From assembly GCA_029941315.1 (NCBI GenBank), contig JAPYQE010000004.1, positions 143 to 52,609 of the forward strand: a stretch of DNA of 52,467 nucleotides, given 5' to 3'. Shown one piece after another: positions 1 to 52,467 of the stretch. The notes under the pieces were generated by a model, which was given only the letters and a program-made list of their open reading frames with translations, was not told the DNA's origin and searched no databases. The position numbers and the translations under genes were made by a program. The stretch comes from Candidatus Latescibacterota bacterium (lineage in GTDB: Bacteria > Latescibacterota > UBA2968 > UBA8231). The stretch's first letter is position 1. Each line of letters starts with the position of its first letter.

Positions 1-2
1 AT

Positions 3-347
3 ATGGCGAGTGTGTTGGCTTTTTCGCCGGAGCGCAATTTTTTTGCTGCACATGCCTATGCGGCGAGCAAGGGGGCGATCGTATCGATGAGCAAGGCGGC
101 GGCGGCCTATTACGCGCCGCATAAGATACGTGTCAACGCGATTGCGCCGGCTTTGGTCGAGACGCCGATGAGCAAGCGAGCGGGGGAGAACACGGAGATT
201 ATGGCGTTTATGCGGAAAAAGCAGCCTTTGGCGGCGATGATGACGGCCGAAGACGTGGCGGGCATGGCGGTCTTTCTGTTGGGGGACGCGGCGCGGGCGA
301 TTACGGGCGATGTGGTGTCGGTTGATGCGGGTTGGTGTGTGAGCTGA
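3..347 (+). CDS. SDR family oxidoreductase, 5'-truncated by window edge
   Basis: Catalytic YAASK (YxxxK), IRVNAIAP, and C-terminal ITGDVVSVDAG typical of classical SDRs. Confidence 0.9.
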   Translation: MASVLAFSPERNFFAAHAYAASKGAIVSMSKAAAAYYAPHKIRVNAIAPALVETPMSKRAGENTEIMAFMRKKQPLAAMMTAEDVAGMAVFLLGDAARAITGDVVSVDAGWCVS

Positions 348-363
348 TGAGAGGAGCACTTTG

Positions 364-1341
364 ATGAAGGATTATGTTATCGGTTTTGATGTGGGCGGGA
401 CCCGGCTTAAGAGCGGCGCGGTGACCCGAAGAGGCAAAATGATGGCGCCGGGTATTAATCCGTCGGGTTTTGCGCTGGGCATGGGGAATTTGCTCAAGGC
501 GTTCAGGGGCGAGGTCGCGAGGATATCCGAGAAATTGGGCGGCAAGCCGCAGGCGATTGGGCTGGGTTTTCCCGGTGCGGTAGACCCGGAGGTCGGTGTG
601 GTGTATTTGCCGGGCAAACTGAAGGGGCTCGAAGGCTATCCGATCGTCAAGCGGTTGGCCAAGGCCACTGGCGTACCGGTTATAGCCGACAACGACGGAC
701 GGATCTCGATTTATGCCGAACGCCATTACGGCCTGGCGCAGGACCAGGACTGGGCGGTGTCGATTACGCTGGGTACCGGGGTCGGCTCTGGGGTCTTGCT
801 CGACGGTAAAATTCTGCGCGACCCGCACCTGCAATTCGGGACGCAGATGAGCCATATCGTGATGCAGGCCAATGGTGGCCGGTTGTGCATCACCAACGCG
901 CGTGGCACCGCGGATATGATGTGCTCGGCCACGGCGCTGGCGAATCAAGTCCGGGATGGGCTTTCGCGCGGTATTCCCTCGGTGTTGAGCGACGCGTATT
1001 TCAAGGATGCCGACTCGATCGATTTCAAGGCGGTGATCCGCGGCGTCTCGCGCAAGGACCGGCTCTGTGTCGACGAGTTACAACACTGGACCCGCAATCT
1101 GGGTTGGTTGCTGGTGAGCGCGGTGCATGTCTACGCGCCGGAGCGGATTATCTTGAGCGGTGGGGCGACGAACGCGGCCGAGCATTTTCTCGCACCATTG
1201 CAACAACACGTTAACGAACATTTGTTCCGTCACCCGGTGGGCGAGGGCGTGCCAATCATGCTTTCCAAACTGCGCAATCACGCGGGAGTTTTGGGCTCGG
1301 CGGCATTGGCCTGGGAAAAGGCGGATGGAGATAAATTATGA
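364..1341 (+). CDS. ROK family sugar kinase (atypical Zn/sugar motif)
   Basis: N-terminal FDVGGT ATP motif, GFPG, DND, TLGTGVGSG; no HTH; GAGGAG SD upstream of ATG 364. Confidence 0.9.
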   Translation: MKDYVIGFDVGGTRLKSGAVTRRGKMMAPGINPSGFALGMGNLLKAFRGEVARISEKLGGKPQAIGLGFPGAVDPEVGVVYLPGKLKGLEGYPIVKRLAKATGVPVIADNDGRISIYAERHYGLAQDQDWAVSITLGTGVGSGVLLDGKILRDPHLQFGTQMSHIVMQANGGRLCITNARGTADMMCSATALANQVRDGLSRGIPSVLSDAYFKDADSIDFKAVIRGVSRKDRLCVDELQHWTRNLGWLLVSAVHVYAPERIILSGGATNAAEHFLAPLQQHVNEHLFRHPVGEGVPIMLSKLRNHAGVLGSAALAWEKADGDKL

Positions 1342-2375
1342 AAGAACGACCGTTGCGCACGACTGTTATTGGTTCCTATCCCTTCCCCAGTTGGCTCGAA
1401 CACGCTTCAGCGCATTTAGACGCCTTTGGCCCGGACGATATCGCCGAGATGCAGGACGACGCGGTCGTCGCCGCACTTGGTGACCAGATACGCTCGGGGC
1501 TCGACGTGGTTACTGACGGCGAGCAGACGCGTTTTGATTTTAATCTTTCGTTCTACGGTTATATCGAGGGCATAGATCTCGAATCGGCACCGCCGAGGCG
1601 CTTTGGCCCGCCGGCGCACGACCAGCGCGGACGTCACGCGATAACTGGGGAATTGGTGGCCTCGCGCGGTTTGGGCGCAGTGGAGGAGTTCGAGCGGCTC
1701 AAAAGGCTGGCGCCGGACGGGCCGACGCTCAAAGCCAGTGTGCCGGGGCCGTATACGTTGAGCGGGCGGCTGTTGCCGAATGATCAGTATCGGGATCGTT
1801 GGGCGGTGACCGAGGCGCTATTGCCGATGGTGCGCAGGGAGTTAGAGGCATTGGTCGCAGCGGGCTGTACTGAGCTGACGGTCGACGAGCCGTCGATGAG
1901 TTGTTATGCGCACCGCGAAGACCCGGCACGCTTTGTCGAGATCTTCAACCGCACGGTTGAGTCCGTCGCGGGCAAGTGTCATCTGTCGACACATTTGTGC
2001 TTTGGCAACTTCAAGGGGCACGCGGTGGGTCTGCGCCATTACGCGCCGATGTTCCCGGCCTTTATGGATATGAACGTGGACGAGATCCATGTCGAGATGG
2101 CCAGCCGCGAATACGCCGAGTTGGAGGTGATCGGCAAGATCGCGGAGAGGACCGATGTGGCGGTGGGGATTATCGATGTCAAGAGCTACTATATCGAAAC
2201 GGTCGAAGACATCGCGGCCAGAGTCGAACAGTGTTTGCAGCACGCGCCGGCTGACCGGCTTTCTTTTGCGCCCGATTGCGGACTGAGCCAGACGGCGCGC
2301 TGGGCGGCGAAACGCAAGTTGGAGAATATGGTCGCGGGGGTGCAGGTCGTGCGGGAGAAGATCGGGTGCCCTTGA
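1338..2375 (+). CDS. Cobalamin-independent methionine synthase II-like (single-barrel MetE-type Zn alkyltransferase)
   Basis: TTVIGSYP, TDGE, Zn ligands HLC...E...PDCG, GIIDVK; ATGA overlap with ROK gene. Confidence 0.88.
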   Translation: MKERPLRTTVIGSYPFPSWLEHASAHLDAFGPDDIAEMQDDAVVAALGDQIRSGLDVVTDGEQTRFDFNLSFYGYIEGIDLESAPPRRFGPPAHDQRGRHAITGELVASRGLGAVEEFERLKRLAPDGPTLKASVPGPYTLSGRLLPNDQYRDRWAVTEALLPMVRRELEALVAAGCTELTVDEPSMSCYAHREDPARFVEIFNRTVESVAGKCHLSTHLCFGNFKGHAVGLRHYAPMFPAFMDMNVDEIHVEMASREYAELEVIGKIAERTDVAVGIIDVKSYYIETVEDIAARVEQCLQHAPADRLSFAPDCGLSQTARWAAKRKLENMVAGVQVVREKIGCP

Positions 2376-3220
2376 TCGAGGCGGTGCAGAAAGACCAGGT
2401 GTTATTAGATGATATCGCATCGCGGCGGCATGGTGGGGATTTGTCGATTTGGTGGTTGGGGCAGAGCGGTTTTCTGGTGCAGTGGCAGGACCGTCACCTG
2501 CTCTTTGACCCCTATCTCAGCGATTCGCTGACGGTCAAATACGCCACTACCGACAAGCCGCATGTGCGTATGACGGAGATTGCCGTCGACACAGCGCGGT
2601 TGGAATTTGTAGACCTGGTTACTTCGACGCACAATCACACCGATCATCTCGACGCCGAAACGCTTTTGCCGTTGATGGCGGCTAATCCCGAAATGCAATT
2701 GCTCGTGCCCGAGGCGAACCGCGCCTTTGCCGCCGAGCGCTTGGCTTGTGATCCGGCCTGGTTGGTGGGCATGGTCGACGGCGGCCACTATGAGGCGGCA
2801 GGATTCGCGGTGGAGGGTGTGCCGGCGGCGCACGAGGAACTGGAGATCGACGCCGAGGCGCGGCACAAGTTTATGGGTTATGTCGCCCGTTGCGGCGAGT
2901 GGACGATATACCATAGCGGCGATACGATGGCCTACGAGGGTATGGAAGAGCGGCTGTCGGGCTTGGGTATCGATATCGCGCTATTGCCGATTAATGGTCG
3001 CGCGCCGGAGAGGCGGGTGGCGGGCAATCTTTTTGGCGAAGAAGCGGCGCGTTTGGCGCAAGCGATCGGCGCCCGTGTGGTCATTCCCTGTCATTATGAG
3101 ATGTTCGAATTTAACACCGCGTCGCCGGAGGAATTTTCGCGAGAGTGCGAGCGGCTCGGCCAAGGTAGTCAGGTGCTGCACTGCGGCGAACGCTGGAGCA
3201 GCGAGGAGCTAGTGTCATGA
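2372..3220 (+). CDS. MBL-fold metallo-hydrolase (UlaG-like lactonase)
   Basis: WLGQSGF, DPYLS, THNHTDH, YHSGDT, LPING, IPCHY; TTG start overlaps upstream TGA. Confidence 0.88.
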   Translation: MIEAVQKDQVLLDDIASRRHGGDLSIWWLGQSGFLVQWQDRHLLFDPYLSDSLTVKYATTDKPHVRMTEIAVDTARLEFVDLVTSTHNHTDHLDAETLLPLMAANPEMQLLVPEANRAFAAERLACDPAWLVGMVDGGHYEAAGFAVEGVPAAHEELEIDAEARHKFMGYVARCGEWTIYHSGDTMAYEGMEERLSGLGIDIALLPINGRAPERRVAGNLFGEEAARLAQAIGARVVIPCHYEMFEFNTASPEEFSRECERLGQGSQVLHCGERWSSEELVS

Positions 3221-4293
3221 GCAAGTGGAAAGTCGCTGCGATCAACTTCGCCCATATGCATATGGGCGACAACTTGCGGATGGCTTTTGAGCACGAGGAT
3301 GTCGAAATTGTCGGTCTTTGCGACGAGCAACCCGAACGCATGCAGTCGGCGATCGAGAATTTTGCGATTCCATCGGATCGGGTTTTTAGCGATTATCGCG
3401 AGTGCTTGCAGAAGACGGAGCCGGATATCGTCTTGTTGTGCCCTGCAACTGCCGAACACGGCGAGTGGACCGAGAAGATCGCGCCCTTCGGCGTGCACAT
3501 CATTATGGAGAAACCCTTTGCCGCCACGCTCTACGAAGCCGACAGAATGCAGGTGGCTATGCGGGGCATGGGCAAGCTATTGGTGATCAACTGGCCTTTA
3601 GCCTGGTATCCGCCGCATTGCACCGCCAGGCGATTGATTACAGACGGTGAGATCGGCGAAGTGCTCGAGGTGCATTATTACGATGGCAACCGCGGGCCGT
3701 TGTGGCACGTGGCCGATAAGGTCGAGAAGACGGCGGCGGATGTCGAAGCGGGCAAAGCGGCGAGTTGGTTTTATAAGAGAGATTCGGGCGGCGGCTCTCT
3801 GCTGGATTATCTCGGTTATGGCGTGACCTTGGGAACCTGGTTTATGGATGGTCGCGCGCCGATAGAAGTGACGACCACGGTCGACCAGCCGAGCGGGCTC
3901 GAAGTGGACGAGCACAGTATCACCGTGGCGCGCTATGCGCAGGGCTTGTCGAAATTCGAGACGCGGTGGGGCACCTTCACCGACCCGTGGACTTTGCAAC
4001 CGCAGCCCCAATGCGGCTTTGTTATCGTCGGACGCGAAGGCACGATCAGCTCTTATGATTACGAAGAGACGATTCGCGTGCAGACGCGGGCGAATCCCGA
4101 AGGTAAGGTGAGGCCGGTCGATGTATTGCAGGCACCTTTTCAGAACCCGGTCCAGTATATGATTCACTGTATCGAAGAAGGTCAGCCGATTGAGGGTCCG
4201 CTCTCGCCGGGTATGTGCCGCATTGGCCAACAGATCGTCGATACCGCGGTACAAAGCGCGGAACAGAAGTGCACCCTACCCTTATTCGAATAA
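3217..4293 (+). CDS. Gfo/Idh/MocA family oxidoreductase
   Basis: N-terminal Rossmann-like region, MEKP motif, GGGSLLDY; ATGA overlap. Confidence 0.88.
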   Translation: MSKWKVAAINFAHMHMGDNLRMAFEHEDVEIVGLCDEQPERMQSAIENFAIPSDRVFSDYRECLQKTEPDIVLLCPATAEHGEWTEKIAPFGVHIIMEKPFAATLYEADRMQVAMRGMGKLLVINWPLAWYPPHCTARRLITDGEIGEVLEVHYYDGNRGPLWHVADKVEKTAADVEAGKAASWFYKRDSGGGSLLDYLGYGVTLGTWFMDGRAPIEVTTTVDQPSGLEVDEHSITVARYAQGLSKFETRWGTFTDPWTLQPQPQCGFVIVGREGTISSYDYEETIRVQTRANPEGKVRPVDVLQAPFQNPVQYMIHCIEEGQPIEGPLSPGMCRIGQQIVDTAVQSAEQKCTLPLFE

Positions 4294-4294
4294 G

Positions 4295-5413
4295 ATGGCA
4301 GACGAGCAAGACAGCGGCTACGGTCGGGGGAAAATTGGGTCGGAAGATGAGGTCGCAGCCCCGGACCTGCCCTACCAACCGCGCGACCCGGAATCTTATC
4401 GCCCGGCGATAGGTCTGATCGGTTGCGGCGGCATATCCGAAATGCATCTGCGGGCGTATAAAAACGCCGGTTATGAGGTTGCGGCATTGTGCAGCAGGGA
4501 CCGTGCAAGGGCGGAGGGGCGGCGCGATGAATTTTATCCTGAGGCCGATATTTATCTGGACTATCGCGATCTGCTCGCGCGCGATGATATCGAGGTGGTC
4601 GATATCACGCCGCACCCGGAGGAGCGGGTGCCGATTCTTGCAGCGGCGATTGACGCCGAAAAGCATATTCTGAGCCAGAAGCCCTTTGTCGTCGACCTAG
4701 ATGTTGGTGAGGCGTTGGTGGCGCGGGCCGATGCGCGGGGCGTGAAAATGGCGGTCAACCAGAATGGCCGCTGGGCGCCGCATTTTAGTTATATGCGACA
4801 GGCGGTGGCGGCCGGACTAGTCGGCAAAGTGCAGAGTGTGCAATTCGCCGTGCACTGGGACCACAACTGGATCGCTGGTTCGGCCTTTGACGAGGTAGAG
4901 GACCTGGTGCTCTACGATTTCGGGGTGCACTGGTTTGATATGGCCCTCGCGCTTTTGCGCGACGAGAAACCGCAGAAGGTTTATGCCTCAGCTAGACGTT
5001 TTGCCGGGCAGAGGGCCAAGCCGCCGCTGCTGGCGCAGGTGGCGATTGAATGCGCCAGCGCGCAAGCGTCGATATTCTTCAATGGCAACACTCGTCAGGG
5101 CCAGGAGGACCGTACCTATTTGGTCGGCAGCGAAGGGGCGATCGGTGCCTACGGTGTAGACTTGACGGCGCAGGAGGTCGTGCTTTACACGGCAGCAGGT
5201 ATGGCGCGGCCCAAGCTCGTGGGAACATGGTTTGAACAGGGTTTCCATGGGACTATGGCCGAATTGCTTTGCGCGATCGAAGAGCGTCGTGAACCACTTA
5301 ACGGTGCCCGCGCCAATCTCGAAAGTTTGGCGCTCTGTTTCGCGGCGGTGGAGAGCGCGCATCGGGGCGAATCGATTGTGCCAGGCACAGTGCGGACTTT
5401 GCCTGTTTTTTGA
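4295..5413 (+). CDS. Gfo/Idh/MocA family oxidoreductase
   Basis: IGCGGI nucleotide-binding motif, SQKP, NQNGRW, DFGVHWFD; ATG 1 nt after previous stop. Confidence 0.9.
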   Translation: MADEQDSGYGRGKIGSEDEVAAPDLPYQPRDPESYRPAIGLIGCGGISEMHLRAYKNAGYEVAALCSRDRARAEGRRDEFYPEADIYLDYRDLLARDDIEVVDITPHPEERVPILAAAIDAEKHILSQKPFVVDLDVGEALVARADARGVKMAVNQNGRWAPHFSYMRQAVAAGLVGKVQSVQFAVHWDHNWIAGSAFDEVEDLVLYDFGVHWFDMALALLRDEKPQKVYASARRFAGQRAKPPLLAQVAIECASAQASIFFNGNTRQGQEDRTYLVGSEGAIGAYGVDLTAQEVVLYTAAGMARPKLVGTWFEQGFHGTMAELLCAIEERREPLNGARANLESLALCFAAVESAHRGESIVPGTVRTLPVF

Positions 5414-5562
5414 TTTGCCACGCTAGGAATATATATTATCGGAAAGGGCCGTATTCGAAGGTAAGCTCGATGCGGTTTTTTTAGGGCGAAGCCAATATAC
5501 ATTTCGGGCTATCTTTTTAGGCTTCGAGGTGTCGTTTCCGTTCGCGCCATCAGATACGCGCA

Positions 5563-6534
5563 TCAGTTCATGCGCTCGAGCTTCCAAACATCGCTTTCCA
5601 TATTATTTCCGGCGATGACCCACAGAGCGTCTTGATAGATGCAGACGCTGGCGGCGTGTCGAGGTGCCCATGGCACGTCGGGTAGTTCGTGCCAGGTCTC
5701 GCCGTCGGGCGAGTACCAGACATCGTTGAGGTTGTCGGTGCCGTTGTGCCCCTCCAATACCCACAGCTTATCGTCGAAGACCGCTACTTCGTGGTAGTCG
5801 CGCGGCGGCCAGGGCGCCTGCTCGTTGTGGCATTGCCAGTGCACGCCGTCGGCGGAGCTCCAGATGTCGCGGTAGTAGATGCGATCGGGTTTGTCCGGTG
5901 TGTCGTAGGTGCCGCCGCCGAGAATCCAGACACGGTCGTTGAAGATTGCGCTGCCGCCGATCATGCCGCGCGGTGTCCAACGCGGCTCGGCCGATTCGAG
6001 CCGTTGCCATTCTACGCCGTCTTCGGTGTTCCAGACGTCATTGTAGTAGTGTTGTTCGGCCGGGGCGAATTGCGGCAGGGTTTGGCCGCCGAGGATCCAG
6101 ATTTTGTCCTGAAAAACGAAGGTGTAGTGCAATACGCGCTGTGCCCAGGGGACTTCGTTATTGATAAGATCCCATTCAACCCCATTGGCCGAAGACCAGA
6201 CGTCTGATTGGTAGTGGCCTTGGTTGCAGTCGCCGCCGACGATCCACATGCGATCCTTATAAACAGCGTAACCGGCGGTATGGCGCCCTTCCCAATCGGC
6301 GGCGGGGTCGTAGCTGTTGGTATAGGTGTTGTCTTTGTCGAGCGTCCATTCGACCCCATCGGCCGACGACCAGACCTCGTTGTTGCAGACGCGGGGGAAG
6401 TAGGTCGTATCGTCGGGATTCCAGCCGCCGATGATCCATATTCTGTCGTTGTAGACCAACGCGCCGGCCCCGTCGCGGGGGGCAAAGGGGGCCGCGTCGG
6501 TGAGTTGCGTCCATTTATAATTCGCTTGGCTCAT
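5563..6534 (-). CDS. Kelch/Asp-box repeat beta-propeller protein
   Basis: About six repeats of R..H...V(F/Y).D..W..GG...(N/S)DVW.S.DG..W; no signal peptide. Confidence 0.8.
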   Translation of the reverse strand: MSQANYKWTQLTDAAPFAPRDGAGALVYNDRIWIIGGWNPDDTTYFPRVCNNEVWSSADGVEWTLDKDNTYTNSYDPAADWEGRHTAGYAVYKDRMWIVGGDCNQGHYQSDVWSSANGVEWDLINNEVPWAQRVLHYTFVFQDKIWILGGQTLPQFAPAEQHYYNDVWNTEDGVEWQRLESAEPRWTPRGMIGGSAIFNDRVWILGGGTYDTPDKPDRIYYRDIWSSADGVHWQCHNEQAPWPPRDYHEVAVFDDKLWVLEGHNGTDNLNDVWYSPDGETWHELPDVPWAPRHAASVCIYQDALWVIAGNNMESDVWKLERMN

Positions 6535-6679
6535 CTTTGTTGCCTATGGGTGGAGGAGTAGTGAAGGCGTTTGGCGTAAATATGAATGCCGAACGCGTAG
6601 AGACCAAATGGCATTTTATTGTTCTGCATCGATGGTTTTGCCCATAACCTCCAGATTTGTTAAATCTTGGGCCAACTCG

Positions 6680-6810
6680 GCGCCGATCCAGGACGAAATT
6701 GATCGGCCGGTGCGCTGGAACTCAAATGCGGATTTGTCCGCAGTGGCTAATCGACCGGTGCGGTTGTGTTTTGCGCTGGGCAACGCGGTTATTTATGCAT
6801 TTCGTTTTAG
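6680..6810 (+). pseudogene. C-terminal remnant of a deleted gene (uncharacterised propeller/glycoside hydrolase-like family)
   Basis: DEIDRPVRWNSNADLSAVANRPVRLCFALGNAVIYAFRF resembles a recurrent C-terminal motif (D....V.W....D.S.L...PVRL.F.L....YSF.F); in frame with but upstream of the SD of the PhyH gene. Confidence 0.55.
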
Positions 6811-6823
6811 GGGAGTATACACA

Positions 6824-7711
6824 TTGTCCGACGAGACCTTGGAACTGACAGTGGAACAGAGGCGGCAGTTTGATGAGGATGGTTTTTTTCTCGTTGAAGA
6901 TGCGCTGGAGCCCGATGAGGTTGCGGCGCTATTGGCCGTAATCGATGCTTTTTATGTTCGTTTCGCCGCAGAGCGTGCATTTGGGCCGCACGAGGCATTG
7001 CAGATGCGCAATATCGTCGCGGCCGACCCGCTGTTGAAGGAGATGATGGAACACCCGCGGATCTTGCCGCTGGTGGTGGACCTGATGGGATTCAATATAC
7101 AATTACGCACCTCGCATCTGGATGTACGGCCACCGATGGAGCAGGAGCACGGCGAGAAAGTGCTCGGTTCGCCGGAGAGCTTTTTCTCTTGGCATGCGGA
7201 CGGGCCGAATTTCGGTTGGCCAGAAGTCGACGGCGTCTTGCCTTTTATGGAGATGAAGGTCGGCTACTATCTGACGGATCTCACTGCGCACAATAGTGGC
7301 GCGATTTGTGTGGTGAGGGGTAGCCATCGCACCAGCCCTTGGCTCGACGGACAGCGGGAAAAGGGTGCGGACCCCGAGCGCATCGTCGAGGTCAATGTCA
7401 AACCCGGTACCGCGTTGGTGTGGCGCACCGCACTCTGGCACTGCCTGACGCCGAACCTGGCGGGCGATGCGCGCAAATGTCTCTATTATGGTTATCATCA
7501 CCGTTGGATGCGCTCTTCAGATTTTGACCACCAGCGGCCCGAGGTGCTTGCAGGATGCACGCCCATCCAGTTGCAGCTTTTGGGCGAGTTGGGCACGGGT
7601 AAGGACAATTACACCGGTGACGATCCGGAGATGCATCCGGTCTCGCGTTATTGGCGGCCCCAGGATGAAGATATTCCGCTCAAGGCCTGGGCCGAAGGGC
7701 AGCGGCGATGA
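6824..7711 (+). CDS. Phytanoyl-CoA dioxygenase (PhyH) family Fe(II)/2OG oxygenase
   Basis: F.EDGF..VE, WHAD facial-triad motif, GSHR, distal WH and R; TTG start after GGGAG SD. Confidence 0.88.
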   Translation: MSDETLELTVEQRRQFDEDGFFLVEDALEPDEVAALLAVIDAFYVRFAAERAFGPHEALQMRNIVAADPLLKEMMEHPRILPLVVDLMGFNIQLRTSHLDVRPPMEQEHGEKVLGSPESFFSWHADGPNFGWPEVDGVLPFMEMKVGYYLTDLTAHNSGAICVVRGSHRTSPWLDGQREKGADPERIVEVNVKPGTALVWRTALWHCLTPNLAGDARKCLYYGYHHRWMRSSDFDHQRPEVLAGCTPIQLQLLGELGTGKDNYTGDDPEMHPVSRYWRPQDEDIPLKAWAEGQRR

Positions 7712-8502
7712 GCGCTATTTATCTGCTGGTGCGCGCCGATGATATCGGCATGGCACATAACGCCAACGAAGCCTGTATGCATACCTTTCGCGAAGGTATT
7801 GCGCGATCGGTCGAGTTGATGGCGCCGTGCGCGTGGTTTATGGAGGCGGTGCGATTGCTCGACGCGTGTCCCGAATACGATGTGGGCGTACACCTGACGC
7901 TGACCAGCGAATGGGAAAATATTAAATGGGCGCCGCTGACCGCCGCGTCGAGCTTGGTGACGGATGCGGGTTATTTCTGCACGACCCTGCGCTCGCGTAA
8001 AGAGGGCGTTAAAGGGTTGTTAGATCTCGATTGGGATATAACGGAGGTCGAGGCTGAATTGCGGGCGCAGATCGAGCGGGTGCTCGTGCATGTGCCACAC
8101 GCCTCGCATTTGAGCGGGCATATGGGCTTGATGCGGGTGGACGAGCGAATAGGGGTGGTATGCAGCAAGCTGGAGGAGGAATATGGGTTAGGTGTTGATA
8201 TGGAGGGGTTTGAACGCTTTGCCGGTTTTGGGTCGCGCAGCCAATCGTTGGTACCGGAACAGAAGGTGGAGCTGCTGCGGGAAAATTTGCAACGCCTTGG
8301 ATGGGGACGATGGCTCTTTATCGAACATCCGGCTTTCCAATGCGCGGAGGCTAGGGCGCTCGGTCATGCCGGATATGATAATGTGGCAGTGGATCGGGAG
8401 GGGGTTGTCCGTGCTTGGACGGATAAACGGGTCCAGGAAATCATCCGCGAGCGAAATATTAAACTGGTCAGTTATGCCGACGTGAAGAAAGGGCTGGTCT
8501 AG
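7708..8502 (+). CDS. ChbG/HpnK/YdjC family carbohydrate deacetylase
   Basis: RADDIG, GVHLTLTSEW, ELRAQI, H..GHM, EHP. Confidence 0.88.
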   Translation: MSAIYLLVRADDIGMAHNANEACMHTFREGIARSVELMAPCAWFMEAVRLLDACPEYDVGVHLTLTSEWENIKWAPLTAASSLVTDAGYFCTTLRSRKEGVKGLLDLDWDITEVEAELRAQIERVLVHVPHASHLSGHMGLMRVDERIGVVCSKLEEEYGLGVDMEGFERFAGFGSRSQSLVPEQKVELLRENLQRLGWGRWLFIEHPAFQCAEARALGHAGYDNVAVDREGVVRAWTDKRVQEIIRERNIKLVSYADVKKGLV

Positions 8503-9351
8503 ATGGATACGAGTTGTCTGCAATATGCTCTGACCGAAGAAGAACGTCAGCAATTCGAGATGGACGGGTTTCTGGTCGTTCGCGACGTGTTGCCTGCTGA
8601 GAGGGTTGCGGAGTTGATACCGGTGGTCGATCGTCTCGATGCCGAGTATCGGCCCAAGATGGGGCTGGCAGATATCGAGATGCTCAATCTATTCGACTTT
8701 ATCGGCAAGGACGCACTTTTTTTGCCCTTACTCGACTGGCCGAACACCTTCGCCAAGGTCTTTGGGATATTAGGTTGGCATATACAGCTCTACCATTCGC
8801 ATATGATCGTCACGCCCCCTTTAAATGGTGCAGAGCCCAAACGCAAAAGGCTCGGTTGGCACCAGGACAGCGGTCGGCTCAATATGGATTTCGAAACCGA
8901 GCCGCGGCCGAGGGTATCGCTCAAGGTTGCATTTTTCCTAACGGATTGCACGGACACTGACCGCGGTAATTTTCACGCGGTGCCCGGCTCACATCTGCGC
9001 AACGCGGTGGAGATGCCCGCTGATGGGGACGCCGACCCAGCGGGGGCGGTGCCGATACGGGTGGCGGCCGGCGACGCGGTGTTTTTTGACCGGCGGATTT
9101 GGCATGCAGCTGGCCACAACTATTCACCCAACGCACGCAAAGTGCTGTTTTATGGGTATAGCTATCGTTGGTTGCGGCCGCGCGACGATATGACCGTTGC
9201 ACATTTAATGGATCGTTGCGATCCGATCCAACAGCAGTTGTTGGGCGCGGGGCCGAGCGGCGGGCACGGGTATACTTCGCCGAAGGAGGAGGATGTGCCG
9301 CTGAGAGAATGGATACGCGAGCACTTGGGCGAAGAGGCGGTGATCCGATGA
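8503..9351 (+). CDS. PhyH family Fe(II)/2OG oxygenase
   Basis: WHQD, PGSH, GDAVFFDRRIWH, N....R. Confidence 0.9.
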   Translation: MDTSCLQYALTEEERQQFEMDGFLVVRDVLPAERVAELIPVVDRLDAEYRPKMGLADIEMLNLFDFIGKDALFLPLLDWPNTFAKVFGILGWHIQLYHSHMIVTPPLNGAEPKRKRLGWHQDSGRLNMDFETEPRPRVSLKVAFFLTDCTDTDRGNFHAVPGSHLRNAVEMPADGDADPAGAVPIRVAAGDAVFFDRRIWHAAGHNYSPNARKVLFYGYSYRWLRPRDDMTVAHLMDRCDPIQQQLLGAGPSGGHGYTSPKEEDVPLREWIREHLGEEAVIR

Positions 9352-10388
9352 GTGGGCCAAAACGGATCGCGCATCCGGACCTGGTACAGTTTTTCAAAGA
9401 CGCGCTCGGCGCACTCGGCGTACCGCCGCATGTGGCCGAAGTTGAAGCGCAGATTGGCGCTGAGGTCGATCTGTGTGGGGTGCATACGCATGGCGCGAGA
9501 TTATTGCCGACGATGATCGAGCATATTCGCACGGGGCGTACCAATGGTGCGCCGGAGTTGAAGGTGGTCGTGGATTATCCGGCCTCGGCGTTATACGAGA
9601 CGGATCGCGGGATTGGCCGTTATGTCTCGGCGGTGTGCATGGACAAGGCGGTGGGCAAGGCGCGCGAATACGGGATCGGTTCGGTGGCGGTGCGCGGCGT
9701 GGCGCATTGGGGCCGGGCGTATAGCTATGCGCTAAGAGCGGCCGAACAGGGCATGGTCGGGCTGTGTTTCACCAATGCCATCGTCAACTTCGCCGCTTGG
9801 GGCACTAGTGCCCCTTCGTTGGGCAACAATCCGATCGCCATCGGCGTGCCGGGCACGGAGCCTGTGGTATTGGACTTGGCGATGACACAGTCGTCGGTGA
9901 GTCGGGTGCGCATGGCAGCGGCGGCTGGTGAGCGGGTGCCATTGGGGTGGGGATTAGACGCTGCGGGCGAACCGACCGAAGATCCGCAGGCGATTATCGA
10001 CTCGGGCCGTTTTCTGCCGATGGGCGGGCACAAGGGGTCGGGGCTGGCGTTTATGGTCGAATTGTTGACGGCGGGTCTGGCAAATGGCCTATTGTGTTTT
10101 GAGCAGGGGACCTTGAAAAATCCGACCGACACGGAGGGCGGTTCGACCAAGCTTTTTATCGCAATCAAACCTTTTGGCGATTGGTTGCCCGAGCGACTGG
10201 CCGAGTTGACTGCGCATCTGAAAGCTGCCCCCGCCGCCCCTGAACAAGGCGAGGCGCAGTGGCCGGGCGAGGGCAGTTTCCGTCGCCGCAGCAAATATTT
10301 GCAAGAAGGCATTTTATTGCCGGGGCAATTGGTAGATGAGCTGCAGCAATTGGCGGCGGAACTAACCATCGAATTGCGGTGGGCTTAA
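9348..10388 (+). CDS. Ldh_2 family (type 2 malate/L-lactate dehydrogenase-like) oxidoreductase
   Basis: GVHTHG, HWGR, GNNPIA, DLA, GWGLD..G.PT.DP, GGHKGSGL; ATGA overlap. Confidence 0.9.
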   Translation: MSGPKRIAHPDLVQFFKDALGALGVPPHVAEVEAQIGAEVDLCGVHTHGARLLPTMIEHIRTGRTNGAPELKVVVDYPASALYETDRGIGRYVSAVCMDKAVGKAREYGIGSVAVRGVAHWGRAYSYALRAAEQGMVGLCFTNAIVNFAAWGTSAPSLGNNPIAIGVPGTEPVVLDLAMTQSSVSRVRMAAAAGERVPLGWGLDAAGEPTEDPQAIIDSGRFLPMGGHKGSGLAFMVELLTAGLANGLLCFEQGTLKNPTDTEGGSTKLFIAIKPFGDWLPERLAELTAHLKAAPAAPEQGEAQWPGEGSFRRRSKYLQEGILLPGQLVDELQQLAAELTIELRWA

Positions 10389-10389
10389 G

Positions 10390-11358
10390 GTGAAAGCACC
10401 GGCATATGCATGGCCCGACCGCGTAGAATACTGCGTTTGGCCAGATGCGGTGGAGGCGCTGGTCGCCGACCTAGAGGGAACACCGGGTTTGCGCGTCGAT
10501 GAGTTCCCGCAATACAATGGACGTTCGGTATACGCGCTGACTTTTGGTCGGGGTGAAAAGCGACTCTTCATCTCCCGCCCGCACGCGCACGAACCCGCCG
10601 GTGCCGCCGCCTGTATGGAACTGGCTAAGGCATTGGCGGGTTGGCGCGATTATGGTGTGCGCAACGCGGCTTGGCGAGCATGGGTTTTAGCGCATTTCTC
10701 AATCACCCTAGTACCGGACGCCAATCCCGGCGGCAGTGCGCGCGCGCCGGTTGAATTTTGGGATGGTACGGAGATTGCGAATGAGCAGTTTTTCCTGTGG
10801 ATGTTCGGGGAATCGGGGGAGCAGAAGGGTGCGCGTTTCCCGCGGGTGGACGCTTGGGATATGCGCGAGGTCGTGGCCCCCGCGCTAATCGGAATCGCCT
10901 ACGAGCAATTAGAAGAGTTTCTCTATGTCGAGCCAAACCGCGATTATCGCTCAACGTTTTTCCGCTCCTTCTTCACACTGGATGAGGCGGCCACCTACGA
11001 TGTCTGGCTAGATCTGCACCAGACCGAGTTTCTAAGCTCCGACCGTAACACCGCACTTTTCCTACCGACTTGTCAGGAAGAACTGTCGCTGGGGATGCAG
11101 ACTGAGCATCTTTCGTTGGCTGAGGAGATTATGGCCTGCTGGCGGCAGGCCGGCGCCCGGCCGCGCGAGCGGGCCGAGATTCCCTATCGCAACAATGACG
11201 TGCAGCGCAATTTGCTGAATGCTGTATGGCGACCGATTTGCGAGCGGATGGTCCACATCGTCACCGAGGTGCAAAACAACAATCCGGCGACTCCGGTGGA
11301 GGATCAGGTGCGGTTACAGATTATGGCGGTGCTCGCAACGCTGGAGTGGATGGCTTGA
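10390..11358 (+). CDS. M14-like zinc carboxypeptidase/deacylase
   Basis: HAHE (HxxE), NPGG, NR, DLH, TE motifs. Confidence 0.75.
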   Translation: MKAPAYAWPDRVEYCVWPDAVEALVADLEGTPGLRVDEFPQYNGRSVYALTFGRGEKRLFISRPHAHEPAGAAACMELAKALAGWRDYGVRNAAWRAWVLAHFSITLVPDANPGGSARAPVEFWDGTEIANEQFFLWMFGESGEQKGARFPRVDAWDMREVVAPALIGIAYEQLEEFLYVEPNRDYRSTFFRSFFTLDEAATYDVWLDLHQTEFLSSDRNTALFLPTCQEELSLGMQTEHLSLAEEIMACWRQAGARPRERAEIPYRNNDVQRNLLNAVWRPICERMVHIVTEVQNNNPATPVEDQVRLQIMAVLATLEWMA

Positions 11359-11361
11359 ATC

Positions 11362-12330
11362 CTATGCGCAGACAGCCGCGTCGGCGCTCCAGCGGTTGAA
11401 GACGACCTGTTCTTCCAAGGCCAGCCGGTCGCGGGTGTCGCGCCAGAGTTGCTCCCATGCGACGGGGTCGCTTAATACGTTTTGGGGTTGTGCCTTGCTG
11501 CGGGCGATAAAGCCTGGGAAGATATCGCGGCCGGTGGTTTGGCCGATGGGGTTGTAGCGCAGGTCGAAGCTCCAGCGCACGTCGTCGCTATGGTTCGAAA
11601 GCGAACCGTGGATGGTATGGCGGGTTAGGAAGAGCACGTCGCCTGGTTGCATCGGCAACGGCATCGCCGAGTCCATATCCATCACCTGTTCGGGGACGCG
11701 CAGGCCGCGGTGGCCCGGGCAGTGGGTGTACGTTCCTTGGCGGTGGCTATTGGGCATGATCTGCAGACAGCCGTTTTCGATTGTTGCTTCGTTGAGCGGG
11801 AACCACACTGTCAGCACATTAGACGCGTCGGCTTCGGGAAGGACCACGCCGCTGTCTTGGTGCCAACTGGTGGCAGTGACCAGGGCTTGGCTGTTGTGGT
11901 CTTTGGGCACCAGGTGTTCGGGCGGCTTGATGCGCACGTGCTGCACGGGGTTGGACCAGATCTCAGGGCCGACGATAGATTCAGCCGCGTCGAGCAGGGC
12001 CGGGTTGCTCAGGCAGCGGAAGACGGCCGGTCCGGCCCAGAAGGGCGTGTCGGCCTCGATGCCGTTTTGCGGCAGCGAGAAATCGAAATACTGCGCGTGC
12101 ACTTCGCCGCTGTCGACGACGATTTGCGTCAGGCGTTTGCCGAAGGGTAGGTCGTTGTAGGTGGATTCGATGTGCCCGGCTGCATGGAGCTCATGTGCGA
12201 GCTTGTCGAGAACGCCGTGGTATTCGTCGATGATGGGCTGGATGACCTCTTCGACGTCGAGCATGCCCCGGACCAATAAATACCCTTCTTCTTTGAAGTG
12301 GGCGAGTTGTTCGCGGCTTAAGAATGGCAT
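11362..12330 (-). CDS. PhyH family Fe(II)/2OG oxygenase
   Basis: WHQD, ENGCL, GDVLF, HGS..N.S..VRWSFDLRY. Confidence 0.9.
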   Translation of the reverse strand: MPFLSREQLAHFKEEGYLLVRGMLDVEEVIQPIIDEYHGVLDKLAHELHAAGHIESTYNDLPFGKRLTQIVVDSGEVHAQYFDFSLPQNGIEADTPFWAGPAVFRCLSNPALLDAAESIVGPEIWSNPVQHVRIKPPEHLVPKDHNSQALVTATSWHQDSGVVLPEADASNVLTVWFPLNEATIENGCLQIMPNSHRQGTYTHCPGHRGLRVPEQVMDMDSAMPLPMQPGDVLFLTRHTIHGSLSNHSDDVRWSFDLRYNPIGQTTGRDIFPGFIARSKAQPQNVLSDPVAWEQLWRDTRDRLALEEQVVFNRWSADAAVCA

Positions 12331-12591
12331 ATTATTTTCCTTATTAAATAACTAAAGCTGAGTGCGGGCGGTCCGGTTTTGAGGTGCGAGATCCGGGCGT
12401 TTTTAGACCCCCAGACCATCGCCCCTCAGGTCGCCTTCGCGACCACTGCCCCACCTTGTTCGACCAGGCCCTTTTTCCACCACCCCGCTCCCCCCAACGC
12501 CCTGTGTCGCACTCCGAAACTGGACCTGGGTAACTTGAGTGGTTTCTGCTATTATAAATAAACAGATTGAAAATCCACTTTAATAAAAGGA

Positions 12592-13518
12592 ATGTCAATT
12601 ATGGATTTTCCTCAGTTGGATCCGGCGTTGATGCTGGAGCGGTTGGCGCCACCTACGGGCAAGGTGCGTATGGTGCTCGACACCGATACGTATAATGAGA
12701 TTGATGATCAGTTTGCTGTCGTGCAAGCGCTGATTTCGCCCGATAGGCTTGCGGTGGAGGCGATTTATGCTGCGCCTTTTGACAATAATCGATCCTCGGG
12801 GCCAGGCGACGGGATGGAGAAGAGCTACCAGGAGATCTTGCGGCTGTTGGATCGTTTGGATGTTTCGCCGGATGGTTTTGTCTTTCGCGGTTCGACGGAT
12901 ATCCTGCGGGGGGAAGAGCCGCTAGAGAGTGAGGCGGTTGACGATATGATCGCCAAGTCGAAAGAGGGCGACAGCCCACTCTATGTGGTCGCGATCGGCG
13001 CGATTAGCAATGTGGCCTCGGCGCTGTTGAAAGATCCGTCGATCGTCGAGCGGATCGTCGTGGTTTGGCTCGGCGGTCATGCGCATTCTTGGCCGACGGC
13101 ACACGAGTTTAATTTGCAGGGTGATCTCAAGGCGGCGCAGGTGGTTTTCGACAGCGGTGTGCCCTTTGTGCAGATCCCCTGTTTCCCGGTGGCCTCACAT
13201 CTGCTGACGACGCTGGCGGAGTTGGAGCGTTTTGTGCAGGGGAGGGGGGCCATTGGCGATTATTTGGTCGAGATTTTCACGGCCTATTCCAAGGACCACT
13301 TCGCTTATTCCAAGGTCATTTGGGACATCTCGGCAACCGCCTGGCTACTCGACGCGTCATGGGTGCCGAGCGATGTGGTGCATAGCCCGATATTGACGGA
13401 TCAGTACACCTGGAGTCACAAGCCTTCGCGGCATTTTATGCGGGTAGCGCGCACTGTGCGGCGCGATGTGATCTTTCGCGATTTGTTCGAGAAATTGGCG
13501 AAGCGGGCGGGATCATGA
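12592..13518 (+). CDS. Nucleoside hydrolase (IU-NH family)
   Basis: DTDTYNEIDD Ca-binding motif, IGA.SNVA, WLGG, EFN, WD; alternative start at 12601. Confidence 0.88.
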   Translation: MSIMDFPQLDPALMLERLAPPTGKVRMVLDTDTYNEIDDQFAVVQALISPDRLAVEAIYAAPFDNNRSSGPGDGMEKSYQEILRLLDRLDVSPDGFVFRGSTDILRGEEPLESEAVDDMIAKSKEGDSPLYVVAIGAISNVASALLKDPSIVERIVVVWLGGHAHSWPTAHEFNLQGDLKAAQVVFDSGVPFVQIPCFPVASHLLTTLAELERFVQGRGAIGDYLVEIFTAYSKDHFAYSKVIWDISATAWLLDASWVPSDVVHSPILTDQYTWSHKPSRHFMRVARTVRRDVIFRDLFEKLAKRAGS

Positions 13519-13564
13519 AGAATGGGACGTTGCGCCGGTTGTAGTCGCTTATTAGCCTATAAAT

Positions 13565-16309
13565 ATGGCGACTCTTATTCTCAGTGAAAAACCCAGCGTC
13601 GCGCGCGATATCGCCCGCATCCTAGGTGCGCAAAAACGCGGCCAGGGCTATCTCGAAGGCAATGGCTATATCGTCACCTGGGCCTTGGGCCATCTGGTGC
13701 AATTCGCCGAACCGGACGAGTACGGTCCGCCCTGGAAAGGGCGGTGGTCCTTCGGGCAATTGCCGATGATTCCCGAGAAGTGGAAGCTCAAGACCTCGGG
13801 CTCGACGGCCGATCAATTCCAGATCGTTAAAAGGTTGCTCAACGACGCCGAGACCAAGGAAGTGGTCTGCGCAACGGACGCCGGTCGCGAGGGCGAGAAT
13901 ATTTTCCGGCTGATCTACCAGCACGCCCGCTGCAAAAAGCCCTTCAAGCGATTGTGGATTTCTAGTTTGACCGACGAGGCGATCCAGGGCGGTTTTGCCG
14001 CCTTGCAAGAGGGGGCTGCTTTTGACGCACTGGCCGACGCCGCCCGGGCCAGGGGCCAGGCCGATTGGCTGATGGGCATGAACCTGACCCGCGCTTACAC
14101 CGTGCACAACAATGTGCTGTGCACGATAGGCCGGGTGCAGACGCCGACCTTGGCGATGATCGTCAAACGCGACGCGGTGATCGCCGATTTCAAGAAGGTC
14201 TATTTTTACGAGTTGGTCGCCGGGTTTGAGGAGGGCTTCGCGGCCAAATATACCAAGGACGGCCAGACCCGGATCGAGAAGAAGGAAGAGGCGGAACGGT
14301 TGCACCGCCAGCTCAGCCCGAATAAGATGGGCAAGGTGCTCAAGGTCGAGAAGAAGATCAAAAAGCACCGGCCTCCCGCGCTCTACGACCTCAACAACCT
14401 GCAGCGCGACGCCAACCGTCGTTTCGGTTTTACCGCGGCGCAGGTTCTCGAATACGCGCAGGCTCTCTACGAGACGCACAAGCTCATTACCTATCCGCGC
14501 ACCGAGAGCCGTCATATCTCCGAGGATATGGTGCCCGAGTTGCCGGGTATCCTGCAAAAGCTCGAACATCCGCAGGCCCCAGCCGCGCTGGCGCGCTTGC
14601 GAGGAGGCCACAAGCTCGGTAAGGCTTATGTCGACCGCACAAAACTCACCGATCACCATGCGATAATCCCCACAGGACAACGAGCTGCGCCCAATTTGTC
14701 ACCGGCCTTGAAAAAAGTCTACGATTTGGTGGTGGCGCGCTTCGTCGGTGTGTTTCTGCCCGACCAGGTCGTCGAGGAGACGACGGTGACCGTCGATATC
14801 GGCGGCGCGATTTTCGTCGCCAAAGGGTCGGTGGTGTTGGAGGAAGGGTGGAAGGTTGTCGAATCACGGCGCGGGGGCGAGGAGAAAAGCAAGGGGAGTG
14901 ATAAGGAGGGGGAGGACGAGGATCAGCGCCAGGCGATTCCGTCTTTAGAGCAGGGCCAGGAAGTCCATATCAAAAACATGGACGTGGTCGAAAAAGAAAC
15001 GAAGCCGCCCCGGCCCTATACCGACGCCACGCTTTTGGCGGCAATGAAAAATGCCGGTCGTGAAATCGAGGACGACGAGTTGGCCGAGGCGATGAAGGAA
15101 TCGGGCTTGGGTACTCCGGCGACTAGAGCCGAAACGATAGAAAAATTGATCCGCACCGGCTATGTACTGCGCGAGAAGAAGTCGCTCAACGCGACCGAAA
15201 AGGCCAAAGCGCTCATCGGTTTGGTGGCCGAGCCGATGCGCAGCCCAGAATTGACGGCCGAGTGGGAACAGCAGCTCAAAGAGGTCGAGGATGGCCAGCG
15301 CCCGGTTGCCGAATTCTACGAAGGTATCGCCGATTTTGTGCGCGACCTGGTGCCCAAGATCCAACAGGGTCCAGCGTTGTCGCCCGAGCAGGCGGCGCAG
15401 GCACGGGCGGAACAGGGTGGCGGCAGGGGCAAAAGCGGTAAGAAAGGTCCGGGTAAAGAGATTGGTTCATGTCCTAAATGCAAGGAGGGTAAGGTCGCAG
15501 AAAACGCCAAGGCCTATGGTTGCAGCCGCTATCGCGAAGGTTGCGATTTTACGATCTGGAAGACGGTGGCCAAAAAGAAGCTGTCGGAGAAGCAGGCGCA
15601 GTTGCTAATGGCCAATGGCCGCACGGAGCAGATGAAGGGTTTTACTTCCAAAGCAGGTAAGAAGTTCGAGGCGCGGCTCAAGTTTGACGACAATTTCAAA
15701 GTGGTTTTTGAATTTGACGACGGCCCGAGGAACGGGGCTGCGGGGGGGCAAGCTAAGGGGCGGTCCGGTGCCGCGCCGGGCATGCCGCGGCGTGAAGGAC
15801 GAGCATCGGTGAGAGATCAAGGGCCGCCGCCGTATCCAGAGGACCAAGAGCCACCACCATTAGGGGCGCCGTATCCCGAAGAGCAGGGACCGCCACCTGC
15901 ACATGGCGATAATTCCGCGGCACCTGCGTCGAATGCATTTGCCCGCGACGCTTCGCCGTCTTCTGCGCACTCGCCTTCGCCGCCTGTGGAGGCACTCTCT
16001 CAACAGCAGCCGTCGCCCCGCAAAGCGGCGATAAGAACGTCCGGAGACCTCTCATGTCCCAAGTGCAATCAGGGCCAGATCATCGAGGGCAAGCGCGGAT
16101 TCGGCTGCAACCGCTATCGCGAGGGTTGCGACTTTGTCGTGTGGAAGGAAATCGCGAGCAAGAAGCTGACTGAAAAACAAATTCAGACCTTGATCGCCAA
16201 GGGTAAGACGGGATTGATCAAAGGCTTTAAAAGCCGCAAAGGCAGTAAGTTTGATGCGCGTCTGAAGTTGGATGAGGGGTGGAAAGCGGTGTTCGACTTT
16301 GCCGATTAG
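13565..16309 (+). CDS. topB: DNA topoisomerase III (type IA) with two C-terminal Zn-ribbon modules
   Basis: SEKPS, ATDAGREGE (TOPRIM), GRVQTPTL, ITYPRT (catalytic Tyr), GLGTPATRA, two CPKC...GC..Y...C modules. Confidence 0.93.
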   Translation: MATLILSEKPSVARDIARILGAQKRGQGYLEGNGYIVTWALGHLVQFAEPDEYGPPWKGRWSFGQLPMIPEKWKLKTSGSTADQFQIVKRLLNDAETKEVVCATDAGREGENIFRLIYQHARCKKPFKRLWISSLTDEAIQGGFAALQEGAAFDALADAARARGQADWLMGMNLTRAYTVHNNVLCTIGRVQTPTLAMIVKRDAVIADFKKVYFYELVAGFEEGFAAKYTKDGQTRIEKKEEAERLHRQLSPNKMGKVLKVEKKIKKHRPPALYDLNNLQRDANRRFGFTAAQVLEYAQALYETHKLITYPRTESRHISEDMVPELPGILQKLEHPQAPAALARLRGGHKLGKAYVDRTKLTDHHAIIPTGQRAAPNLSPALKKVYDLVVARFVGVFLPDQVVEETTVTVDIGGAIFVAKGSVVLEEGWKVVESRRGGEEKSKGSDKEGEDEDQRQAIPSLEQGQEVHIKNMDVVEKETKPPRPYTDATLLAAMKNAGREIEDDELAEAMKESGLGTPATRAETIEKLIRTGYVLREKKSLNATEKAKALIGLVAEPMRSPELTAEWEQQLKEVEDGQRPVAEFYEGIADFVRDLVPKIQQGPALSPEQAAQARAEQGGGRGKSGKKGPGKEIGSCPKCKEGKVAENAKAYGCSRYREGCDFTIWKTVAKKKLSEKQAQLLMANGRTEQMKGFTSKAGKKFEARLKFDDNFKVVFEFDDGPRNGAAGGQAKGRSGAAPGMPRREGRASVRDQGPPPYPEDQEPPPLGAPYPEEQGPPPAHGDNSAAPASNAFARDASPSSAHSPSPPVEALSQQQPSPRKAAIRTSGDLSCPKCNQGQIIEGKRGFGCNRYREGCDFVVWKEIASKKLTEKQIQTLIAKGKTGLIKGFKSRKGSKFDARLKLDEGWKAVFDFAD

Positions 16310-16377
16310 GCGGGCGCTATGAGCTTTCTTATTTTGCGATTAATAGACCGAGTTGGCGATTTCCGCGCACCAGTTCA

Positions 16378-16897
16378 ATGAGCATTCGGGCCTTCGTATT
16401 CGATCTCTATGGCACGTTGATCGAAGATCTGGGGCGCGACGGCTATGATGCGCTGTTGCGGCAGATGGCGGCGGTGCTTTTGCTGTCTGCAGATGGTTTC
16501 TCTGCTGGGTGGCGCAGGTGGGAAACCGACGGACGACGGGTGGTTTTGCCACGCTGGAAGAATGTCTGACGCATATCTGCAATGTGTTGGGCACGCAAGT
16601 CGACGCGGAGCGTATCGAAGCGGCGGTGGAGTTGCGCGTCAGTTGTATTTGTGCGAATCTACGCCCCCGCGATGATGCGGTCGAGACACTGACACGGCTG
16701 AAAGTTTGGGTCTGAAAACCGCGCTGATCAGCGATTGCGGCCTCGAAGTGCCGATGTTATGGAGCGAAATGCCCTTCGCCCCGCTCGTCGATATGGTGCT
16801 ATTCTCCTCGCGGGAAGGGCATTGCAAACCGAAAGCGGCGAGTTGGCAGGGGCCGCGGGTCGCGGCGCTCAGCGATTTGATGGATTTAGTGGACTAG
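16378..16897 (+). pseudogene. HAD family hydrolase pseudogene
   Basis: Motif I FDLYGTL, then two frameshifts (~16525, ~16708), LISD and ...KP; the motif IV segment is missing. Confidence 0.8.
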
Positions 16898-16933
16898 AAC
16901 TTTTCGGGCACATCCTCAAAAAAAGAAAAGACC

Positions 16934-18400
16934 ATGACCGATCGACCGAATATCCTTTGGTATTGCAGCGACCAACAGCGTTTTGATACGATCGCCGCGT
17001 TGGGCAACGCGCACATAAATACGCCGCGTTTAGACGCTTTCGCCCGCAAAGGGGTGGCCTTCACCCATGCCTATTGCCAAAGTCCGATCTGCACTCCGAG
17101 CCGCGCCAGTTTTCTCACCGGCACCTATCCGGGCGCGAACGGGGTTACCGGCAATGGCAATGAATTTTTCCCGCGCGAACAGGAGAGCCGGCTACTGCCG
17201 CACCGCTTGGCGAAAAGTGGCTACGATTGCGGGTTGGTCGGCAAGCTGCACTTGGCCAGCGCGGCGCATGGAGTGGAAAACCGGGTCGACGACGGCTATC
17301 GCTATTTCCAATACAGCCACGACCACAGGGGGGCACGCGTCTACGGGCACGACTATGCCGAGTGGGTGCGGCAGCAGGGTGGTGACGCCGACGAACTTAT
17401 GGTCCCTTATCAGACCAAGAACTATCGCGAGGGCGCCCGGGTCGCAACTTTCGGTGGCTTATACGAGCCGACGGCAAGCGCGGACAATATTCCGCCGGAC
17501 CTGCACCAGACGCGCTGGTGTAGTGAGAAGTCGATCGAATTTATCGACAAAAACCGCCGCGAGGACCAGCCCTGGATGCTCAGCGTCAATGCTTTCGACC
17601 CGCACCCGCCTTTTGACGCGCCGTGGGAGTATTCTCGCCGCTATGATCCGGAGACCCTACCCGGCGCGCATTTTGCCGCCAGCGACATAGAGCAGCAACA
17701 GCGGTTGGCTGCAGGTGGAATCGATTTTCAGTCGGAGGCGAAAGACCCGGCCGAATGGGAGGACAAGAAACTCCAGGCTTCTTATTACGCGATGATCGAG
17801 CAGGTCGACTGCGAGTTCGGGCGCATCCTCGACCATCTGGAGGCGACTGGCGAACGCGAAAACACCATTGTCGTCTTTATGAGCGACCACGGCGAGATGC
17901 TCGGCGACCACGGGCTGGTTTTCAAGGGCTGTCGTTTTTACGAGGGGTTGGCGCGGGTGCCGCTGATCGTCTCCTGGCCGGGGCATTTTTCCGAGGGCGT
18001 GGTGTCGGATGCGTTGGTCGAATTGATGGATCTAGCGCCGACCTTTTATGAAGCGGTCGGCGAAGAAGTGCCCTATTACGTGCAGGGCAAGTCGTTATTG
18101 CCGGTGCTCAAGGGTGAGACACAGGACCACCGCGATTTTGTGCGCAGCGAGTTCTACGGGGCAATCGATTATCCCGACCAGACGCACGCGACGATGTACC
18201 GCGACCGGCGCTGGAAGCTCGTCTCGTATCACGGCAAGGACCTTTACGAACTCTACGACCTACAGAGTGATCCCTGGGAGCATAACAACCTGGCTGACGC
18301 ACCGGATCATCAGGCGGTTAAATGGGAGCTAGTGCGCAAGAGCTTTGACGCCACGGTACAGGCGCGTATGCCGACCGCGCCGAGGGTGATGCCCTTTTGA
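16934..18400 (+). CDS. Formylglycine-dependent sulfatase (S1)
   Basis: RPNIL, DQQR, CTPSRAS.LTG, GKLH, PHPP, SDHG, ELYDL..DP.E..NL; no signal peptide. Confidence 0.93.
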   Translation: MTDRPNILWYCSDQQRFDTIAALGNAHINTPRLDAFARKGVAFTHAYCQSPICTPSRASFLTGTYPGANGVTGNGNEFFPREQESRLLPHRLAKSGYDCGLVGKLHLASAAHGVENRVDDGYRYFQYSHDHRGARVYGHDYAEWVRQQGGDADELMVPYQTKNYREGARVATFGGLYEPTASADNIPPDLHQTRWCSEKSIEFIDKNRREDQPWMLSVNAFDPHPPFDAPWEYSRRYDPETLPGAHFAASDIEQQQRLAAGGIDFQSEAKDPAEWEDKKLQASYYAMIEQVDCEFGRILDHLEATGERENTIVVFMSDHGEMLGDHGLVFKGCRFYEGLARVPLIVSWPGHFSEGVVSDALVELMDLAPTFYEAVGEEVPYYVQGKSLLPVLKGETQDHRDFVRSEFYGAIDYPDQTHATMYRDRRWKLVSYHGKDLYELYDLQSDPWEHNNLADAPDHQAVKWELVRKSFDATVQARMPTAPRVMPF

Positions 18401-18514
18401 ACATTGATCTTATCGATTTAGATCAATGGTGCACGATATCGCCTTAATACACACTACAGATAATGAACGGGTTGATGGGATCCAGGGCGGAGTGGTGGGT
18501 GTTTTCGAGATGAC

Positions 18515-18901
18515 CTACGGAGTCGCGGTTATTATCTGACCGGTAGTTTTACGGAGTCGAATGCCGCTTTGTTCAGTGACATAGATCGCTATGTGGAATT
18601 CGAGCGCTATTTTCTTGCGATGTATCGAGATTATTTGCAACAACTCCACGATGGTGAACACGGTGATTTTGTTTACGACGAGCTCGCCAAGATTGGGTCG
18701 CAGAGTCCGGCGCTTCAAAGTCTGGCCGAGCCAGGTGCGGCGTTGTCGCCGATTGAGTTGCGCTATGAGTCGCAAATGGTTTAGGCTGCGGATAGAGGTC
18801 TCCTGGACCAGGTCCGCCGCCGCATCCGGCTTGCGCACCAGCTTGATCGTCTGGCGCTGGAGTGTTTTTGCAAACTCCTCGTATAAATCGTCGACGGCCC
18901 T
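18515..18901 (-). pseudogene. ECF sigma factor remnant
   Basis: Reading upstream of the called ORF gives AVDDLYEEFAKTLQRQTIKLVRKPDAAADLVQETSIRSL...RRTWL (region 2, AxDLVQE motif); no start codon for this segment; region 4 eroded. Confidence 0.72.
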
Positions 18902-19018
18902 TGTCCTCTGACCCGCTTTTACTGTAAAATGAAGGTCGGGTACGAAGTGTTTGCTTTTTTATAGAAATTAAGCGATTGAGGTGTTGGAAGGTGGATGGAC
19001 GGCAAGAATAAAAAACAC

Positions 19019-19047
19019 TTGCGATGGACAGAGTCGCGGATTAAAAT
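19019..19047 (+). promoter_or_regulatory. Sigma70-type promoter
   Basis: TTGCGA(19019-24), 17-nt spacer, TAAAAT(19042-47), with an A-rich upstream tract. Confidence 0.7.
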
Positions 19048-19053
19048 AAATAA

Positions 19054-19176
19054 ACGCGCGCTGAAGGGAGCCTCCGGCCCGCGGTAAGGGTTTAACCCAC
19101 CTTTAACCCACCAAATTACATAGACCTTCTTTCAGCCTGATCGGGCGGGCACCAGGCGTAGCACGGAGAGGGTAGT
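19054..19176 (+). ncRNA. Candidate structured 5' leader RNA (unnamed)
   Basis: Nested pairings CTCCG/CGGAG (over the SD) and GCCCGC/GCGGGC; hairpins GGGT-TTA-ACCC and GCCT-GATC-GGGC; crossing GCTGAA/TTCAGC pairing. Confidence 0.55.
19091..19112 (+). repeat. Perfect 11-bp tandem duplication TTTAACCCACC x2
   Basis: 19091-19101 is identical to 19102-19112. Confidence 0.9.
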
Positions 19177-20017
19177 ATGTCTAATTCAATATCCCAAACT
19201 AAATCCGAGTCCGAGATCCGGCGCGAAGCCAGCGAGTTGTTTAAGGCCCGCATCTGCTTGTGAACGCATCCGCAAGTCCGCGCCGCGCTTTGCCAAGGTT
19301 ACCGCCGCGGCGATTCTCGCTTCGAGCAGTGTGGTCGACACGCTGGAAACGGTGTCTCGTGAGCGCGGTTTCGCCAGTTGGCACGCAGTGCAAGAAGCCG
19401 GGCGAGTCGAGTCTGGAGCATTTAAAGAAGCAGGCCAAGAAGCTGCTCAAGGCGCACCAGGCCGGCAATGCGGAAGCGGTCTCGAGCGGATCGTCGCGCA
19501 AGGCAGCAGTGGCGGCGAATTCACGCTTAACGACGCGCAGTTCGTGGTGGCGCGTGAATAGGACATCGATAGCTGGCCGAAATTGGTGGCAGGTTTTGCG
19601 ACGGATGACGATAGCACGACCTTTAGTCACTATCAGCGCGATGCCGTGAACAGATGCACGGAACTTGCAGTCCGCCATTGCTCGTTTTTAATGTCATTTG
19701 ACGCTGTACGCCGCGATACCGCCGTTATTGGCGACTAGGTCGAGGTCCATTTTGTGTGGCACCACGATATCGTAGGAGACCGACTAGGAATCGCGGCGTG
19801 GCCCCGTCGCCTTGATTGCGCCGTCCGTTGCTATACGGATCTCCCGCGCGATCTCTCTGGTCCGGTTTTCGTCGGTGTCGACCCGCACTTTGGCGCGGAC
19901 GCGAATATAGTGTGGCCCCAGTCTTCGACGTGGATGCCTCTGGACCTCGCGTCGACGACGAGTTCGTCTTTGGACGTCAGTGTGAATTTTCGCGTCTGGC
20001 AGACATCGGCTAAGTAG
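19177..20017 (+). pseudogene. Pseudogene with two tandem helical 'LKKQAK...AREYGF.SW' domains and an unknown C-terminal domain
   Basis: EIRREASELFKA...VSRERGFASW, then SLEHLKKQAKKLLKA...AQFVVARE*DIDSWPKL; three frameshifts and in-frame TAGs at 19559 and 19736. Confidence 0.72.
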
Positions 20018-20089
20018 AATCAGGGAATATGGCCTGCAGTTAGGATAGATTCGGGGAATGGTTATTTTGCCTTATAAAGGGGGGTGGTT

Positions 20090-21214
20090 ATGAAAATCGT
20101 CGAAATTAGTTCGGTATTGTTGCAGCCGATGCCTTGGGTGTTGGTAAAGGTGAAGACGGATGATGGAATTGTGGGGATTGGGGAGGCGTATCATGGGGCG
20201 GGCGTGCATCAGATTGCGGTAGATGAGCGGTTGACCAAGACACTCATCGGGAAAAACCCGCTCGATGTCGACCGCTGTTTTCGCGATATGATGAAGGGCA
20301 TGTCGGCGTCGGGCTATTATCAGGGGGCGGTGATGAGCGCAATCAGCGGGATCGAGATGGCGTTGTGGGATATCGCCGGGCAGGCGGTGGGGGTGCCTAT
20401 TTGGCAATTGTTGGGCGGGCGTTTTCGCGATAAAGTTCGCGTGTACAATGATTGCCATGCCGGTAAGGACGAGACGCCGGCGGCTTATGCGGCAAAGGCC
20501 AAGGAGGTCGAGGCGCGGGGTTTTACGGCGATCAAATTTGACATAGATCCCCTGCCTTCGCGGCGCGACGCGTATAATCGCTGTATCAGCAACGACGATA
20601 TCGCGCACTATGTCGCGGTGGTCACCGCGGTGCGCGAGGCCTTGGACTCGAACACGGATTTGGCCATTGATGCGCATTGGGCCTATGCGCCGGTCGACAT
20701 TCTCAAAGTCGCGCATGCGTTCGAAGATTTGGGTCTGTTGTGGTTGGAGGACCCGATTCCGGCGGAAAATGTCGAGGCGATGGCGATGGTCAAAAACAGC
20801 ACCAAAACGCCGATCTGCACGGGGGAAAACTTTTATACGCGCTTTGGCTTTCGCGAACTGATCCAGTCGCAGGCGGCCGATATCGTCTCGCCGGATATGG
20901 CCAAGGCGGGCGGGCTGTTGGAGGGGCGGCGGATCGCGGATTTCGCGGATATGTACTATATGCCTTTGGCGCCGCACAATATCTGCGGGCCGATCGGCAC
21001 TTTTGCGATGACGCATGTCTGCGCGGCAGTGCCCAATTTTCTCGCGTTGGAGTTTCATCACTTGGACAATGCGCTTTGGTCGGATTTGGTAAAAGAAGGG
21101 CCGTTGATTGTCGATGGGCATATTGCGACGGGGGAGAAGCCTGGTTTGGGAGTGACGCTGGACGAGGGGGTGGCGAAGGCGGCGGCGAAGGAGGATTTGG
21201 GCTTTTTTTCGTGA
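20090..21214 (+). CDS. Mandelate racemase/muconate lactonizing enzyme family acid-sugar dehydratase
   Basis: GIGE, AISGIEMALWDI.G, LLGG, KFD, metal ligands D/E/E (AIDAH, LEDP, GEN), APHN, PGLG. Confidence 0.9.
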   Translation: MKIVEISSVLLQPMPWVLVKVKTDDGIVGIGEAYHGAGVHQIAVDERLTKTLIGKNPLDVDRCFRDMMKGMSASGYYQGAVMSAISGIEMALWDIAGQAVGVPIWQLLGGRFRDKVRVYNDCHAGKDETPAAYAAKAKEVEARGFTAIKFDIDPLPSRRDAYNRCISNDDIAHYVAVVTAVREALDSNTDLAIDAHWAYAPVDILKVAHAFEDLGLLWLEDPIPAENVEAMAMVKNSTKTPICTGENFYTRFGFRELIQSQAADIVSPDMAKAGGLLEGRRIADFADMYYMPLAPHNICGPIGTFAMTHVCAAVPNFLALEFHHLDNALWSDLVKEGPLIVDGHIATGEKPGLGVTLDEGVAKAAAKEDLGFFS

Positions 21215-21332
21215 AGGGGCAGTGGAGGTGGTGGAGTGATAAGTTTATAAAATCCATGGAAAGGTTTTTTATGGTTACAATCATCATCTTTTTAGCTAAA
21301 TACACAGTTCACTATCCATAGAAGGATCCACC

Positions 21333-23330
21333 TTGTCATCACCGCTGGCTCTACCCGAAAACTACGACGTCCAGGCACATATGCCCGCCCACCAGGTGCA
21401 CGGGCGCGTTTTTCACGCTACCATACCCGCGGTCCAACTGGCCTCTGAGCTGATGGCCAACGGCACACCCGCCGGCATCGCCGAAGCCGCCGATATTTTC
21501 CGTGCGGTACTCACCTGCCAGGAAGTGCGCGAGACCGATCCACACCTCGGCAATTTTCGCTGGGAGTTGGAAGACGAAGTCGTCGAAGATCTCAACGCCG
21601 TGCAGTTCGTGCTCTTTTATTGCATTCCCGTGCTGTGCAAAACACCGGACGCACTGCCCCCGGACTTGCTTGCGGCCATGCGCCGCGCCATTGCACTGGG
21701 TTTGCAGGAAATCGCGCGCATTGACGTGGCCCCGACTTATACCAACATCGTAATTAAGGATATCGTTAACTCTTGCCTCGGCGGCCAGTTGTTGAACGAC
21801 GAGACCACAGCTCGACGTGGTCGGGAAAAACTGGTGCGCTGGATGGCGCACGTCGACACCTACGGCTTGCCTGCCGAATACAATAGTCCCAACTACGCCT
21901 CCGTCGCCGTGCGCGTGCTGGGCCGCCTGGTCGAATTGACCGAGGACGAACATACCCGTATCCGCGCCCGCACCATGCTCGCTCGCCTCGGCCTTTCCGC
22001 CGCGCTGCACATACACCCCGGTACTGGCAATTGGGCAGGTCCTTTCAGTCGCGCCTATAGCCATGCCGTTTTTAATGCCGATGCTTTTAATGTTGACAAT
22101 GTGCGTGCGTGGCTGGACGACGGACAATTGCCCGCCTGGATCGGCGACCTGTTACAGCGCCCTGACGTGCCGGAGCAAATAGACGAAACGGCCCATGGCG
22201 AAGAGCCGGTGGCGCTGAGCACCTATCACAGCCCCTCTTTCAGTTTGGGCGTGGCTTCCTGCGAGCTGAAGACCCAGGAAGTAATTTTCATTGCCTTGCA
22301 GTCCTGTGTATTCCACGCGCAGTATCGACGCCCGGACAGCGCGCGCAGTGGTGTGCTCTTTTCGCGCTATATACTCGACGATCAGTGGCTCAGTTTCCAG
22401 ACGACGCCGTCGCGCGAGCCGGGCCAGGTCGTTCCCGAAGAAGGGCACTTCTATGGCGTGCACGAGCGGGGGCGCGCCATTGGCCTCTACGCACCGCGTG
22501 GTCTCGACGCCTGGACGCGGCGCACGAGCGCTAAGGCCGTAATGGTGTGGGCCGAGATTGAGCAGGTCGATGAGATATGGATCGGCCAACATAAAGTAGA
22601 CGTGCTGCCGGCTGAGGTGTCTCGGGGCGAGGTGGTCGTCGTCGGTAGCGGTGGTTTGTGGACGGCGGTCTTGCCATTGGAACTGACGGACCTGGGTGGC
22701 GGCGCTCCCATTCGCCTGGTCGAACTGGACGGTCATCTGGCCTTGGAGATGTACAATTATACGGGACCGGCGAAAACCTTCTGGGAAATGGCCAAACCCG
22801 GCTCTTTTTATCAGGGGCAGCCGCGCTGCGGTTTCTACTGCGAATTGGCCGAGCGTACCGACCATGCCAGCGCTGCCGATTTTGCCGCTAAGGTAGCGAC
22901 CGGCACGCTCGTTGACGAGGCGGTTCCGCCGGCCACCTATGTCGCGGGCGGCGAGCGCGCATTGCGTGTAGAATACGTGCGCGACGACCGCGTGCTCGGC
23001 ATCGAGGTCGATCTGTTCGAGTGGTCGTTAAAGCGGCGCTGGACCCAGGACGGCCCGTTAAGCTGGCCGATGCACGAGTCGCCCTATGCTCGGCAGAGCG
23101 CTTCTGGGCAAGTCGCGATCGGTGGTGCGACGCTCACCTGCGACAAGGGACCGATATGGCTTTGCGCTTGTCCGGGGGGCAAAAGGTATATTGCCGCCTA
23201 CAGCGGGCCGGAGATGACCTCGCTCAGGTTGCAAGTGCCTGGTGATGTCGTCGAGTTGGCTGAGATGGGCGCGGGTCTTGTGGTTTGGGACGAGGGTGAG
23301 GTGACGGTAGAAGCGATACGGCCTTCTTGA
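21333..23330 (+). CDS. Hypothetical protein (helical N-terminal and beta-rich C-terminal halves; possibly lyase/hydrolase-like)
   Basis: 665-aa ORF with AGGA SD; YTNI, EYNSPNY and AGPFSRAY motifs; family not firmly recognised. Confidence 0.7.
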   Translation: MSSPLALPENYDVQAHMPAHQVHGRVFHATIPAVQLASELMANGTPAGIAEAADIFRAVLTCQEVRETDPHLGNFRWELEDEVVEDLNAVQFVLFYCIPVLCKTPDALPPDLLAAMRRAIALGLQEIARIDVAPTYTNIVIKDIVNSCLGGQLLNDETTARRGREKLVRWMAHVDTYGLPAEYNSPNYASVAVRVLGRLVELTEDEHTRIRARTMLARLGLSAALHIHPGTGNWAGPFSRAYSHAVFNADAFNVDNVRAWLDDGQLPAWIGDLLQRPDVPEQIDETAHGEEPVALSTYHSPSFSLGVASCELKTQEVIFIALQSCVFHAQYRRPDSARSGVLFSRYILDDQWLSFQTTPSREPGQVVPEEGHFYGVHERGRAIGLYAPRGLDAWTRRTSAKAVMVWAEIEQVDEIWIGQHKVDVLPAEVSRGEVVVVGSGGLWTAVLPLELTDLGGGAPIRLVELDGHLALEMYNYTGPAKTFWEMAKPGSFYQGQPRCGFYCELAERTDHASAADFAAKVATGTLVDEAVPPATYVAGGERALRVEYVRDDRVLGIEVDLFEWSLKRRWTQDGPLSWPMHESPYARQSASGQVAIGGATLTCDKGPIWLCACPGGKRYIAAYSGPEMTSLRLQVPGDVVELAEMGAGLVVWDEGEVTVEAIRPS

Positions 23331-23401
23331 TCGGGTGCGGCTTTTGAGCGTCGATGGGCATCCCCCAGCTTGCCGATGTTATCTTGATAGCCTGGTGATC
23401 A

Positions 23402-23608
23402 ATGGGACTGCAGTTAGAGCCCAATTTCGATATGGCGGAGTGTTTCGCGCCGGAAAAGAATAGCTGCCCATTGGTACCGGGATGTTTGTTGAGCACGGCG
23501 CTTGACGGGGCGAAGGCGGCATTTTTGGCGGAGTTGGATCGCTATAGCGTTGAAGATTTGATCGCGACAAAGCGCGATGGCTTATTGGCAATAGGAGCGG
23601 CGGCATGA
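23402..23608 (+). pseudogene. Rrf2/NsrR-type regulator, C-terminal half only
   Basis: LEPNFDMAECF....NSCPL...CLL..AL..A..AFL.ELD.YS..DL (three Fe-S Cys); wHTH absent; in-frame TGA at 23396. Confidence 0.8.
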
Positions 23609-24045
23609 AACAGGTGCAGATCGGCGACGAAGAAATTAGGCGGATGGTGACGACATTTTATACCACTGTGCGGCAAGACGATTTGCTCGGGCACATTTTT
23701 GAGCATCGCTTTCAGGGGCAATGGGCGCCGCATTTGGATCGCATGTGCGACTTTTGGTCCGGGGTGCTAAATGCGTCGGGCCGCTATCACGGCAATCCAC
23801 AGCAGGCGCATGCGGGGCTGATGGTCGGCGCCGAACATTTCGACCGATGGCTAACGCTATTTGCCAAGACGCTAGGTGAGTTATTCGATGCGGAGACCGC
23901 AGCTTTGATCTACGAGCGAGCGAACAGGATGCGCAGCGTATTAGAATCAGTGGTCCTAGGCGGTCCGGCGACGGGATTGATCTTCAGCCCCGCAGCCTCA
24001 CCCACTGACCTACTTAGTCGCGGACAACAGCCAAAGAACGAGTAG
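23605..24045 (+). CDS. Group III truncated hemoglobin
   Basis: V.TFY..VR.DD.LG.IF, W..HL..M.DFW, Y.GNP...H, F.RWL.LF; ATGA overlap with Rrf2 remnant. Confidence 0.88.
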   Translation: MKQVQIGDEEIRRMVTTFYTTVRQDDLLGHIFEHRFQGQWAPHLDRMCDFWSGVLNASGRYHGNPQQAHAGLMVGAEHFDRWLTLFAKTLGELFDAETAALIYERANRMRSVLESVVLGGPATGLIFSPAASPTDLLSRGQQPKNE

Positions 24046-25756
24046 TCCGCCGCCCGTCGGTTTCGAGCAGCAGATGGTAGACACCGGTGCCGACGAGCTT
24101 GCCCGAGAGGTTGCGACCATCCCAGGTGGCGGCGTGGCCTTCGCGCGCGGCGCGAGTGCCGAGGTCTTGTTGCCAGACCAAATCCCCGGTGGTCGAGAAG
24201 ATGGAGAGGCGGGTCTCGGCGCTTGGCGAAACGAGGTCGAAGACTAGCCGGGTCTGTTGGTGTTCGTTGGGATGGAAGGGGTTGGGATAGTTGGGGCGCA
24301 ACGCGGTGGCGACCGCCGGGGGTGCGTCGGTTAAATCTGGATCGAATTCCACTTCATATAAGTAATCGTAGGCGAAGCCCGAGTTTTCGGCGGAGGAGAT
24401 GACGAGCACGACCTCGTCGTATTGGTCCCAGCCGACGACGCGGACGGTCGGGTCTTGAACCGGGCGGACCTCGACGCTGTCGGGGCCGATGAGCAGCAGG
24501 CTGCGGCTGAAGTCGCCGCGGCGGGCGTCAAAGGTTATGGTGACACCGCCGGAGCGCAGTTGCGGTTCGAGGCGCAAGTAATCGCTGCCGGTGGCGTCGA
24601 GGTCGCTGGAGTCGCGCACGGCGAGGTTTTCGCTGAGCGTGATGTCGCGAGTCGGCACGGTCGAGTATTTGAAGCCTTCGGCGTAGAAGCCCTCTTGATA
24701 ACGGGGGCCGGTGAAATAGTTCCAGATGCCAAATTGGCCAATGGCTACGCCCAAACCGCCGGGCTCGACCTGGCGGATGGCCTGGTCGAAGTGTTCAAGG
24801 CGCGCGCTGCTGCGCCGGGCCAACTCTTGCCAGATCAGCAGGTTGACCTCGCGGCCATAGCGCTGGTCGAGGAAGTGCGAGAAGATCGAGGTGCCGTAGA
24901 TGTGAAAACCGCCGAGGCGACTGCCGGAGTTGAGGGCGCGGTGCGGGACATCGAGGAAGCTAGGCAGATATTGCAGATAGTCGTCGACGTGCGGGTAGGC
25001 GACGTCCTCCATCCAGGTCGAGGTCGATTCCTGCCACCAGATGCCGTCATTGCCCTGGTAGTAGCCGAATTGTATCGCATGGTGGAACTCGTGCGCGATG
25101 GTCACGCGCAGCGCGTCATTGCCCTTGGTCTGTTGGTAAATCGGGTTGGTGTAGTCGTTGTCGAGTTCGAGATAGCTATAAGTGGTGTTGCCGCTTTCTT
25201 CGGGATAGGTGAAGCCGTAGGCGGCGCCGCGTCCAAGGTCGCTAAAGTAGACGTCGTATTCGTCGCCACTGAGGCCATTGTCGGAAGGGGGTGCGTTATA
25301 ACCCAATTCGTCGATCTCGAGGATCCAGGTGCTGTCGAGGATCACGGCGGCCAGGTCGATATAGTCGGAGACGCCGTTGCCGTCGAGGTCCTCGGTCGGC
25401 ACGGCTTCGGAGCCTTCAGTGTCGTAGTGCAGCAAGAAACAGCCGGAGGGCGAGAGCGTTTCCTGCTGTTTGTTGGGGCGGCGTTGCACGAGTTTGCTGA
25501 GCCGTCGTTGGTCGTCTACGCCGAGCTGCGCTATGGCGTTTACGGCTTGCACCAGTTGTGGGGTGCCGCACAGGGCGCGAGTATGCGTTTGGCGATAGGC
25601 GGTGGGTAGGGCGTCGGGGGCGCGCAGGCTCTGGACTTGATAGATTAAGGCCGTTGCGAGGTCGAGTTCGCCGGATTCGTAGGCGGTTTCTATCGAGGTT
25701 TTGGCTTGCAGCGGCAGGACGAGAAAAAGAAATGCGGCTAGGCTTTTGGCTATCAT
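24014..25756 (-). CDS. Secreted zinc metalloprotease (MXAN_6640-like) with C-terminal FlgD-Ig/sorting domain
   Basis: Signal peptide, CGT propeptide, AHEFHHAIQ (HExxH), WW.E...WME, NYPNPF...WDG.N..G..V.TGVY tail. Confidence 0.8.
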   Translation of the reverse strand: MIAKSLAAFLFLVLPLQAKTSIETAYESGELDLATALIYQVQSLRAPDALPTAYRQTHTRALCGTPQLVQAVNAIAQLGVDDQRRLSKLVQRRPNKQQETLSPSGCFLLHYDTEGSEAVPTEDLDGNGVSDYIDLAAVILDSTWILEIDELGYNAPPSDNGLSGDEYDVYFSDLGRGAAYGFTYPEESGNTTYSYLELDNDYTNPIYQQTKGNDALRVTIAHEFHHAIQFGYYQGNDGIWWQESTSTWMEDVAYPHVDDYLQYLPSFLDVPHRALNSGSRLGGFHIYGTSIFSHFLDQRYGREVNLLIWQELARRSSARLEHFDQAIRQVEPGGLGVAIGQFGIWNYFTGPRYQEGFYAEGFKYSTVPTRDITLSENLAVRDSSDLDATGSDYLRLEPQLRSGGVTITFDARRGDFSRSLLLIGPDSVEVRPVQDPTVRVVGWDQYDEVVLVISSAENSGFAYDYLYEVEFDPDLTDAPPAVATALRPNYPNPFHPNEHQQTRLVFDLVSPSAETRLSIFSTTGDLVWQQDLGTRAAREGHAATWDGRNLSGKLVGTGVYHLLLETDGRRTTRSLAVVRD

Positions 25757-25864
25757 AGATCGCTTTGCATTAAGTAGTGGATAGTTAAACAATAATAATG
25801 GCGAAGGTGATCTGGCGCCAAAGCCTTTTAAAACTACGTACGCTCTATTCGATCAGTTCAAAAC

Positions 25865-26257
25865 TCAGCGTGCGCTCGCCGACCCGGCGGTCGAAGGCCA
25901 GCGCCGTGCGCACGTCTGCCTGAAAGACGACGACGATCTCGCGTTGACCGTGGCCGTGTCTTCGCCTAGCAGCCCGAGCACCATGTCTTTGGGATGGTAG
26001 CGGTCGTACATGACCATGTTGTTATGGGGGCCGCCGGTATTGCCGAAGTCGCTACCCTCGTCGTCAAAATTGATGCCCAAGACGGCTTCGCCGCGCAAAT
26101 TCCAGACGCTGTCGGTTGCTGCGTCGCGGAAGGTCAGCAGCGAGAAGTCGGCGCTTTTGTCGGTTGCGGCCGGGGCACTCGGGCGGAAGATGGGCTCTTT
26201 TTTGCTCCTGCAGGCCGATACGAGCAACGCTGCATACAGGCATATGATGCGGTACAT
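25865..26257 (-). pseudogene. DUF3179-like lipoprotein remnant collapsed by internal deletions
   Basis: Lipobox LVSAC; motifs FRD..T.SVWNL.GEAV, FGNTG..NNMVMYDR and PKDMVLG abut one another. Confidence 0.6.
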
Positions 26258-26354
26258 GGCCTACCTCCGTATGGCCTGAAATCAGCAGCGGCGTTGCTGT
26301 GCCTCAGTGAAGTATTTACATTGCCTGCGTCATAAAATCCAACTGGAGATACTC

Positions 26355-27341
26355 ATGGACCTGACTAAAAGACCCCGGCGTCTGCGCCGCTCGGAAGCTA
26401 TGCGCAGCCTGGTGCGCGAGACGAGCGTGCGCGTCGATGACCTGATCTATCCGATGTTTGTTACCGAAGGCCAAAAGACGCGCGAGCCGATCGACTCAAT
26501 GCCCGGGCAATTTCGTTTTAGCGTCGATGAACTGGTGGCCGAATGCCAGGAGCTCAGGGATTTGGGTATCCCGGCGGTTAATCTCTTCGGTTATTCGACC
26601 GAGAAAGACGATATGGCGAGTAAATCCTACGATCCGGAGGGGCTGATCCAGCGGGCAGTGCGCGGCATTAAGGCGCAGGTGCCCGAGCTTTGCGTGCAAA
26701 CCGATATCGCGCTCGATCCTTATACTAACCACGGCCACGACGGATTGGTCGTCGATGATGAGATTATAAACGACGAAACGGTAGAGGTTTTATGCAAGAT
26801 GGCGCTGTCGCACGCCGAAGCCGGGGTCGATTGGGTGGCGCCATCGGATATGATGGACGGTCGAGTGGGCGGTATTCGCCAGGCGCTGGACGCAGAGGGG
26901 CATACCAATGTCGGCATTTTGGCCTATTCGGCTAAGTATGCCTCGTGTTTTTACGGGCCGTTTCGCGGCGCGTTAGACTCGGCGCCGAAGAAGGGCGACA
27001 AGAAGACCTATCAGATGGACCCCGCCAATGGTCGCGAGGCGCTGGTGGAGATCGCGCTCGATATCGAGCAAGGCGCTGACGTGGTGATGGTCAAACCGGC
27101 GTTGGCCTACTTGGATGTGATCGCGGCGGCGCGCGCGGCTTTTGATGTGCCGATCGCCGCGTATAATGTCTCGGGAGAATTTGGCATGATTACGGCGGCG
27201 GCGGAGCGGGGGTGGGTCGATCGAGAGAAGGCGATTATGGAGATGTTGACTTCTATTAAGCGGGCGGGAGCGGATATGATTTTGACGTATTTTGCCAAAG
27301 AGGTGGCGGGGATATTGATGAAAACGAGGCCAAGGAATTAG
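26355..27341 (+). CDS. hemB: Porphobilinogen synthase (ALA dehydratase)
   Basis: [54 protein letters not shown]; GGAG SD. Confidence 0.96.
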
Positions 27342-27384
27342 CTGCAATTTGGATGGATGAGAAATTTTTTGACACAGAAAGAAA

Positions 27385-27425
27385 AACGTGCCACCGGCTG
27401 AAAAGTTGGTGGCACGTTCTTTCTT
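27385..27425. terminator. Bidirectional intrinsic terminator between convergent hemB and MetE-like gene
   Basis: AACGTGCCACC / GGTGGCACGTT 11-bp stem flanked by A-rich and T-rich tracts. Confidence 0.8.
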
Positions 27426-27436
27426 ATTTGTAGGAT

Positions 27437-28450
27437 CTAAAGCCCCAAGTACAGATCCCGCCCCTTGGCTAATGCCTCGATCTTGCGGTCGGCGATCGAG
27501 CGTTTGAGCATCCAGAAACCGCAGTCGGGATGGATATACTGGATGCGATCGGGACCGGCGGCGTTGACTGCGGCTGCGATAGAGCGGGCGATCTCTTCGG
27601 GGGTTTCGATGTGGTTGACCTTGATGTCGACGACGCCGATGCCGATGCCGATGCGCGGGTCTATTTCTTTTAGCACGTCGAGGTCGCTTACCGGGCGGTG
27701 CGCCAATTCCAATACCAAATGATCGGTGTGTAATTCATTGAGAAAAGCCAATAGCGCTTTCCACTCGCCCTGCTGGATGGTTTGGCCGCCGTAGTTGCCG
27801 AAGCAGAAGTGCACGGCGGTCTTGGTGCCCTCGTCGGCTTGGTCGAGCACGGCGTTGATCGCGCGGGCGGCGAGGGGGCCGTCGGCGGGGTTGCCGGGGA
27901 TATTGGCCTCGTCTATCTGGAGGCAGTCGCAGGGCAGGCCGCGCACTTGCTCGGCGAGGACCTGGGCGACACCCATCAATAGCGCCTCGAAATCGCCGTA
28001 ATGGTGGTCGAGTAGGGTGCGAGCCAGCATATAAGGGCTGGTCAGCGTGAACTTGAACGGACCGCCGGCGACGGCACCGGCGCGGGCGCAGTCAGAGAGT
28101 AGGTCGAGGCTACCCTCAGAAAGCTCGCTGTCGACCACTGCAGCGGGTTTGGCACGGAAACCCATGCTCTGCTTGGCGGCGAACTCCTCGGTCTCGCTGC
28201 GGCCGAAATCGGCGCGGGTCCCGCCCATCGGCCGGACGAAGTATTCGATCATACCATTGGTGTCGGGGTGGTTGGTGTCGAAACGGTAGAGTTCGCCGTC
28301 GGTGGGTAAGTCGATACCGGCCTGGCGCTGCGTGTCGAAGACGACGCGGGTGGCGTCGATAACGCCCTGTTCAGAAGGCAGAGCTTGCAGCCATTCAGGT
28401 ACGGGATAGGAGCCGACGGTGGTGGTCTGGATGGCAGGAGTGTTGGGCAT
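27437..28450 (-). CDS. Cobalamin-independent methionine synthase II-like protein (second paralog)
   Basis: TTVGSYP, TDGE, QIDE, HFC...E...PDCG, GVVDIK. Confidence 0.88.
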   Translation of the reverse strand: MPNTPAIQTTTVGSYPVPEWLQALPSEQGVIDATRVVFDTQRQAGIDLPTDGELYRFDTNHPDTNGMIEYFVRPMGGTRADFGRSETEEFAAKQSMGFRAKPAAVVDSELSEGSLDLLSDCARAGAVAGGPFKFTLTSPYMLARTLLDHHYGDFEALLMGVAQVLAEQVRGLPCDCLQIDEANIPGNPADGPLAARAINAVLDQADEGTKTAVHFCFGNYGGQTIQQGEWKALLAFLNELHTDHLVLELAHRPVSDLDVLKEIDPRIGIGIGVVDIKVNHIETPEEIARSIAAAVNAAGPDRIQYIHPDCGFWMLKRSIADRKIEALAKGRDLYLGL

Positions 28451-28519
28451 GATTTTCCTCGGGTAGATATTGAAAGAACGGGAATATCAAATAAAGTTTT
28501 TGTGCCGCCGGCGCAATAT

Positions 28520-29545
28520 TTAGCGGATCGATTCCAATACTACATGTAAACCGCGGTGATCGCTATTCGAGACTTTGACGACCTCGGCGGAGACGGTGCG
28601 AAAACCCTTGTGCAGGACGGCGTCGATACGTGCGAAGGGCAGCGAGGCGTGGTAGGTATAGCCAAAACCGAAGCCGGCTTCGGTCCAGGCGTCATTGAGC
28701 AGGTCGCGCAGTGGGCGGTTGGAGCGGTAGATCGGCGTCGAGTTGAGGTCGCCGCCGAGGATTACGGGATGGTTGGTGGCGGCTATTTCCTTGGCTAGGA
28801 TCTCGGATTGTTGTAAACGGAGTTTGGATGAGCCGAAAAGCACCCGCCCGCCCTGGACTAGGGGCAACGATTCGAGGTGTACGGTGTAAAGGTCAACGGG
28901 CACTTCTTCGTAATTGATGCGGACCCGCGGGAAGTAGCGGATCTGGCGGGCCCAGGAACGGGCGCGAACGGAAGGCAGGGTTTGCATGGGTGTTTTGCTC
29001 ATGACCAAGCTGCCCATGCCGGCGTCGCGGCGCAGGATCTGAAAGTAGATGTGGTAGCCCAGTTGTTTGGCGAGCACTTCCCAGCCCTTTCTGTGGCCGA
29101 CATAGGCTTCTTGCATCAGGACGATGTCGAAATCGCCCGAGGCGAGGATCCCGATAAATTCCTCCGGGGATTCCATGCCGATGTTTTGCGTGTAGATGTG
29201 TAGGTAACCCGCGCGATCGGGTGGGGCTTGAGCTGCGGGCGAAGTGCCCATGGTGCTAAAGGTTTCGCCGATAATTAGTAAGGCGGCGAGGCCGGGCAGG
29301 ATGGCGATCGGAATTTCCTCGCGCAGGATGGCGAGTGCAGCGACGGCGACGGCGAGGACCAGTAGCATCAGGCGCAGAAAGGGCTGCGCGGCAAGGACCT
29401 CGAGTTCGATAAGGGCATTGCCGAGCAGATAGGGCAAGGCCGTGAGTATGAAGAGCACGGCGGCGGTGCTCCAGAGAAGGATGGGCGGGCCGTTATCTTC
29501 GTAGTGATCTTTGCGTGGGCGTGCGCGCGTTGGGCGTCTGGCCAT
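28520..29545 (-). CDS. Membrane-anchored endonuclease/exonuclease/phosphatase family protein
   Basis: Three N-terminal hydrophobic helices; TQN, MQE, VHL, GDLN, RID, SDH. Confidence 0.85.
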   Translation of the reverse strand: MARRPTRARPRKDHYEDNGPPILLWSTAAVLFILTALPYLLGNALIELEVLAAQPFLRLMLLVLAVAVAALAILREEIPIAILPGLAALLIIGETFSTMGTSPAAQAPPDRAGYLHIYTQNIGMESPEEFIGILASGDFDIVLMQEAYVGHRKGWEVLAKQLGYHIYFQILRRDAGMGSLVMSKTPMQTLPSVRARSWARQIRYFPRVRINYEEVPVDLYTVHLESLPLVQGGRVLFGSSKLRLQQSEILAKEIAATNHPVILGGDLNSTPIYRSNRPLRDLLNDAWTEAGFGFGYTYHASLPFARIDAVLHKGFRTVSAEVVKVSNSDHRGLHVVLESIR

Positions 29546-29717
29546 AGTATGGTAAATATAAGCACTTCTGGTAGACTAGCTGTGGGGCGGCCCAGTTAAG
29601 ACTATATCTTGGCTCATTCTCGCCCGCCATCCCTGGCGGGCTCCGAGGGTGTTGCCTTGATGTTGCTGTCCTGCAAAATCGGGGCAACAATCTGCAACGT
29701 GTACTCCTCATCTTACA

Positions 29718-31130
29718 TTATTTAAGCAATGTCATTTTCCGCGCTTGACGTCTTTCCCCTTGACGCAATTCCACAAAATAAGAACCACTGCCCGCCGTAA
29801 TTCCGTTATCGCCTCGACCGTCCCAGGTGTAGCGGTGCTCGCCGGCCTGCAATACACCGGCGAAGAGTGTGCGGACCCGGCGCCCCAAGAGGTCGTATAC
29901 GGTCAGTTCGACCGAGGTATGCGCGCTGGCGATCTCGAAGGGGATCAGTGTTTCAGCGTTGAAAGGATTGGGGAAGGCGAACCCGAGGTCGCTTCGCTCG
30001 GGCAAGGCGAGGCCCGTCTCTCCTTCGACCGCGGTGGGCACGGGCACTGGGGCATCGCTGAGCACCGCGATGCTCGATGGGGGCAGGCTGGTAGAGATGG
30101 GACCGGCTATGAACTGGTCGGTGTCGGTATCGTAGAAGAGTAGGCCGCCGGTATCGGGGTCGGAGAAGGTGCCGCGGTCGGCGACGATCAGGCGCTTGCC
30201 ATCGACGGCGAGACTAGGCGTGAAGCCGGTGGAGTGGTTGGCGAGTTTGTCGCCAACAGTGCCGTTGGCCAGATCTACGGGAAAGACATGGTTGGCGAAA
30301 TTTTCGTCGGAGACGATGACATAGGCTTTATTGGCGGAGGCCAAATCGAGGAAGTTGATATCGCCGCCGAGGGCGACTTCGGAGATGACGAGGCCCAGGC
30401 TAGTGCCATTGGCCAGGTCGAGCACTTCGATGCCACCGGCCATATCGCCGAAACCCGCAACTTCGGCGACAACGAGCCGATTGCCGGCGGCGACTACGCT
30501 GGTGGGATTGCCGGCGGATAGCAACCAGGCTTGTACGCCGTCGGTGTTCGGGTCCATGTCGACGAGCTGGTCGGTGTTGGTGTCGACGACGACTAGGATG
30601 CCTTGCGCGGCGGGTTTGAAACCCGCGTTGCGGTCTTGCAGTTGGCAGGCGATGTAGAGGCGGTCGCCGACGACGGCCATTTGTGACATCTCCGGTGCGC
30701 CGTCGACATCGGCGAACGCGCGGAGGTCTATTGTGCCGAGTTCACTGCCGTCCTGTGGGTTTACAATCAGCACTTGGGTATCGTCGTAGCGCGAGATGTA
30801 GGCCTTGCTGGGGGAGACGAATGCGATGTCGTGCGGGTTGGTGCCGTTGCCGGTTGAAAACTGCATCACCGGTGTGCGTGGGTCGCTTTCGTCGAGTACT
30901 AGCACATTGTCTTGGCCGAGGCGGTTGACGACATAGATCCGGCCTTGGTAATAGCGCACGATGGTATCTGAATGCAGATTGAGCAGGTTCGTTTGTGCTT
31001 CTGCGGCACCCGACGGCAAATAAGCGGCGCTACCGCTGGCGAAGTCGGTGGTGGTCACGAAGAGTCCAGATTGCGCGAGTGCACCGCTGCTAAGGGCGGA
31101 GAAGGTGATGAAGGTGAATAAAATGTTCAC
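29718..31130 (-). CDS. Secreted YncE/BtuG-like beta-propeller with C-terminal FlgD-Ig/sorting domain
   Basis: Signal peptide ALA|Q, YVVNR, NP.DIAFVS..KAYISRY repeats, FPNPFN...YDLLGR...WDG...SGSYF...KMTLLK tail; directly downstream of BtuB-like gene. Confidence 0.75.
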   Translation of the reverse strand: MNILFTFITFSALSSGALAQSGLFVTTTDFASGSAAYLPSGAAEAQTNLLNLHSDTIVRYYQGRIYVVNRLGQDNVLVLDESDPRTPVMQFSTGNGTNPHDIAFVSPSKAYISRYDDTQVLIVNPQDGSELGTIDLRAFADVDGAPEMSQMAVVGDRLYIACQLQDRNAGFKPAAQGILVVVDTNTDQLVDMDPNTDGVQAWLLSAGNPTSVVAAGNRLVVAEVAGFGDMAGGIEVLDLANGTSLGLVISEVALGGDINFLDLASANKAYVIVSDENFANHVFPVDLANGTVGDKLANHSTGFTPSLAVDGKRLIVADRGTFSDPDTGGLLFYDTDTDQFIAGPISTSLPPSSIAVLSDAPVPVPTAVEGETGLALPERSDLGFAFPNPFNAETLIPFEIASAHTSVELTVYDLLGRRVRTLFAGVLQAGEHRYTWDGRGDNGITAGSGSYFVELRQGERRQARKMTLLK

Positions 31131-31143
31131 GGACGAGTCCTTT

Positions 31144-33435
31144 CTACGGAGTGAATAGGTTTTGCTTAATAGAGAGAAATAAGGCGCGGCCGGGCAGAGG
31201 ATAACCCCAGAGATCGGCGATCTGGTTGTCGGTCAAGTTGCGCACTTCCCAGTTTAGGGCAGTGCGCGTGTTTAGGGCGATGCGCCCGCCGAGACCGTGC
31301 ACCAGCCGTCTGGGCACAGGGCGCAAATTTGCGCGGTCCAGGTAGTGACGGCTTTCGCGGCTTAAAGCGTAGTGGGCGGAATGGCGGCCTTGTTCGATGT
31401 TCAGCCGAACTTCAAGCGCATGGCGCGGTGCGTTGGGTAGTTCGTTGCCGCGTTCGTAGGCGAAGCCGGAGCGGTTTTCCGCACGTTGGTAGGTGTAGTT
31501 GAAATCGATCCGGGTCCAGGCTAAGCGGGTTTGCAGGCGAGTTTCGACGCCGCTGAGTCGGGCGCGGCCGACATTGAGGGCGCGGGACACGGATTGGGAA
31601 TTCTGCATAAAGCGAATCAGGTCATCGACCGAATTGCGATAATAGGCGATCTCGGCCAGGGATAAAAATCCCGCACCGCGATAGACTAGCCCGGCATCGG
31701 AATTGTTGCCGCGTTCGTTTTTGAGGTCGATATTGCCGATCACGGCGCCGCGGTTGCCGAAAAGCTCCTGGAAACTCGGGGGGCGTTGGCTGTGGCCGCG
31801 GTGGCCTTGTAGCGCGAAACCGTGGCCGATTTTCAGGCGCAAGCCCAGCCGCCAACTACCGAGCCACTGGCTTTTTTCGCGCTCTGGGGTTAGCTGGCTA
31901 TAGACGGAGGCATTCGGGCCGCGGAAGCGGTCGTCGAGCCTTTTGGTCTGTACTCCGGCCATAAGCGACAAGCGCCGGAGCGGGACCTCGACTTCGCTTC
32001 CGAGTGCTAGCTCTAGGCGTTGGAATGGCGGTTCGATTTCGGTGCCTAGTCGGTTTTCCCGCCGCTGTTGATCGGATCGCAGGAGGTCTTTGGGTTGGAA
32101 GGTCTGGCGGCGGGTTTCCGCGAAGCTGGTGAGCAGCGCGCTCTTGGGTAGTAGGGTGTTGATTTCGGCACGCACGCCGTGCGAGCTGATGGTGTTGCGA
32201 TTGTGTTGGGTACCGGCGCCGACCTCGCCGTGCAGGTTTTTGTACTCGCTTTCTTGGGTGAGACGGTAGGCTTTAAGGCGATAGCCCGCGGTGGCGAATA
32301 GTGGGCCGAAGAGTTCGACTTCGCTGGCTTGGCGGCGGGTGTCGTAGCGGGTGTGCAGCGATTGGTTATTGCTGATACCGGGGATGCCGCGGTGGTTGAG
32401 ATCGAAAGTCGCGTAGGCCTGCAGGCGATGGCCGCGCCAGTCGCGTTGGATCTTGCTGAGGGCCCGTAGGCCGGCGAAGTCGCTATTGCGTCGGCGGGTA
32501 TATTGGTCGTCGTTGGCGTTATATTCGGTACCGTTGTCGTCGAGAAAGCGGAAGTCGTTTTCGCTGGCGCCGTAGTTGAGTAGGGCGCTATAGCGATAGG
32601 CACGGCGGCGGCCGTTGATGTTCAGGCCAAGCTGACGGGTGCGAAAGGAGCCATTGCCCGCGCTCAATCGCAGATGGGGTTTGTCGCCGGGGGCGCGGGT
32701 GCGGATATGCACCACGCCGCCGATGGCGTTGCCACCAAAGCGGGCGGGCACGGCCCCGCGGTAGACGTCGATGCTCTCTACGCCGGCCAGTGGCAAGTCG
32801 CCGAGGTCTACGCCGCCGCCCTGTGCCTGGTTGAGCGGTATGCCGTCGAGGAAGACCAGCACTTGTTCGGCGGTGGAGCCACGGATTGAGACGGTGCTGA
32901 AGCTGCCCAGGCCGCCGTAGCGGCGAATCTGCACGCCGACCGCTTTTTCGAGCAGTCGAGGTAGGTCGATGCCGGCGCTACCCTCCTTGGCGAGGTCGAT
33001 GCGTTCGACAAAGGCCGGTGATTCGGCCGAGTCGCCCGCCCGGCGAATCTGCACGACCATTTCGTCCATTAGCAGTGGGCGGGGTTCGAGGCGGATGGCC
33101 AGTAGGGTGTCGACGGGGGTTGTGATCTCGCGTTGGGTGGCAGTATAACCCAGATGTTCGATGCTGAGTCGCCAACGTCCGGGGGGCAGTTGTAGCGAGA
33201 ATGCGCCGCCGGTATCGGAGTAGGTGGTCTGGGAAGGTGGTGCAAGGGCGGAGGCCAGTGACTCAACGCGGAGTAGGGCACTGGAAAGGGCAATGCCCGT
33301 GTCGGCGTCGCGCACCTGTCCACGCAGGGCTGAGGCCGGCGTGGACAGCAGCAACAAAATGCCGCAGCGCGTTATATGCTTACAAAAAAACCCCGGCCTC
33401 AGATGAGGGCGGGGCGGGGCAAAATTGGCTTGCAC
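31144..33435 (-). CDS. btuB: TonB-dependent receptor, BtuB-like cobalamin transporter
   Basis: N-terminal extension (G.V.D..TG...), plug SIRGS...QVLV.LDG.PLN and IDVYRG, C-terminal VRNLTD...YPLPGR; follows a cobalamin riboswitch; start codon uncertain (GTG 33435 proposed). Confidence 0.82.
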   Translation of the reverse strand: MQANFAPPRPHLRPGFFCKHITRCGILLLLSTPASALRGQVRDADTGIALSSALLRVESLASALAPPSQTTYSDTGGAFSLQLPPGRWRLSIEHLGYTATQREITTPVDTLLAIRLEPRPLLMDEMVVQIRRAGDSAESPAFVERIDLAKEGSAGIDLPRLLEKAVGVQIRRYGGLGSFSTVSIRGSTAEQVLVFLDGIPLNQAQGGGVDLGDLPLAGVESIDVYRGAVPARFGGNAIGGVVHIRTRAPGDKPHLRLSAGNGSFRTRQLGLNINGRRRAYRYSALLNYGASENDFRFLDDNGTEYNANDDQYTRRRNSDFAGLRALSKIQRDWRGHRLQAYATFDLNHRGIPGISNNQSLHTRYDTRRQASEVELFGPLFATAGYRLKAYRLTQESEYKNLHGEVGAGTQHNRNTISSHGVRAEINTLLPKSALLTSFAETRRQTFQPKDLLRSDQQRRENRLGTEIEPPFQRLELALGSEVEVPLRRLSLMAGVQTKRLDDRFRGPNASVYSQLTPEREKSQWLGSWRLGLRLKIGHGFALQGHRGHSQRPPSFQELFGNRGAVIGNIDLKNERGNNSDAGLVYRGAGFLSLAEIAYYRNSVDDLIRFMQNSQSVSRALNVGRARLSGVETRLQTRLAWTRIDFNYTYQRAENRSGFAYERGNELPNAPRHALEVRLNIEQGRHSAHYALSRESRHYLDRANLRPVPRRLVHGLGGRIALNTRTALNWEVRNLTDNQIADLWGYPLPGRALFLSIKQNLFTP
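33384..33415 (-). terminator. Intrinsic terminator in the riboswitch expression platform
   Basis: Minus strand CCCCG-C-CCTC-ATCT-GAGG-C-CGGGG followed by T7. Confidence 0.75.
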
Positions 33436-33476
33436 CGGTGAGTCGCCTTTCCTTCGAAGGTATGCTCGACCTTGTC

Positions 33477-33655
33477 GTCCAGGCAGGTCTCCTGACTTCC
33501 GGCTCTTCTTGCGTCCCCCCTTCCCAGTCATAGGACCAGTGGGTAGAACGGGGGCAAGGACGGACTATGTCCGTCGGCCGATCACAGTGGCGGGACCGCG
33601 GCAGATTCGCACTGCCTTCCCTATTCTCCGGGTTTACACACCCGGCACCTGGACC
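33477..33655 (-). ncRNA. Cobalamin riboswitch
   Basis: Minus strand CAGGTG...AATAGGGAA.GCAGTGCGAATCTGC.GCGG.CCCGCCACTGT...CCACTG...GGGAAGG...AAGTCAGGAGACCTGCC (B12 box). Confidence 0.95.
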
Positions 33656-33871
33656 GATCTATGTTGCTGTAGTGGCCGCTATATTTGTGTTGCGGCCAGT
33701 GATCAAGTATGGAGCAAAAAGCGCCCTCGCGCCAGGGCAAAATGCAGTGGCCTAAAGGCGGATGCCGAGCTTCTGCATTGTTTTCAGTTGTTTAAGCCTT
33801 GCTTGAAGAGCGGCTCTTTACCACGACGATTGCATCGCCGCGACGGAGGCGGGCCACTTTTGCGGCAGGTG

Positions 33872-34387
33872 TTAGGTTTCCAATAATCTTGGCATCAGAT
33901 CGACGAGATTGCAGGGCTGGTTGGTGGAGTCTAGTTGCGGGCCGATGAGTTTGTCCCAGCCGGTGGCGCAGGCACCCGAGGAACCGGGCAGGCTGAAGAT
34001 GTAGGTACCGTTGGCGACGCCAGCGACGCAGCGCGACTGCAGAGTCGAGGCGCCGATTTCCTCGTAGGAAAGCATGCGGAAAACCTCGCCGAAACCCTCG
34101 ATCTCCTTGTCGAATAATACGCTGAGCGCTTCGGGCGTGCCGTCGCGGCCGGTGAGACCGGTGCCGCCGGTGGTGACTACGGCTTGCACCTTGTCGTCGG
34201 CGATCCATTGGGATACCTGGGCGCGTAGCTGGTATATATCGTCGAGCCGGATACACTTTTCGTGCAGGGTGTGCCCCGCTTCAGTGAGGCGTTCGACTAA
34301 GAGCTTGCCGGATTTGTCGGTCGATTCGTCGCGGGTGTCCGAGACGGTGAGTATGGCGATGTTGACCGGGACACGTGCTTCAGACAT
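33872..34387 (-). CDS. moaB: Molybdenum cofactor biosynthesis protein B
   Basis: LTVSDTR...DKSG, TTGGTG.TGRD.TPEA, GFGE.FR, QSR, LPGS, LDS...PCN. Confidence 0.93.
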   Translation of the reverse strand: MSEARVPVNIAILTVSDTRDESTDKSGKLLVERLTEAGHTLHEKCIRLDDIYQLRAQVSQWIADDKVQAVVTTGGTGLTGRDGTPEALSVLFDKEIEGFGEVFRMLSYEEIGASTLQSRCVAGVANGTYIFSLPGSSGACATGWDKLIGPQLDSTNQPCNLVDLMPRLLET

Positions 34388-34396
34388 GCGGATACC

Positions 34397-35248
34397 TCAT
34401 GGTGATGGGGGTATTAATTCGATTTCGTAGAGTTTGGGCCACCATTTGCCGGTGACGAAGAGGCGTTTCTCTTTCGCGTCGTAGGCGATGCCGTTGAAGA
34501 CATCGACTCGTCGGCCGTCGCGGTCCTCGTCGCTCAAGATGTCCGAGACGTCGATCCAGCCGACGACTCGGCCCGTCGCCGGGTCGATGCGGGCGATGGT
34601 ATGGGTGCCCCAGATATTGGCGAAGACTTCACCCTCGACCCATTCCAATTCGTTGAGATCGCGGATTGCGCGGTCGGCGGCGGTGACGGTGACTCGACCG
34701 ATTTCTTCGAAGCTGAAGGGGTCGCGAAAATAGAGCGTGGCGGTGCCGTCGCTCATAATCAATCGCTCGCCGTCGCAGGTGAGGCCCCAGCCTTCGGTCG
34801 GGTAGTTGAATTGGCTCAGTGGTTCGAAGGAATCCAGCGCATAGGTGAAGCCCGTCCCCGATTTCCAGGTGAGCTGGATCAGGCGGTTGAGAAAGAGGGC
34901 GATGCCCTCGCCGAAGATCTCCGCTTCGACGAGGTGCCGCTGCAGCACTTCGCCGGTAGCCAGGTCGACTTTGCGGATCGACGATCCAGGTCCCGAGCGG
35001 CCGTTATTCGGGCCGGTGCCCTCGTAGAGCACGCTGTCGAGAAAGACCAGCCCCTGGGTGAATGCGCTGGGGTCGTGCGGATAGCTCTGTACTATTCGAT
35101 AGGAGTAGATCGGGATCTCGGCGGGCGCTTGCGGTTGGGCTTGCGCCGATGGTTCGACGGGTTCGGTGCCATTGTCCGATTTGGCTGAGCAGGCAATGCA
35201 GCTGACTAAGAACAGGGCGAGACCGATATGAAGCTTTTGTTTGGTCAT
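34397..35248 (-). CDS. Glutaminyl-peptide cyclotransferase (beta-propeller type), probable lipoprotein
   Basis: YPHD..AFTQGL, FGEG, LTW, EGWG, SDG, NELE, AN.W, NGIAYD, TGKWWP; lipobox CIAC. Confidence 0.9.
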   Translation of the reverse strand: MTKQKLHIGLALFLVSCIACSAKSDNGTEPVEPSAQAQPQAPAEIPIYSYRIVQSYPHDPSAFTQGLVFLDSVLYEGTGPNNGRSGPGSSIRKVDLATGEVLQRHLVEAEIFGEGIALFLNRLIQLTWKSGTGFTYALDSFEPLSQFNYPTEGWGLTCDGERLIMSDGTATLYFRDPFSFEEIGRVTVTAADRAIRDLNELEWVEGEVFANIWGTHTIARIDPATGRVVGWIDVSDILSDEDRDGRRVDVFNGIAYDAKEKRLFVTGKWWPKLYEIELIPPSP

Positions 35249-35642
35249 GAACTATAAAATACGGGAGTCGGCGCGAGGTGCAAGGTGGAACAATGGTGCG
35301 ATATGTTAAATGTGTAACTAAACAGTGTGAATTCATATCTACAGTATTGATGTTGATGACATGAAATAATCTTTATAAACAATTACTTATGGCATAGTTG
35401 ATCGACGCTCATTAAATAGATCCGTCATGAGTTGTATAGAATACGCGTTAGTCTATGGTCTACGAGGCATTTGAATAATTAATAATCAATATGATTATAA
35501 GATACTGTTTTTAAAGTATCTTAAAAGATTTTGGATAAAGTGATGGATTCCGGGCACGGCCTTTGCCATATCAGGGTCGATACACGGCTCCGGAGCCAGT
35601 AAATAGAGTTGGAAACTCAGGATCGTATCACTGGGAAAGTAA

Positions 35643-36240
35643 GTGAAACGAATTACGCTCGTTTGATATTCGCGTTGGGCGCGATGGCTTCTACCTTTGC
35701 CGCCGATCACGTAGAGGTGCCCTTGGCCATTGCGCACCCAGCCACCGATATCTGTGACCGTTTGCTTGGACCCAAAGGCGACCATTTGGTAATGGTGCTG
35801 ACGGTCAATCCCTTTTATACGGGTGCGGGACCGCTTTTTGACTGCAGCGCACGCTATAATTTTGGGGTCGATCACGACGTCGACGCCCGGCCCGATGGCT
35901 CGCTCAGGATCGATTTTAGTGGGTTGAGAAATATGATCGTCGGTGGTTAGCTTAAACGTCACGTAAAACAAATATGGAGCGGTCGCAGGGAAGCCCCCTT
36001 CGTCTTCGATCTAGGCCTGCCGTGGGCTAAGCGCGATTATGGCGAATCGATCCCCTTGCCGGATGTGTCTCCGATATCCTGACCATCGATAGATCGCAGC
36101 TGCCAGCCTATCCCAATGGTCGGGCGCTGGCGGATGACGCGATCGATCTCTCATTGGAACTAGTCTTTGGCGAAGGCACGGGCAATGTCGATGCCAATGA
36201 TGTGCTCTTGCTCAGCGTCAGCGTCTTCCCCTTTGATGAC
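35643..36240 (+). pseudogene. DUF4331-like secreted protein pseudogene
   Basis: ADH.E.P...TDICD, LVMVLTVNP, VDHD.DA.PD, GRREAPFVFDL, DILTID...YPNGRALADDAID...FPF spread across frames. Confidence 0.7.
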
Positions 36241-36580
36241 CGATTGCCCGTCATGCCCATAGCCCACAAATGTGGCGGCGAACTGGTGGTGCATTGGGAC
36301 CTGCCCCGAGAGGTGCGCACGGCTATCGCCTCGCACCACCACCCGGCGCAGACCAGCCCCACGACGTCTTGCGGCGATGGTCCACCTGGTGGATATTGGG
36401 GTGCGCACTATGTAGATCGGCCATGCCGGCGATAATCTGATCCCCGGTACGGATAGCTACGCCAAGCGCAGCTTCACCAAGAAGCAGGACGAGATTCTCG
36501 CGTAAAAAGAAGAATTAACTGAGCAGGTGGACGCAATTCTCGGCGGCAAAAATAGTGCGGTTTTATCGAGGGTGACCAAT

Positions 36581-37189
36581 ATGCGTTTTAGATTGTTGAT
36601 CTTGATCTGCCTGCTTTACGCCGGCGGAGCCGAGGCCGTACGGATCCAGGACATGGAGCCGGAGCAAATACCCAAACGACAGCAGGACGGTTATTACGCC
36701 GCGATGGGCGTCGGTTTCGTCAATCTAGACGGGCGGGGGGTCGGTGTGCGGGCACCGCTGGGGTTTAAGTTCGTTTCCAATCGCTTCCGGTTAATTAGCT
36801 CTGCGAATCTGCTCGATTTGAGCTTTCTCGAAGGCGACAATCGCGACACGCGCTATTACCGTCCCTTCGTCAATAGTACGCTCTGTATCGACCGGAATTA
36901 CAATTATCGCGTGCCGAATTATCGCTGCTCGGGCGGTACGGATGTACAAATATCGGCCAGTGCCGACCTGGCCTATATTATCGCCGACGAAGTCTGGATC
37001 GGCAATCAACCGGGCAAGCTTTTTGCCGGTGTCGGTTATCGTCATACCAAGCCGCAAACCGCCTACGGGACGATCGGTGTATTCTTCGATCCGCCGGACG
37101 CGTCGGCCGGTGGTTTCAAGTTTATGTTCGGCGAGGGGTATATCGCCCTAGGTCTGCTTTGGGGTTTTGACCTGCGCCGCTTATTTTAG
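36581..37189 (+). CDS. Hypothetical exported protein, possible small outer-membrane beta-barrel
   Basis: Signal peptide AEA|V, alternating Gly/aromatic strands, terminal Phe. Confidence 0.65.
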   Translation: MRFRLLILICLLYAGGAEAVRIQDMEPEQIPKRQQDGYYAAMGVGFVNLDGRGVGVRAPLGFKFVSNRFRLISSANLLDLSFLEGDNRDTRYYRPFVNSTLCIDRNYNYRVPNYRCSGGTDVQISASADLAYIIADEVWIGNQPGKLFAGVGYRHTKPQTAYGTIGVFFDPPDASAGGFKFMFGEGYIALGLLWGFDLRRLF

Positions 37190-37347
37190 CTGTCCCTTCC
37201 CAGGCATCGGGCGTCTATAGTGATGCAGCACACCGGACCGCCATTGCCCTCCTCGGCGTGATGTACCCATTGATGCGTTGATGTATTCGCGAAATTCGCT
37301 CCGGGCGAATTTATGTGTCAACGCGACACTACAATTACGAGGATTCT

Positions 37348-40300
37348 ATGTACGCCCTAGCTCTCTTCGCCGTTTTAACAGTACTCACGTCCCTGGCGTC
37401 CTCCGCGCAAAATCTGTCGTCCGAGGTGCATCCGGGTTTATTGTTTAGTGCCGAGGACGTTCCGCAACTCAAAGAGCGAATTCAGCGGGAGCCCTACGCT
37501 ATCTGGTGGCAGACCGTGCTGGATCGGGCGCAGAACGTTCCGACGACCTTCACCGAAGAGCGCACCAAGGTTCGCTTCGCCAAGGCTCTGGCTTTCGCCT
37601 GGTTGATGACCGACGACAGCGCCTTCGCTGATCGGGCCTTGCAGGTTATGCAGGAGGTCGCCTTCCCGCCGAGAGGGGGCGATCTGGGCGAACCGCACAA
37701 CGAGGGCGAGGTGGTGGCCCAGTACGCGGTCGCTTACGATATCCTGCACACTTACGCGGCGGCCAATAATCCCGGTGCCCTAAAAGAAATGCGGGCGATA
37801 CTCGCCGAAGAGGCTGGGCGCCTGTGGGAAGGCATTGAACTCAGAGAAATCGATTTGGGGATTATCAAGATCGTTCTCCGCTTGCACGAGACGCCGCATA
37901 TCGACAATTGGCATATTCGCGCGTATGGCGGTCTAGGGTTGGCGGCGATGGCGTTGAGCGAGCATCCGGGGGTTAAAGACCAGGGCACACCGCAGGATTG
38001 GGCCGATCGGGCTTTCGAATTGGTGAAGGGCAGTCTGGATTTTCAGATCGATGCGCTGGACGGCGGTTATGCCGAGGGGCCGTTTTACAGCCGTTATGCC
38101 GCCGATGTCTACCTGCCTTATATGTTCGCGCTGAGAGATCGCACCGGCTTGAATTTGTTCACCGACCCCAAGATTAAAAAGATGCACGATTGGTCATTGA
38201 ATCTGCGGCTGCCCAATGGCCGCCGGCCGAATATCGACGATGGTCACCTCGATGATTTTTACGGTCACTATCTGGCGGCGGTTTATCCCGACGGTGGCGT
38301 ACATCGCTGGGACTGGGAAAACAACGCGAATGGGCTCTATGTGCGCGAATTTTCCGAGATGGACGCGATCGCCCTCTACGACGACAGCATTGCGGCGACC
38401 GAGCCAACGCACGGGCCATCGGTTTTTATGCCGGGGGCCGGGGACGCGGTCTTCCGCAGCGACTGGTCGGCGGAAGCCACCTATATGCTGTTGCGGGGTG
38501 AGCACGGCGTTGCTCGTACGGGAGGGTTTGCGCACGAGCATGCGGACGAGACGAGCTTCTTGATCTACGCCGGTGGCGAGATGCTGGCGCTTGACGCCGG
38601 TTATATAAACTTCAGCAACCACGACAAGGTAAACGAAGGTCGCAACCACAACGTGGTATTGGTCGACGGCCAGGGACCGCCGCGTTTTACGGCGTTTGGC
38701 CAGACCATCGGCGGCGGCAACGATGCCTTTATCCTCGATTCTTTCACCAGCTCGGCTGGAGACTACTGCGAGGTCGACGCCAGTTACGGGGGCGTTGAGC
38801 TGAAACGGCGGGTTTTCTTTGCCGACCGGAGCTATTTTATCGTCGCCGACGAGATTACTGCTGATGGTCAGGAGCACGACTACGAGTGGCGGCTGCACGG
38901 CAATGGGGGCGGTACGAGCGGCGGCGCCTATTCGCGCGGCGGCACGTTGGCGCGCTGGGCGCGGGAGGGCGCGGCGCTGATTGCCTTTTTGCCTGAGGAC
39001 CATACGGGTCTTGTCGCGACCGATAGCGATACGATCCACTCCTTCGACTATCTCGAAGAGCAGACGCACACGATGTTGCGTGTACAACAGCGGGGAACCG
39101 ACGTGCGATATTTGGCGACGCTCTATCCGCAGGTGTCGGGGACGCCGGAGGCGAACTTCGAGACCATTGAGGCGACAGGGGCGAACGCGTTATTGGTCGA
39201 AGTGCCCGGGATCCCGCAAAACGATATCACTTGGGTGCGTGCGGCCGATGCACAAAGCGCGTCGGTGTCAGGTCTGACCGGGGGCTTGATAAGCGATGCC
39301 GCCTTCGGTTATGTGCGTGCTTTCGAAGGGGCGATTGCCCGTTTCGTGGTACAGGATGCGGCGGAGTTGGCAAATGGTGATGCAGTGCTATTCAGCGCCA
39401 GCGAGAAGATCGACACGAGTATTGAGCTGGACGCCGAGCGTTTCGCCGGTTTTGTGCGTGGGCCGGGCACGGGGTATCAGTTGTCGATCCCCCTGCAGGG
39501 GCGCACCCTCGACGACGCCAATTTTAGCGGTGAATTGTTGGGGGTTTCGACAGAAGACGATTTGTTGGTGTTGGAGATGGCGGGCAAGGGCGATTTGGTG
39601 TTGCATTTTTCGCCGCCCCCGCCGCTGCGACTGCATATCGAGGGCCGGGCCGGTGCGCGCTTGAGTCTGTCGCCGCTGAGGACAAGGGTGGGGCGCTCGG
39701 TCACTTTCGAGGTGTTTTCTTTTAGTGCCGAGGATTCGAGCGATCTCGCACCGGTCGCCATTGCCGATTACCAATGGGAGGTGCCGGCGGCGTTGGGCGA
39801 GGTGACGGCGAAGGGCGCGTTGACCCTGACGAAGGTCTCGGGCGTGCGTGAGGATATCGTTTTTCGTGCCGGCGGGGCCGAAGCGACCTACAATATCACC
39901 GTCACTCCGCATTCGGTTGTGGAAGTGGTGATCGAACCTGGCTCTATTGTGATCGAACCAGGAGCGCGGCAGACTTTCCGCGCCAAAGCGCTGGACCGCT
40001 ACGGCAATGTGGTTCCGCGCAGCTTCGGTTGGCACACTGTTGGCGGTATCGGCACGATCGACACGCGCTCTGGCTCTTTTGTCGCCAGCGACACGCCGGG
40101 CGAGGGTTGGGTTATCGCAGTGGCCAATATTCTGTTAGTTTTCTCCGATACGGGGACTAGTGTAGAAGGCACCGGCAAAGTAGTGGTGGGTGCACCCCGC
40201 CCCGAGCAATACGCGCTGCATCCGAATATTCCCAACCCGTTCAACCCCTCGACGCTGATCCGCTTCGACCTGCCGATCGTCAGCCAAGTGCAGTTGACGA

Positions 40301-40467
40301 TTTACAATGCCTTGGGCCAGGAGATCGAGCGCTTGGTGGAAGGCTCGTTCGCACCCGGTGCGCACGAAGTCGAATGGGACGCGTCCGGTCATCGCAGCGG
40401 GATTTACTTTTATGAGCTGAAGGCCGATCCCTACCGGGGGCGGCAAAAAATGATGTTGCTGCGGTAA
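37348..40467 (+). CDS. Secreted heparinase II/III-like polysaccharide lyase with Ig-like and C-terminal sorting domains
   Basis: Signal peptide SSA|Q, HP.LLF, DNW, DGGY.EG..Y..Y, FRSDW, HEHAD, HNVVLVDG, PNPFNP...YN.LGQ...SGIYFY...KMMLLR. Confidence 0.82.
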   Translation: MYALALFAVLTVLTSLASSAQNLSSEVHPGLLFSAEDVPQLKERIQREPYAIWWQTVLDRAQNVPTTFTEERTKVRFAKALAFAWLMTDDSAFADRALQVMQEVAFPPRGGDLGEPHNEGEVVAQYAVAYDILHTYAAANNPGALKEMRAILAEEAGRLWEGIELREIDLGIIKIVLRLHETPHIDNWHIRAYGGLGLAAMALSEHPGVKDQGTPQDWADRAFELVKGSLDFQIDALDGGYAEGPFYSRYAADVYLPYMFALRDRTGLNLFTDPKIKKMHDWSLNLRLPNGRRPNIDDGHLDDFYGHYLAAVYPDGGVHRWDWENNANGLYVREFSEMDAIALYDDSIAATEPTHGPSVFMPGAGDAVFRSDWSAEATYMLLRGEHGVARTGGFAHEHADETSFLIYAGGEMLALDAGYINFSNHDKVNEGRNHNVVLVDGQGPPRFTAFGQTIGGGNDAFILDSFTSSAGDYCEVDASYGGVELKRRVFFADRSYFIVADEITADGQEHDYEWRLHGNGGGTSGGAYSRGGTLARWAREGAALIAFLPEDHTGLVATDSDTIHSFDYLEEQTHTMLRVQQRGTDVRYLATLYPQVSGTPEANFETIEATGANALLVEVPGIPQNDITWVRAADAQSASVSGLTGGLISDAAFGYVRAFEGAIARFVVQDAAELANGDAVLFSASEKIDTSIELDAERFAGFVRGPGTGYQLSIPLQGRTLDDANFSGELLGVSTEDDLLVLEMAGKGDLVLHFSPPPPLRLHIEGRAGARLSLSPLRTRVGRSVTFEVFSFSAEDSSDLAPVAIADYQWEVPAALGEVTAKGALTLTKVSGVREDIVFRAGGAEATYNITVTPHSVVEVVIEPGSIVIEPGARQTFRAKALDRYGNVVPRSFGWHTVGGIGTIDTRSGSFVASDTPGEGWVIAVANILLVFSDTGTSVEGTGKVVVGAPRPEQYALHPNIPNPFNPSTLIRFDLPIVSQVQLTIYNALGQEIERLVEGSFAPGAHEVEWDASGHRSGIYFYELKADPYRGRQKMMLLR

Positions 40468-40479
40468 GGGGGTTCAGGG

Positions 40480-40507
40480 TGGACAGCGCGGGTGCGGTGT
40501 GTATATT
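40480..40507 (+). promoter_or_regulatory. Sigma70-type promoter of small-protein gene
   Basis: TGGACA, 16-nt spacer, TATATT, with TG dinucleotides just upstream of the -10 element. Confidence 0.5.
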
Positions 40508-40536
40508 GTAGGAAGATCATCAATGGAGGAATTATT

Positions 40537-40707
40537 ATGAGCAAGAAAATCGCATTTCTCGTAGCCGGTGGCGCGCTCGTTGTGTTGTTGCAGTGGGCTG
40601 TGCCCGCGGCCTATAGCGCGGTGGTGGCCGATGGAGAGCCCGCCCAGAGTTGTCCGGCCAGCGGGTCCTGCCCGGTGTCGAAGCAGAGCGCCGAGGCCGA
40701 AGTATAG
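40537..40707 (+). CDS. Small exported/membrane peptide with two Cys (56 aa)
   Basis: GGAGGA SD, signal-like MSKK-hydrophobic-AYS|A, SCPASGSCP, own terminator. Confidence 0.68.
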   Translation: MSKKIAFLVAGGALVVLLQWAVPAAYSAVVADGEPAQSCPASGSCPVSKQSAEAEV

Positions 40708-40730
40708 ACTTCATCGCGCTGCTATAAATT

Positions 40731-40761
40731 GCCCGGTCCCTTGGAGGGGCCGGGCTTTTTT
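40731..40761 (+). terminator. Intrinsic terminator
   Basis: GCCCGGTCCCT / AGGGGCCGGGC stem followed by T6. Confidence 0.8.
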
Positions 40762-40767
40762 GTCGTT

Positions 40768-41211
40768 TTATTTGCAGATAACGTAGCGCAGGATTTCAAC
40801 CACCTGTTCGGGGGCGCTGGCCACGGCGAGTGCGGCGGCATCGATCTCTTTGAGCGCGTGCTGCAGTTGCGCCGGGTGTAGCACGATCAGTGGTTTATTG
40901 CAGGCGACGGCGAATCCGGCGTCGAATCCGGCGTTCCACTGGCGGTACTGGTCGCCGAAGCGCACGACGATTACGTCGGCGCCGCGGATTAGGGTGCGGG
41001 TGCGGATGGCGTTGATCTGTGCGCCCTTGTGGTCTTTCCAGAAACTATTTTCCTCCGGACCGAGGATGTCGACGCCGCAGTTGTCGCTGGCGGCGTGGTC
41101 GGTGACCGGCGCGGTGAAGGTGACGGGCAGATTATCGGCGCCGTTTTCTATGCGTTGGCGCCAGTCGCTGTGGATTTCGCCGGAGAGGTAGATGGTCCAT
41201 TGTTTGCTCAT
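40768..41211 (-). CDS. YtoQ family protein (nucleoside 2-deoxyribosyltransferase-like)
   Basis: YLSGEIHSDWR, PVTDH.ASD.CG, DHKGA..NAIRT, FG.QYRQWNA.FDAG, HALKE.D. Confidence 0.9.
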   Translation of the reverse strand: MSKQWTIYLSGEIHSDWRQRIENGADNLPVTFTAPVTDHAASDNCGVDILGPEENSFWKDHKGAQINAIRTRTLIRGADVIVVRFGDQYRQWNAGFDAGFAVACNKPLIVLHPAQLQHALKEIDAAALAVASAPEQVVEILRYVICK

Positions 41212-41342
41212 AGCTGGTCCTTTTGTTGGTGTTGGTAGAAGGCTGGACAATAGTAGTTTAAGGGATGTGTGTGGGCAAAATGTTGCTTTGCGTATAGTAA
41301 GCTCGTATCTTCTGCGGCAACTGACTATAGGAGGGTTTTTAT

Positions 41343-41636
41343 ATGAAATCGGCACTTGAACTGGCGATGGAAAAGGCCGACGAGGCTGTTGGGGGCGCGG
41401 AAGGGATCAGGCTTTCGGACGAGCAGAAGGCGGCTATCGACGAGGTGCGCAAGACGTATGAGGCCAAATGGGCTGAGCAGGAGATCTCGCTGAAGGGGGA
41501 GTTGGAGAAGGCGGCCGGTGCGGATCCTGCGGCATGGGCCGAGGCACAGAGTCAGGTGCAGACCCAGATGCACAGGGTTCGCGAACAGCTTTTCGCCGAA
41601 CGCGACGCCAAGATCGAGGCGATTCGCAATCCGTAG
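41343..41636 (+). CDS. Conserved hypothetical coiled-coil protein
   Basis: AGGAGG SD, MKSALELAMEK start, helical composition, followed by terminator. Confidence 0.8.
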   Translation: MKSALELAMEKADEAVGGAEGIRLSDEQKAAIDEVRKTYEAKWAEQEISLKGELEKAAGADPAAWAEAQSQVQTQMHRVREQLFAERDAKIEAIRNP

Positions 41637-41655
41637 GGATTTAGAGGGATGTTGC

Positions 41656-41690
41656 AAAAAGGGGACGGCCACCGGCCGTCCCCTTTTTTT
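41656..41690. terminator. Bidirectional intrinsic terminator
   Basis: A5-GGGGACGGCC-ACC-GGCCGTCCCC-T7. Confidence 0.88.
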
Positions 41691-41808
41691 GTTTAACGCG
41701 GCGACGAGTCTGGTCGGTTATGGTTTGCAGATGAGTGCCGTCTATGCGGATGGTGTAGAGCCTGGCTTTGCTCGGAGCAAAGCCAGGCTTACTAATAAGT
41801 GCTTATTC

Positions 41809-44800
41809 TCAGCGCCCCACTACCAACGCTCCGCGAAACACCACGACATGCTCTTGATCTCTCGCGACGATGCGATAGAGATACGTCCCGTTGGCGAGTA
41901 GGGCGCCCGATTGGTCGCGGCTGTCCCATGGGGTTTGCTGGAATCCCGGCTCTTGTGCAAATGGCCCGAGTCGGCGGATCAGGCGACCCGTCAACGCGAA
42001 TACTTCGATCTCGACTTCAGCGGAGCCTGAAAGCATATAGGTAAAAGCCGAGGCCCCTTTTACCGGATGGGGGTAGAGCAGGGAGTTGGCGATACGCAGG
42101 GTGTCGCCGAAGCGGAAGGCGATTTTGTGGCGACCGATTTCCTCGTTGTCGCTGAAGAGGCGGGTTTCGAGTTCGTGGCGGCCTTCGCTTAGGTCGAGGT
42201 GGGGGCGCCACAGCAGGCGTGGCGGTGCGGGAAAGGCGTCGAGGGTGGAGTCCGGTGCGATCGCGCGCCCGTCTAGGTAAAGTTCTATACGTGCATTGCT
42301 TAGGTCGGGGACATCGAGCAAGAGCCCTTGGCCGAGGCGCAGCGGATCGCCGCTCAAGAAGGTACCGGTTTCCGGCCACAGCGCGAAGGCGAGCGGAATA
42401 TGGCCGGGGAAGAATAGCGGGATTTCCAAGCGGTTATCTTTTGCGTCGGCGTCGGGTTGGTTCGCGTCGATCGTGGCAAACAGGCGCGCGCGCGATGGTG
42501 GCGCGTCGAGGCTATCGAAGCGCACTGTGCGGCTTTCGCCGCGTGCGAGGGGGCCGAGGGTCAGTTGACGTAGGGGATGGTCTAGGCCGCTTTGTTCGAG
42601 GCTTAACCGGGCACCATCGCTTGCCGCACCGAGATTGCGCACCTGCAGTTCGATTTGTAGACCGGCTTGGCCTAGTGTACTGCTCGCTCGGCTGAGTGCC
42701 AGCGAGGGGCGCGGCGCAAAGTCGGCCGACCAGCTGCTGAGTTGCGCGGTGGGGTCGGTGAACCGCGCACGCAGGAGAATATACGGGTGGATGGCGGCAT
42801 CCAGCGCGCTGAGGTCGACGTCGCCGAGCGGCAAGTCGCGCAATTGCGGGTGGGTTGTCCACGTGTCGCCTTTGGCGACGAGCACGTCTAGTGAAAGTGG
42901 GCCACTGCCCGCGACCGAGAGCGCGTCCCAGCGGGCGGCCGGGCCGACCGGCACCGAAGTGAGTTGGCCGCGTGAGACTTGGCCCAGCCCCGGATAGCGG
43001 AACACCGCCGACGACAATAGGTCGCCCATCCACACTTTGTTGTTGATCCAATCATATTGGCCGGTAATGACCCGCGTTATGTCTTGGTCGCTCTGCCACT
43101 CGTCGAGAAAGCTTCCGTCGAAGGCGTCGATCATGCGAATTCGGCGTTGGCCCTGCCACTCGACTAGATACAGGCGTTCGCCGTCGGCGAGGATGCCGTC
43201 GGTCCATTCGAAAGTGAAGCCGGTCTCGGTCGGCGGCGAGGTGAATTCGCGCACTATGGACCAGTCTTGCGCCGGGTCAAAGACGCGGATCCGCCATTCG
43301 GTGTGGGCGCCTTTCTCCGAGCTCATCGCGACATTGTAGATATGGGTGCCATCGGAGGTGATCAGCGAATGGCCGTTTTCGACCCGGCCGAATTTCCACT
43401 CTAGCAGGCCGTCGGGTACGGCGACGGTGTCGAGTACGCCGTCGATGGCGCGGATGCGCTCGATCTCGAAAGCCTTGCCGCTTTCGTTGTAGATATAACC
43501 GTCGCTGTGGTAGGTCGCTGAGATACCGGCGGTCGTCGAGTCGGTGAGCACGCCGAAATTGCCGCTGCGGAAGGTGCCGTTTAGACCGGTGCCGATGCGG
43601 GTGAAATGGTCAATGCCCGGGTAGATTGTCGAGTCGTCGTTATACCAGCGCTTGGCGTAGAGGTAGGTGCCGTCGCTGACGAGTACGCCGGAACCCTGCA
43701 ATTTGCGCACCGTGAAACCGTCTTCGCGTGTTGCTTCGGAAGGGTGCAAGGGCAACGAACGCGTCGAGGGGGAAAGGTGCCCCGCATCGTCGGGTACGAG
43801 ATCTTCGATCGTGCCGGTCAACAATTGCGCCCCTCGCTGGCTCCACGTGGAGACTCTGTCGCCCAGGCGGAAGGAGCGGGTCGCGCTCCAAGGGCCAGGA
43901 GCTTGCGCGGAGTGCAGGCGGACCCGCCAGAAATAGGCCTGGTTGTCGGCGAGTTCGGGTGGTTCGTATACGGCTAAGCCGTATACGGCAGTTTGCATCG
44001 CGGTGATGGTGTCGTTGACGAAATTGGGCGCGGTGGCGATGGCGAACTCGCACTGGTAGGCGCGCCCGTCGAGCGGCACGGCGGCTTCCAGGCGCAGTGC
44101 GGTACCGGGTAGTGTGGCCCCCGGCGCGGGAAAGAGCGGTGTGGGCAAGAGCGGTTCAAGAATATTCAGATCCAACATTAGGCCGTTGTTGGTTTCGTCG
44201 AATTCGGCAATCCGCTTGACCCCGTCGAGCAGAACTTCAAGGCGGTAGGGGCCGCGCCGGGCGCCGACGGACCAGGCGAAGGAGAGCGTACGGGTGCCGG
44301 TGAAGGGTGGTTCGATCGCAGCGAATAGAGTCTCCGGAGAGGCTTGTGCCGGGTGGCCTAGGATGACCACCGAGAGGCTGTCGAGTGTCGGACGCCCGTT
44401 GTTGCGCAATTCTGTATCGATCTGCAGAGTGGCGTGGCCGCGGACCGCGTCGGCGTCTAATTTGATCGAGGCGGGCGTGTAATCTGCACCGGGGACCAGG
44501 GCCAGGTTTTGTGCTGGGTCGCCGATCAGCTGCATGGTCAATACTGCGTCGACCCAGCTGGTGTGCGCGGCTAGGACCTGGATTTTAGCGAGGTCGAGCG
44601 CGGGACCGAACTGTAAGTTGCCGTGCGTGAAGAACTGCTCGTAGAAAAAATTCGAGAGTAGGTTGTTCTGGGCGACGAAGCTCTTGGCGCTGGCCGAGAT
44701 ATAGGCGACGGCACCGCGGTCGGGTTCATTGACTAGTACTTCGGCCAAGCCCTCGACGGTGGGGTTGGCGAAGAGGCCATTGAGGCATGAGAGGGCTAGG

Positions 44801-47235
44801 ACGAGTGGTGTGCGCCGGCCATTTTGTATTTGGCTCAGATAGTCCCAATCGGGCAGGCCCAGACTGAAGACGAATTGCAGGGTGCCCGCGCTACCGTGGC
44901 CGTTGAAGTTGAGCAGCAGCGCGCCGTCGTTGAAGGTGTCGACAAAAGTGCGGCCGGTGGGATTGGGGAGCGGGTCGTCTCCGGTGTTGTAGACTTTGAT
45001 AGAAGTCAGGCCGGCGGGTTTGGTAAAGCGGGCGGCGAGCGAGTCGCTGGGATCGGCGAAGATGTTTTTGGGGTGGTAGTTGGCCAGGTAGATCATGCGG
45101 TTGCGCCAATCGCCGGCGGGCGGGTCGAGGTCGTAGCGGATGATCTTGTCGACGACTTGCTCGGCTTCTTGGGCCGAGGAGGCGGCGAGCCGCCCGATGT
45201 GGAAATCGGGTAGCAGGTCGTCGCCGTCAACTAGGGTGTAGAGGTAATCGCTCGGCGCGGTGCCGCGGCCCCGGGATTGGTAGAACAGGCTCGGTACTAC
45301 AGTGGGCACGCCGCCGCCTTGGATATTGCGGTAGTCCCAGGTTTCGTCGCCCAAGAGCAGGACGTAGGTTGGGCGGCCTTGCCAGTTGTGGTAGGCGTAG
45401 GAGAGGAAGTTGCGCACGGCATCGCGGTCGAGGCGTCCGTAGGTAAATTCGTCGTAAAGGTCCTCACTGGAAATGAGAGCTGTTTGCAGACCGAGGCTCT
45501 GACGGTGCATGGCGAGGCGGCGCCCAGCATGCAAAAGTTCGGGGTGGGCGATGACCAGGTAGTCGGCGCTGTGTTCGCTGCGCTGCCAACTAGATGGAAG
45601 ATCGAGGCTTCCTCGGGGTGTCATCAGGGCAAGGCTGTCTGCGGCGATATAAAGGGCGTCGGTCTCGTGCTGATCTTCGAAAATCGCGACATATGTCGAA
45701 TTCGCGCCTTCGATTAGAGCATCGGTAAAGCGATAACCGTTGGCGATATCGAGCAGTTCGACTTGTGGGTGGCGGAGACCGCTGACCTTGATGCGGTGTC
45801 CGGCGGAGGGCGTTTGCGCGAATTCTAAGTGGCCGGTGCGGGTGGTGTAGAGGCGCCGGTAGTCGATGGCGAACCAGTTGAGGTAGACCCAGTCGAATTT
45901 GGCCTGGTCGGGGATGGCCTGCACTAAAACCCGGTTGGTGCCCTTTCGCAGGGTAGTAGAGGGTATCTCCCGCTCTACTATCAATTCGATTTGCCCTTCC
46001 CGTTGCGCGCCCCAGATGCGGTCATCGATCTCGGTGTGTTGGTTCAGTTTGATGATGGTATGGTGTCCCAGGTCGGTGAAACCGTGTAGGGCGACGCGGA
46101 TGCGGGCCTGGTATTCTTCTCCTAAATCGGCGAAGGGCACGTCCCCGGCGGCGATAATAGAGGCTGGGCTTTCGGATCGATTTTCGACCAGGTCCCAGAA
46201 CCAATGGTCGCGGTCGTCGTCTGGCGCTGCGTCGAGACTCTCGTAGTGAATATCGCGTTCGATATGAGCCGTGGTCCAGAAGGAGCGTTCTTCTGGATAG
46301 CCGGCGACGGGAGCACCGGAGCGCTCGCTGAAGCGCAAACCCGCGTCACCGCCCCAAGTAAGCCAATAGGTGTTGCGCCGGCCGTAGAGGCTGTTGAAAT
46401 CGCGGTCATCGCGGCGGTAACGTCCGTGAAAGAGCAGGAAGTCCTCCGCGTCGAAACGACCATCGGCCTGGCCCTCGACGTGCAATGGCTGTTCTTGGCC
46501 CAAGTAGAACAAGCGAAAGCTGCGGGGGTCGATGGCTGCCGAGTTGGCAAAGGCGTTGACCCAATCGGGGCTGATCCGGTATAATCCATCTTCACCGAGT
46601 TCCAGTTTGATCCACGGGGCTTCCGGGTTGTACCACGCGCCCTCGGCGATCTTTGCCGCCGCCGGCGTCTGCGTCCAAGCGGCGGCTTGCTCGCGATTGA
46701 GCAAGGGGTTCCACAAAGGGTCGGGGGCGGTTGTCTTCGCGGCGGCACCGGCTCCGGAGAACCGTATCTCAACTAATAGGCGGGTATAGACCCGCAGGGT
46801 GTTGCGGGCGCTGTTGTAGCTCTGGGGAAAGAGGCGTAGGGCGTGGGTCTCTACACCGCGCAAGACACCTAGGTATTCGCTCTTAGCGCGTTCGGAGGGC
46901 AGATAGGTGTCGGATACGGGTGCGTCGGCTAGGTCGAAATCGGTAAACTCGACGCTTTCTGCGTCAAGGACCCGTACTATCGGGGTTATGCCGGGCGGGG
47001 TGGCGAAAATGCGCGCGAGAAAGGGCAGTGCGGGCATATTCTCGCCAGTTTGCAGGCGGGGCAGGTCTGTCTGCAAACCGGCCTGCGCGGGCAGCCGCAA
47101 TTCGACGATCAGGCTTCGGGCATCGCTCCGTACGACATGGATCGCGTGATGGTCCGTCGCATCTGCGGATGCGGCGGTTAGCAAGAGCGCGGCAAGAATA
47201 AAGTTCAGAAATGAGATAAAGGGCAATCGGGGCAC
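41809..47235 (-). CDS. Large secreted C25 (gingipain/PorU-like) cysteine peptidase with CARDB-like and FlgD-Ig domains
   Basis: Signal peptide; GLYRI...LF..GQE, YWL, DY.VIA, YDEF, YVLLLGD, IGRL, NGHGS (His), SCLNG (Cys), IGDP, E.DETNN, YPHP...WD..DQ.G..LANGTYLY. Confidence 0.85.
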   Translation of the reverse strand: MPRLPFISFLNFILAALLLTAASADATDHHAIHVVRSDARSLIVELRLPAQAGLQTDLPRLQTGENMPALPFLARIFATPPGITPIVRVLDAESVEFTDFDLADAPVSDTYLPSERAKSEYLGVLRGVETHALRLFPQSYNSARNTLRVYTRLLVEIRFSGAGAAAKTTAPDPLWNPLLNREQAAAWTQTPAAAKIAEGAWYNPEAPWIKLELGEDGLYRISPDWVNAFANSAAIDPRSFRLFYLGQEQPLHVEGQADGRFDAEDFLLFHGRYRRDDRDFNSLYGRRNTYWLTWGGDAGLRFSERSGAPVAGYPEERSFWTTAHIERDIHYESLDAAPDDDRDHWFWDLVENRSESPASIIAAGDVPFADLGEEYQARIRVALHGFTDLGHHTIIKLNQHTEIDDRIWGAQREGQIELIVEREIPSTTLRKGTNRVLVQAIPDQAKFDWVYLNWFAIDYRRLYTTRTGHLEFAQTPSAGHRIKVSGLRHPQVELLDIANGYRFTDALIEGANSTYVAIFEDQHETDALYIAADSLALMTPRGSLDLPSSWQRSEHSADYLVIAHPELLHAGRRLAMHRQSLGLQTALISSEDLYDEFTYGRLDRDAVRNFLSYAYHNWQGRPTYVLLLGDETWDYRNIQGGGVPTVVPSLFYQSRGRGTAPSDYLYTLVDGDDLLPDFHIGRLAASSAQEAEQVVDKIIRYDLDPPAGDWRNRMIYLANYHPKNIFADPSDSLAARFTKPAGLTSIKVYNTGDDPLPNPTGRTFVDTFNDGALLLNFNGHGSAGTLQFVFSLGLPDWDYLSQIQNGRRTPLVLALSCLNGLFANPTVEGLAEVLVNEPDRGAVAYISASAKSFVAQNNLLSNFFYEQFFTHGNLQFGPALDLAKIQVLAAHTSWVDAVLTMQLIGDPAQNLALVPGADYTPASIKLDADAVRGHATLQIDTELRNNGRPTLDSLSVVILGHPAQASPETLFAAIEPPFTGTRTLSFAWSVGARRGPYRLEVLLDGVKRIAEFDETNNGLMLDLNILEPLLPTPLFPAPGATLPGTALRLEAAVPLDGRAYQCEFAIATAPNFVNDTITAMQTAVYGLAVYEPPELADNQAYFWRVRLHSAQAPGPWSATRSFRLGDRVSTWSQRGAQLLTGTIEDLVPDDAGHLSPSTRSLPLHPSEATREDGFTVRKLQGSGVLVSDGTYLYAKRWYNDDSTIYPGIDHFTRIGTGLNGTFRSGNFGVLTDSTTAGISATYHSDGYIYNESGKAFEIERIRAIDGVLDTVAVPDGLLEWKFGRVENGHSLITSDGTHIYNVAMSSEKGAHTEWRIRVFDPAQDWSIVREFTSPPTETGFTFEWTDGILADGERLYLVEWQGQRRIRMIDAFDGSFLDEWQSDQDITRVITGQYDWINNKVWMGDLLSSAVFRYPGLGQVSRGQLTSVPVGPAARWDALSVAGSGPLSLDVLVAKGDTWTTHPQLRDLPLGDVDLSALDAAIHPYILLRARFTDPTAQLSSWSADFAPRPSLALSRASSTLGQAGLQIELQVRNLGAASDGARLSLEQSGLDHPLRQLTLGPLARGESRTVRFDSLDAPPSRARLFATIDANQPDADAKDNRLEIPLFFPGHIPLAFALWPETGTFLSGDPLRLGQGLLLDVPDLSNARIELYLDGRAIAPDSTLDAFPAPPRLLWRPHLDLSEGRHELETRLFSDNEEIGRHKIAFRFGDTLRIANSLLYPHPVKGASAFTYMLSGSAEVEIEVFALTGRLIRRLGPFAQEPGFQQTPWDSRDQSGALLANGTYLYRIVARDQEHVVVFRGALVVGR

Positions 47236-47368
47236 TTGGGGCGATCGCGGTTATAATGCGGAGAGAAGATGGTATGGGCGCATGGCTTATTTAAAGATAA
47301 CAAGTATCCTTTTCCGCCGCCTGACAAAGACGACGCCAGAAGAGTTCGCCGGTTCCAGGGTCGCGATA

Positions 47369-47397
47369 TTGACAGTGCTATTTTTAGAGACTACTAT
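47369..47397 (+). promoter_or_regulatory. Sigma70-type promoter of gltA
   Basis: TTGACA, 17-nt spacer, TACTAT. Confidence 0.75.
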
Positions 47398-47493
47398 CAT
47401 GAAGGAACAAATCCTATATAGAACGCCCACCGCGATTGAGGGATACCCTGCATGCGATTGGGGTGAACGATCAATATGCAAGGAGAACGGGAT

Positions 47494-48777
47494 ATGGCGG
47501 AAACGGCTAGCTTGAATATTGAAGACAAGACGGTAGAATTGCCCATCGTCGTCGGCAGCGAGGGCGAGAAGGCACTGGATATTTCCAAGTTGCGCGCAGA
47601 AACCGGCTATATCACCCTGGACCAGGGCTACGGCAATACCGGCTCGTGTCAGAGCGATATCACCTTTATCGATGGCGACAAAGGCATTTTGCGTTATCGG
47701 GGCTACGCGATCGAGGACTTGGCCGCGAATAGCACTTTTATCGAGACCGCCTACCTGTTGATCTGGGGCGAGTTGCCCAGCGAAGAGCCGTTGAAGGAGT
47801 TCAGCGCGCTGTTCAGCAAGCACCAGATGTTGCGCGAGGGCATCAAACACCACTTCAACCTCTTTCCGCCGAATTCGCCACCGATGGCGGTCCTCTCCTC
47901 GGTGCTCAACGCACTGAGTTGTTATTATCCCGAGCTTATGGAGATCGAGGACGAGGAGACCTTCACCGAAGCCTCGGCCAGGATCATGTCCAAGGTTCGC
48001 ACGATCGCCGCTTATTCCTACCGCCAGCAGTTGGGGCACCATATCGAGTATCCGCACCCGAAAAAGAAGTTCGCCGAGAATTTCCTGCACATGATGTTCA
48101 GTCAGCCCTACAACGAGTTTGAGCCCGATCCGATCTTGGTCAAGGCGCTGGACCTGATCTTTCTGTTGCACGCCGACCACGAACAAAACTGCAGCACTTC
48201 GACCGTGCGCATGGTCGGCAGCAGCGAAGCCAATCTTTTCGCCTCGGTCGCCGCTGGCGTCGGTGCGTTGTGGGGGCCGCTGCACGGAGGGGCCAATGTG
48301 GCGGTGGTCGAGATGCTCGAACGCATCAGCGCGGAGAACCTGTCGGTCAGCGACTTCGTCAGCCAAGTCAAGGACAAGAAGGCCGGTATTCGCCTGATGG
48401 GTTTCGGTCACCGGGTCTATAAAAACTTCGACCCGCGCGCCAATATCATCAAAAAGAGCTGCGAGGAGGTTCTGGCCAAGTTACATATCGACGACCCGAT
48501 GCTCGATATCGCCAAGGAGCTAGAAGCCGTGGCATTGGAAGACGAGTATTTTATCCAGCGGAAGCTCTATCCCAACGTCGATTTCTATAGCGGTGTAATA
48601 CTCCGGGCCCTCGGCATTCCCAAGGAGATGTTCACTGTGATCTTCGCCATCGGCCGCATGCCGGGCTGGATCGCGCAGTGGTACGAGGAGAGCAAGTCCA
48701 CCAAGATCAGCCGGCCGCGCCAGATCTATACGGGCTCGGTCGAGCGGACTTATCAGCCGATAGGGGAGCGGTCCTGA
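47494..48777 (+). CDS. gltA: Citrate synthase (type II-like)
   Basis: DGDKGILRYRGY, HADHEQNCST, GPLHGGAN, MGFGHRVYKNFDPRA, YPNVDFYSG, RPRQ.Y; AGGAG SD. Confidence 0.96.
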   Translation: MAETASLNIEDKTVELPIVVGSEGEKALDISKLRAETGYITLDQGYGNTGSCQSDITFIDGDKGILRYRGYAIEDLAANSTFIETAYLLIWGELPSEEPLKEFSALFSKHQMLREGIKHHFNLFPPNSPPMAVLSSVLNALSCYYPELMEIEDEETFTEASARIMSKVRTIAAYSYRQQLGHHIEYPHPKKKFAENFLHMMFSQPYNEFEPDPILVKALDLIFLLHADHEQNCSTSTVRMVGSSEANLFASVAAGVGALWGPLHGGANVAVVEMLERISAENLSVSDFVSQVKDKKAGIRLMGFGHRVYKNFDPRANIIKKSCEEVLAKLHIDDPMLDIAKELEAVALEDEYFIQRKLYPNVDFYSGVILRALGIPKEMFTVIFAIGRMPGWIAQWYEESKSTKISRPRQIYTGSVERTYQPIGERS

Positions 48778-48781
48778 TCGT

Positions 48782-49348
48782 ATGAGTGTCGAAACGGACA
48801 AGGACAGGGCCTTTGAAGAGACCTCTGGCGATGACGGCGGGCCCGATGGGATCTTCGAACCGGATGATTCTGCGGCTGTAGCCGCGCAGCAATGTCCCTC
48901 GTGCGGCCTTTTCCCCTTTGGCGATGCGGTTAGCGAATGCCCAGACTGCGGCACCGCGCTGGGCGGCGAGGACCGCTCCCAGCAGAAAAGCGTGCTGTTG
49001 GCTGATGACTCGACCATGGCTCGGGGCAAGATCGGGGCGATTCTCAAGCAGATGGATTGTCAAGTGGTTGAGGCGATAGACGGCGACGAGGCGTTGCGTC
49101 TGGCGGCGATGTCCAAGCCGGATCTTATTATCCTCGATGTGATGATGCCAAACCGCGACGGCATCAAGACACTGTGCGAATTGCGCAATGACACTCAGTT
49201 CAAGGATACGCCAATGGTCATGTTGACTTCCAAGGCGGACGCAAAGACCGTCGCCTTGGCCCTGCGCAGCCAGGCCTCTGATTATATTCTCAAGGACGCC
49301 TCGGTCGATGAGATCAAGGAACGTCTTGCGTTATACCTGGGTGGGTAA
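48782..49348 (+). CDS. Response regulator with N-terminal Zn ribbon
   Basis: CPSC...CPDC, then REC domain (ADD, LDVMMP, MLT, DYILK). Confidence 0.85.
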   Translation: MSVETDKDRAFEETSGDDGGPDGIFEPDDSAAVAAQQCPSCGLFPFGDAVSECPDCGTALGGEDRSQQKSVLLADDSTMARGKIGAILKQMDCQVVEAIDGDEALRLAAMSKPDLIILDVMMPNRDGIKTLCELRNDTQFKDTPMVMLTSKADAKTVALALRSQASDYILKDASVDEIKERLALYLGG

Positions 49349-49385
49349 TAACGCGATATTTGCGGAGATAATAAACGCTGTCGCT

Positions 49386-52199
49386 TTAGAAGCGGCGAGA
49401 TAATTTGTCCCGCGTGCGTCTGAACGCGGTTTCGATCGATACGATCAATTCTTCAGTACCCTCCAATGAACCATCACGGCCGAGCTGTTCGAGGTCGGCG
49501 CAGAGATCGGTGAGTGTCTGGGCGCCGAGGTTCAGGCTGCCGCCTTTGAGGGTATGCGCTTCCCGTTCCATCGTTTCGGTGTCTCCGGCGGCGGCGGCGG
49601 TGCGTATGGCGGAGACGCACGCCTGGCCGTCCTCGGCAAATTGCTCGATAAAATCATCCAGCGAAAAATACCCCCCTTCTTCGAGCTTTTTGAGCTCGTT
49701 GAGCGCCGTCTCGTCGAGAATGCAGTTCTCGTCGTTTAGTGTCCGCACGAAATCGTTAAGCGCGCCGGCCAGACGTTCGATTTCGGATTCCAGGTCATCC
49801 GCGGAGATATGGCCTTGCAAGTCCTTGGTCTGCGCGACGGCGGGCGCGGCGCCGAAGTTGATAATGGTTTCATGGAGATCATACGCCGCGCTGGCCAGGC
49901 CTTCCCGCATCTGCCCGAGTAGATGCGGGTAACTCTCGGAAGATAGTTCGAGCCGTTGGTGGAACAGCGCGGCCTTGTTCCCAAGGCGTTCTAGTGCTGT
50001 TTCATCTATCAGCGATAGGGCGTCCTCGGCCGGCTCATTTCCCCGCGTTAGCTTGTCGATCAGCCCCAGTAAGCGCTTCCGGCGGATGGGTTTGGAAGCG
50101 TAGTCGTCCATACCGGCTTTGAGGCAGCGCTCGTGGTCGCCTTTCATGGCGTTGGCGGTCAGGGCGATGATGGGCACGCGTCCACCTTCCCGAGCCTCGC
50201 GCTCGCGGATCGCGGCGGTGGCGGCGAAACCGTCCATTTCGGGCATCTGCACGTCCATCAGTACCACGTCGAAGTCGCCTGCCGCGAGTTTTTCCACGGC
50301 TTCTCGCCCGTTGCGGGCGATGACGAGCTGGTGGCCCGCTTCTCTCAGTATACCCACGGCGACTTTCTCATTGAGTGCATCATCTTCGGCCAACAGGATT
50401 CGGCGCGGCGGTCCGCCCTGACTCGTCTCGTCTTCGGCGGGTAAGCTGTCGGCGACGGGTTGGCCGCTGCTGAGGGCCAAGTGTATGGTAAAATAGAAAG
50501 TACTGCCCTTGCTCGGGGTGCTCTCGACCCAGATCTCCCCGCCCATCAGAGCGACTAGTTGCGAGGATATCGCCAGGCCTAGGCCCGAGCCGCCGTAACG
50601 GCGGGTGGTTGAGGTGTCGGCTTGGGAGAAGGCGGCGAAAATGCGTTGTTGTTGTTCGCTGTCGAGCCCGATGCCGGTGTCGTGCACGGCGACGCGCAGC
50701 TCGACGCGCTCCTTGTTCTGTTGGCTCGTGACGCGGATGTCGATACCGCCCTCTTCGGTGAATTTCAGGGCGTTGCCGACCAGGTTGATAACGATCTGGC
50801 GCAAGCGCAACGCATCGCCTTGCAATACATCGGGGACTGCCTCGTCGACTTTAAGCGTCAGGGCCAGGTGTTTTTCGCTGGCTCTGGGCCCGAAGATCTT
50901 GACGGTATCCCCGAGGGTGCGTCGCAGGGCGAAGTCCTTTATTTCGAGGGTGAGTTTATCGGCCTCAATACGGGACAGGTCGAGAATGCTGTCGATGAGC
51001 GCAAGCAGCGTATTGGCCGAAACGTGCACCACATCGAGGTGGTCCTGTTGCTTGGCGTCGAGTGAGGTCCGAGACAACAGATTGGTCATGCCGAGGATGG
51101 CGTTCATCGGCGTGCGGATTTCATGGCTCATATTGGCCAGGAAATCGCTTTTCGACTGGTTAGCGATCTCGGCTGCCTCTTTAGCCCGTTGCAGCTCTTC
51201 CGCGCTGTGGTGCCGGTCGACGATGTCCCAGAAGCGCTGGAACCCCTGGGAAAACACTTGGGCGAAACGCGTCGCGATATCGATATCGCGTTGGGAGAAG
51301 GTCTCGGTGCGTCCGCGCTCGATGGCCAACGTGCCCTGCGAGAAGGGTATGTCGATGGCGTGGCCTCCGTCGGTCAGTTGTCGGCTGTGGGTTTGCCCGT
51401 TTTTCCAGGTCTGGATCACCCAAGGTCGTTCTAAGGGACCGTCGCTGGCCGGCGAAACCGGCGACACGAGCCGGGTTATGGCGGTCAAGGGATCTGCAGC
51501 CGAGGGGGCGATGGTGAGAAAGTCGCTGCCATACTCGTTGACGATGTGGATCGCGGTCGTATTCGGTTTTACTCCGAGTTCTTCTAGCTGCTCGTGGATC
51601 TCACGGACCACCCGTACCAGGTCCTCGGGCTGGTCCATGCCGGCGATCTGCAGACGGATGGCGGCTTCGGCTTCTTCGAAGTGGTATTCCCAGCGCAGTT
51701 TCTGCTCAGCCTCTTCGCGTTCGGTTACTTCGAGCTGCAGTGATTCGTTGGCCCGGCTCAATTCGGCGGTGCGTTCGGCGACGCGTATTTCGAGGTTGGC
51801 GTTGGCCCTTTCGAGCTCTTCCTCGATCCGGCGTTTGTAGAGCGATATTTCTATCGAGGTCTGTAGCTCGCGGTCCTTGAAGGGCTTGAGCAGATACGCG
51901 AAAGGCTCGGTGGCCTTGGCCCTTTCGAGCGTGGCGTTGTCGGAAAAGGCCGAGAGAAAGATTACCGGGATGCGCAGCTTGTCGCGGATGTAGCCGGCGG
52001 CCTCGACCCCGTCCATATTCCCAGCGAGTTGGATGTCCATAAGCACCAAGTCAGGGGCTACACTGCCGGCCTTCGCGATGGCGTCTTCGCCCGTCGCCAC
52101 GTGCAGGGGCACCTCGTAGCCCATTTTCTCGAGCTTGTCGATGATGTTAATGGCGATGATCTGCACGTCTTCGACGACCATAATCCGGGTTTTGCTCAC
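49386..52199 (-). CDS. Cytoplasmic hybrid histidine kinase REC-(GAF-like)-HisKA-HATPase-REC-(degenerate Hpt)-Hpt
   Basis: [44 protein letters not shown]; no TM helix. Confidence 0.92.
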
Positions 52200-52467
52200 G
52201 ACGCGGTCTCCTCAGGTATGGCAGTGGTCCAGGAAGTCAGTTGTGATATAACCCTTTCCAGCTCTCGCGCTAATCGGTCGGTAACGGTAGCGGCTTTGTC
52301 CAACTTCCGTTGCTTGCCGAGGCTTTCCAGTTCGTCGGCCAACGCCAGGTCGAGGCCGAGTGTGCCCAGCGGGCTTTTGATCGTGTGGGCACACCGCGCG
52401 AGGGCCACACGATCGGCGGCTTTGAGGTCGTTGCGCCGTTGGGCCAGATAACTGGGACCGTCTTGCA
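52196..52467 (-). CDS. C-terminal Hpt domain of an upstream gene, truncated by window edge
   Basis: [17 protein letters not shown]...LA.ELE; GTGA overlap with the hybrid kinase start. Confidence 0.8.

Follow-up and report, generated by a model that had tools for sequence, protein, structure and literature searches.

The window, as the whole 52,467-nucleotide stretch of DNA analysed is called here, carries at positions 19053-19183 (+) one member of a family of 5′ leader RNAs of about 130 nt. With a probability of roughly 0.8, this is a widespread family of pseudoknotted leaders that mask the Shine-Dalgarno (SD) sequence upstream of one N-terminal domain, and we infer that they act as a translational OFF switch. 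The initial annotation of the region had described a promoter-bounded structured leader that sequesters the SD, and had read it either as autoregulation by the encoded domain or as an unnamed riboswitch. The present analysis bears this out in part, for the observation as well as for the interpretation.

The leader element in the window

The features of the element and of its surroundings are the following.

19019-19024 (+): -35-like hexamer TTGCGA, from the promoter scan, 34 nt before the model start
19042-19047 (+): -10-like hexamer TAAAAT, from the promoter scan, after a 17-nt spacer and with a 5-nt gap to the model start
19053-19183 (+): full-length match of the covariance models R1 (100.2 bits, E 7.5e-22; G000:C4:19195-19325) and R2 (95.5 bits; L046)
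19058-19071 (+): P0 hairpin by column mapping, 19058-61 with 19068-71; G19060/A19069 is mismatched in the window copy
19064-19067 (+): 5′ strand of PK1, AAGG, within the P0 loop; its partner is CCTT 19100-03
19077-19082 (+): 5′ strand of Pa, the second pseudoknot, GCCCGC; its partner is GCGGGC 19145-50 in the P4 loop
19088-19098 (+): P1 hairpin GGGT-TTA-ACCC, from family covariation
19100-19103 (+): 3′ strand of PK1, CCTT, directly 3′ of P1; its partner is AAGG 19064-67
19124-19133 (+): 5′ strand of P3, the anti-SD ACCTTCTTTC; its partner is 19165-73, and it is also found in the minimum free energy (MFE) fold and by RNAalifold
19135-19157 (+): P4 hairpin, GCCTG 19135-39 with CAGGC 19153-57
19145-19150 (+): 3′ strand of Pa, GCGGGC, within the P4 loop; its partner is GCCCGC 19077-82
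19165-19173 (+): 3′ strand of P3, the Shine-Dalgarno region GGAGAGGGT; its partner is 19124-33
19177-19179 (+): ATG start codon of the decayed downstream gene; nearly all members of the family have it at this model position
19177-19600 (+): decayed gene with two tandem N-terminal domains, from comparison with the intact 350-aa orthologue L061

The strings on which the initial annotation was built (TTGCGA, TAAAAT, CTCCG 19072-76, CGGAG 19164-68, GCCCGC, GCGGGC, GCTGAA 19060-65, TTCAGC 19131-36 and ATG 19177) all lie where it had placed them. The leader had also been called GC-rich, which its GC content of 0.593 against 0.587 for the whole window does not bear out. The window copy has an MFE of -40.2 kcal/mol (z = +0.12), which 108 of 200 shuffles equal or better; the thermodynamic test of this single copy is therefore uninformative.

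Fold and covariation across the family

The fold is defined by comparison of family members. In the alignment A6, which comprises 101 members and was used for the helix tests, six helices are backed by covariation (P0, P1, P3, P4, PK1 and Pa), two of which are pseudoknots. PK1 links the P0 loop with the bases directly 3′ of P1, and Pa links the bases before P1 with the P4 loop. Over all helices, 95.9% of the alignment cells pair, against 87.8% in shuffles, and both sides have changed in 27 of the 34 pairs (14.3 in shuffles). The alignment has a covariation score of 0.329, compared with at most 0.102 when the partners are slid. None of 500 shuffles matches the alignment on any measure, although such counts overstate independence because the members share kinship.

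The individual helices are all well populated in A6. P1 pairs in 99.5% of cells, with changes on both sides in four of four pairs, and Pa in 98.8%, with such changes in four of six pairs and GUCCGC/GCGGAC as its commonest form. The corresponding values are 98.4% and 3/5 for P4, 94.7% and 10/11 for P3, 94.3% and 2/4 for P0, and 89.9% and 4/4 for PK1. Neither covariance model includes PK1 or Pa, so the alignment was not fitted to these two helices. RNAalifold, a method that cannot show pseudoknots, recovers P1, P3 and P4 from 16 sequences. The bases at the junctions are near-invariant (GCC.CC, GG.AAGG, ACC and GCGGAC..C.GGC).

The result is replicated in two further sets. In 25 rows, 24 of them used in neither model and one (L011) belonging to the R1 seed, 93.8% of cells pair, both sides have changed in 25 of 34 pairs and 0 of 500 shuffles match. 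In 81 cross-phylum rows the values are 95.8%, 16 of 34 and 0 of 500; the pattern by which this set was chosen prescribes some of the sequence of Pa, P1 and P3, and the invariance there is consequently a product of selection.

Two of the five helices proposed in the initial annotation are retained in this fold, namely GCCCGC/GCGGGC, which is Pa, and the hairpin GGGT/ACCC, which is P1. The other three, among them the helix that was to mask the SD, are not supported. CTCCG/CGGAG, put forward as the SD-masking helix, pairs in 59.7% of A6 cells and the hairpin GCCT/GGGC in 70.3% and 38.0%; jointly, 60.9% of their cells pair, a value that 430 of 500 shuffles equal or exceed (mean of the shuffles 61.4%). 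The crossing helix GCTGAA/TTCAGC pairs in 55.0% and 65.6% of A6 cells. SD sequestration as such stands, with a different partner: the SD region GGAGAGGGT (19165-73) pairs not with CUCCG but with ACCUUCUUUC (19124-33). This helix is P3, of 9-11 bp, which joins the invariant pyrimidine tract to the Shine-Dalgarno sequence, some 5 nt ahead of the ATG. An outer extension of P1 (GG 19083-84 with CC 19100-01) was also considered, and was rejected because the C residues at 19100-01 covary with the P0 loop.

The promoter upstream of the leader

The promoter-like site of the window scores 9 of 12 matches in the promoter scan. Across the family, TTGNC-type boxes are concentrated 36-31 nt ahead of the model start. 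A promoter match of at least 8/12 within 70 nt upstream is found for 86 of 100 leaders in A6 and 57 of 81 in A8, with 12 and 6 in coding controls. The end of the -10 box falls 1-8 nt ahead of the model start in 78 of the 86 promoter-positive leaders of A6 and in 54 of the 57 of A8. From these patterns, a sigma-70-like promoter is predicted at a fixed distance upstream of the leader, and the predicted transcription start is a few bases before the element. The leader is thus placed in the predicted 5′ untranslated region, with the promoter-like site 1-8 nt before it and the ATG about 5 nt after P3. The description of a promoter-bounded structured leader that hides the SD is supported.

Distribution of the leader

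A DNA search of 61 relatives finds the element at 22 non-self places (E ≤ 1.9e-4), and model R1 finds 8 copies in the host genome. Of 151 genomes sampled in the host phylum, 58 have R1 matches, 194 altogether, with up to 16 leaders per genome, one per paralogue. Two further phyla have the leader in 9 of 151 and 13 of 151 genomes. A strict DNA pattern retrieves at least 120 stretches in named genomes. Among the matches listed are 80 loci, all of which match R2 (E 1.2e-10 to 4e-23), and the records behind these listed matches bear the labels of at least seven phyla besides the host phylum. The record titles are the source of these labels, with orders grouped into phyla by hand. By title, the 80 listed loci comprise 55 of Acidobacteriota type, 8 of Gemmatimonadota type, 6 from actinomycetes (5 of Amycolatopsis type or 'Actinomycetes' and 1 Actinopolymorpha), 3 of Armatimonadota type, 2 of Planctomycetota type, 2 Latescibacterota, 2 'Deltaproteobacteria', 1 Tepidiformaceae and 1 unclassified.

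The decayed gene and the RNA contigs

The reading frame that opens at ATG 19177 ends after 28 codons. Set against the orthologue L061, the window gene changes frame near 19240-19262 and has a patch near 19405-19480 that is out of frame; an in-frame TAG stands at 19559-61, and the C-terminal part of about 200 residues is missing. A DNA run from a separate study (X5) has no insertions or deletions over 19253-19800. Because the gene behind it is decayed, the window copy of the leader is probably a relic.

Three metatranscriptome runs from three studies contain contigs of 151-172 nt that are 95-99% alike to this region. They span only 19054, 19076 or 19097 to 19210-19215, that is, the leader and about 35 nt of coding sequence. 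These contigs derive from relatives and DNA may occur in RNA libraries, so that start, strand and transcription are not deducible from them, and the lack of cover over 18800-19053 is not evidence of absence.

The extent of these contigs, limited to the leader and the first coding bases, would also suit a block that is not an mRNA leader at all and is instead a site acting in the DNA, a mobile repeat, a short upstream frame or an independent small RNA. The block is multi-copy, and its score is 95.9 bits before short or broken frames (n=29) and 95.3 bits before long ones (n=71), which might point to a function apart from the gene. Such an origin is nevertheless highly improbable. The compensatory changes preserve Watson-Crick and G-U pairing on one strand, and the spacing is fixed both to the upstream promoter and to the downstream SD and ATG. 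In addition, the neighbours examined include no terminal repeats or transposase genes, no frame is conserved through the block and the two host-genome copies differ by insertions and deletions.

Association with an N-terminal domain

The genes behind the leaders share their beginning. The next reading frame opens with a domain of the form LPxxPxLxxLKKQAK...AREYGFxSW in 187 of 207 leaders (88/101, 22/25 and 77/81 by set), the domain being required to start within 45 residues of the leader, and 6 further leaders have the domain in the same operon or gene. The statement of the initial annotation that similar leaders precede other genes with the same domain is thus confirmed. Of the 151 genomes in one sample, 56 have both leader and domain, 2 have a leader but no domain, 7 a domain but no leader, and 86 have neither. 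Conversely, 34 of the 150 best domain matches lack a leader among the best 150 of the 194 leaders, and one domain gene (G000:C88) retains only a 3′ remnant of it.

The domain has about 85 residues, is helical and always occupies the extreme N-terminus. No part of it is conserved well enough for a profile search of named genomes. The C-terminal parts fused to it are varied, and include ankyrin, FliG_C/FliM, sigma-54 AAA+, Clp_N, LRR, TPR and others. The AlphaFold2 model consists of five helices (pLDDT 88). A Foldseek search of this domain against the PDB gives no match at E ≤ 1e-3, the best Z of VIA-align is 3.8, and no structural relative rises above the noise among solved structures. A protein Atlas search returns only clusters of 'hypothetical protein' with scores below 0.9. 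No Pfam model is dedicated to the domain. Its commonest weak Pfam match is to the N-terminal part of PF20066 (Glyoxalase_8), seen in 25 of 37 domains at E ≤ 1 with a best E of 8.4e-4 (2.6e-4 for L043); these matches span the first 55 or so profile positions and are all below the curated cut-off. The Pfam glyoxalase family PF00903 is found in 1 of 80 downstream proteins. As to the surrounding genes, 34 neighbours include no conserved downstream partner (SnoaL-like proteins in 3, aspartyl-protease families in 2 and others once), and no metabolic or transport genes are attached to the leader.

This association raises the possibility of autogenous control, in which the helical domain, perhaps already as a nascent chain, would bind its own leader and those of its paralogues and keep the SD locked. 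Whatever the C-terminus, the leader accompanies the domain, directly or within one operon or gene, and every paralogue is preceded by a leader of its own. Both the strictly N-terminal position and the lack of metabolic genes or a constant neighbour are in keeping with such control. On the other hand, the domain is not notably basic, with a mean net charge of +1.3 and a range from -4 to +9 in 37 domains. OST-HTH (2 of 37 domains, best E 0.0051) and GFD1 (1 of 37), which we take to be the only families with an RNA-binding annotation among its Pfam matches, match weakly and below the cut-off. The leader has also been lost from some domain genes, such as the one with the 3′ remnant. Moreover, the domain has 4 invariant columns and a mean column identity of 38%, and in the host genome the upstream block is better preserved than the coding DNA. 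The RNA is thus better conserved than the protein, a slight point against co-evolution of an RNA-protein pair, and a constant partner would fit better. Taken with the points in its favour, autogenous control is somewhat unlikely.

Proposed mechanism and effector

For the OFF switch, the following mechanism is proposed. The 5′ sensor part P0-PK1-P1-Pa would be folded and held by an effector, which would leave the anti-SD free to lock the SD. Without the effector's hold on the sensor part, AAGGGAG, the purine strand of P0/PK1, would be able to pair with the anti-SD, and the SD would be freed. This ON-state pairing (AAGGGAG/CUUCUUU) is formable in 88.0% of alignment cells, a value no better than that of shuffles (87.9%) or of some slid registers (about 90%); hence there is no covariation for the ON-state helix.

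This result is also in line with a leader that is always folded and has no dedicated effector, acting as a constitutive damper, as a thermometer-like element or through recognition by a general factor such as ribosomal protein S1, a helicase or a CsrA-type protein. In the window copy, the plain MFE fold already contains P3 with no contribution from the 5′ domain, and known RNA thermometers work by the same kind of U-rich anti-SD pairing. Two covarying pseudoknots and near-invariant junction bases, however, exceed the needs of a damper or a thermometer, no Rfam family is matched, thermometer families included, and the strict tie to one protein domain would be left unexplained. A leader of this kind is accordingly judged quite unlikely.

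For a switch with an effector, a small ligand or ion, perhaps also sensed by the N-terminal domain, is a possible candidate at less than even odds. The N-terminal domain itself is a tentative one, as set out above, and another factor, or none, takes the remaining share. Leader and domain might also make up an RNA-protein module which, as a cassette of promoter, leader and domain, has become joined to many C-terminal domains across at least eight phyla. In that case the domain would fold on leaving the ribosome and clamp the leader of the message being read, so that each message would be translated once or a few times, by co-translational feedback in cis; alternatively, RNA and domain would be two sensors of one signalling molecule. 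This wider picture is speculative and, as a whole, unlikely.

Novelty and significance

The initial annotation matched the leader to no riboswitch, and in the Rfam 15 scans no family reaches its gathering score. A scan of the window over 18000-20500 with permissive filters returns only a 12-bit match to 5.8S elsewhere, and a scan of 8 cross-phylum loci only sub-threshold matches to microRNA models, away from the leaders. Literature searches found no paper describing the leader RNA. The main texts of two discovery papers (PMC11109978 and PMC8632094), whose motif lists sit in the supplements, contain no mention of the carrier taxa or of ankyrin, and the word 'ankyrin' occurs 0 times in each of 20 papers among the literature matches listed. 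The 'Rhodopirellula-1' motif is listed in Table 1 of Weinberg 2010 (PMC2864571) as cis-regulatory, from Proteobacteria and Planctomycetes and with no Rfam accession. It shares taxa with the present leader, which occurs in Planctomycetota-type and 'Deltaproteobacteria' records, and the two may be one motif, the comparison being with its table row only. As far as found, the leader family is unnamed.

If the family is truly undescribed, it constitutes a large orphan class of structured regulatory RNA with hundreds of copies at least. Its carriers are poorly studied soil, marine and sponge-associated lineages, and also cultured actinomycetes that are open to bench tests. The leader marks out an uncharacterised domain that fronts ankyrin, FliG/FliM-like, sigma-54 activator and other proteins, and the RNA is a handle on the switching of this whole protein set. 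The effector, once identified, would be a new riboswitch ligand or would reveal a new RNA-binding domain.

Comparison with known systems

Like SAM-II, SAM-V, preQ1-II and guanidine-III, the leader draws the ribosome-binding site into a pseudoknotted fold for translational control, and it likewise occurs in Gram-negative and high-GC phyla. Unlike them, it is larger, with six helices and two pseudoknots, has no match to their Rfam models and goes with a single protein domain, not with a pathway. The thermometers ROSE and fourU differ in being simple SD-masking hairpins, and their Rfam models are not matched either.

The autogenous leaders of L1, L10, S15 and ThrRS resemble the present one in that a structured leader stands directly before the gene of the putative binder and represses translation. 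In the domain considered here, the structure and Pfam searches recognise no RNA-binding fold beyond the weak OST-HTH and GFD1 matches, and the leader, in contrast to those systems, is multi-copy, with up to 16 paralogues of differing C-termini. The c-di-GMP-I and c-di-GMP-II riboswitches are also present in many copies per genome, before signalling or motility-type proteins and not before metabolic enzymes; the leader differs from them in its fold, in having no Rfam match and in its restriction to genes with one N-terminal domain. Three generic traits of a riboswitch are present: a covarying structured domain, a predicted position in the 5′ untranslated region and an expression platform that sequesters the SD.

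Distribution of the leader family

The structured leader is real and matters more than the single locus suggests, though its window copy (19053-19183, forward strand) fronts a dead gene. A second copy in the source genome (contig C169) is 79% identical and lies directly ahead of a frame for the same helical N-terminal domain of about 85 residues (LPxxPxLxxLKKQAK...AREYGFxSW). Between the two copies, the upstream block is better kept than the coding DNA. A DNA search of 61 relatives returned 22 non-self places (E ≤ 1.9e-4), each some 10 nt ahead of a gene whose product begins with M-x-x-x-LPxxPxLxxLKKQAK, which bears out the suggestion in the initial annotation that similar leaders precede other genes with this domain. 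R1, a covariance model built from 16 sequences, detects eight copies in the source genome. In a sample of 151 genomes from the window's phylum it scores 194 matches, which are spread over 58 genomes and number up to 16 per genome.

A strict DNA pattern occurs in at least 120 stretches of named genomes. All 80 loci among the pattern matches listed match R2, a model with the 5′ hairpin P0 added, over its full length (E 1.2e-10 to 4e-23). Their titles are in majority Acidobacteriota-type, the others being Gemmatimonadota-type, Amycolatopsis, Actinopolymorpha, Armatimonadota-type, Planctomycetota-type, Latescibacterota, Tepidiformaceae and 'Deltaproteobacteria', the grouping of orders into phyla being our own assignment. 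When two of those other phyla were sampled evenly, the leader proved sporadic and mostly single-copy (9/151 and 13/151 genomes), and its expansion is therefore assigned to the window's phylum. Besides a full copy, one locus has a second match limited to the leader's 5′ half (L144:70-144, 40.8 bits); the two are about 1.4 kb apart.

Fold and covariation

The 101 R2 matches were realigned (alignment A6), and pairs were counted over a six-helix structure of 34 pairs against 500 shuffles.

Helices of the leader in the window (forward strand), with pairs changed on both sides in A6
P0, 19058-61 with 19068-71: 5′ hairpin, 2/4 pairs
PK1, 19064-67 with 19100-03: pseudoknot, 4/4 pairs
Pa, 19077-82 with 19145-50: pseudoknot, 4/6 pairs
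P1, 19088-91 with 19095-98: helix, 4/4 pairs
P3, 19124-33 with 19165-73: helix whose 5′ strand is the anti-SD (SD, Shine-Dalgarno), 10/11 pairs
P4, 19135-39 with 19153-57: helix, 3/5 pairs

In A6, 95.9% of the cells are paired (87.8 ± 0.3% in shuffles), both sides have changed in 27 of the 34 pairs (14.3 ± 1.7) and in 305 cells (77.8), and the covariation score is 0.329, with slid partners at or below 0.102. None of the 500 shuffles attains any of these measures, a count that is not a probability since the family members are related. PK1 and Pa cross other helices and are absent from R1 and R2; therefore, the alignment was not fitted to them. A replicate of 25 rows, 24 of which are in neither model, gave 93.8% paired cells and 25/34 pairs changed on both sides. 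The 81 cross-phylum rows (alignment A8) gave 95.8% and 16/34; here the pattern used to select the loci dictates Pa and parts of P1 and P3. The aligned sequences establish a predicted compact double-pseudoknot fold, in which the SD is buried by a conserved, covarying helix.

Every string named in the initial annotation is present in the window at the position given for it. Two of its pairings, GCCCGC/GCGGGC (Pa) and GGGT/ACCC (P1), are upheld by covariation; CTCCG/CGGAG, GCCT/GGGC and GCTGAA/TTCAGC are unsupported, being paired in just 38-70% of cells, which does not exceed shuffles. The proposed sequestration of the SD stands as to the masking, with a different partner: not CTCCG but ACCUUCUUUC, common to the window and nearly all members. 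The segment 19054-19185 alone folds with an MFE of -40.2 kcal/mol (z = +0.12), not better than shuffles, and ACCUUCU/AGAGGGU is already paired in that fold. The description as GC-rich is not sustained for this setting, because the GC content is 0.593 versus 0.587 across the whole window.

Promoter and transcript

The proposed promoter TTGCGA-17-TAAAAT (19019-19047) was recovered by a promoter scan. Sigma-70-like matches (at least 8/12, at most 70 nt upstream) precede 86/100 leaders of A6 and 57/81 of A8, versus 12 and 6 in coding-sequence controls. The -10 ends 1-8 nt ahead of the model start in 78/86 and 54/57 of these promoter-positive leaders, and the window's 5-nt gap is in line with the family. 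This spacing therefore predicts a start at about 19053-19056, as first suggested (near 19054), so that the predicted transcript begins at the element. Metatranscriptome contigs from close relatives (three runs, three studies) are short and 95-99% alike, diverge within the coding region and span only 19054, 19076 or 19097 to 19210-15. They are a weak hint of transcription, since such contigs cannot show start, strand or transcription itself.

Genes behind the leader

The sequence behind each leader was searched in three frames with a profile built on the domain. The domain starts no more than 45 residues from the leader in 88/101 (A6), 22/25 (replicate) and 77/81 (A8) cases and about 100-350 residues further on in 3, 3 and 0; this search did not find it in 10/101, 0/25 and 4/81. 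Of the 151 genomes of the window's phylum, 63 have the domain and 58 the leader (both 56, leader only 2, domain only 7, neither 86). When the best 150 domain hits were set against 150 of the 194 leaders listed, 104 had a leader ending at -20 to +80 nt, 12 more had one 264-1034 nt upstream and 34 had none among those 150. The C-termini vary: in 80 proteins of the window's phylum they are ankyrin (20), FliG_C (16), FliM (7), Clp_N (4), MgtE_N (4), sigma-54 AAA+ (3) and, once each, nuclease, peroxiredoxin, methyltransferase and glyoxalase, and across phyla 55/66 are ankyrin proteins. The next downstream gene is not conserved among the leader loci.

The strict link to the leader and the N-terminal position of the domain would suit a domain that is itself the effector. 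AlphaFold2 predicts a confident five-helix unit (pLDDT 88), for which Foldseek, VIA-align and sequence searches turned up no solved relative; Pfam has no model of its own for it, and 25/37 members weakly match the N-terminal part of PF20066. Against this reading, the domain lacks a marked basic charge (mean net charge +1.3), these searches recognised no RNA-binding fold in it, and conservation is higher in the RNA than in the protein.

The domain gene at G000:C88:12840-13316 (source genome) keeps just the leader's 3′ end (GGCGGACAAC..GGAAAGAG), without the 5′ half, so the domain can exist without a full leader. At G000:C258:7580-8794 (L050), L154 and L121, the leader is followed by a 96-aa FliG-like frame without the domain, and directly after it comes a frame carrying two N-terminal domains; these are either two separate genes or one fused gene that a frame change has split. 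At L219:3948-4060, an element of about 110 nt directly after the leader-controlled gene is probably a long palindromic hairpin: a microRNA model hits it on both strands, at 44.5 and 38.7 bits, though neither score reaches the gathering score.

The decayed gene in the window

Window 19177-19600 is a pseudogene whose ancestral protein had two tandem N-terminal domains. Translation from ATG 19177 would end after 28 codons; what remains of the domain is spread over other frames, interrupted by at least two frame changes and by an in-frame TAG (19559-61). Compared with an intact 350-aa orthologue (L061), some 200 C-terminal residues have also been lost. Across 19253-19800, a DNA run of another study (X5) matches the window without insertions or deletions, so these lesions also occur outside this assembly. 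The contigs of that run break between 19218 and 19253, close to the first frame change, perhaps because strains vary there.

Short first frames (<150 aa), often frameshifted within 20 codons, follow 29/100 leaders (L045-L156; e.g., L060, L099, L131, L091, L087), and the leader scores 95.9 bits before them versus 95.3 before long ones. Such frames may stem from decay, assembly error or phase variation. Runs of 5-7 C are frequent in the LPP codons (e.g., L043, L019, L040) and could be slippage-prone. The adjoining enolase-superfamily gene (20084-21214) encodes a protein with 73-90% identity to counterparts from MAGs labelled Gemmatimonadota, Poribacteria, Latescibacterota and Caldilineaceae, and a further counterpart, labelled Gemmatimonadetes, reaches 99%; either the gene is widely shared among those lineages or the labels are loose.

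Proposed mechanism and relation to known systems

The leader would repress translation initiation, by default or when stabilised by an effector. With the sensor part unfolded, the purine strand AAGGGAG of P0/PK1 could capture the anti-SD and thereby release the SD; 88% of cells allow this pairing, with no covariation seen. A small ligand is the leading candidate for the effector, at a probability of about 0.35, only slightly ahead of the domain itself; RNA more conserved than the protein is also the pattern of small-ligand riboswitches. Control with no dedicated effector is improbable, and other readings take the remainder.

The family is a strong candidate for an orphan riboswitch or a protein-responsive leader. 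In keeping with the claim that no known riboswitch is matched, searching 18000-20500 against Rfam 15 with permissive filters yields nothing at the leader, and eight cross-phylum loci gave no Rfam match for theirs either. Full-text literature searches and look-ups of terms in two discovery papers (PMC11109978, PMC8632094) returned no description of this RNA. A caveat to this novelty is the 'Rhodopirellula-1' motif, which may be the same element and is listed as cis-regulatory, uncertain as RNA and without an Rfam accession, in Proteobacteria and Planctomycetes (Weinberg et al. 2010, PMC2864571, Table 1); by that table row, its taxa overlap with those of the leader.
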